A stretch of 30,057 nt of DNA from Candidatus Gastranaerophilales bacterium (lineage in GTDB: Bacteria > Cyanobacteriota > Vampirovibrionia > Gastranaerophilales > Gastranaerophilaceae). The stretch covers positions 1 through 30,057 of the forward strand of contig CALUTA010000001.1 in assembly GCA_944323585.1 (NCBI GenBank). Direction: 5' to 3'. The translations under genes were made by a program, and so were the position numbers. The notes beneath the pieces are model-generated. The model made no database searches and was not told the DNA's origin. It saw only the letters and a list, made by a program, of their open reading frames with translations. Below are positions 1 through 30,057 of this stretch, one piece after another (within the stretch, counting starts at the first letter, position 1; the number at the start of each line of letters is the position of its first letter).

Positions 1-423
1 AGGAACTTCGTCATACAATACTCCGTGCGCAATTAATGAATCCTCTTTTGTTGCGTCATCTCCTGCAGTTCCGATAACCTCCTGCATTGTGTCATATGGT
101 GCTCCGGCAGCTGAAAGAAGTTTATTTCCCGGTCTTAAGCAGCCAAAAAGACAGCAGGCAAGTGTGTGGGTGCCTGACGCAAAATGTACTCTGACAAGTG
201 CCTTTTCCGCTTTGAAAACATCTGCAAAAACTCTATCAAGAACTTCACGTCCCAGATCATCGTGGCCGTAGCCCGAAACCGTATAAAAGTGTTCTGGTGC
301 TACTTTGTTATTAATAAAGGCTTCAAGGACTTTTTTCTGGTTTAAATCTCTTATATCTTCAATAATTTCAAATTGTTCTCTTAATTCTTTTTCGGCTTTT
401 TTTATTATTTCATGGCTTGTCAT
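1..423 (-). CDS. YnbB / aluminium-resistance / methionine gamma-lyase-like PLP-dependent protein, N-terminal part (runs off the window edge; not in the ORF track)
   Basis: Manual translation from the ATG at 423: MTSHEIIKKAEKELREQFEIIEDIRDLNQKKVLEAF...TVSGYGHDDLGREVLDRVFADVFKAEKALVRVHFASGTHTLACCLFGCLRPG...GAPYDTMQEVIG. The GYG.DD.GR, SGTH and PYDT motifs are typical of this family. AAGGA RBS upstream; TG-G-TATAAT at 457-449. Confidence 0.88.
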   Translation of the reverse strand, partial: MTSHEIIKKAEKELREQFEIIEDIRDLNQKKVLEAFINNKVAPEHFYTVSGYGHDDLGREVLDRVFADVFKAEKALVRVHFASGTHTLACCLFGCLRPGNKLLSAAGAPYDTMQEVIGTAGDDATKEDSLIAHGVLYDEVP

Positions 424-511
424 AACACATATCCTTTTTCACGCAGAAATTATACCACGAATAAGCTGACTGATTAATATAATTTTTTTTATAATTTCAT
501 ATAGTGTTTTT

Positions 512-1225
512 ATGAAAAAAATAATCTTAATGATAACACTGCTTGTTTCGCTGCCTGTATGGGCTTCAGAGTATTCAGTGAACACTCCTGATAATTACAG
601 TTACAGCGGGGAAGAAGGCGAAAGAACTCTTTTTATCCTTGATTTTTCAAACAGCATGAGCGAATACCTTGACGGGGCGAGAAAAGTTGATTTAATGCTT
701 GACACTATGAAAAAAATTCTGCCTAAAATTAATCCTGACAGTTTTACAGGGCTAAGGGTTTACGGACATAAAATGGGCTTTACACCTTATGACGCCTGCC
801 ATGCATCATCTCTTCTTGTACCTATCGGGCCTGCTAATGCTAACAACATAGCATCTTCACTTGCTGAAACTGCCCCGAAGGGTATGACGCCTATAACTTT
901 TTCCTTAAAAGAGGCCGTAAAACATGATTTTATGGGCTTTACCGGCAAAAAACACATAATCCTTCTTACTGACGGCGGCGAAAACTGCGACGAAAGCCCC
1001 TGTAAATGGGTTATGGAGCTTGTGAAAATCCGAAAAGACGTCAAAATCGACGTAATCGCCTTTAACGTAACAGAAGCAGACGATCTTGATCAGCTTGAGT
1101 GCACTTCGCTTGTGACGGGCGGAAAATTCTTCAGCGCAAACACAGCTGCAGAACTTGCCAGAAGCCTTAACAATTCAATAAATGTAAAAAAAGATGTTGA
1201 AGCAAAAATTATTCCTCATAAATAG
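512..1225 (+). CDS. Secreted single-domain von Willebrand factor A (vWA) protein
   Basis: Signal peptide MKKIILMITLLVSLPVWA. MIDAS intact: ILDFSNS (DxSxS), GMTPI (T), LLTDGGENC (D). Confidence 0.88.
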   Translation: MKKIILMITLLVSLPVWASEYSVNTPDNYSYSGEEGERTLFILDFSNSMSEYLDGARKVDLMLDTMKKILPKINPDSFTGLRVYGHKMGFTPYDACHASSLLVPIGPANANNIASSLAETAPKGMTPITFSLKEAVKHDFMGFTGKKHIILLTDGGENCDESPCKWVMELVKIRKDVKIDVIAFNVTEADDLDQLECTSLVTGGKFFSANTAAELARSLNNSINVKKDVEAKIIPHK

Positions 1226-1289
1226 GCAATTTTTTCTTCTTAAATGTTTTTAATAATATACAGGGGAAATTATTGAAAGGGAAAATTTA

Positions 1290-1982
1290 ATGTTAGCAAG
1301 CGGTTTATACAAACTTGGAAGAACCATTGTTAAAAATTCAAAAATTATTAAAAAAACAGGCAAACCGGATCTTCCACGGTATTTGTATCACATGACAACA
1401 AAACAGAACTATGATTCAATGCTAAAAAGCGGAAAGATTTATACATCACATGACGCAGGTATGAGCAGCTTAGAGGGTGTTTTTATGTTTGATATGCAAA
1501 ATTTTTCAAAACGCTGGGCTAATACAATGATTCAAACACCGAATGCAAAAGCTAATCTTGGAACAGCATTGCTTTGCAAAAATATAACCGAATTTAAAAA
1601 TATGACAAAAGGAATTGATATAGTGCTGCTTAAAATTCCAACAAAAGGTATGGATATTTCAAAATTGAAAGTTAGACCGCAGCTTGCTCCGACAGAACTA
1701 AATGCGGGTATTTTAAACGGCGACAGCGCATTATATAAATCTCTTTATACACGCCGCAAAAATGCAATAGAATATATTTATGAAAATAACATAGACACTT
1801 CATGCTTAGAAAAAATAGGAACTGCAACTTTAAAATTTGAATCAATGGATGATTTGAAAAAGGCTGCAAAGTCTAGTCCGCTAGATATTTTACTTAAGCT
1901 TGTAAAAGGCATGCCCGAAGAAAAATGTGTGAATGCCTTTAAAAATGCGGATATCAAGCAACAAACCATTAAGATATTTTAG
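1290..1982 (+). CDS. Hypothetical protein with a probable ADP-ribosyltransferase (ART)-like fold
   Basis: YLYHMTTKQNYDSMLKSGKI (HxT...N..S.L.SG), GVFMFD strand, IVLLKIP strand, AIEYIYENNIDTSCLEKI (late Glu strand). The CDS is secure (GAAAGGG RBS); the fold is an inference. Confidence 0.55.
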   Translation: MLASGLYKLGRTIVKNSKIIKKTGKPDLPRYLYHMTTKQNYDSMLKSGKIYTSHDAGMSSLEGVFMFDMQNFSKRWANTMIQTPNAKANLGTALLCKNITEFKNMTKGIDIVLLKIPTKGMDISKLKVRPQLAPTELNAGILNGDSALYKSLYTRRKNAIEYIYENNIDTSCLEKIGTATLKFESMDDLKKAAKSSPLDILLKLVKGMPEEKCVNAFKNADIKQQTIKIF

Positions 1983-1984
1983 AA

Positions 1985-3787
1985 TTATCTGCAGCCGTCG
2001 TCGGCCATATCAACTTTCCCGTCGTAATCGTTGTCAATTCCGTCATAGCAGGAGCCGATTGAATATCTGCTTTCCGGACGGACAGAGTATTTAAGATAAA
2101 TGTCAGGGATTTTCTTCCAGATGAATTCAAACCAGCCTTTGTAGAATTTTGCAAGTTCCGGGTTTTCTATAACAAGGCAGTTTTCGTCGTTCCTGTTTTC
2201 TCCGCTGTTTGAGAAGTTCATTGAACCGGTCACAACATATTTGTCATCAATTATCATTGATTTGGTGTGAACTTTTCCTGCAAAGCTTTCGGTTTTAAGC
2301 GGAATTCCTGCATTTCTAAGCACTTCGTGGGTGGTGTGATTTGAGCGGACGCTTGTTGCATCAAGAATTATTTTAACGTCTACCCCTCTGTTTTTAGCAT
2401 CAATAAGCGCCTTTGTAAGACTTTTGTGCGTAATTACAAATACAGGCAGGTAAATGTAATTCTTTGCGTTGTTTACAAGCGGAACCAGAGCTTTTTCAAC
2501 GGTCTTGTCCTGCGGGGAGAAGTAGGCGTTTACTTTTGTGCCCCCGATATTAAATAAATTTGAGCTATCAAGCGGCTTTTTAAGTGTGTGAAAACTTCCG
2601 CCGTACATCTGTTCAAATTCTTTTGTATAATATGAAGCAAGTTCAGGCGAACTTATAATGACAATATTATTTGCATTAAATCCTGAAAACCCTGTGCGGG
2701 AAAAGTTCATTGAGCCTGTCAGCAGCGTTTTGTTGTCCGAAATAATGAATTTGTTGTGCATAAGCATTGATGTAAGTTTTTTGTTTTCAAAAATTTCGTC
2801 CGAATGCTTCTCCTCAATTTTGCTTAGAAAATCTGCCATTTCAGCACGAACGCTATCGTTGGGCTTAACCTCATAAACTGCTCTTATTTTCACATTTCTG
2901 GCCTTTGCATTTTCTATTGCTCTTTCAATTTCAGGAATATTGCTCCATTCATAAACCGCCATATCAAGCGTTGAATGAGTGTTGTTTATCAGATTAACCG
3001 TTTCTTTGCAAAAATAGTGATTGCACTTTTTATGAGGAGAAAGATGGTTTGTGTAATCCGAAAGTATAAATTTTATCCCTTTAACTTCTTTGAATTCAGG
3101 GTATGTTGATTTATCAAGAGTTTTCTCTTCTTTTTTACGAAGCTTTTCGCTTTGTTCGGGGCGGACAATACAATATTTGCATTTCTCAAACTGTAATTCA
3201 GCTTCCGCCATAGGCAAAATAAGAAAATCGCTTGACTTTATTCCGTATCTGCAATCGAGTTTGTGAAATTTTCCGCTTTTGCGGTTCAAAATCACAAGAT
3301 TTAAAGCTTTCGCTTCCTCAAGTTCCTGATTGAAAAGTTCAGGATTGACAGGTTTTCCGTTAATTATTGCATGAGCGGAGCTTCTCAAAGCTTCCGTGTA
3401 ATTTTCTCCATTAACATAAATGTCAGCGAATTTGCAATCAGTTGTGCGTTCAGGCTTAAGTTCTATTTTAACTTTCCTGTTAAGCAAAAATTCCTTTGCA
3501 AATTCATCAGCCATATACCCTGCGTTAATTGCGTCGGGCTGTGAAAGATTAAGAGATTTCATTAAATCATTCTGGTTGGCTGAAATGTTTGAAGTAAAAG
3601 TCTGAATCTCAGGCACACACATTGTTTCGCCTTCATCAGAAATTCCGTTGCTGTTTAAATCAACAACAAATTTGGTTGGTGAAATCAGTTCAATAACCCT
3701 TGTGCCTGTGTTTTTATCAATTTCAAAAATAATAAAAAGCACTAACAATACGAGTATATATGCAATGTGAAGTAATTTTTTGTTCAT
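1985..3787 (-). CDS. Membrane-anchored phospholipase D-superfamily protein (two HKD domains) with N-terminal SNase-like and Ada-like Cys/His domains
   Basis: N-terminal TM (IAYILVLLVLFIIFEI). Two complete HxKxxxxD motifs (HNKFIISD, HTKSMIID), each followed by TGSMNFS. KFHKLDC...CKYC cluster. C-terminal CYDGIDNDYDGKVDMADDGC motif. Confidence 0.85.
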   Translation of the reverse strand: MNKKLLHIAYILVLLVLFIIFEIDKNTGTRVIELISPTKFVVDLNSNGISDEGETMCVPEIQTFTSNISANQNDLMKSLNLSQPDAINAGYMADEFAKEFLLNRKVKIELKPERTTDCKFADIYVNGENYTEALRSSAHAIINGKPVNPELFNQELEEAKALNLVILNRKSGKFHKLDCRYGIKSSDFLILPMAEAELQFEKCKYCIVRPEQSEKLRKKEEKTLDKSTYPEFKEVKGIKFILSDYTNHLSPHKKCNHYFCKETVNLINNTHSTLDMAVYEWSNIPEIERAIENAKARNVKIRAVYEVKPNDSVRAEMADFLSKIEEKHSDEIFENKKLTSMLMHNKFIISDNKTLLTGSMNFSRTGFSGFNANNIVIISSPELASYYTKEFEQMYGGSFHTLKKPLDSSNLFNIGGTKVNAYFSPQDKTVEKALVPLVNNAKNYIYLPVFVITHKSLTKALIDAKNRGVDVKIILDATSVRSNHTTHEVLRNAGIPLKTESFAGKVHTKSMIIDDKYVVTGSMNFSNSGENRNDENCLVIENPELAKFYKGWFEFIWKKIPDIYLKYSVRPESRYSIGSCYDGIDNDYDGKVDMADDGCR

Positions 3788-4630
3788 TTACAGTTGTTTA
3801 TAGTTTGTAATTTCAAAACCTAATCTGTAGATTTTATTTTCCAGTTCTTTATTTTGAGTAATCAGAAATTCGTTATAATGGCTGTCCTTAATATTAGAGT
3901 TGTATTTGCAAGGGTGAATCAGCGCTTCTGCAATACAATTTTCGTCAGGCAAAGCTTCAAGCCCGTATTCAACCGTCATATCATCCATCATACCCGTATA
4001 TCCTACACCCAGAAGATAATCATTCGTCTTTAATCCCGTATTTTCCAGCTGTTTTTTATTGATTTTGGTAAAATGGTTAAGCAGCAAAATTTTTAAAATA
4101 TTGATCGGATATTTAAAGTTCAGATGTTTGCTTAATTTCGGAACTGTATAAAAAGCTTCATGCTGGGTTCTAATGTAAGGAATGTTATATTCCTTTGCCA
4201 GTTTAACAACAATTTTAAAAATCTCAGGAATTGCGTGGGTGTGCACGTGTGAATCTATATGGTCAGGTTTCGTGATAGAGATAATTTTTTCTATCTGTGC
4301 TCTAAACTCGTTTTCAATCTGCTTTTGAACATTCTTATTTTTTGCCTTGAAAATTAATGAAAGGTAGCCTTGATTGAACATCCCGCTGTCATCTGTCAGC
4401 AGATGGCATTTTGTAAGCGCATGTCCTTCCATAATGTTAAGATGAACCCCGATTCCAAGCGCCGAACATTCAGGAAGAATTTCATTAACAGCATTATCAA
4501 AAGCCGGCCCGTTCGCACACAGGCTTGTACTTTTAAGCAGTCCTCTTCCGTATGCATAAAGCACAGCCCTGTTAAAATCATTTGTCATGCCAAAATCATC
4601 AGCATTAAGTATAAATTTTTTCTCAGCCAT
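3788..4630 (-). CDS. YdjC/ChbG-family carbohydrate deacetylase
   Basis: ILNADDFG, GVHLN, HIDSHVHTH and LIHP motifs. The stop codon abuts the PLD gene start (TAAATG). Confidence 0.9.
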   Translation of the reverse strand: MAEKKFILNADDFGMTNDFNRAVLYAYGRGLLKSTSLCANGPAFDNAVNEILPECSALGIGVHLNIMEGHALTKCHLLTDDSGMFNQGYLSLIFKAKNKNVQKQIENEFRAQIEKIISITKPDHIDSHVHTHAIPEIFKIVVKLAKEYNIPYIRTQHEAFYTVPKLSKHLNFKYPINILKILLLNHFTKINKKQLENTGLKTNDYLLGVGYTGMMDDMTVEYGLEALPDENCIAEALIHPCKYNSNIKDSHYNEFLITQNKELENKIYRLGFEITNYKQL

Positions 4631-4694
4631 ATCAATCCCTTGACTAATTACCTGTATATTATATTATAAAAAATGAATTACAGGTACCTTATTT

Positions 4695-5648
4695 ATGAAT
4701 ACACCGAAATTAGCTATCATAGTGCCTTGCTACAATGAGGAATTATGCATAAAAAACACTGCAGAAAAACTTCTAGAGGTTCTTGATTACCTAATTAAAC
4801 ACAACAAAATCAGACGGGAAAGTTTTATATATTTTGTTGATGACGGCTCAAGAGATAATACATGGAAAATTATGCAGTATTTGCACAGCCAGAACCGGAT
4901 CTTTAAAGGGCAGAGGTTTTTGAAAAATTTCGGAAATCAAAAGGCAATACTTGCAGGACTTGAAGCAGCTCAGCGTTTTGACTGCGACTGTGCGGTTTCA
5001 ATTGATGCTGATTTACAGCAGGATGAGTGGGCAATTGAAAGATTTCTGGATAAATATCAAAAAGGTTATGATGTAGTCTGCGGGATCAGGAATGACCGCA
5101 AAACAGATTCATTATTCAAAAAACTTACGGCACTTGCCTTTTACAAAACAATGAATTTTTTAGGGGCAAATATTCCGGTCAATCACTCTGACTTCAGACT
5201 TGTAAGCCGTAAAGCGCTCAATATAATGGAGCTTTACAACGAAAGATATTTGTTCTTAAGAGGATTCTTTAATGATGTAGGTTTAAAAACAGCCTATGTG
5301 CATTTTGACGTAAAACCGAGATTTGCGGGGCGTTCCAAGTTTAATTTGTTTAGTCTTAGCGGGATGGCGCTTAACGGAATTACATCTTACAGTGTTGTGC
5401 CGTTAAGATTAGTGTCAATTTTAGGTTTTATGATGACAATTGTAGCTGTAATTCTTGGCAGCATTGCAGTGTGCCATAAGATTTTCTTTTCCCATTTTCA
5501 ACATGACTGGGTGATTGACTTTATAATGAGCTGCTTTTTCGGCGGAATTGAGTTATTCTGCCTCGGTTCAATCGGCGAATATATCGGACAAATATTCCTT
5601 GAAGTCAAAGGCCGCCCCAGATATATTACCGATTTAGAGTTGAAATAA
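4695..5648 (+). CDS. GT2 polyprenol-phosphate glycosyltransferase (GtrB/ArnC/YkoT-like)
   Basis: IIVPCYNEE, VDDGSRD, NFGNQKAILAG, IDADLQQD, SDFRLVSR motifs; two C-terminal TM helices; GEYIGQIFLEVKGRPRY tail. Confidence 0.92.
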   Translation: MNTPKLAIIVPCYNEELCIKNTAEKLLEVLDYLIKHNKIRRESFIYFVDDGSRDNTWKIMQYLHSQNRIFKGQRFLKNFGNQKAILAGLEAAQRFDCDCAVSIDADLQQDEWAIERFLDKYQKGYDVVCGIRNDRKTDSLFKKLTALAFYKTMNFLGANIPVNHSDFRLVSRKALNIMELYNERYLFLRGFFNDVGLKTAYVHFDVKPRFAGRSKFNLFSLSGMALNGITSYSVVPLRLVSILGFMMTIVAVILGSIAVCHKIFFSHFQHDWVIDFIMSCFFGGIELFCLGSIGEYIGQIFLEVKGRPRYITDLELK

Positions 5649-5690
5649 CATTTGAAATGCCTTATAATTCTTTTAAAAGGGATTTATATA

Positions 5691-6098
5691 ATGAAATTTA
5701 TAAGCACAATTGTGGTAATTCTGGTCTTTTTGTCATCTGCAGCTTATGCCGTAGACATAAGGTACGGCTACGGTTATGGTTCAGGTTCAGGAACATATCA
5801 ATTCAGCAACTTTTGGGAACGCGGTAAATACAGCAAATATACACCAGTTTCGGCAGATGATATCCGAATAAGACAGAATTATAATTCGGCTGACAGGTAT
5901 GTCCGGCCCTCCTCAATAAATTCTTCAAATGGTCTAAATTCAAATAAAAATTATGTTCAATCTCCGGAAAATGAGCCTCATCTTCAATATGGATACAATC
6001 CACACGGCGAACAGACATTCCGTCAGATTGGCGGAAGACGTGTGCATTACGGCTACAATTCAGCGGGCAAATTTGTTCCTGTCGGTGTAGAATACTAA
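5691..6098 (+). CDS. Secreted Tyr/Gly-rich hypothetical protein with YGYN repeats
   Basis: ATG at 5691 follows an AAGGGA RBS, so it is preferred over the TTG at 5652. Signal peptide ending AYA. Repeats RYGYG, QYGYNPHG, HYGYNSAG. Confidence 0.7.
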   Translation: MKFISTIVVILVFLSSAAYAVDIRYGYGYGSGSGTYQFSNFWERGKYSKYTPVSADDIRIRQNYNSADRYVRPSSINSSNGLNSNKNYVQSPENEPHLQYGYNPHGEQTFRQIGGRRVHYGYNSAGKFVPVGVEY

Positions 6099-6101
6099 GT
6101 T

Positions 6102-6129
6102 TTGCAAATGATTTTGTTTGTATTATAAT
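6102..6129 (+). promoter_or_regulatory. Sigma70-type promoter of the SRP RNA
   Basis: TTGCAA (6102-6107), 16-nt spacer, TATAAT (6124-6129), ending 8 nt before the predicted RNA 5' end. Confidence 0.7.
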
Positions 6130-6137
6130 ATTAACAA

Positions 6138-6393
6138 GCCGTGCTCCACGGGGAATTGCAATCCCTTGACCGGAAGTTAATGCCGGGTGCAGAGCCTGTT
6201 GTGAGGGTTGTGTGAGCGGGGTAAAAGTTAATATTTTTGTTGATAGTTATGGTCAGGGCGGCGTAAAACTCCGAACCGTGTCAGGATGGAAACATAGCAG
6301 CACTAAGGTGACCTTTGCGGGTGTCTTGATTATAAAAGTAGAAAATATTTTCTAATACTCCGGTTTGCCCGATTCGATAGACAGAGGCACGGC
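6138..6393 (+). ncRNA. ffs: Signal recognition particle RNA, large bacterial type with Alu domain (~256 nt)
   Basis: Helix 8 core TCAGG-ATG-GAAA-CAT-AGCAGC at 6281-6301, equivalent to E. coli CAGG-UCC-GGAA-GGA-AGCAGC. The 5' GCCGTGC pairs with the 3' GCACGGC, followed by a T tract. Two short 5' hairpins (GGGA..TCCC, CCGG..CCGG), as in Bacillus scRNA. Confidence 0.92.
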
Positions 6394-6543
6394 TTTTTTA
6401 TTTAATTAGAATTTTGTTGTGATCCTGAAAAACTCTTTATTGCAAAATAGCTTAATAAAATATAGTGTGATTCCAAATACTCTCCGCCTGTGCAATGTTT
6501 TTAAATTAATTTAAAGATATTGTATTCACAGAAAGGAGAAATT

Positions 6544-6939
6544 ATGACGGAAAAACTTGAACTGTACAAATGTGATATTTGCGGAAACCTTGTTCAGGTA
6601 ATTCTTCCGGGTGTTGGCGAACTTGTCTGCTGTGGTGAGGCTATGCGTCTTTTAAAGGCACAGACCGAAGAAGAGGGCAAAACCGAAAAACATGTACCTG
6701 TTTTTATAAAAGACAATGAAGGCAATGACACGGTTATTGTCGGCTCAACTCCTCATCCAATGGAGGAAAGCCATTACATAATGTTTATTGAAACAATTTC
6801 TGAGGATAAAGATAATGTTCAACTTAAATATTTACACCCCGGAGAAGAAGCCAAAATGGTTGTAGAATGCAAAGACGGTAAAACCTGTGCATTAGAGCTT
6901 TGTAATATTCACGGGTTATGGGAGGGCAAAAGTGATTAG
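6544..6939 (+). CDS. dfx: Desulfoferrodoxin (class I superoxide reductase)
   Basis: Centre I YKCDICGN...VCCG. Centre II EKHVP, PHPM, HYI, LCNIHG. ATG at 6544 follows AAAGGAG. Confidence 0.95.
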   Translation: MTEKLELYKCDICGNLVQVILPGVGELVCCGEAMRLLKAQTEEEGKTEKHVPVFIKDNEGNDTVIVGSTPHPMEESHYIMFIETISEDKDNVQLKYLHPGEEAKMVVECKDGKTCALELCNIHGLWEGKSD

Positions 6940-7444
6940 TGAAAAAATTCAAAACATACTTAACGAGCAGATTAACAAAGAATTTTATTCAGCTTATTTG
7001 TATCTTGCTATGTCTGCATATTTTGATGAAATCGGTCTTAAAGGTTTTTCTAACTGGACGAGAGTTCAGGCACGCGAGGAGGTAGATCACGGAATGATTC
7101 TGTTTGATTATATCATTGAACGGCAGGGAAAGGTTAATCTGCGCCAGATTGACATGCCTGAAACCTCTTTTGGTGACACGCTTGAAGTGTTTGAGAAAAT
7201 ATACTCTCACGAAAAATACGTGACTGACAGTATAAACTGTGTTGCCAATATGACCGATGAAGAATGTGATCTTGCAACAAGATATTTCATCAACTGGTAC
7301 ATTAAAGAACAGGTTGAAGAAGAGGCTAATGTTGATGACGTTATAAAAAAGATAAAGCTGTTTGGCGGTGAAAAGGCGGCACTTTATCATCTTGACAAAG
7401 AACTTGCCTCAAGAGAATACAAATATCACTCTTACGAATCATAA
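6932..7444 (+). CDS. ftnA: Non-haem ferritin
   Basis: Ferroxidase residues in INKEFYSAYLY, REEVDHG, HEKYVT and KEQVEEE. GTG start overlaps the end of dfx. Confidence 0.93.
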   Translation: MISEKIQNILNEQINKEFYSAYLYLAMSAYFDEIGLKGFSNWTRVQAREEVDHGMILFDYIIERQGKVNLRQIDMPETSFGDTLEVFEKIYSHEKYVTDSINCVANMTDEECDLATRYFINWYIKEQVEEEANVDDVIKKIKLFGGEKAALYHLDKELASREYKYHSYES

Positions 7445-7483
7445 CTTAAAAAATTAAATATAAAGCGCTTTAAATTGTTACAG

Positions 7484-7514
7484 GCAGGAAAGTATAAACT
7501 TTCCTGCTCTTTGT
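7484..7514 (+). terminator. Intrinsic terminator after dfx-ftn
   Basis: GCAGGAAAG-tataaa-CTTTCCTGC 9-bp stem followed by TCTTTGT. Confidence 0.7.
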
Positions 7515-7585
7515 ATTAATCTTTACAATTTTGAGATCCAGTTATAAAAAGTATATAATACTTTCAGTATAATTCTGGAAATAAA

Positions 7586-9361
7586 ATGAGCAGGGATTTT
7601 AGATATAAAGATTACGTAAATACATTAAGATTTAAACTCGCCGGTGCAGTAGTAGGTTTGGACGAGTATTGTGAAAAACTTATCAGAAAATATATATATA
7701 ACAGTGTATTGTCTGCAGCAAAGGCTGTTTATGAAAATCCGGAGGTTTCGCCCGAAGCATGCGAAATAATCACAAGGACAATTGGGGAATGGACAGTTTG
7801 TAAATTAGCTGATATTATTAACGGTCATGTGCCTGATTGTTTCTTTGATACGATTATTAATAAAATAAACTCAGGAATTTACGATTACTTACTTGACGAA
7901 AACAAGCTTGAACCTCTGACTGAGGAAAGTTTAGAAAATCCAGACAGGCTTAATAAACTGGAAGAAATTGTTCAAAATATTTACGGAGAGACACTTGCGC
8001 AGATATATTCTGACAGAGGGATAGATAAAGAGACTTATATCCTTGCGCTTTCACAGTCATTTTATTCAGATAAGCAAAATCAAGATGAAGAGCCAGATAA
8101 AGATACGCAAGAGAAAAATTTAAAAACAGATAAATTTATATATTCACCGGTAAAGTTATCAGAATTTGCAAAAATTAAAAAATATCTTAAAAACAACCCT
8201 TGCAGAGTTTTATTGCTCTTCGTGTTTATTGTTGCGATTTTATTTTTACCTTTAATCTGTCTCGGCTTAATACCCATGTCAAAAGAAGATTTATGGGCTG
8301 CATTAATGGCAGTGTTTTTGTGTATGTGGGTTTATATATTTGACATAATCATAGAAGCCGACCTATTTGACAGAATTGAGCAGAAACTAAAATTATCCGA
8401 ATGCAACGGGCAGGAGCAGAATTCTGTGGAATTAAACAGCCCGAACGAAATGTATGAGCGCCTTGGGGTAGATATTTTATCTATCAGATTAGGCACCGGT
8501 TTGTTGAATTATGCTGCGCCTGAGTTCGATAACATTTTGCTGCCTTTGATTTCCGAAGTAAGGAAAGAATTTACCGAAGAGCTCGGTTATATTATACCGA
8601 AGGTCAGATGTCTGGATGATAAGGACTTAAGGCCTGATGAATTCCGTATTTATGTCCGCGGGGTTATGAGAGATAATTTTTTTGCAGGCAAAAATACTAA
8701 AAATGATGAAATTTCAACACTTCTTCGGCAACACTTAAAAGAATGCTGTATTAAAAACGTAAAGGATATATTGACAAGAACTGATGTTATAAAACTTATG
8801 GAAATTGTAAGTTCGCAGGATCCGACCCTTGTAAATGACCTGATTCCATCAAGAATATCCGCAGTTGATTTACGCAGGATACTTGTATCTTTGATAAGAG
8901 AAGAAATTTCTGTTAAGGATACTATTCTTATATTTGAAAGACTTTGTGATTATGCAAGATTTAATACTCAGCCTCACGTTCTTGTTGAAAGTCTTAGAGC
9001 GGCAATGTCCGCACAAATATGTGATAAGTATTCCGTAAAAACGGACAACGGTATGATTTTATATGCCCTAACACTAAACAGTGGACTTGAAAAAATACTT
9101 GCAGAAGCGGTACAATATACAGAATTCGGCACAATAATCAAACTTCAGCCGGATCAGATTGAACAGTTAATTATGGATGTCAACAAAACTATATCTGGCT
9201 TGAATACGCATAAAAAAGATGCAGTACTTCTTGTTACCCCCAAAATTCGTAAACCATTGTTCGACTTGCTTTCTGAATATATTGACAATATTAAAATTAT
9301 GTCGTACTCCGAACTTTTGCCTGCAGTCGAAATGAAAGTAGAAATACTGGCTGAAATTTAA
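7586..9361 (+). CDS. FHIPEP/FlhA-like protein: novel N-terminal domain, 2 TM helices, FlhA cytoplasmic domain lacking D2
   Basis: The C-terminal ~300 aa follow FlhA_C: VDILSIRLGTGLL, VRKEFTEELGYIIPKVRCLDD..L...EFRIYVRGV, LTRTDV..LME...DPTLVNDLIP, LRRILVSLIREEISVKDTILIFERL, LVESLRAAM, MSYSEL. Two hydrophobic helices at about aa 208-257. Confidence 0.85.
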   Translation: MSRDFRYKDYVNTLRFKLAGAVVGLDEYCEKLIRKYIYNSVLSAAKAVYENPEVSPEACEIITRTIGEWTVCKLADIINGHVPDCFFDTIINKINSGIYDYLLDENKLEPLTEESLENPDRLNKLEEIVQNIYGETLAQIYSDRGIDKETYILALSQSFYSDKQNQDEEPDKDTQEKNLKTDKFIYSPVKLSEFAKIKKYLKNNPCRVLLLFVFIVAILFLPLICLGLIPMSKEDLWAALMAVFLCMWVYIFDIIIEADLFDRIEQKLKLSECNGQEQNSVELNSPNEMYERLGVDILSIRLGTGLLNYAAPEFDNILLPLISEVRKEFTEELGYIIPKVRCLDDKDLRPDEFRIYVRGVMRDNFFAGKNTKNDEISTLLRQHLKECCIKNVKDILTRTDVIKLMEIVSSQDPTLVNDLIPSRISAVDLRRILVSLIREEISVKDTILIFERLCDYARFNTQPHVLVESLRAAMSAQICDKYSVKTDNGMILYALTLNSGLEKILAEAVQYTEFGTIIKLQPDQIEQLIMDVNKTISGLNTHKKDAVLLVTPKIRKPLFDLLSEYIDNIKIMSYSELLPAVEMKVEILAEI

Positions 9362-9421
9362 TTATTGCGAATTTGTAACTAATTTGTCCGAAACCTTAAA
9401 ATATTTTATTATATAAATGTT

Positions 9422-11008
9422 ATGGAAAATGCCAGAATAATAGTAGTTGATGATGAAAAAATGGTTACCTCGGCATTCCGGACGCTTTTTGCGGTCGAAG
9501 GAATTAAGGGAGGCGCTTTCTTTAATTCGCCTAAAGAAGCTCTTGATTATATGCAAAAAGAGGCACCTGATTTAATTATATCAGATTTTTTGATGCCTGA
9601 GATGAACGGGCTTGAATTTTTGCGGGAAGCAAAAAAACTTTACCCTGAAACCAGTATGATTCTTTTAACCGGCTATGCTGATAAAGAAAATGCAATCAGA
9701 GCAATAAACGAAATCGGGCTTTACAAATACATCGAAAAACCCTGGGACAATGACGATTTGTTGATGAATATCAGAAACGGGGTTGAAAGAAGCCACTTAT
9801 TGAGTGATTTAAGAGAAAAAATAGCCGAACTTGAAGATGCAAAAAAACAGCTTGAAATTTACTCAAATGACCTTGAAAGACTTGTTGCGGAGCGCACTCA
9901 TGAACTTTCGCAGGCGAACCAGAAACTGAGCGGAATAATCAATCACTGCGCTGATGGAATAATAATTCTAGATAAAGACGGTAGAATTGAACAGATTAAT
10001 CCGGCCTGTGAAAATATGACAGGGCTGGACACAACTGCTATTTTGAATCGTACCTTTACTCAGATTGTCAAAGGCTGCAAACAGGATATGATTTCTGACA
10101 GCAGCGGACTGTTCGGACTTAGTGCTGACAACTCGGAAATTCTTCTAAAAGATTGTCATATTGCAAATTCTCTCAGCGGGGCTCACACTCCTGTTGAAAT
10201 TAATCTGGCTGCTATCAAAGATGAAGACCAGACTTTGCCTGAAAAATACGTCGGAGTAATAAGAGATGTAACTTCTCAGAAAGAAACAGAAAGACTCAGA
10301 GATGATTTTATTGCAACACTTACGCATGATTTGAGAACACCGCTTCTTGCGGCAATTCAAACTCTTAAATTCTTTCTGGACGGCTCTCTTGGCGAACTGG
10401 ATGACAAACAGAAGGTTTTGCTTTCAACAATGCTTCAGAGTAACGAGGATTTGTTAGGACTTGTAAATGCATTACTTGAGGTTTATCGCTTTGACAGCGG
10501 ACGACTGGAACTCTGCAAGACTGTTTTTGCACCGAAAACGCTTGTTGAACAGTGTATTGAAGAACTTATGCCTCTTGCTAAAAACAAAAATATTGACCTT
10601 GAGTTTGAATGTAATTTTGATGACAAACTTGAAATTTACGCAGATAAAGGCGAGTTGAAGCGTGTAATCACAAATTTGTGCGGAAATGCGGTCAATTATA
10701 CTAATAAAGAGGGTCATATCAAGGTTATTTTAAAAGCACAGTCCGGTGATTTAATTTTCTCGGTAGAAGACAACGGAAACGGAATTCCCAAAAATGACAT
10801 TCCGCAATTGTTCACGAGATTTTCTCAGGGTACAAGCCGCAAACGATCTACCGGCACAGGACTCGGGTTGTATCTCTCCCGCCAGATTATAGAGGCTCAT
10901 GGAGGCAAAATCTGGGTGGAAAGCAAAATTAACAAGGGAAGTGAATTTACTTTCCTTCTGACTGACGTTGTAAAATCAAATGAAGAAAGACAGGTTGTAA
11001 ATGGTTAG
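9422..11008 (+). CDS. Cytoplasmic hybrid histidine kinase: REC - coiled coil - PAS - HisKA - HATPase
   Basis: IIVVDDE...IISDFLMPEMNG...KPW receiver. THDLRTPL H-box, NLCGNAVNYT N-box, EDNGNGI G1, GTGLGL G2. No TM segment. Confidence 0.93.
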   Translation: MENARIIVVDDEKMVTSAFRTLFAVEGIKGGAFFNSPKEALDYMQKEAPDLIISDFLMPEMNGLEFLREAKKLYPETSMILLTGYADKENAIRAINEIGLYKYIEKPWDNDDLLMNIRNGVERSHLLSDLREKIAELEDAKKQLEIYSNDLERLVAERTHELSQANQKLSGIINHCADGIIILDKDGRIEQINPACENMTGLDTTAILNRTFTQIVKGCKQDMISDSSGLFGLSADNSEILLKDCHIANSLSGAHTPVEINLAAIKDEDQTLPEKYVGVIRDVTSQKETERLRDDFIATLTHDLRTPLLAAIQTLKFFLDGSLGELDDKQKVLLSTMLQSNEDLLGLVNALLEVYRFDSGRLELCKTVFAPKTLVEQCIEELMPLAKNKNIDLEFECNFDDKLEIYADKGELKRVITNLCGNAVNYTNKEGHIKVILKAQSGDLIFSVEDNGNGIPKNDIPQLFTRFSQGTSRKRSTGTGLGLYLSRQIIEAHGGKIWVESKINKGSEFTFLLTDVVKSNEERQVVNG

Positions 11009-11666
11009 GGTTTTGATTGTGGAAGATCACGATATGGCAAGAATGGGGCTTTCTGTAATCTTAAGCAAGAATCCCAACATTGAAATTGCTGATACGGCCT
11101 CGGACGGACAGGAAGGTGTCGATAAAGCACTGAGTCTTGTTCCCGATGTAGTTATTATGGACATAGGGCTTCCGACTATTGACGGGATTGAAGCTACAAA
11201 AAAAATTAAACTTGCGAATTCCCGAATAAAAGTTTTGATGTACACTTCCCGTGAAGATGAAGATGATATATTTGATTCATTTCAGGCTGGAGCCGACGGA
11301 TATATTACGAAAGGTGCAACATCAGAGCAGACGGTTTCTGCGGTTCTTGCTGTCAGCGAAGGCGCCGGTTGGCTTGATCCTGCAATTGCTAAAGTTGTGC
11401 TGACTAATGTCAGAAGAAATACTCAAACACAGCAAAGACGCGGTGAAATTAATTATAAACTCGGTAAAAATTTATACGGGCTGACTGAAAGAGAAATGGA
11501 AGTTCTTGCTCTGATTGTGGACGGTCTGACAAACCCGCAGATTGCTGATAAACTTGTAATCACTATTTCAACGACCAAAACGCACGTTCACAGCATTCTT
11601 CAAAAATTGTATGTTGGCTCACGTGCCAAAGCAATTGCAACTGCAATGAAAGAAGGACTTGTTTAA
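11001..11666 (+). CDS. NarL/LuxR-family response regulator
   Basis: LIVEDH...VIMDIGLP..DG receiver. LTEREMEVL..IVDGLTNPQIA..L.ITISTTKTHV..IL.KL HTH. Overlaps the kinase gene by 8 nt. Confidence 0.95.
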   Translation: MVRVLIVEDHDMARMGLSVILSKNPNIEIADTASDGQEGVDKALSLVPDVVIMDIGLPTIDGIEATKKIKLANSRIKVLMYTSREDEDDIFDSFQAGADGYITKGATSEQTVSAVLAVSEGAGWLDPAIAKVVLTNVRRNTQTQQRRGEINYKLGKNLYGLTEREMEVLALIVDGLTNPQIADKLVITISTTKTHVHSILQKLYVGSRAKAIATAMKEGLV

Positions 11667-11668
11667 AA

Positions 11669-13093
11669 ATGCTGAAAAAATCGTTTTTGATTTTTAGTTT
11701 ATTAATGTGTTCTGTATCTGCAAATGCTTTTTCACTTTCTGACATTGATTTGTCAATGCCGTGGAATTCATCTGACGGAAACTCAACTGAAGAACAGGCC
11801 AAATATCTTAATAAAGTGAAAAAAGAGGATTTGAAAGAAGAATACGGAAGAAAAAAACTCAATATTCATCAAAATCCTTTTATGACAGTCGAAGAGTATG
11901 AAATGCTTTCAGCCCCGAAAGACAAGACTCTTGAAGAAATTCCGATTCCTAAGCCTGAAAAGCCTTCTGATATGAAGTATGTTCCGGTTTATGATTATGA
12001 ACTTACACGCTACAACAACCCGCCTGGCAGCCCTGAAATTTCTCTAACAGGCGACTTTAAAAAACGCAGACAGCAGAATGCACAGGGAATTGTTTCGCCG
12101 GACTACTCGATTCTCGTGTATCCTTCTGTTTATTATTACTACAAAGAAAACGTTGTTGCCTGCGACCTTTTTGTAATTCCGCTGGAGCAAAAAGGAAATG
12201 CGCTTGCAAGGATAAAAAAAGCAAATGTAATGCACAGACTGCCTGATCCTATTCTATCAACCGGAAAAGTTACGGAAGAATACGGGATCTACAGAACTCT
12301 TACACCAGTAGACTTTAATATTGACGGAACAAAACTTCTTGTAAAGGAAAAAATAGGAAGCAATGATGATGGCATCTGGCAGACAAATGCCATTGTCTAT
12401 GATTTTGTATCTCACAGTTCTTATAAGCTTAATGAGATACGTGATGCTATTGTCTACTACTGGCAGGAATATAAATATCTAAATCTGAATGATGTGAGAT
12501 GGGATATTTATCCTCTTGGTTTTGAAGTCCAAAATCCAGACAGAATTGTTGTGTCTGCTTTTGCCTACACAGGCTCCGTACCTGTCTTTTTAGGAAACTG
12601 GAGCATTGATTCTAAGGGCGAACGAGCACTACTCCTTTCCCTTGACCCGAAAAATAAAGTTCAAATCAGCATGAACGGTGTTAAAATGATACGTTCCGGT
12701 GTTGTCCCCCCGTATATTCTTGAAAAGGAAGAAAAACATCAGAAATATGTTGAAAAACAAGAAGCAAAGGCTAAGGAAAAGGAAGAAAAAGCACAAATTA
12801 AAGCCATAGAAGATGAGTATAAGCAAAAAGTCAAAGAATTAGACAAAGAGTTAAAGATAGAACTTCAAAACGACAAAATAAAAGAAAAAATAGAAGGTTC
12901 AACTTCAACTAATGATGCAGTAGAAAAAATTGATGAAGCTCTTGAAAAAGCAAAGCAGGAACGGCTTGAAAAAGAAGCAAAGGCTAAGGCTCGCCAGCTT
13001 GCAAAGGAGCAGAAAAAGCTTAAGAAAGAACAACAAAAATTGAACAATCAGCAGCCTGACCAGTCAAATACGGGGGCAACGCCTTCGCAATAG
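11669..13093 (+). CDS. Secreted hypothetical protein with a beta-rich middle and a charged coiled-coil tail
   Basis: Signal peptide ending ANA. K/E/Q-rich C-terminal ~120 aa. Starts 2 nt after the regulator stop. Confidence 0.75.
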   Translation: MLKKSFLIFSLLMCSVSANAFSLSDIDLSMPWNSSDGNSTEEQAKYLNKVKKEDLKEEYGRKKLNIHQNPFMTVEEYEMLSAPKDKTLEEIPIPKPEKPSDMKYVPVYDYELTRYNNPPGSPEISLTGDFKKRRQQNAQGIVSPDYSILVYPSVYYYYKENVVACDLFVIPLEQKGNALARIKKANVMHRLPDPILSTGKVTEEYGIYRTLTPVDFNIDGTKLLVKEKIGSNDDGIWQTNAIVYDFVSHSSYKLNEIRDAIVYYWQEYKYLNLNDVRWDIYPLGFEVQNPDRIVVSAFAYTGSVPVFLGNWSIDSKGERALLLSLDPKNKVQISMNGVKMIRSGVVPPYILEKEEKHQKYVEKQEAKAKEKEEKAQIKAIEDEYKQKVKELDKELKIELQNDKIKEKIEGSTSTNDAVEKIDEALEKAKQERLEKEAKAKARQLAKEQKKLKKEQQKLNNQQPDQSNTGATPSQ

Positions 13094-13098
13094 TTGTT

Positions 13099-13350
13099 TC
13101 AAGTATTGTTAATCAATTTTAATTTATCTAATCTGGAAAGCTTTTTAATACGATATTCCTCCTTCATTGCATCAGATTTTGTGTCAAACTGCCGTGTATA
13201 GACGATTTTAAGCGGTTTATGCGAGCGGGTGTATTTTGCGCCTTCACCGTTTTTGTGCGCCTCAAATCTTTTTTCTACATCATCCGTAAAGCCGCAATAA
13301 AGTGTTTTATCTACCGTTTCAAGAATATAAACGTAATACTTCTTTTCCAT
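13099..13350 (-). CDS. Stand-alone GIY-YIG nuclease family protein (YazA/YhbQ, UPF0213)
   Basis: YYVYILE...LYCGFTDDVEKRF..HKNG.GAKYTR...A.KEEYRIKKL. Confidence 0.9.
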   Translation of the reverse strand: MEKKYYVYILETVDKTLYCGFTDDVEKRFEAHKNGEGAKYTRSHKPLKIVYTRQFDTKSDAMKEEYRIKKLSRLDKLKLINNT

Positions 13351-13366
13351 AAATCAAAATTACAAT

Positions 13367-13394
13367 AAAAAAGACGACTTGAAATCGTCGTCTT
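13367..13394 (-). terminator. Intrinsic terminator of the 13452-13820 gene
   Basis: AAGACGAC-N8-GTCGTCTT stem with a T tract on the minus strand. Confidence 0.7.
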
Positions 13395-13451
13395 AAATTA
13401 TTTTTCTTTATTTTTCTCTGATTATAAAACCTTTTTTCTTCTCTCTACTTC

Positions 13452-13820
13452 TTATACAAATGAGGTAAAGCCACCGCCTCCGCCGCAGGAACCTGAACTT
13501 ACAGCGCCGCCGCCTGCACTTGCTCCGGCAAATCCGCCTGAACAATCAGTTCCGATAACGGCAACTGCGTTTGCAAAACTGCTCAAAAATCCTGATTGGG
13601 ATGCTGTGCTGAATTCACTGCTTGCATAGTTTGAATAATCTACATTTACTGTATGTGGTGTATTAAAAATTATTGTGTCATATGAATTCATTGCAAGATA
13701 ACTTTTTTCAGACTTTAATGCTAATGAACCTGCAGTTTCTGCTGTTTCATTCTGTTTTGCTTTGATAGCAGGTGCTGTTGCTTGTTGTTGTGAAGTGCGT
13801 GCAAAAATGTTGTTTGTCAT
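13452..13820 (-). CDS. Small Ser/Gly/Ala-rich hypothetical protein
   Basis: AAGGAG RBS, own terminator, 122 aa. Ends DCSGGFAGASAGGGAVSSGSCGGGGGFTSFV. Confidence 0.75.
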   Translation of the reverse strand: MTNNIFARTSQQQATAPAIKAKQNETAETAGSLALKSEKSYLAMNSYDTIIFNTPHTVNVDYSNYASSEFSTASQSGFLSSFANAVAVIGTDCSGGFAGASAGGGAVSSGSCGGGGGFTSFV

Positions 13821-13895
13821 TTTATACTCCTTTAAGCCTCGTGGTACTTATATAAAAAATTTTAAATTTAAGTTTTTTCAGCATGGATGTTTTTT

Positions 13896-13913
13896 GTAAC
13901 ATTTGTTTACAAT
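13896..13913 (+). promoter_or_regulatory. HLR1-like direct repeat (1 mismatch)
   Basis: GTAACATT-TG-TTTACAAT against the consensus KTTACAWW-N2-KTTACAWW. Confidence 0.4.
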
Positions 13914-13966
13914 AACTTACCCTTTAATATAAATCCACTGATTGATATAATCCCGCCTGATGGTTG

Positions 13967-14001
13967 ATGTCATTTGACATTAAAAGCATTATTCTTAAAA
14001 T
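13967..14001 (+). promoter_or_regulatory. Sigma70 promoter with a palindrome over the -35 box
   Basis: TTGACA (13974-13979)-N16-TAAAAT (13996-14001). ATGTCA-TT-TGACAT inverted repeat at 13967-13980. Confidence 0.55.
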
Positions 14002-14033
14002 GTAAAAACAGATTTGGAAATTATTGAGGGAAT

Positions 14034-14690
14034 ATGAAAAAACTGTTAATTAATATTGTATTATTAGTCACTTTAATTACTTCAGCTGCTTACGCATCTG
14101 ATAACAGCCTGAATTCAGTTATAATTGAAGGCACTACATCTGGAACATATCATATTATTTTACGTTCGGACAGAGTTGCCAATGTTAAAAAGACGGTTCA
14201 AGAAGACGGAACATTGCTTCTGGAGTTAAAAAACATTTCCACATCTCTTAATCTTGACACCAAGTATGTAAACACGAATGCAATTGACAATGTAGTAGTT
14301 GAAAACACATCAAATAATGGTGTAAATATTTATATTCAAGCACCTGAAGCGGAAAAGGCAGATATAATTTTCGATACACCTGCGGCTCCGCCTGTTGTTG
14401 TCAGCGACGGCATCAGCAAAAATCAAATAGGTTGGATTGCGGCTGCTTTTCTTGTTATTTGTTTAGCAGCAGGAAGTTTCAAAAAATCCGTTGAAAACGA
14501 CGCTAAAGAAACATTTAAAAACGATCTTACCGAGCGGGAAATCAAATTTTACAAGGAATATAAATCAGATATTATTACATCAGCCAAAATTGATAACAAG
14601 ATCAAAGAACGACTGGCTAAAGCAAGAATAGCTAATATTACACAAAAAGCAGCAACGTTGAGATCTTTACAGAAAATGTCAATGAAATAA
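14034..14690 (+). CDS. Membrane protein: signal peptide, AMIN-like beta domain, TM helix, basic cytoplasmic tail
   Basis: Signal peptide ending AYA. Beta-rich segment (YHIILRSD...TLLLELKN...IDNVVVE...VNIYI). TM IGWIAAAFLVICLAAG. The AMIN call is tentative. Confidence 0.6.
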   Translation: MKKLLINIVLLVTLITSAAYASDNSLNSVIIEGTTSGTYHIILRSDRVANVKKTVQEDGTLLLELKNISTSLNLDTKYVNTNAIDNVVVENTSNNGVNIYIQAPEAEKADIIFDTPAAPPVVVSDGISKNQIGWIAAAFLVICLAAGSFKKSVENDAKETFKNDLTEREIKFYKEYKSDIITSAKIDNKIKERLAKARIANITQKAATLRSLQKMSMK

Positions 14691-14702
14691 AAATAATAAT
14701 TT

Positions 14703-15827
14703 TTATAATGCAAAGTAGCTTCTGATAATCTTTTCGATTTTTTCGGAAGCTTTGCCGTCGCCATAAGGATTTACAGCTTTCAATCTTGTAGACACAAAGT
14801 CTCTGGAAAGAATATTTTCACTGCAAGATATTATTTTGTCATAATCAGCCCCGACAAGTACTGAAACACCAGCATCAATACCTTCCTGACGCTCTGTTTC
14901 ATAGCGCATAACAAGGGTCGGACAGCCGAATGAAGGTGCTTCCTCCTGTATTCCGCCGGAATCCGTCAGAATAAGTTTTGCATTTTTCATCAAATACACA
15001 AGATTTGGATAATCAAGCGGTGAAAGTAATTTTACGTTTGAATATCCTGCAAGTCTGCCGTGTATCTTGTCTTTAACATTCGGGTTAGGATGCACAGGAA
15101 TTATAAACGTGTGATCTGAATACTTTTTTACAAGATATTCAACAGCATCAAGAATTCTGTCAATTCTTTCTCCATGATTTTCCCGCCTGTGAGCTGTTAA
15201 AAGAACAAGTTTGTCATTTATATCAATGCCTTTTTCTGTAAAAAACTCTTTGCTCTTTGATAATGTTTCATCAGAAAGACAGAAAAGCGCATCAATAACC
15301 GTGTTTCCCGTCACAAAAATCTTGTCTTCAGAAATATTTTCTTTCAAAAGCGCCTGTTTATTCTTTTCAGTCGGCGCAAAATTAAGCTCCGTTACACGTG
15401 AAGTCATCTGGCGCATAACCTCTTCCGGAAAGGGTTCATATATATCATATGATCTTAAGCCGGCTTCAACATGAAAAACAGGGATTTTATTATAAAAGCT
15501 TGCTAGCGCAGCGCATAACACGGTCATGGTATCGCCCTGAACAATAGTTGCGTCAATCTTATTTGAGGCAAAAACTCCGTTTAACGCCGTTAAAATTCTT
15601 GTCTGCACCTCAAGAAGCGACTGATTTGGCTTCATGCAATCCAGGTTTATATCAGCTTTTAAATTGAAATAAGAAAGTGTTTGATTAGAAAGCTCCTTTT
15701 GCTGTTCGGTGTTGCAAACAATTACGTTATAAAGTTCCGGATACTGTTTCAACTTCAAAATAACCGGTGCAAGTTTTATAACCTCCGGTCTGGTTCCGAA
15801 AACAACAAGTATATTCTTTCTCTCCAT
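14703..15827 (-). CDS. wecB: UDP-N-acetylglucosamine 2-epimerase (non-hydrolysing)
   Basis: VFGTRPEVIK, VQGDT, HVEAGLRS, PFPEE, TGNTVIDAL, HRREN, LTDSGGIQEEAP, TERQEG and NPYGDG motifs. Confidence 0.96.
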   Translation of the reverse strand: MERKNILVVFGTRPEVIKLAPVILKLKQYPELYNVIVCNTEQQKELSNQTLSYFNLKADINLDCMKPNQSLLEVQTRILTALNGVFASNKIDATIVQGDTMTVLCAALASFYNKIPVFHVEAGLRSYDIYEPFPEEVMRQMTSRVTELNFAPTEKNKQALLKENISEDKIFVTGNTVIDALFCLSDETLSKSKEFFTEKGIDINDKLVLLTAHRRENHGERIDRILDAVEYLVKKYSDHTFIIPVHPNPNVKDKIHGRLAGYSNVKLLSPLDYPNLVYLMKNAKLILTDSGGIQEEAPSFGCPTLVMRYETERQEGIDAGVSVLVGADYDKIISCSENILSRDFVSTRLKAVNPYGDGKASEKIEKIIRSYFAL

Positions 15828-15933
15828 AATTTCTATTTTATAACAAAATTATATATATGCAATTAGATAGAACATTTGATGAATATAAATTTTTGTTTCC
15901 TATTATAGATTATTAATGAATAAGGAGAGCAAA

Positions 15934-16170
15934 ATGCCAGATTTATACATACTTGACTCTTGTCCATACTGCAAAAAAGTTATGGAATTTCTTGATGAAA
16001 ACAACATACCATACAAAAAATTAGACGTATCAGAGCCTGAAAATTACGATAATCTTCAAAAAATCGGCGGAAAATCACAAGTGCCTTTTCTTTATGACAA
16101 AGAAAAAGACTTAAAAATGTACGAGTCTGATGACATTATAGAATATTTTAAAAACAGAGAACAGGTGTAA
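15934..16170 (+). CDS. Glutaredoxin-like protein
   Basis: CPYC active site, GGKSQVPFL (cis-Pro), MYESDDII. ATG at 15934 follows AAGGAG. Confidence 0.88.
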   Translation: MPDLYILDSCPYCKKVMEFLDENNIPYKKLDVSEPENYDNLQKIGGKSQVPFLYDKEKDLKMYESDDIIEYFKNREQV

Positions 16171-16171
16171 T

Positions 16172-17782
16172 ATGTTTTTTAATAAGCCTAAATTAACAGG
16201 AAATGATTATAATGAATGTGTTGCAAGAGGCAGCTGTGCTGTTTCGCCGGAAATCAGAGCCATACAGGAAGTGATTCTGCTGTTTACTCATCAGCTTGCT
16301 TTTTACGAGCTGGTGCATGAGGAGCATAATATTTCTTATTTTGAAAATAAAGAAACTCTTATTGACAGCATTATAACGCTTATATCAACTTCCGAATATA
16401 CTCACGACCAGCTTCTTGAAATCGTAAGCAGGATATATTCAAAACTCCTGTATGCAAGAAAAGAGTATCTGAATTTCTGTACCGAAAATAATATAAAATG
16501 CAATGATATCAGACTTTCTTTCAAACTAAATCCTGAAATGACATTGAATGAAATCATAAAATCCGGCGAAAAAGTCTTTCTTGAAAAGTATAAAAAAATA
16601 TCTCTTCAACAAAAAAATCTTCAGGATATTCTAATAATTGCAGTGAAAAGTCTTTGCACAAATTTACTTAAGCTTAAAGAATTTAACAAATTCGATGACT
16701 CTGCTTATAAAGATATTCTGAGAGCTCTAAATTATCTGAATTACAGACGCATATCCTCCGTAAAGCTAAAAAGCATTACAAATAAACTGACACAGGATGA
16801 TATAAAGCTTGTAACCCTTCTTGCGGAAGCACAAAGTGCAAAATTCGGACCAATAATCAAAACTGTAGTATCACTTTCATCTGCGCAGGGCAAAGCAATA
16901 CTTGTCTCAGGCTCTAATCTACAGAATCTTTATGACATACTAAAAATCACAGAAAACACAGGAATAGACATCTATACTCATTCTGACCTTATGATAGCAC
17001 ATGCCTTTGAAAAGTTCCGACAATTTCCGCACTTGAAGGGTCATTTCGGAAGCTGCTACAGCAACTGCATAGTAGATTTTGCAACATTTCCGGGGGCAAT
17101 TCTTCTTACAAAAAATACTTTTCCTAATGTTGACTATCTTTACAGAGGAAAATTGTTCTCTGCCGAAGAAATTCCGCCTAAGGGAGTTTTGCAGATTAAA
17201 AACAATGATTTTACCCCCCTGATAGAAGCGGCTTTAAGTTCTAAAGGTTTTACCAAGGGGCGCGAAGTTGCACCTGTCACAGTCGGCTACGTGGAAAAAG
17301 AACTTGGCGAAAAATTGGACAATATCTGCACTCGTTTTAACAATCAGGAAATCCATAACCTTATAATTATCGGGATGTCAGATTTTTCAGGAATTCAGGA
17401 TGAATATTTTAGGAAATTACACAAACTCCTTGAGCCGAATACCTATGTGATAACATTTTCGCACCACAGCAGTGACAGAGAAAACGAATTACATATAAAT
17501 CTGGTTAATAACCTTCCTGCTGTCTATGGTATTATGCTGAAGATATTCCAAAAAATAGATATTGCTTCGGAAAGGCTGGCATTTTTTCTCACCAAATGTG
17601 ATCCGGGGGCTATTTCAAACATGGTTAACATGTATAATGCAGGCGCAAAACAAATTTTCTTATCCCAGTGCCCGTCTTACATAATTAATCCTAATATTCA
17701 AGGAACACTTAAAAATTTATACGGTATAACACCAACTACCAATCCGCAAAACGATCTTGCTAAAATTTATAAAACATTATAA
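16172..17782 (+). CDS. Hybrid-cluster protein (Hcp/prismane)-like protein with degenerate metal ligands
   Basis: Colinear with Hcp throughout (ECVARGSC..SPE...IQ, ILVSGSNL, TGIDIYTHSD, HLKGHFG, FPGAILLTKN, INPNI...L...YGITP), but the ligand positions are substituted. See findings. Confidence 0.85.
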   Translation: MFFNKPKLTGNDYNECVARGSCAVSPEIRAIQEVILLFTHQLAFYELVHEEHNISYFENKETLIDSIITLISTSEYTHDQLLEIVSRIYSKLLYARKEYLNFCTENNIKCNDIRLSFKLNPEMTLNEIIKSGEKVFLEKYKKISLQQKNLQDILIIAVKSLCTNLLKLKEFNKFDDSAYKDILRALNYLNYRRISSVKLKSITNKLTQDDIKLVTLLAEAQSAKFGPIIKTVVSLSSAQGKAILVSGSNLQNLYDILKITENTGIDIYTHSDLMIAHAFEKFRQFPHLKGHFGSCYSNCIVDFATFPGAILLTKNTFPNVDYLYRGKLFSAEEIPPKGVLQIKNNDFTPLIEAALSSKGFTKGREVAPVTVGYVEKELGEKLDNICTRFNNQEIHNLIIIGMSDFSGIQDEYFRKLHKLLEPNTYVITFSHHSSDRENELHINLVNNLPAVYGIMLKIFQKIDIASERLAFFLTKCDPGAISNMVNMYNAGAKQIFLSQCPSYIINPNIQGTLKNLYGITPTTNPQNDLAKIYKTL

Positions 17783-17786
17783 AAAC

Positions 17787-17816
17787 AAAAAATCCCGCCA
17801 TATGACGGGATTTTTT
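17787..17816 (-). terminator. Intrinsic terminator after rpsG, probably bidirectional
   Basis: Minus strand reads AAAAAA-TCCCGTC-ATAT-GGCGGGA-TTTTTT. Confidence 0.8.
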
Positions 17817-17833
17817 ATTATATTAATCAAGAA

Positions 17834-18304
17834 TTAATATCTGTAATGAGCAAAAGCCTTGTTAGCTTCAGCCATTTTATGGGTATCTTCACGTTTTTTG
17901 CAAGCTGCACCTGTGCCGTTTGAAGCATCAATAATTTCATTAGTTAATTTGTCAATGAAAGATTTGCCGCCTCGTTTTTTAGCGAAATCAATAATCCAGC
18001 TTGAAGAAAGAGCAAAACCTCTGTCTGCTTTAACTTCAATCGGCACCTGATAAGTTGAACCGCCGATACGTCTTGCTTTAACTTCCAACAACGGAGTAGC
18101 ATTTGAAAGACCTTTCTGGAAAACTTCCATAGGATCCTGATTTGTTCTTTCTTTAATTCTTTCCATTGTCTGATAGAAGATTTTTTCAGCCAATGATTTT
18201 TTACCGCGTCTCATAATTCTGTTGATGAATTTGGAAACGTCAACACTGTTATATACCGGATCTGCTAACGGAACACGTTTTGCAGGTTTAGAACGTCTAG
18301 ACAT
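17834..18304 (-). CDS. rpsG: 30S ribosomal protein S7
   Basis: [18 protein letters not shown]...KFIN.IMRRGKKS; EVKARRIGGSTYQVP; HKMAEANKAFAHYRY. Confidence 0.99.
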   Translation of the reverse strand: MSRRSKPAKRVPLADPVYNSVDVSKFINRIMRRGKKSLAEKIFYQTMERIKERTNQDPMEVFQKGLSNATPLLEVKARRIGGSTYQVPIEVKADRGFALSSSWIIDFAKKRGGKSFIDKLTNEIIDASNGTGAACKKREDTHKMAEANKAFAHYRY

Positions 18305-18690
18305 TACTTCTTACCTCCTTTAGCATTCTTTTTGGCACCGTATTTAGATCTGCTCTGAGTTCTGTTTGCAACACCTGCAGTATCAAGAGTACCTCTTACA
18401 ATGTGATAACGTACACCCGGAAGGTCTTTAACCCTGCCGCCTCTGATAAGAACAACACTGTGTTCCTGAAGGTTGTGCCCGATACCGGGGATATATGAAG
18501 TAACTTCAAATCCGTTTGTCAAACGAACCCTTGCAACTTTTCTTAAAGCTGAGTTCGGTTTTTTAGGGGTTGTTGTGTAAACCCTTGTGCAAACTCCACG
18601 TCTTTGAGGGCAATCCATCAAAGCAGGAGATTTTGTTTTGTCTGTAAGCTTTTTACGTTCACGACGTACAAGCTGGTTAATTGTAGGCAT
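18304..18690 (-). CDS. rpsL: 30S ribosomal protein S12
   Basis: [52 protein letters not shown] overlap with rpsG. Confidence 0.99.
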
Positions 18691-18856
18691 TAGTTTCTCC
18701 TTTTGTTAAATTACATCATTTCGGCAAAACCATATCCTGAAACCCTTACGCATTCCGGTATGACTGGACTGCCGGATTTTATTTTAAATCCCTACGTCCT
18801 ATTTTTGCCTGACAAGCCGGTTATTCCAGCACGAAAATTCGACTGTGTCTTTTTTT

Positions 18857-18885
18857 ATTAAAATTCAAATATGCACAGGTGTCAA
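18857..18885 (-). promoter_or_regulatory. Sigma70 promoter of rpsL-rpsG
   Basis: Minus strand TTGACA (18885-18880)-N17-TTTAAT (18862-18857), implying a ~160-nt leader. Confidence 0.6.
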
Positions 18886-18912
18886 GTAAAATTCAAGTTT
18901 TGCTTAATGTTA

Positions 18913-18941
18913 TTGAAAATTTTTTCCTAATACGATATAAT
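18913..18941 (+). promoter_or_regulatory. Sigma70 promoter of the 18968 gene
   Basis: TTGAAA-N17-TATAAT. Confidence 0.6.
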
Positions 18942-18967
18942 CTATGATATTAAATAGGAGAATTTTG

Positions 18968-19612
18968 ATGAAAATTAAGATATATTTGTCTATAATAGGA
19001 TTGCTTTTTGCATTTTTAGTCTATTCGATATTTTTTATGAAAAGCGATTATGACACAGGAGATAAACTTGCACCGACTGTGCACACAAGAAGGGTCGATC
19101 CTGTTAATCATAAAATTATAGAGTATATTCCTGATTATCTTCCAAGACCAATTCCTGAAATTGTTCTTAAATCATCTAAAAAACATGACTTTTTTTATTA
19201 TCTGTTTATTAATGAGAACAAAAAATCAGTTTTGTACAATTATAAAGCCGGTTCACATTCTCCTGCGGACAGTGAGTCCTTTCACAAGGAGATTGACAAG
19301 TATTTAAAAAAAGTTAGGTTTGACGGTAACTATAAAAACCAGTATTCAACAAGCAGCGGAGTTAAAGTATACAAAAAAAATCTTCTAAGAGCCAACAAAG
19401 CTGCAACTTATGTCCCTAAAAAAGAGGACTCAAAATTTTATATAAGAAAAATGGAAAAGCAAAAGAATGAAATTATAGCAGTTGAACAATTTTATAAGGA
19501 TTGCGCCAAAACATTTTGTATTATAAATAACAAAACACACGAATACGTTATTCTTGATACAAGAGATATTAATAAAGCTAAAAAACTGCTTGATGATTAC
19601 AAACTCTGGTAA
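18968..19612 (+). CDS. Hypothetical protein with an N-terminal membrane anchor, Lys/Tyr-rich
   Basis: ATG at 18968 follows TAGGAG; the ATG at 18944 would lie upstream of the predicted transcription start. TM IYLSIIGLLFAFLVYSIFF. Confidence 0.7.
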   Translation: MKIKIYLSIIGLLFAFLVYSIFFMKSDYDTGDKLAPTVHTRRVDPVNHKIIEYIPDYLPRPIPEIVLKSSKKHDFFYYLFINENKKSVLYNYKAGSHSPADSESFHKEIDKYLKKVRFDGNYKNQYSTSSGVKVYKKNLLRANKAATYVPKKEDSKFYIRKMEKQKNEIIAVEQFYKDCAKTFCIINNKTHEYVILDTRDINKAKKLLDDYKLW

Positions 19613-19614
19613 GA

Positions 19615-20112
19615 TTAATCGTTTAATTTAAAATCACCATATTTTTTAATATGTTCAACAAGTCCGCCATCGGCAAGCATTTTACGCATTACTGGCGGAA
19701 TTGGTTCAATCTGTATAACAGCACCGTTTGTAAGGTTTGTAATTATGCCTTTTTCTATATCAACATCCAGTTCATCTCCGGCATCAATTGCATCAGTATC
19801 GCATTCAATAGCTAAAAGCCCGATATTTATGGCATTGCGGTAAAAAATTCTTGCAAAAGACTTTGCTATAACCGCCCCGACGCCTGCAATTTTAATAATT
19901 TGCGGGGCGTGTTCTCTAGAGGACCCCAGCCCAAAGTTGTTTCCTGCAACAACAAAATCACCTTTGCGCATTCTTGAAGCAAATGTTTCGTCAGCATCTT
20001 CAAGAACATGCTTTGCAAATTCTTCCAAATTAGAACGTAAATGAAACAATCTACCCGGTGCAATGTGGTCAGTTGATATGTTATCGCCGAATTTAAAGGC
20101 TTTTCCTCTCAT
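19615..20112 (-). CDS. leuD: Aconitase-family small subunit (LeuD/HacB type)
   Basis: FGDNISTDHIAPG; VVAGNNFGLGSSREHAP; VIAKSFARIFYRNAINIGL; GGLV. Substrate is uncertain. Confidence 0.85.
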   Translation of the reverse strand: MRGKAFKFGDNISTDHIAPGRLFHLRSNLEEFAKHVLEDADETFASRMRKGDFVVAGNNFGLGSSREHAPQIIKIAGVGAVIAKSFARIFYRNAINIGLLAIECDTDAIDAGDELDVDIEKGIITNLTNGAVIQIEPIPPVMRKMLADGGLVEHIKKYGDFKLND

Positions 20113-20205
20113 GATATTTCCTCCTTGTTTTCTACATAATACTACAAAAAAATCAGATTATATGATATAATTGCAAAGTATAAAAACATAATTGAGGATA
20201 TAACT

Positions 20206-20829
20206 ATGTACTTTAGCAGAAAATGTAAAATAACTTTTATAAGCCACGGGGCAACAATATATTCAGAAGAAGGACGCTTTTCAGATGTTCTTAATTACCC
20301 GCAGCTGAATGATGCAGGGCAGACTGAGGTTGAAAAAATTACCGAATATTTAAGGCTCAGAGCTATTAAAAACGACAAAATTTATTCTTCACCGGCAACA
20401 AGAACACTGCAAACAGCTGAAGTTATTGCAAAACTATACAAAAAGAACTATGAAATTATTGAAGAATTGACTCCCAGAAAATGCGGAAGCTTTAACGGCC
20501 TTACATATGAACAGATAGAACAAAAATATCCTGAAGAATTTAAAAGACTGATGACTGATCCGTCAGTTGCCACCCCTGATGATGCTGAGTCAGTGTGCGA
20601 TTTTGTAAAACGAACAAGCATCATTATAAATAGAATAGTTGAAGAAAATTTTCAAAATCGAGTCATTATAGTAACACATCCGGATGTAATTAAGGCTGCT
20701 ATATGTGATGCCATAAATGTTCCGCCTGCTTCTATGCCTAACATATACATTAAAACAGGCAGCGCAACACAGATAAGCTACTTTGAAAGCTGGAAAAGTT
20801 TGATTTATTCAGATTATACTCCGCTATAA
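20206..20829 (+). CDS. Histidine phosphatase superfamily protein (PhoE/CobC-like) with a degenerate active site
   Basis: ISHGAT (canonical RHGxT), LNDAGQTE, SSPATRTLQTA, CGSFNG, DAES, VTHPDVIK. Confidence 0.85.
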   Translation: MYFSRKCKITFISHGATIYSEEGRFSDVLNYPQLNDAGQTEVEKITEYLRLRAIKNDKIYSSPATRTLQTAEVIAKLYKKNYEIIEELTPRKCGSFNGLTYEQIEQKYPEEFKRLMTDPSVATPDDAESVCDFVKRTSIIINRIVEENFQNRVIIVTHPDVIKAAICDAINVPPASMPNIYIKTGSATQISYFESWKSLIYSDYTPL

Positions 20830-20834
20830 TCTTT

Positions 20835-22373
20835 TCAAGCTTCTAATAATCTTGTGCACTCGTTTTTTAAAAATTCTTTTCCCGGTTTAACATCAATGAA
20901 ATCCCAGGGCAGATTTGCGCCAAAATCAAATGTTTCGAGTGCATAATAGTCAGAATTGATTTTATGTTGTTTTGCTGATTTTTTGAAATCGCCGAGTTTT
21001 CCGCCGTTTTTGTAAACATCAATTAAAAAGTCAGTAAATCCTTCTCCGCCTCGGGAAAGAACAGCTTGCCAGTAGTCCCACTTTATACTTGAAACCGTGG
21101 TCTGAACTCCAATTTTATGCATTTCTTTTTTCAGGTATTGAACCTTTTGTTCAAGCGGCTTTGTTGCTTCACGGCCTATCCACTGAAATGGCGTGTTAGG
21201 CTTGGGTACAAAACTGGAAAAACCAAAACTAATATCAAAACTCTTATAATTCTTTTTAATTTTTTGAGCAAGAGAAACAAGAGCATTGATGTCTTCGTCT
21301 GTTTCTGTCGGAAGGCCTATCATACCATAGAATTTAAGCCCTTTTAAACCGGCATTTGCAGAAATATTTACTGCTTCAAATATCTTTTCTTCAGGTAAAT
21401 TTTTGTTTATAACTTTTCGTAAACGGTCGCTTCCAGCTTCTATTGCAAGGGTTATATTCTTTTGGCCGGCATCAACAAGAGTTTTAACTATTTCAGGCTT
21501 AACAGCATCAACCCGCAAAGATGATACGCTCATTTCTATTTTTTTACCTGACTTTATTTTATTGTCTATAAACTTGAAAATCTCCGTAAATTGGGGATGT
21601 GCGCTAATTTGTGCACCCAAAAGCGCGATTTTATGCGTATATTTCAATCCTAAATCAATATATCTAAGAATATCCTCATAAGGAGCGCATCTTAAAGGTA
21701 AGTTCATATAAGATGCAAGGCAAAAACCGCATCTGTTAGCGCATCCACGTGCCATTTCAATAATAAAAGTATTGCTGAAAAAGGCATCCGGGCTTATTAT
21801 CGGAGTATATACACAGCTTTCCAGACGTTTTGTAAGCTTTTTAACCTTCTCTTGCCGCAGAGAAGGTACATAAATACCCTCAAGCTCTGCAAGTTTTTCA
21901 AGAATTTTATTTTTAGGTTCTCCTTTGGATGATTTACAAACTTCTACGACCTTCAGATTAATATCTTCGCCATCTCCGATAATTATAAAATCGAAAAAGT
22001 CTTTGTATGGAATAGGATTAGCGCTTACCACCGGACCTCCGGCAAATATAAGAGGGCAATCTGCATCTCTTTCAGAGGACTTCAGCGGAATTGCAAATCT
22101 TTCCAGTGTTGAAAAAATACTAATAAAATCAGTATCAAAGGTAAAAGAAAATCCGATTAAATTAACGTTTTCAATCCTGTATTTTGTAGTTTTTGTGTCA
22201 GTGCAGAGCATTTCTATATTAACATCATCAAGCCGGTCAATATCCTTAAACATCCACAGATACCCCAAAGACGACAGAGCAAAAGATTTCACCCCGGGAA
22301 ATGCCAGCCATACCGTATAGTCCGCATTTTTTGAGATATTTCTTTTATAAAGATATATATCAGAATTACTCAT
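20835..22373 (-). CDS. Radical SAM protein with an N-terminal B12-binding-like domain (COG1032-like)
   Basis: IEMARGCANRCGFC (CxxxCxxC); GGPVVSANP; IIGDGED; SSLRVD; AIEAGSDRLR..INK; MIGLPTET; FVPKPNTPFQW. Confidence 0.88.
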   Translation of the reverse strand: MSNSDIYLYKRNISKNADYTVWLAFPGVKSFALSSLGYLWMFKDIDRLDDVNIEMLCTDTKTTKYRIENVNLIGFSFTFDTDFISIFSTLERFAIPLKSSERDADCPLIFAGGPVVSANPIPYKDFFDFIIIGDGEDINLKVVEVCKSSKGEPKNKILEKLAELEGIYVPSLRQEKVKKLTKRLESCVYTPIISPDAFFSNTFIIEMARGCANRCGFCLASYMNLPLRCAPYEDILRYIDLGLKYTHKIALLGAQISAHPQFTEIFKFIDNKIKSGKKIEMSVSSLRVDAVKPEIVKTLVDAGQKNITLAIEAGSDRLRKVINKNLPEEKIFEAVNISANAGLKGLKFYGMIGLPTETDEDINALVSLAQKIKKNYKSFDISFGFSSFVPKPNTPFQWIGREATKPLEQKVQYLKKEMHKIGVQTTVSSIKWDYWQAVLSRGGEGFTDFLIDVYKNGGKLGDFKKSAKQHKINSDYYALETFDFGANLPWDFIDVKPGKEFLKNECTRLLEA

Positions 22374-23421
22374 TTGCCTCCGGATTCGGGTCTGATTTTT
22401 CGTTAATCGGTTTTATATAAAGTTCATCAATTAAAACGCATATGGTTGAAGCAATGGCAGGCGAAAGTAGTACTCCAAGAAATCCTAAAAATTGTTCGCA
22501 GACAAATAATGCCAGAAATATTGTTAACGGGTGAAGTTTCATAAACTTTCCGAACAAAAGCGGTCTTACAACAATATTTGAAGCCTGTTGGATAAGGAAA
22601 AAAGTGACAAGTAGCAAAATCAACTTGACAATTCCTACCGGATATGCAACCAAAAGAATTATAACAAGCGCAATTGTAGGCCCTAAAACAGGAACAATGT
22701 CCATTAAACCTGTAATTAACCCGAGAAGAAGCGGGTAGTCAACACCAAGAATAATAAGTACCAGCATCTGCAACAAACCTATTGCAATCATGGAAAGAAC
22801 CTGTGCCCTTACGTATCCGCCGACTTTGCTGCTTATTGTATTAAATATATCCGAAGCTCGTTTCTTAAGATTTTGCGGGAATAGTTCTTGAAACTTGTCA
22901 ATTAAGTATTCTTTGTCAACAAGCAGATAAAATATAATCATACCAATGGCGACAGTAACAACAAAAAACTGAAATACACCTATTGTTATATTCCACGACT
23001 GACTAAAAACACTGTGTGCAAAATCAGGATTTGTATCCAGAATAGAACTAAAATTAACAAGATCCGCAATCTTGTGCCCGTAAATTTTTAATGTTGTTAC
23101 ATAATTTGCTGCATCAATTATTTTGTCAGGGAATACCTGAATAAACGTTTTTATTTCCTTATAAGCAATTGCAATAATCGGAGCAAACAATGCAAATAAG
23201 GCCAGCAGGCCGCCAAAAACAGTAATCACAGCAGCAAGCGTACGATTATTTTTTAATTTTGTCTGCAATTTTTCAACAAAAGGATCCATAGCACAGGCGA
23301 TTACATATGCTGCAAAAAACAACATTACAATTCCTGTTATTTTGGGCAGAATTAGCAGCAAAATTACTATCCCAGCAATAAAAGCTATATTTTTAACGGA
23401 AAAAAAACGCGCTGATATCAT
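22366..23421 (-). CDS. AI-2E family (PerM) transporter
   Basis: Multiple TMs; VGGYVRAQ, IVPVLGP, VVRPLLFGK.MKLHPL, GFLGVLLSPAIA. Overlaps the radical SAM gene by 8 nt. Confidence 0.92.
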   Translation of the reverse strand: MISARFFSVKNIAFIAGIVILLLILPKITGIVMLFFAAYVIACAMDPFVEKLQTKLKNNRTLAAVITVFGGLLALFALFAPIIAIAYKEIKTFIQVFPDKIIDAANYVTTLKIYGHKIADLVNFSSILDTNPDFAHSVFSQSWNITIGVFQFFVVTVAIGMIIFYLLVDKEYLIDKFQELFPQNLKKRASDIFNTISSKVGGYVRAQVLSMIAIGLLQMLVLIILGVDYPLLLGLITGLMDIVPVLGPTIALVIILLVAYPVGIVKLILLLVTFFLIQQASNIVVRPLLFGKFMKLHPLTIFLALFVCEQFLGFLGVLLSPAIASTICVLIDELYIKPINEKSDPNPEANE

Positions 23422-23534
23422 ATAAATTTAATACCTTTCAAGCAAACTAAAATACCTGATAAGTTTAACAGCAAAAGGATTTTTTTGCAATTCCGTTACA
23501 GAATGAAACAAATTATCAGTTTAGAAAAAAGATA

Positions 23535-23562
23535 AATGTAAATATTTGTAAATTTTTGTAAA
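23535..23562 (-). repeat. Triple 10-bp-period direct repeat identical to the HLR1 consensus
   Basis: Minus strand TTTACAAA-AA-TTTACAAA-TA-TTTACATT; all three octamers fit KTTACAWW with 2-nt spacers. Confidence 0.75.
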
Positions 23563-23642
23563 AAAAGCAGGCAAAAAAGTAAATTCAGAACAAAATATAT
23601 ACTTTATATATTTAACGAGGACTAAAAGAATAGAGGTTCAAG

Positions 23643-24161
23643 ATGGGTTTCCTAACCGGCGCATACTTAAAAATGACAACAGCGCGAATGCGGATTCAGC
23701 TCCAGCATGAGTTGACCTCCATTATGTCGCAGATGAACCGGGTGACCAAACAGATTGGTCAAGCCGAAAAGATGCTCACGGCTCAACAAAGAAACGGTGA
23801 TATGATGTTGAGGCAGCAGACTATGCAGTCGGTTTTTGGAGGGGCAAATTTTGCTGGATTTGATCCCAGCAACCCTGCAAGTTTGACAGGTGTAGATGCA
23901 CAAAAACTTCAAAGCTTTAGTGTATTGCAACAGGAAGCAAATTACAGATATGCAAACGCACAATCTGTCTGGGCAAACTATTTTGAAATGGTTAAAGAGG
24001 CACAGCTTGAGCCGTTAAAAGCTTTAGAAGAGAACCTTGCGGTAAGAAAAGCAAACATTGAATCAAGGTTGAACTTGCTCAAAGGTCAGGAAGAAGCCGC
24101 ACAGAATATGGAAAAATCTTCTCAGCAAGACTTCGTTCCCCAGTATACGGGCGGTCAATAA
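23643..24161 (+). CDS. Hypothetical Gln/Met/Ala-rich helical-hairpin protein
   Basis: AGAGG RBS; long amphipathic helices either side of a GGANFAGFDPSNP loop; no Cys; own terminator. Confidence 0.8.
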   Translation: MGFLTGAYLKMTTARMRIQLQHELTSIMSQMNRVTKQIGQAEKMLTAQQRNGDMMLRQQTMQSVFGGANFAGFDPSNPASLTGVDAQKLQSFSVLQQEANYRYANAQSVWANYFEMVKEAQLEPLKALEENLAVRKANIESRLNLLKGQEEAAQNMEKSSQQDFVPQYTGGQ

Positions 24162-24170
24162 TAAAAATTT

Positions 24171-24200
24171 AGCCCCCTTGCAATTGCAAGGGGGCTTTTT
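24171..24200. terminator. Bidirectional intrinsic terminator (perfect 26-bp palindrome)
   Basis: AGCCCCCTTGCAA|TTGCAAGGGGGCT (24171-24196) followed by TTTT, between convergent genes. Confidence 0.85.
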
Positions 24201-24214
24201 TAATGCATATATTT

Positions 24215-24403
24215 CTACCATTCGTCAATACTAATTGCACCCACCGGACAATTTATTGCCGCATCAAGACACTGTTCTTCATGACCTGATATCTTTGCTT
24301 GATTCGGTATTGATGAATTTTTATAAATTTCGAATACTTCAGGGCTTAGCTGCACACATGTACCGCATCCTATACAGTCATTTGAAACGCTTATCCACAT
24401 CAT
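24215..24403 (-). CDS. Monocluster [4Fe-4S] ferredoxin
   Basis: CIGCGTC...SPEVF...AAINCPVGAI. The start (24403 or 24400) is uncertain and there is no clear RBS. Confidence 0.85.
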   Translation of the reverse strand: MMWISVSNDCIGCGTCVQLSPEVFEIYKNSSIPNQAKISGHEEQCLDAAINCPVGAISIDEW

Positions 24404-24450
24404 ATTGTCAGTATTACAGATTTTTGATGCAGATACATCACCGTTTAGAC

Positions 24451-30057: not shown

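Follow-up and report, generated by a model that had tools for sequence, protein, structure and literature searches.

A D2-less FlhA derivative with a lineage-specific N-domain in Gastranaerophilales is probably a functional accessory protein

FlhA and SctV are normally single-copy, highly constrained nonameric gates, and the D2 cleft of FlhA determines in which order late substrates are exported. In Salmonella, residues E351, W354, and D356 of the FlhA linker (FlhA_L) bind D1 and D3 of the neighboring subunit, which stabilizes the ring, and a dimple between D1 and D2 (D456, F459, T490) binds the FlgN, FliS, and FliT complexes (PMC8166844). According to a report on Chlamydia (PMC2830194), this bacterium has the stand-alone flagellar paralogs FlhA, FliI, and FliF beside its injectisome; as in the case described here, an FlhA-family protein occurs there without a motility flagellum, and it is thought to contact another type III secretion system (T3SS). 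For Gastranaerophilales, a 2026 preprint says no more than that part of the flagellar gene set persists in about three quarters of the genomes, with a role in secretion "postulated." In the literature that we searched, we found a description of neither the FlhA derivative family nor the second apparatus presented below.

The window, a stretch of 30,057 nucleotides from Candidatus Gastranaerophilales bacterium (contig CALUTA010000001.1), contains a gene whose product, P0001, consists of an all-helical N-domain, two transmembrane (TM) helices, the FlhA linker, and then FlhA_C minus its domain D2 (Table 1). The AlphaFold model of P0001 has a mean pLDDT of 72. The candidate promoter agrees with the consensus at 11 of 12 positions and ranks top in the scanned region, on pattern match alone, and the low-confidence linker that follows the N-domain differs in both length and sequence between aligned P0001 orthologs.

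Table 1. Features of the P0001 gene and its borders (positions in the window; aa, residues of P0001)
Feature	Position	Strand	Remarks
Terminator-like hairpin, end of upstream ferritin gene	7483..7508	+	11-bp stem, then T-run; left edge of unit
TTAAT direct repeat, left copy	7516..7520	+	Boundary of 1,842-bp indel; AT-rich motif, chance possible
Sigma-70-like promoter candidate	7531..7559	+	TTGAGA, 17 nt, TATAAT; ATG 27 nt downstream
P0001, D2-less FlhA paralog, whole ORF	7586..9361	+	591 aa, single ATG-initiated ORF
N-domain, aa 1-160	7586..8065	+	Bundle of long helices, lineage-specific module; pLDDT about 80-90
Acidic/polar linker, low confidence, aa 161-204	8066..8197	+	pLDDT <50 over aa 160-196
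TM helix 1, aa ~205-226	8198..8263	+	Hydropathy peak 3.36; helix in model
TM helix 2 and cytoplasmic extension, aa ~233-262	8282..8371	+	hhalign: collinear with last TM helix of FlhA
FlhA linker (FlhA_L), aa 278-297	8417..8476	+	Nearly invariant PN-x-MYERLGVD motif
FlhA_C D1, first part, aa 298-361	8477..8668	+	Alignments to PDB chain and genome's FlhA; model
Short loop replacing D2, aa ~362-374	8669..8707	+	Alignments split here: Pfam, PDB chains, genome's FlhA
FlhA_C D1 second part, D3, D4, aa 375-591	8708..9358	+	Pfam profile 453-656; VIA Z up to 27.6
TTAAT direct repeat, right copy	9358..9362	+	Overlaps TAA stop codon; conserved kinase upstream region follows

An earlier note, made from the letters of this DNA, had recognized FlhA_C in the C-terminal half of the protein, and both sequence and fold bear this out. 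The Pfam family FHIPEP (PF00771) matches P0001 with an E value of 3.4e-52 and 178 bits (cut-off, 29.1), and the model superposes on FlhA_C/SctV_C structures, among them FlhA_C, MxiA, YscV, and SsaV, with VIA Z scores of 23 to 27.6 and Foldseek E values of 1e-18 to 1e-12. P0001 is most closely related to the FlhA encoded in the same genome (40% identity over 383 columns), the identity amounting to 70% in the linker, 65% in D3, and 39 to 41% in D1 and D4 (39% in D4). Residues P286, N287, M289, and R292 to D296 of FlhA_L are invariant in the family alignment. According to hhalign, aa 233-591 are collinear with the last TM helix, the linker, and the C-domain of FlhA (probability 100, E 7e-93), the alignment beginning at aa 233, which faces residue 296 of the genome's FlhA. 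TM helix 1 has no FlhA counterpart in this alignment; a MAFFT alignment had suggested its equivalence to TM7 of FlhA, which we rejected because hhalign leaves the helix out and because the TM residues of P0001 are only 11 to 21% identical to those of FlhA, which is chance level. The question raised in the earlier note, whether the N terminus aligns with the normal FlhA membrane region, is thereby answered in part: TM helix 2 does, while aa 1-200 are unrelated and FHIPEP profile positions 1-264, which cover TM1-6 and the FHIPEP loop, match nothing in P0001. On these alignments, P0001 is a shortened FlhA that has received a new head, not a wholly new scaffold, and the "new 2-TM scaffold" proposed at first has to be given up.

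The loss of D2 is evident from each alignment. In the genome search, the FHIPEP match is split (aa ~222-361 to profile positions 265-396 and aa ~376-581 to positions 453-656), so that about 56 profile positions are absent from P0001. With Bacillus subtilis FlhA_C (3mix), aa 267-359 align with chain residues 18-110 and aa 378-584 with residues 172-375, which leaves 18 residues in P0001 versus 61 in 3mix at the D2 site; the corresponding numbers are about 18 versus about 62 in the comparison with the genome's own full-length FlhA. Overall, about 13 to 18 residues replace about 56 to 62 in every alignment, and the gap is present in 19 of 19 aligned family members, which confirms the D2 gap that had been placed at about 8660-8720. 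At the loop, the family alignment shows no variation in R358 and R362 and almost none in F365. The NCBIfam equivalog models score P0001 far below their cut-offs (FlhA, TIGR01398, 182 bits versus 772; SctV, 101 versus 692), and judged by sequence P0001 is a homolog of the C-terminal part of FlhA and no equivalog. P0001 thus shares FlhA_L, D1, D3, and D4 with FlhA/SctV in both sequence and fold but has neither TM1-6 nor the FHIPEP cytoplasmic loop and carries instead an unrelated 160-aa helical N-domain at a non-T3SS locus; with D2, it has also lost the residues that this domain contributes to the dimple for FlgN, FliS, and FliT (PMC8166844). Since TM1-6 with the FHIPEP loop and D2 are missing and the equivalog score is below cut-off, P0001 cannot be a normal export gate, which agrees with the earlier note.

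The long helices and the two TM helices announced for the N-terminal part are indeed present, but the N-domain is not of an orphan type. A profile (A3) built from P0001's own orthologs finds matches in 147 of the 151 genomes of the order and in 264 cluster representatives at E values up to 0.001. This helical profile of about 170 aa, of which P0001 is a founding member, contains the conserved motifs F-x-Y-K-x-F and I-x-E-W-T-F-H-K, both present in P0001, and is matched by no Pfam family. Three fold searches (pdb Foldseek, pdb_via_wide, and afdb_swissprot) with models of P0001 and of P0124, a protein introduced below whose model is better than that of P0001 (pLDDT 87.7), gave no convincing match for the domain; the top one, cytomegalovirus IE1 at Z 9.5-10.7, is under the stated noise level for helical bundles, so that the fold search of aa 1-200 proposed in the earlier note yields no assignment. 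Language-model comparison of the N-domain brought up FHIPEP fragment clusters at 0.77 to 0.78, which is below the noise level, and these neighbors were dropped as evidence.

P0124, a protein of 350 aa, comes from the flagellar-type cluster of the same genome (contig C14), where its gene lies between fliF and fliH; the N-domain profile matches it with an E value of 8e-29. Its family, which occupies the fliG slot of the order fliE-fliF-X-fliH-flhA (alignment A5), has at its N terminus the same N-domain as P0001; unlike P0001, P0124 is soluble, with a Pro/Gln/Ala-rich linker, a 140-aa helical C-domain, and no FlhA part. By eye this C-domain looks FliG_N-like, and its sole named language-model neighbors are FliG families (0.75 to 0.81), a lead only. 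The Pfam families FliG_N and FliG_C do not match the fliG-slot protein, a PDB profile search with it gave nothing below E 0.2, no FliG family matched either P0001 or P0124, and FliG was absent among the fold matches of both models (three fold searches in the case of P0124). FHIPEP is present in 31 of 36 long N-domain proteins, and this recurrent fusion of the N-domain to FlhA_C argues that both parts act in one complex.

P0001 stands for the D2-less branch, confined to one genus, of a larger and so far undescribed family in Gastranaerophilales, whose members consist of the N-domain, usually TM helices, and then FlhA_C. As most relatives with this architecture retain D2, its loss is a late, local event that does not define the family. 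The D2-less clade is monophyletic (SH-aLRT 100), and another D2-less N-domain fusion, P0250, groups with the D2-containing P0234 (SH-aLRT 94), so that from this tree D2 seems to have been lost at least twice among N-domain fusions. The D2-containing fusions (alignment A4; for example, a 694-aa protein of genome G124) follow P0001's plan of N-domain, linker, and C-domain, usually with two to four TM helices and in several cases with none, but they align with FlhA_C in one continuous stretch and form long branches separate from P0001, which is just 36 to 44% identical to the G124 fusion in D1, D3, and D4. Nor is P0001 an orphan in its own genome, as the earlier note had it: two further FlhA_C proteins and a flagellar-type cluster are encoded there, the cluster on a different contig. 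The soluble FlhA_C paralog P0003 (~490 aa, contig C13), a type found in 59 of the 61 genomes of the family, is encoded away from T3SS genes, like P0001; it differs in having no TM helices, no N-domain, a weakly DUF4177-like start, and a retained D2, and it is much more diverged, at 19 to 37% identity to FlhA by domain. The chlamydial FlhA is full-length, unlike the truncated, D2-less fusion P0001.

The genomes of the family also tell of the apparatus to which these proteins may belong. Of 61 examined, 32 encode flagellin, and precisely these 32 have two fliP genes and also a second FlhA, which scores better; the other export set is kept in all sampled genomes, flagellin or not. Non-flagellated relatives have no FliG_C but do have a SpoA-domain protein adjoining fliP and two rod proteins. 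A flagellum-derived export apparatus is kept in non-flagellated relatives, and flagellated ones have it beside a true flagellum, as a second and separate set. The window's genome encodes much of this apparatus; a search of it for fliP, flagellin, fliS, and FliG_C gave nothing, and as it is 88% complete, statements on its apparatus lean on complete relatives, in which gene content was checked.

Is the P0001 gene a decaying or neutral duplicate without function? Its fast amino-acid divergence, its absence from some congeners, and the missing export parts would agree with such a fate, which we nevertheless consider highly improbable. Full-length orthologs reach down to 41% identity, many metagenomic variants are full-length, none of nine loci examined has a stop codon, and motifs are invariant in the N-domain and in FlhA_C alike; across this deep divergence, dN/dS is 0.12 to 0.20 overall (0.06 to 0.18 in the N-domain and 0.10 to 0.27 in FlhA_C), which means purifying selection in all domains. 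The full-length orthologs and the dN/dS values also rule out the pseudogene or chimera that the earlier note had kept in view. Two gut metatranscriptome libraries contain contigs of 170 to 293 nt from within the ORF, which indicate presence only, as carried-over DNA is possible. This is a genuine gene, and selection acts on it. It is also dispensable: intact in seven of nine congeneric species genomes, that of the window included, it was not found in the other two searched (G063 and G121), and among the matches listed the type is found in no other genus of the order sample, where there are D2-containing fusions or none. P0001 evolves four to six times faster than its neighbors (dN 0.48-0.50 versus 0.03-0.14 for kinase and regulator), but since synonymous sites are saturated between subclades for all genes, fast evolution is not separable here from older allelic lineages. 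Fast change would fit a conflict-type role, or some other unrelated one, as well; a PADLOC search for anti-phage defence gave no match for P0001, P0124, P0003, or P0271.

The neighborhood holds no flagellar or T3SS gene, as had been noted: desulfoferrodoxin and ferritin are encoded upstream, and the genes downstream specify a REC-PAS-histidine kinase and a LuxR-type regulator. P0001 might be a ring or platform of its own, anchored in the membrane and cooperating with this two-component system and with a secreted 474-aa protein, a signalling scaffold that has departed from the T3SS. The gene lies on the same strand as the kinase gene at a distance of 60 nt, and after the hairpin that precedes it, the next terminator-like hairpin comes only at 13371-13394; orthologous loci at 43 to 46% identity have the genes for ferritin, the FlhA-like protein, kinase, regulator, and secreted protein in the same order; and a sensor TM domain is missing from the kinase. 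However, within the genus synteny spans the whole 17 kb, so that conserved order gives nothing specific, and two congeneric genomes as well as three other genera have the conserved trio of kinase, regulator, and secreted protein but no FlhA-like gene. When the ferritin-kinase gaps of G121 and G063 are compared with the window's two gaps, the FlhA-like gene with its own promoter appears as a clean 1,842-bp indel: in G121, which has no FlhA-like gene, the same terminator-like hairpin directly precedes the kinase gene, and the region 3' of the right TTAAT copy, immediately after the FlhA-like stop codon, is the kinase's own conserved upstream sequence, also found in genomes without the P0001 gene. 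P0001 is only incidentally linked to the two-component genes downstream of it; functional coupling to the trio was discarded as the main reading, since the trio also occurs in genomes lacking the gene, and we regard a signalling scaffold as quite unlikely. In another reading, also unlikely in our view, specificity was gained: the loop in place of D2 and the N-domain would form a new docking site, making P0001 a receptor for another class of substrate or chaperone. The conserved arginines and phenylalanine of the loop, the apparently repeated loss of D2, an evolution that is fast yet constrained, and the lack of a detected FliS in this genome are in keeping with such a receptor. Against it, P0001 has no linked gene for a candidate cargo or chaperone, the flanking genes are unrelated to secretion, and neither sequence nor structure gave any sign of a binding pocket.

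P0001 is probably a functional, FlhA-derived accessory protein, neither an export gate nor a relic. To the more specific reading that we prefer, namely, that it is an accessory or modulatory subunit docking on the FlhA ring of the flagellum-derived apparatus, we give about even chances. When the C-domains of P0001 and of the genome's FlhA were co-folded as a heterodimer, the score was 0.32, and the best of three controls reached 0.01; of 80 solved complexes 58 attained that mark, as did 2 of 110 mismatched pairs, but only 7 of the 80 did so at 0.60 or under, and so did both of the passing mismatches. The result is weak and could simply reflect memory of solved FlhA/SctV rings. The predicted interface places aa 284-295 of P0001 on FlhA residues 386-402, 511-523, 552-563, and 584-588, and it is the known linker-to-D1/D3 ring contact (PMC8166844). 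The high identity in linker and D3, the co-folding score, and the type of contact are together compatible with the modulator co-assembling with canonical FlhA that the earlier note had suggested.

From these data we infer a membrane topology, a docking on the ring, and a modulatory role as follows. The TM hairpin would anchor P0001 in the inner membrane, with the N-domain and FlhA_C both cytoplasmic, and the conserved linker and D3 would let its FlhA_C dock onto, or join, the cytoplasmic ring of the resident FlhA; insertion into the TM ring of FlhA is pure conjecture, the TM helices being at chance identity. The N-domain may bring P0001 to the basal-body environment of the fliG-slot protein. 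Without TM1-6, the FHIPEP loop, and D2, P0001 would be unable to energize export or to bind chaperones of the FlgN/FliS/FliT type, and it would thereby change the composition of the ring, tuning or restricting substrate docking or gating. A bolder extension, which we hold to be improbable, is that the family, as sampled in the 61 genomes, has beside a true flagellum or in its stead a previously unrecognized flagellum-derived secretion machine with a multi-paralog FlhA platform, composed of the full-length FlhA, a universal soluble FlhA_C, and variable N-domain/FlhA_C fusions; the D2-less P0001 type would then be a swappable ring subunit that reprograms the substrates accepted, and the N-domain a shared module by which these subunits and the fliG-slot protein dock to the basal body.

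P0001 constitutes a natural experiment, a selected FlhA derivative that has the ring-forming linker and D3 but is deprived of the ion-conducting membrane domain and of the chaperone cleft, in a lineage where FlhA_C paralogs have multiplied and acquired a new domain by fusion. If proteins of this kind do join the gate ring, they would provide the first natural case both of a heteromeric FlhA ring and of T3SS substrate choice being controlled through paralogs. The context may outweigh the gene itself: non-flagellated gut Gastranaerophilales keep a flagellum-derived apparatus that has neither flagellin nor the torque domain of FliG.

The 591-residue protein P0001 is a new architectural variant inside the FlhA/SctV family. 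The Pfam FHIPEP profile matches it with an E value of 3.4e-52, and in the genome search this match is split, residues ~222-361 corresponding to profile positions 265-396 and residues ~376-581 to positions 453-656. Alignment with the cytoplasmic domain of B. subtilis FlhA (3mix) pairs residues 267-359 with 18-110 and residues 378-584 with 172-375, leaving 18 residues opposite 61 of the solved structure where D2 should lie; the gap recurs against the genome's own FlhA and in 19/19 aligned members of the P0001 family. AlphaFold predicts a protein of three parts (mean pLDDT, 72), and the C-terminal one superposes on FlhA, MxiA, YscV, SsaV, and EscV (VIA Z, 23 to 27.6; Foldseek E, 1e-18 to 1e-12). 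The alignments and the model confirm that the earlier note described the C-terminal half correctly as the FlhA cytoplasmic domain (FlhA_C) minus D2, deletion site included. Residues D456 and F459 of Salmonella FlhA fall within D2. The chaperone-binding dimple of that protein (D456, F459, T490) sits at the D1-D2 interface (PMC8166844), and with D2 lost from P0001, the dimple in its known form cannot exist there.

In agreement with the earlier inference from the sequence, P0001 cannot be a normal export gate: FHIPEP profile positions 1-264, which comprise TM1-6 and the FHIPEP loop, have no counterpart anywhere in the protein, and its scores against the NCBIfam equivalogs for FlhA (182 bits; cut-off, 772) and SctV (101 bits; cut-off, 692) lie far under the cut-offs. 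An FlhA/SctV gate possesses TM1-6, the FHIPEP loop, and D2, whereas P0001 is devoid of all three. The accompanying idea of a new two-TM scaffold holds only in part: the first helix falls outside the profile-profile alignment to FlhA, and identity over the TM residues is only 11-21%. From residue 233 to its end, the P0001 family is collinear with residues 296-695 of full-length FlhA (probability 100, E 7e-93), so the second helix stands where FlhA has its last TM segment. Descent of the hairpin from FlhA TM7-8 is plausible. Overall, the earlier interpretation is partly supported.

The real surprise of P0001 is its N-domain. No Pfam family matched it, and fold searches gave no convincing relative; however, it is not the orphan of unknown type that it had seemed, since a profile of residues 1-200 of the P0001 family finds the module in 147/151 genomes of the order, in 0/80 genomes sampled from the phylum's other families, and in 264 cluster representatives from 1.8 billion proteins. 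The domain occurs in soluble proteins (310-370 aa), with two TM helices (~225-250 aa), with four TM helices (~310 aa), and in fusions where usually two to four TM helices precede FlhA_C (500-780 aa). FHIPEP is matched by 31 of the 36 long (500-780 aa) N-domain proteins, and most fusions keep D2, as judged from a single continuous alignment to FlhA_C. P0001 belongs to a D2-less branch of this undescribed fusion family, the D2-less proteins forming one clade (22 rows; SH-aLRT, 100; stem length, 0.54). Three metagenomic cluster representatives, P0250, P0201, and P0186, are further fusions without D2; P0250 lies outside the P0001 clade and groups with a D2-containing protein (SH-aLRT, 94), which suggests a second loss, so that D2 may have been lost more than once. 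Two other sampled genomes encode N-domain proteins without any FlhA part, one of which (in G113) has the P0001 orthologue on one side and the kinase gene on the other as immediate neighbors, while the other (in G071) adjoins a pyrophosphatase-like gene.

Features of the P0001 locus and of related loci (window positions unless a locus or residues are named)
Feature	Position	Strand	Basis or remark
Terminator-like hairpin, strong, after ferritin gene and before P0001 gene	7483-7508	+	
TTAAT 5-bp direct repeats flanking indel	7516-7520, 9358-9362		Right copy overlaps stop codon; chance possible in AT-rich DNA
Promoter-like site of P0001 gene	7531-7559	+	Pattern match
P0001 ORF, single, 591 aa	7586..9361	+	ORF call
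P0001 part 1, all-helical region	aa 7-156		AlphaFold model
P0001 part 2, a linker modelled with low confidence, then two long hydrophobic helices (helix positions given)	aa 205-225, 233-271		AlphaFold model
P0001 part 3, FlhA_C-like alpha/beta region	C-terminal		AlphaFold model
REC-PAS-HisKA-HATPase kinase (sensor-less), REC-LuxR regulator, 474-aa secreted protein	9422-13093	+	
fliE, fliF, P0124, fliH, flhA, in this order	L010:6024-12133, contig C14	-	
P0124, 350 aa, soluble N-domain type	L010:8978-10027, contig C14	-	fliG position
P0003, soluble 491-aa FlhA_C paralogue	L002:1117-2592, contig C13	+	D2 retained
G113 protein, 238 aa, N-domain and two TM helices	L012:4148-4864	-	
G071 protein, 314 aa, N-domain and four TM helices	L013:2694-3638	-	

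It had been noted that no flagellar or type III secretion gene lies nearby, which is true of the neighborhood of P0001 but not of the genome, which encodes a full-length FlhA (701 aa, contig C14), P0003, FlhB, FliE, FliF, and FliH; flagellin, FliP, FliS, and FliG_C were not found in this assembly, which is only 88% complete. Names of the source organisms of close FlhA relatives, Atlas taxa, and the chicken gut origin of the RNA runs that contain the sequence all point to a gut member of the Gastranaerophilales. Published work says no more than that part of the flagellar gene set persists in most Gastranaerophilales (PMC4040986; preprint 10.64898/2026.04.24.720558), and no publication on FlhA paralogues of the group turned up in our literature search. 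In a survey of the family with one genome per genus, flagellin occurs in 32/61 genomes, and these same 32, no more and no fewer, carry a pair of fliP genes plus an extra, better-scoring FlhA (E about 1e-260). Among the matches listed, 60/61 genomes have the other fliP (ORF of 213-230 aa) and 59/61 have the remaining FlhA (E about 1e-215), the gaps being incomplete assemblies: the window's genome (fliP), a 63% one (FlhA), and a 75%-complete one (no copy among the matches listed). In non-flagellated relatives (99% complete genomes) FliG_C is absent; a SpoA-domain protein of ~400 aa adjoins fliP and two rod-type proteins are kept. The family thus keeps a second, flagellum-derived apparatus other than the motility flagellum; it looks like a secretion apparatus maintained independently of motility.

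The N-domain proteins track this second apparatus. P0124, which occupies the fliG slot, combines the shared N-domain with a Pro/Gln/Ala-rich linker and a helical C-domain of 140 aa (model pLDDT, 87.7); it has no Pfam match, FliG was not among the matches in three fold searches, and its C-domain has FliG families as language-model neighbors, though only at 0.75-0.81. P0003 has a weak DUF4177-like N terminus and is flanked by a nucleoside-phosphorylase-like gene; ORFs of its type (~485-545 aa) occur, among the matches listed, in 59/61 genomes of the family, and one idea is that they would form a second ring stacked on FlhA. Nine FHIPEP matches, an unusual FlhA-related expansion, were seen in the 2.0-Mb genome G140, from another genus of the same family.

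The gene for P0001 is under constraint. Among 5.8 billion proteins, full-length homologues (566-611 aa) range from 99% down to 41% identity, no stop codon interrupts the gene in nine loci, and dN/dS (Nei-Gojobori; orthologues from species-representative genomes) is 0.12-0.20 overall, with 0.06-0.18 for the N-domain, 0.10-0.27 for FlhA_C, and 0.28-0.40 for the linker and TM part. By these values, the gene is not a recent, unconserved pseudogenised chimera, the case that the earlier note had considered, and a functionless duplicate is very improbable. Short contigs of the gene appear in two chicken gut metatranscriptome libraries, where DNA carry-over is possible. The P0001 type is restricted to the window's own genus among the matches listed from species-representative genomes and occurs in 7/9 genus genomes searched, including the window's own; it was not found in the congeners G063 and G121. 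Between genus subclades, identity is 43-46% for the P0001 type, 82-90% for the kinase, 84-99% for the regulator, and 81-86% for the ferritin; dN reaches 0.48-0.50 in P0001, as against 0.08-0.14 (kinase) and 0.03-0.11 (regulator), with synonymous sites saturated, so that age and rate of the P0001 divergence are inseparable.

No terminator-like site was found between the P0001 stop codon and the start codon of the adjacent kinase gene, for whose product P0001 might serve as a signalling scaffold. However, the kinase-regulator-secreted protein trio (the last carries a signal peptide and a tail rich in Lys and Glu, and it matches no Pfam family), which is conserved across at least four genera, occurs without the FlhA-like gene in the two congeners and in three other genera. 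Furthermore, intergenic alignment with G121 and G063 shows a clean indel of 1,842 bp that takes in the P0001 gene with its promoter and has the ferritin terminator on one side and the conserved upstream region of the kinase gene on the other. The linkage to the two-component genes is secondary, and we hold a scaffold of this kind to be improbable. As G063 and G121 are at least as close to the window as genomes that bear the gene, the comparison favors a loss in these two over an insertion.

The identity of P0001 to the genome's FlhA is uneven (linker, 70%; D3, 65%; D1, 41%; D4, 39%), the closest parts being exactly the linker and D3. In Salmonella FlhA, the nonameric ring is stabilized by three residues of the linker, E351, W354, and D356, which bind to the adjacent subunit at D1 and D3 (PMC8166844). 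Co-folding of the C-domains of P0001 and FlhA scored 0.32 (best control, 0.01), where the mark was reached by 58/80 solved complexes and 2/110 mismatched pairs; of those that reached it, only 7 of the 80 solved complexes, but both mismatches, did so with a score of 0.60 or under. The predicted interface places P0001 linker residues 284-295 on FlhA residues 386-402, 511-523, 552-563, and 584-588; as the model may recall solved rings, it is compatible with docking rather than proof of it and lends weak support to a ring contact. That P0001 is instead a new cargo receptor seems unlikely, if a little less so than the scaffold. Based on the likeness of the linker and D3, the co-fold, the recurrent fusion of N-domain and FlhA_C, and the N-domain in the fliG-slot protein, we infer, at about even odds, that P0001 is a modulator: it would be recruited to the second apparatus at its basal body, dock on or enter its FlhA ring, and act there as a subunit without ion conduction or chaperone binding.

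Follow-up and report, generated by a model that had tools for sequence, protein, structure and literature searches.

A full-length Hcp homologue without hybrid-cluster ligands is encoded together with a glutaredoxin in gut Gastranaerophilales

Introduction

The hybrid cluster protein (Hcp) is among the most widespread stress enzymes of anaerobes, and a unique Fe-S-O cluster is generally regarded as the sole basis of its chemistry. Surveys of these proteins distinguish three classes and have been filtered for intact clusters (PMC13056359). In class I, for which structures are available from D. vulgaris (1E1D/1E2U), D. desulfuricans (1GN9) and M. thermolithotrophicus (8CNR), the cluster has seven ligands, one His, two Glu and four Cys including a persulfido Cys; those of the M. 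thermolithotrophicus protein, MtHCP, include Cys402, Cys455 and Glu490 (PMC10210160). Class I hcp genes are mostly isolated (PMC10210160, PMC13056359). Class II Hcp from E. coli (7DE4), on the other hand, has a dedicated redox partner that is encoded adjacent to it, the NADH reductase Hcr, which is a flavin/[2Fe-2S] reductase. More generally, the active-site cluster can be remodelled or lost in the CODH/Hcp superfamily without loss of the scaffold (PMC13056359), and the superfamily contains ligand-poor members such as the clade D CODH-V, which carries a hybrid-like cluster (7B7Q), and degenerate 'mini' CODHs.

In this study, we analyzed a stretch of DNA of 30,057 nucleotides (the window) from a gut melainabacterium of the family Gastranaerophilaceae, the genome of which is 88% complete. 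An earlier note, made from the sequence of the window alone, had drawn attention to a gene for an Hcp-like protein that seemed to have lost its metal ligands and to be coupled to a glutaredoxin. Literature searches for a cluster-less Hcp, or for Hcp in combination with a glutaredoxin, yielded no description of this family.

Results

The gene for the Hcp-like protein spans positions 16172-17782 on the plus strand and encodes 536 aa in a frame that is, as had been read before, free of interruptions. Together with the glutaredoxin-fold gene upstream (15934-16170, plus strand, 78 aa), it forms a two-gene operon. For the glutaredoxin, ATG 15934 is more likely to be the start than 15916, the beginning of the longest open reading frame, because AAGGAG is situated 5 nt upstream of the former and orthologues comprise 75-80 aa. 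At the junction of the two genes (16163-16174, plus strand), an SD-like AGGTG (16163-16167) lies within the last glutaredoxin codons and is followed by the TAA stop codon (16168-16170) and, after the 1-nt spacer described in the earlier note, by the Hcp-like gene, which begins with its ATG at 16172. The two genes are spaced by 1-8 nt at all 14 same-genus loci inspected. A bidirectional hairpin resembling an intrinsic terminator (17784-17819) closes the operon and is shared with the convergent rpsG-rpsL; it consists of a 16-pair stem and a T run on the minus strand and an 11-pair stem and a T run on the plus strand. A promoter scan of the locus retrieved no more sites than were found in shuffled sequence. 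In the gene neighborhood there is neither a regulator, a DNA-binding domain nor an obvious client gene, and it gives no pointer to a substrate. Contigs from gut RNA libraries (chicken and other) match parts of both genes with 92-100% identity and two of them span the junction; such contigs can show neither transcription nor a single transcript, and we take them as a weak hint of expression.

The Hcp-like protein matches the Pfam Prismane family PF03063 over residues 19-385, well above the gathering threshold (78.7 bits, 4.8e-22; threshold 27). It is collinear with the NCBIfam hydroxylamine reductase models TIGR01703 and NF003658 over residues 13-533, against which it scores 188.6 and 205.3 bits, falling short of the equivalog cut-offs of 360.8 and 367, whereas the canonical Hcp paralogues of its relatives reach about 690-790 bits with the same models. 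Its best sequence match in the PDB is E. coli Hcp (7DE4, 6.4e-33), and it is 18-20% identical to class I proteins, which have the same length. An AF2 model was obtained with a pLDDT of 90.3 and a pTM of 0.90, and Foldseek placed this model close to both classes, with TM values of 0.76-0.81 over about 535 columns for class I (0.81 to 1E1D/1E2U and 0.76 to 8CNR) and 0.80 for 7DE4, as compared with about 0.5 for the ligand-poor CODHs. A look-up in the ESM Atlas returned only Prismane clusters from Melainabacteria. Scaffold motifs reported earlier to persist are indeed in place (VSG, YTH, G.YG and FPGAIL.T, along with the invariant Y412 and D528). The protein is a full-length Hcp homologue and keeps the three-domain Hcp fold. 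We asked whether low pLDDT (<50) at residues 1-21 might reflect loss of the cubane site and discarded it as uninformative, because a canonical Hcp (from G007) folded as a control behaved in the same way.

To read the ligand columns, the protein was aligned computationally with 15 canonical Hcps of the same order, and phmmer alignments to 7DE4 and 8CNR were used as well. None of the seven hybrid-cluster ligands is retained in the Hcp-like protein, and only two of the four N-terminal cubane cysteines are. The computed alignment bears out each of the replacements that the earlier note had proposed: SGHD has become SGSN (S248), THGE THSD (D272), TTNC TKNT (T316), the canonical GGCD GMSD (S403), the canonical LACG FSHH (H431), and WYEQ KCDP (D477), while the GQCND loop now reads NLVNN and is devoid of cysteine. 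Likewise, the N-terminal CxxC...C-x5-C is cut down to C16-x5-C22 (ECVARGSC; 16217-16237, plus strand), in which the third and fourth cubane cysteines survive as a relic. These two residues are conserved in 99% and 97%, respectively, of 150 family members, and the first two cubane positions are occupied by Asn (N4) and Lys/Leu. The ten cysteines of the protein are located at positions 16, 22, 103, 110, 162, 295, 299, 386, 476 and 500. There is none in residues 387-475, which puts the equivalents of canonical C406, C434 and C459, i.e., three of the four hybrid-cluster cysteines, beyond rescue by any alignment; the check for ligands restored by realignment therefore spoke against restoration. The hybrid cluster has been discarded, and the N-terminal cubane has very probably gone with it.

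The former ligand positions vary within the family, with top-residue frequencies of 0.34-0.73 (D477 excepted). Within six residues on either side of these positions, we counted 23 columns conserved at 90% or more versus 12.6 expected (p 9e-4), a pattern according to which the shell of the old pocket is still constrained. Among the new cysteines noticed earlier, those in TKCD (C476) and SQCP (C500) proved to be 97% conserved, whereas the pair in GSCYSNC (C295/C299) is present in just 43-59%. Five cysteines are conserved at 96% or more in the family, and C103, C476 and C500 are the conserved ones that are new. C103 (16478-16480, plus strand) is family-specific and lies at the end of helix 78-105, at a position that varies among canonical Hcps or is deleted from them; about 70% of the family share C110 (16499-16501). 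C476 and D477 (TKCD; 17597-17602, plus strand) take the places of the Tyr and the ligand Glu of WYEQ, and D477 is conserved in 91% of the family. C500 (17669-17671, plus strand) replaces the Thr of the canonical GPTLP. Compared with class I, R325 and H291 are also newly conserved.

Among 237 cluster-less homologues, C476 and C500 both occur in 205 sequences, neither in 24, and one without the other in eight. When nine contrasts that are independent in the phylogeny were compared, C500 changed with C476 in about six and against it in about 0.3 (sign test, median p about 0.03). No evolutionary coupling links C476 to C22 or to C103, or C103 to C22. C476 and C500 thus form a co-evolving pair that was gained and lost together.

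As proposed for distinguishing selection from neutral decay, dN/dS was calculated. The values for the Hcp-like gene, 0.108, 0.069 and 0.080 at unsaturated dS of 0.09-0.39, speak for strong purifying selection; canonical hcp of the same genus gave 0.049-0.066. The gene is present in full length in 110 of 124 sampled genomes of the family, and a single in-frame stop was seen in seven of 111 matches. All cluster-less sequences fall into one clade (SH-aLRT 100), and public data hold about 100 clusters at 50% identity. Paralogues that are degenerate in part occur in the sister families. A canonical hcp, the presence of which elsewhere in the genome was worth checking, was not found in this 88%-complete assembly; its congeners G002, G007 and G012 carry both genes, as do 11 others (14 of the 36 family genomes sampled), and the Hcp-like gene is therefore a paralogue and not a degraded sole copy.

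The upstream gene product is a short form resembling GST_N / Grx2-N, with QVPF and YESDDII motifs and the active site CPYC, whose cysteine codons are located at 15961-15963 and 15970-15972. It matches Pfam PF00462 (44.8 bits, cut-off 22.9; 1.4e-11), GST_N_3 (1.2e-15) and NCBIfam Grx2 (2.2e-12) and shows what characterizes glutaredoxins: a thioredoxin fold, a CPYC-type active site and a cis-Pro motif. The tie between the two genes that had been suggested for the window extends well beyond it, as a Grx-fold gene is located directly upstream of the Hcp-like gene in 38 of the 51 genomes examined and in 16 genera. In 13 genera, the Hcp-like gene occurs without an adjacent grx gene, and the upstream slot is filled by two different Grx types in different clades. 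Invariant residues in the alignment of the partner glutaredoxins are C10, i.e., the first active-site cysteine, P11, V50 and P51. Variants with CPYS occur in several lineages (g1, g6, g8, g42 and g43), so that the resolving cysteine is dispensable. A GST-like E-S motif is kept (YESDDII); in GSTs, this motif binds the gamma-glutamyl group. The genome encodes a homologue of plant/cyanobacterial-type glutamate-cysteine ligase that scores 281 bits and stays below the cut-off; searches of the 88%-complete genome for glutathione synthetase (gshB) found none. In G022 and G024, the C476/C500 pair is missing and the adjacent Grx is kept, and no correlation was found between grx adjacency and the presence of the pair. 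Prediction of a complex between the Hcp-like protein and the glutaredoxin gave an ipSAE of 0.03, on which the tool returned no verdict.

Discussion

In general, the Hcp-like protein emerges as a class I Hcp paralogue that is functional and maintained by selection and in which the architecture around the old pocket has been kept. It differs from class I in that all seven ligands and the first two cubane cysteines are replaced and in that its association with a glutaredoxin looks obligatory. To have a redox partner of its own encoded next door is reminiscent of the E. coli class II system; however, Hcr is an electron-transferring flavin/[2Fe-2S] protein, whereas a glutaredoxin is a thiol-disulfide protein, and the Hcp-like protein has no clusters to take up electrons. 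Ligand-poor CODHs, for their part, still bind Fe-S clusters, while the Hcp-like protein lacks a plausible complete ligand set.

A fold that is kept, hybrid-cluster ligands that are all lost, a cysteine pair that is gained and an operon with a glutaredoxin point to chemistry that probably relies on thiols and not on Fe-S. The chances are roughly even, in our judgment, that the protein is a thiol-based redox protein or enzyme that is recycled by glutaredoxin; this reading is favored by the co-evolving pair at the former active site and by a partner in which, of its active-site cysteines, only the nucleophilic one is invariant. In domain 3, C476 and C500 would each end one of two parallel strands that follow one another, on the C-terminal side, at the place from which Glu494 once bound the cluster, and the beta-alpha-beta topology suggests that they may be close to each other in space. 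The pair could cycle between thiol and disulfide or become S-thiolated as it acts on a client or a small oxidant, and the co-translated glutaredoxin would regenerate it. Because the first active-site cysteine of the glutaredoxin is the only invariant one, this step would presumably follow a monothiol mechanism and involve a gamma-glutamyl thiol. R773-type ArsC, Grx-dependent peroxiredoxins and PAPS reductase all have a catalytic cysteine or cysteine pair that is recycled by a glutaredoxin requiring its N-terminal cysteine only, and enzyme and grx are genetically linked. These enzymes provide a working analogy to the Hcp-like protein, with which they share neither sequence nor fold kinship.

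A more specific proposal, which we put forward tentatively, is that the scaffold of Hcp, which has a buried pocket and a channel for gases and small molecules, has been turned into a metal-free, cysteine-based reductase. C476/C500 would then replace the hybrid cluster, and the enzyme would detoxify the same kind of small oxidants (NO/S-nitrosothiols, hydroxylamine or peroxide), with ferredoxin or Hcr giving way to glutaredoxin and a gamma-glutamyl thiol. The idea of a role in S-nitrosothiol metabolism together with the glutaredoxin, raised in the earlier note, is compatible with what the sequences tell. A chaperone role, allegedly reported for E. coli Hcp, had been raised as well; a full-text search found no such report for the hybrid cluster protein, and we presume a mix-up with the unrelated Hcp of type VI secretion.

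Alternatively, the protein may have been re-metallated, with the new cysteines and nearby Asp, His or Tyr residues binding another metal. C476/D477/C500 might hold a mononuclear Fe, Zn or Ni, or else C16/C22/C103, possibly with C110, might hold a small Fe-S cluster, so that the protein would serve as a metalloenzyme or as a carrier of a metal or cluster. Two cysteines with neighboring Asp, His or Tyr could equally well bind a metal, C476 and C500 co-vary as co-ligands would, D477, H277 and H291 are conserved along with the five cysteines, and C16 and C22 occupy old cubane-ligand positions. The superfamily is, moreover, known to remodel its clusters, as in ChCODH-V (PMC13056359). Nevertheless, we regard this reading as doubtful. 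Losses of C22, C103 and C476 have occurred separately, which argues against one joint cluster with three or four cysteine ligands, some members of the family have just four or five cysteines in total, and the substituted ligand positions vary and have not become fixed again. The nature of the partner is a further argument against it. Pro-containing CPYC/CPYS glutaredoxins are not known to bridge Fe-S clusters, as opposed to the CGFS or CSYC types.

It is also conceivable, albeit unlikely, that the protein is a true pseudoenzyme, i.e., a non-catalytic scaffold serving as a redox sensor, regulator or binding partner (e.g., of the glutaredoxin or of clients of canonical Hcp), the cysteines of which would constitute a redox switch. 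With pseudoenzymes it shares the loss of the cofactor and catalytic residues of its parent, a fold retained under purifying selection and conservation across species. Its gene occurs irrespective of the presence of canonical hcp, and copy numbers vary (three tandem copies in G031, two in G334). On the other hand, conservation, as far as can be told from sequence, centers on the old pocket and not on a surface patch, and the conserved cysteine pair at the old site argues that a new activity is possible. The gene is also kept by nearly every member of the family and has a dN/dS no higher than the real enzyme's, which suggests that its function is a demanding one, and a regulator, DNA-binding domain or obvious client is not linked. 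A decaying pseudogene, or an artefact of annotation or alignment with the ligands really present, for which nothing but the low equivalog-model scores could be cited, is ruled out by the two tests named in the earlier note, dN/dS (0.07-0.11) and the lack of realignable cysteines in residues 387-475, in line with full-length open frames in 110 genomes, the confident AF2 model and, as a weak hint, the RNA-library contigs.

A whole bacterial family thus keeps a cluster-less Hcp, on which selection is as strong as on the genuine enzyme, in combination with a glutaredoxin. Because Hcp surveys filter for intact clusters, such proteins are probably being thrown out or wrongly annotated as hydroxylamine reductase. 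Whether thiol enzyme or pseudoenzyme, the protein would be a clear case in nature of a metalloenzyme fold that is re-used without metal. The two gene products are small, soluble and easily expressed, which renders the question directly testable. If the cysteine-based reductase proposed above is real, gut Melainabacteria would possess an iron-sparing, oxygen-insensitive replacement for Hcp, and the gene pair offers a handle on the redox and nitrosative-stress physiology of the uncultured gut Gastranaerophilales.

Fold and lost ligands of the Hcp-like protein

The 536-residue product of the ORF at 16172–17782 on the forward strand passes the Pfam Prismane threshold with 78.7 bits, reaches 189–205 bits on two hydroxylamine reductase equivalog models, below their cut-offs of 361–367, and matches the E. 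coli hybrid cluster protein (Hcp) 7DE4 at 6e-33 in a phmmer search, along with class I and class III Hcps. Its AF2 model, calculated from a 126-sequence alignment (pLDDT 90.3, pTM 0.90), superposes over the full length on solved class I and II Hcps with TM scores of 0.81 (1E1D/1E2U), 0.80 (7DE4) and 0.76 (8CNR) at a sequence identity of 18–20%. The low confidence at the N-terminus of the model was rejected as an informative sign, as a canonical control shows the same.

When the ligand columns were read from an alignment to 15 canonical Hcps encoded by Gastranaerophilales genomes, every hybrid-cluster ligand column proved to be altered: the ligand His is S248, the first Glu D272, one Cys T316, the persulfido-Cys S403, another Cys H431 and the last Glu D477, and the canonical GQCND loop is represented by a Cys-free loop. 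From the N-terminal CxxC-x8-C-x5-C motif, C16 and C22 alone are kept. None of the ten cysteines (16, 22, 103, 110, 162, 295, 299, 386, 476 and 500) falls within residues 387–475, and three of the four Cys ligands are therefore beyond restoring by any realignment, structure-guided or not, so that the ligand loss noticed in the earlier note stands.

The glutaredoxin partner

On the forward strand of the window, a glutaredoxin (grx) gene and the Hcp-like gene form a two-gene unit. The longest grx ORF spans 15916–16170 (84 aa); ATG 15934, with AAGGAG 5 nt upstream (15934–16170, 78 aa), is the likely true start because of this Shine-Dalgarno sequence and the lengths of orthologues. The stop codon of grx (TAA, 16168–16170) and the start of the Hcp-like gene are separated by a single base, the last grx codons contain an SD-like AGGTG, and a bidirectional terminator-like hairpin (17784–17819) separates the Hcp-like gene from the convergent rpsG–rpsL genes. 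RNA-library contigs cover the operon, a weak hint of expression. Two genus-conserved motifs in the grx upstream region (15840–15905; same-genus loci L014–L023, L053 and L056), TTATAACAAAATTATATATATGCAA beside a divergent wecB-like gene and GGGAATAWAAA about 45–60 nt ahead of the start codon, could act as promoter elements or as an operator.

The partner is a CPYC glutaredoxin (Pfam Glutaredoxin 1.4e-11, GST_N_3 1.2e-15) with its top NCBIfam resemblance to the N-domain of Grx2. In our first sample, 21 of the 31 genomes have a gene of this fold directly upstream in the same orientation, and 17 of 20 additional genomes, drawn from other genera, do so as well (pooled, 38/51 genomes in 16 genera); these genomes span the crown clade of the cluster-less sequences as well as its deep branches. 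The slot is filled by two distinct types: a short, GST_N/Grx2-N-like form (QVPF...YESDDII) in the window and most genera, and a classical form (TVPQI...GG.D) in genomes G022, G024, G026, G031 and G314. The latter is closer, at 38–42% identity, to the product of a second, unlinked grx of the window's genome (G000:C118:59-319, locus L057; classical CPYC, 86 aa, TVPQI...GGY.D): the glutaredoxins beside the Hcp-like gene in deep-branching genera resemble this second glutaredoxin more than they do the window's partner. The first active-site cysteine is the only invariant one, and at least five genera include CPYS forms; the conserved chemistry therefore needs the nucleophilic cysteine alone, as is usual where mixed disulfides are de-thiolated by a monothiol mechanism.

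The genome also encodes a thioredoxin reductase, a glutamate-cysteine ligase homologue (contig G000:C39; 281 bits on a plant-type model, below cut-off) and, on the reverse strand of the window (28399–29766, 455 aa), a flavoprotein resembling CoA-disulfide reductase or H2O-forming NADH oxidase (best match 411 bits, cut-off 579). Glutathione synthetase (gshB) was not detected in the 88%-complete genome.

Conserved residues and possible function

Apart from D477, the former ligand positions vary among family members (top-residue frequency 0.34–0.73). The shell around them is, as far as sequence tells, conserved: 74 columns reach ≥90% conservation, and 23 of them fall within six residues on either side of former ligands (expected 12.6, p 9e-4). 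Conservation is highest in domain 2. Residues conserved specifically in the family, unlike canonical Hcp, are N4, S23, C103, S160, H291, D302, R325-G326, N443, C476, D477 and C500. C476 stands in place of the Tyr that precedes the former Glu ligand (WYEQ in canonical Hcp, TKCD here), and C500 in place of the Thr of GPTLP (here SQCP). Each lies two to three residues past the end of consecutive strands of a beta-alpha-beta unit in the model (E469–473, H478–489, E494–497), and the two are therefore expected to be neighbours atop the former cluster-bearing sheet. Among 237 cluster-less homologues, 205 have both, 24 neither and only eight a single one; over nine phylogenetically independent contrasts differing in C476, C500 changed in the same direction about six times and in the opposite direction about 0.3 times (median p 0.03). 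The pair C16/C22 follows the same trend of co-inheritance without statistical power (p 0.125).

The most likely mechanism, which we hold with moderate confidence, is thiol-based redox chemistry carried out by C476 and C500 in the old pocket, with the glutaredoxin recycling them. Two rivals are less likely, a new metal site built from the same cysteines and a non-catalytic sensor or scaffold. In independent contrasts C476 shows no coupling to C22 or C103; such independent loss of the three argues against a single new cluster with three or four Cys ligands, and some members contain just four or five cysteines in total. The chaperone role of E. coli Hcp invoked in the earlier note was not found in our literature search; reported activities are those of S-nitrosylase, NO reductase, hydroxylamine reductase and peroxidase (PMC13056359, PMC10210160). 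Neither a cluster-less Hcp nor an Hcp–glutaredoxin pair is described in the roughly 8.4 million papers and preprints searched, and the newest survey (1545 HCPs, classes I–III, key-cluster screening) leaves glutaredoxin unmentioned (PMC13056359).

Distribution and selection

The host belongs to the Gastranaerophilaceae, gut Melainabacteria, and one homologue is from Ca. Stercorousia. A search of 60 relatives with the Hcp model found a low-scoring type (about 170–230 bits) in nearly all family genomes and canonical hcp (about 690–720 bits) in addition in 14 of the 36 having it, among them three genomes of the window's genus (G002, G007, G012); in one further genome, G033, canonical hcp alone was seen. 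The check for a canonical copy suggested in the earlier note revealed none in the window's own 88%-complete genome. Using the Hcp-like protein as query, we recovered full-length copies (≥214 bits, 26–100% identity) from 110 of 124 sampled family genomes, and outside the family canonical-type matches alone (≤161 bits). When 1.8 billion cluster representatives were searched exhaustively, 111 clusters matched at E ≤1e-30, most of the cluster-less type. In the tree, the 33 cluster-less sequences group into a single clade (SH-aLRT 100) apart from the canonical one.

The cluster-less gene is tandemly triplicated behind a single CPYC grx in G031 (L044:2582-7825) and duplicated in G334 (C12:18460-21642). 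Genera g47, g50 and g51 (e.g., G252, G280, G284 and G023/L047) have shorter, more divergent derivatives (about 470–530 aa); their match is restricted to residues ~11–400, and the C-terminal domain has therefore diverged further. Sister families of the order possess other Hcp paralogues, independently and only partly degenerate and none with an adjacent grx (L048:2583-4223, L049:675-2324, L034/L035 and L036–L038; genomes G060, G056, G044, G050, G055, G059 and G049). In those of G056 and G060, for example, all four N-terminal Cys are still present, as are the first Glu and two of the Cys ligands, but the His, the last Glu and two Cys are gone. Ligands seem to have been lost repeatedly among Hcp paralogues in Gastranaerophilales.

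Neutral decay of the Hcp-like gene is excluded, with pairwise dN/dS at unsaturated distances of 0.108 (dS 0.085), 0.069 and 0.080 versus 0.049–0.066 for canonical hcp of the same genus; one in-frame stop occurs in 7 of 111 matches. The gene is a selected paralogue and not a decaying one. There is good support for the view that the Hcp-like protein is a functional Hcp paralogue devoid of the cluster, with a thiol-transferase as its dedicated partner.

Follow-up and report, generated by a model that had tools for sequence, protein, structure and literature searches.

We predict that the 28-bp element at positions 23535-23562 of the window (the whole 30,057-nt stretch of DNA analysed here) is a genuine and conserved operator of the HLR1 type, carried by a non-photosynthetic relative of the cyanobacteria. 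We further consider it fairly probable, judging from sequence comparisons, that this operator activates the adjacent gene for a 172-aa orphan protein, with RpaB as its most probable binder. The preliminary description of this DNA had taken the genome to be apparently non-photosynthetic, which agrees with its placement in the Gastranaerophilaceae (Melainabacteria), a cyanobacterial relative.

A triple HLR1 box between divergent genes

On the plus strand the element reads AATGTAAATATTTGTAAATTTTTGTAAA. The boxes belong to the minus strand, on which it reads TTTACAAA-AA-TTTACAAA-TA-TTTACATT; here the octamer KTTACAWW occurs three times without mismatch, the starts lying 10 bp apart. The sequence and 10-bp period had been described correctly at the outset, with the strand left unstated. 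Together the three half-sites make two overlapping exact HLR1 dimers, and this is the sole exact HLR1 triple in the genome, the next-best triples having at least two mismatches. The array lies in a 221-bp gap between a gene for an AI-2E family transporter on the minus strand and a 172-codon ORF on the plus strand, with 81 nt from the end of the boxes to the ATG at 23643 and 114 nt to the AI-2E start at 23421. The coordinates of the features are collected in Table 1. A weaker pair of boxes that had also been proposed in this gap (GTTACAGA-AT-GAAACAAA; GTTACAGAATGAAACAAA on the plus strand) was rejected as a site: the genome has 1787 matches with 3 mismatches, of which this is one, so that it is indistinguishable from chance, and it is shared only with the congeners G007 and G011. 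Elsewhere in the window, a second HLR1 dimer with one mismatch (GTAACATTTGTTTACAAT) lies at 13896-13913 (+), between divergent ORFs at 13452-13820 (-) and 14034-14690 (+); the N-terminus encoded by the latter is signal-peptide-like.

Table 1. Features of the divergent intergenic region and its flanking genes (window coordinates; A1, alignment of eight congeners).
Feature	Position	Strand	Remarks
AI-2E family transporter gene, divergent	22366..23421	-	Pfam PF01594, E 5e-48; possible second target
Candidate AI-2E promoter	23462..23490	-	TTGCAA 23490-23485, 17 nt, TAAACT 23467-23462
Proposed weaker pair	23495..23512	+	Unsupported as a site
Three in-phase HLR1 half-sites	23535..23562	-	TTTACAAA 23562-23555, TTTACAAA 23552-23545, TTTACATT 23542-23535
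Third HLR1 box	23535..23542	-	Second dimer register, 28 nt upstream of promoter box
Conserved HLR1 dimer	23545..23562	-	18 nt upstream of promoter box
Upstream box of core promoter, GTAAAT	23579..23584	+	[AC]AAT element at 23581-23584; columns G..AAT invariant in A1
Downstream box of core promoter, TTTATATATT	23603..23612	+	Invariant in 8 species; -10-like TATATT at 23607-23612
Shine-Dalgarno AGAGG	23632..23636	+	6 nt before ATG; invariant in A1
172-aa orphan gene	23643..24161	+	Most likely regulated target
Intrinsic terminator-like hairpin	24171..24196	+	11-bp stem, 8 GC pairs, T-run; just 3' of the 172-aa gene

HLR1 dimers are enriched in the genome and across the family

The assembly that contains the window (G000) comprises 1.53 Mb in 191 contigs, is 62% AT overall and is 87.8% complete. 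The HLR1 octamer [GT]TTACA[AT][AT] occurs 1372 times on its two strands, at a frequency per position of 1.15e-3 in intergenic DNA (69% AT) against 3.7e-4 in coding DNA. From the measured intergenic frequency, 0.43 intergenic dimers and 0.0005 triples would be expected; the genome holds 25 exact HLR1 dimers, 22 of them intergenic, and one triple, in keeping with the earlier claim that three octamers in phase were very unlikely by chance. Spacing was equally discriminating. Octamers on the same strand form 25 pairs at a start-to-start distance of 10 bp and between 0 and 4 pairs at any other spacing from 6 to 45, with 4 at 11 bp. When 40 column-permuted direct repeats of the same composition were run, the mean was 1.1 exact dimers, and the only high-scoring permuted motifs were phase-shifted copies of HLR1. 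A comparison with background, which the preliminary description had proposed, thus gives 25 exact dimers against about one for permuted motifs or other spacings. With up to one mismatch allowed, 76 sites are found in the genome, mostly 35-165 nt upstream of start codons and in either orientation.

The same pattern extends across the family. All 44 Gastranaerophilaceae genomes searched carry between 9 and 43 exact dimers, compared with 0-12 for the reversed control, and an N4 spacing run in 18 family-mates gave 1-5 dimers. Members of the Cyanobacteriia, used as a positive control, have 2-15 exact dimers against 0-2, and other non-photosynthetic families have 0-4. When the phyletic profile of RpaB was compared with HLR1 enrichment, the outcome was mixed: genome G019 has RpaB but only 2 exact HLR1 dimers, and conversely genome G025, which is 99% complete, lacks an RpaB orthologue although 11 of the 25 matches at gaps of 0-14 fall at N2. 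With these two genomes discordant, the pattern of presence and absence gives no clean link between the motif and RpaB. The gene neighbourhood of rpaB, examined for a possible loss in G025, is kept only within the genus. This relative without a detectable rpaB also has an exact triple HLR1 box of its own (TTTACAAAACGTTACAATTATTTACAAA) at G025:C11:129365-129392.

The dimer and its distance from the core promoter are conserved

We aligned the orthologous intergenic regions of eight congeners (A1). The two boxes nearest the 172-aa gene, whose conservation the preliminary description had put forward as a check, are kept in all eight, exactly in six of them and with 1-2 mismatches in G014 and G015; the orthologous dimer sites in G005, G008 and G010 are exact. 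The TTACA cores are retained at exactly 10 bp, with variable bases in the spacers. The third box is found in G000, G007 and G011 only, the three closest species, and on this comparison it is a lineage-recent addition. No indels fall between the boxes and the core promoter, as far as the 5' leader; the AI-2E side does have indels. Beyond the boxes, the alignment contains an invariant block consisting of G(T/G)(A/C)AAT, 18 nt and then TTTATATATTTAACGAGGAC.

A sigma-70-type scan of this region returned TTCAGA-17-TATATT at 23584-23612. Judging from the conserved TATATT, transcription would start near 23619, and the centres of the two dimers would then lie at about -65 and about -75. The motif [AC]AAT-N18-TTTATATA has 38 occurrences in the genome, compared with 3-10 at other spacers from 14 to 22, and on its sequence the core promoter of the 172-aa gene belongs to this predicted lineage-specific class. 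At fifteen of the 38 class promoters an HLR1 site with up to 2 mismatches lies in the 60 nt upstream, likewise in reverse orientation; permuted controls yield 1.7. Distances between HLR1 and promoter fall mainly into two groups, 17-20 nt (10 sites) and 27-29 nt (4 sites), and gaps of 27-29 nt are used alone at 4 other promoters of the genome. The triple box provides both, 18 nt from boxes 1 and 2 and 28 nt from boxes 2 and 3; three boxes may therefore be present in one site because two helically phased registers are covered in this way. A single fixed -10 distance common to all HLR1 sites was looked for and not found, the architecture being heterogeneous.

In chicken-gut RNA libraries, assembled contigs span the 172-aa gene between 23624/23625 and 24151-24176, and none of the four RNA runs covers 23443-23623. 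The 23624/23625 ends come from two runs of one sample, in one of which adapter sequence abuts the end. We rejected these data as a measure of transcription start or expression, as they are contigs only and the matching ends derive from one sample. Over 23839-23924 the contigs exchange 84 nt for a diverged stretch of the same length, corresponding to the loop between the helices of the 172-aa product, which suggests strain variation in this linker.

The 172-aa protein is an orphan with a predicted helical-hairpin fold

The 172-aa protein has no Pfam or NCBIfam match. In the Atlas it was found only in unnamed Melainabacteria clusters, an LcrV row at 0.76 being at chance level, and in 8 congeners it is 59-97% identical. 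Its AlphaFold2 model (pLDDT 85.9) is a long antiparallel alpha-helical hairpin with helices at 2-71 and 86-163; a Foldseek search of the PDB with this model returned generic coiled-coil matches only, the best at an E of 0.05. The hairpin that follows the gene makes it a one-gene unit.

RpaB is present in the lineage with an unchanged recognition helix

The preliminary description had proposed an RpaB-like regulator with the same specificity, and an RpaB is indeed encoded by the congeners. With the NCBIfam equivalog model for RpaB (NF045944), 16 of 17 congeners reach about 361 bits, above the cut-off of 330 bits. Among 31 relatives, 28 exceed this cut-off, and an RpaB match at E <= 1e-80 was found in 79 of 81 genomes across the phylum. 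The RpaB of the congeners is 71% identical to that of the Cyanobacteriia. A comparison of recognition helices, as had been proposed, found both the helix (DTRVVDVHISRLRxKLE) and the wing (LILTARGxGYxFQ) identical in the two groups. By these sequence measures the Gastranaerophilaceae lineage has a true RpaB.

The assembly itself differs on this point. A search for rpaB in the 87.8%-complete assembly did not find it, the best match being RpaA-like at 37% identity, so that this part of the proposal did not hold for G000. The absence of an RpaB-clade regulator, named beforehand as an outcome that would count against the proposal, was thus observed here, but in an assembly that is short (1.53 Mb against about 1.9 Mb for congeners, or about 0.4 Mb less) and in which the whole rpaB neighbourhood is missing: orthologues were sought for the roughly 13 genes of the 10.7-kb neighbourhood that surrounds rpaB in G007, the closest relative, and none was found. 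An assembly gap is the simplest reading of the absence, though not a proven one.

The sole OmpR-type (Trans_reg_C) regulator in the assembly, on contig C13, is RpaA-like. Its best PDB match is RpaA of S. elongatus (9dvt, E 1.3e-80), it scores 211 bits with the RpaB equivalog, below the cut-off, and its recognition helix, DVETIRVHIRHLRSKLD, matches that of S. elongatus RpaA; it is therefore nearer RpaA than RpaB and carries an RpaA-type recognition helix. The genus has two RpaA-like paralogues with differing helices, IRHLRSK and VGGLRNK. Of 31 genomes, 29 have a single copy of an NblS-like kinase (HAMP-PAS-HisKA-HATPase), among them G000, where it lies on contig C52; its score is 288-350 bits against a cut-off of 1000 for the NblS/Hik33 equivalog (NF045911), and the domain architecture is present in G007. 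In a published tree, Melainabacteria homologues are placed at the root of the NblS clade (bioRxiv 10.1101/2025.01.21.633742).

Alternative explanations

Any account of the element has to face the facts that the motif was picked post hoc and that the intergenic DNA is AT-rich. We nevertheless give chance occurrence a negligible probability, since it is already contradicted by the enrichment, with 25 dimers and a triple where a fraction of a dimer was expected, and by the retention of the site across eight species. It is also highly improbable that the array is no regulator site at all and is instead intrinsic to the promoter (phased A/T tracts, an UP-like element or a reiterated -35-like TTTACA, for example). 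TTTACA does resemble TTGACA, the sigma-70 scan returns TTTACA-16-TACATT within the boxes, and the region is AT-rich; however, permuted repeats matched in composition are not enriched, conservation falls on the phased TTACA core and spares the spacer bases, and the sites vary in orientation and in their distance from genes.

If the element is a regulator site, its binder could be an RpaA-like paralogue in place of RpaB, which we judge unlikely. The RpaA-like protein on C13 is the only OmpR-type regulator in the assembly, the N2 peak persists in G025, which has both RpaA-like types and no RpaB, and TGTAAA, the HLR1 core read on the other strand, includes the TAAA half-site reported for RpaA (PMC12916501). 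Against this, the C13 helix is that of S. elongatus RpaA, which binds a repeat of 11-bp period at another site than RpaB (PMC12916501), whereas the genomic peak is strictly at 10 bp and the RpaB helix is 100% conserved. We also think it quite improbable that the main target of the operator is the divergent AI-2E transporter gene and not the 172-aa gene. The boxes read 5'-3' toward the AI-2E gene within the shared intergenic region, and the third box is on the AI-2E side. The candidate AI-2E promoter was read by eye; both its hexamers are conserved in A1, and at 8 of 12 matches it is below the scan threshold. Measured from this promoter, the triple box would span about -80 to -107, outside both zones from which RpaB acts (PMC6525291); the distance on the AI-2E side varies by indels among species while that to the 172-aa promoter is fixed, and the module of reverse-oriented HLR1 and promoter recurs at other orphan genes. 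We therefore favor RpaB as the probable binder and the 172-aa gene as its likely target.

A model for RpaB action and its relation to known systems

In our model, a response regulator of the OmpR/PhoB family, most probably RpaB, would recognize the 28-bp element as three half-sites arranged head to tail. Once phosphorylated, RpaB dimers would occupy the direct repeats on one helix face, 18 nt and 28 nt upstream of the promoter's upstream box, and from about -65 and -75 RpaB would activate the one-gene unit encoding the 172-aa helical-hairpin orphan. The NblS/Hik33-like HAMP-PAS histidine kinase would supply the signal. In cyanobacteria the HLR1 consensus, its two positional classes and its use on either strand are established, RpaB activating from sites centered at -66 to -45 from the transcription start and repressing from -38 to +23 (PMC6525291, PMC13421787); the -65 center predicted here would coincide with the upstream edge of the activating zone as defined in Synechocystis.

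The closest known system is the HLR1/RpaB (Ycf27) regulon of cyanobacteria, plastids and cyanophages, which has the same consensus, KTTACAWW-N2-KTTACAWW (PMC6525291, PMC13421787). Shared with it are an RpaB orthologue with an identical recognition helix (in the congeners), an NblS-like HAMP-PAS kinase, and sites upstream of promoters in either orientation; multi-box promoters are known in Synechocystis too. In contrast, the host here is without photosynthesis and the flanked genes are mostly orphans, HLR1 stands at fixed, helically phased distances from promoters of a non-canonical class, and the density of sites per Mb, counted as predicted sites, is several-fold above that of Cyanobacteriia. 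The S. elongatus RpaA operator, upstream of the PkaiBC -35 (PDB 9dvt, PMC12916501), is a second comparison; RpaA-like genes are present here as well. RpaA binds TAAA-N7-TTAA, another site than RpaB (PMC12916501), and unlike the present array that operator has an 11-bp period in place of 10 and lacks the TTACA core; the recognition helix also differs.

The third box itself has parallels outside this group. In the multi-box arrays of the OmpR/PhoB family, such as pho boxes and OmpR F1-F3, direct repeats lie about one helical turn apart, and extra in-phase boxes permit additional or alternative dimer positions, much like the triple here. Consensus and regulator are different in those arrays, and here the third box overlaps the first dimer, giving two registers from three half-sites.

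To our knowledge, NblS-RpaB is known only as a light/redox switch of photosynthesis genes. We see about an even chance that in the Gastranaerophilaceae an ancestral NblS-RpaB pair drives a dedicated regulon of dozens of lineage-specific, mostly coiled-coil or low-complexity orphans through HLR1 sites helically phased to a non-canonical promoter class, of which the triple box would be a two-register version. If true, such a regulon would show what NblS-RpaB did in a cell without photosynthesis. Homologues of rpaA, rpaB and nblS in Melainabacteria have been published since 2013 (PMC3787301, PMC4040986, PMC5877343), and as they are kept without photosystems they must serve another role (PMC3787301). 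A full-text literature search found no paper that has HLR1 together with Melainabacteria, Vampirovibrionia or Gastranaerophilales, and no report on HLR1 sites or an RpaB regulon in Melainabacteria. Enriched, conserved HLR1 sites with definable downstream genes make this old question directly testable, with the regulon readable from the genome, and bear on whether the pairing of RpaB with HLR1 predates oxygenic photosynthesis and came to serve light acclimation at a later stage.

Other genes flanked by HLR1

The preliminary description had supposed that an RpaB-like regulator may control a different regulon here, and the flanked genes are indeed not photosynthesis genes: the 32 scanned are mostly orphans. 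Twenty-five of these have no Pfam family, compared with 3 of 19 other genes of the window (Fisher p 2e-5, the samples being not fully independent). Those with a Pfam family are a histidine kinase (on contig C10), an HD-GYP-type protein, two cytidylyltransferase-fold proteins (CTP_transf_like, PF01467; read by size as putative CoaD- and NadD-like enzymes), a TonB-C protein, an NAGPA glycosidase and the AI-2E transporter. The rpaA-like gene has a one-mismatch HLR1 site 114 nt upstream, and RpaB also binds upstream of rpaA in cyanobacteria (PMC13421787). Among the upstream regions of rpaA-like genes at 78 Gastranaerophilales loci, 10 have an HLR1 with at most one mismatch against 0.3 in controls, a modest signal in which the second half-site is degenerate.

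Two-component genes recur near these sites. An exact HLR1 at C10:168-185 lies 64 nt upstream of the gene for the 571-aa histidine kinase, and at C10:3728-3769 two one-mismatch dimers precede a gene for a stand-alone receiver domain (3832-4203); these may represent regulatory wiring among two-component genes. Several HLR1-flanked orphans have in common an N-terminal pattern of approximately M-x(2,4)-[IV]-[NS]-G-x-[YF] (for example MVYEINGNY, MVDAINGNY and MTNGINGDF). Its carriers in G000 are C2:7373-7975, C11:1469-2602, C48:8426-8800, C81:499-930, C167:1435-2229 and C32:10483-11394. These orphans are without a signal peptide, and the pattern may be a shared export or recognition tag.

Two features elsewhere in the window were also noted. 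A large bacterial SRP RNA is encoded at 6139-6392 (+; Rfam RF01854, 77.6 bits), and the product of 7586-9361 (+) matches the FHIPEP (FlhA-type export) family, so that flagellar-type export genes are present in the genome. Finally, two HLR1-flanked proteins of G000, of 659 aa (C19:8043-10022) and 374 aa (C90:3669-4793), have no Pfam match. They begin with MGM[AS]ASQARLLSIT, and their N- and C-terminal ends of about 130 aa are conserved (34-37% identity) around a variable middle. This layout is filament-subunit-like, and the N-terminus of the 172-aa protein is loosely similar to theirs.
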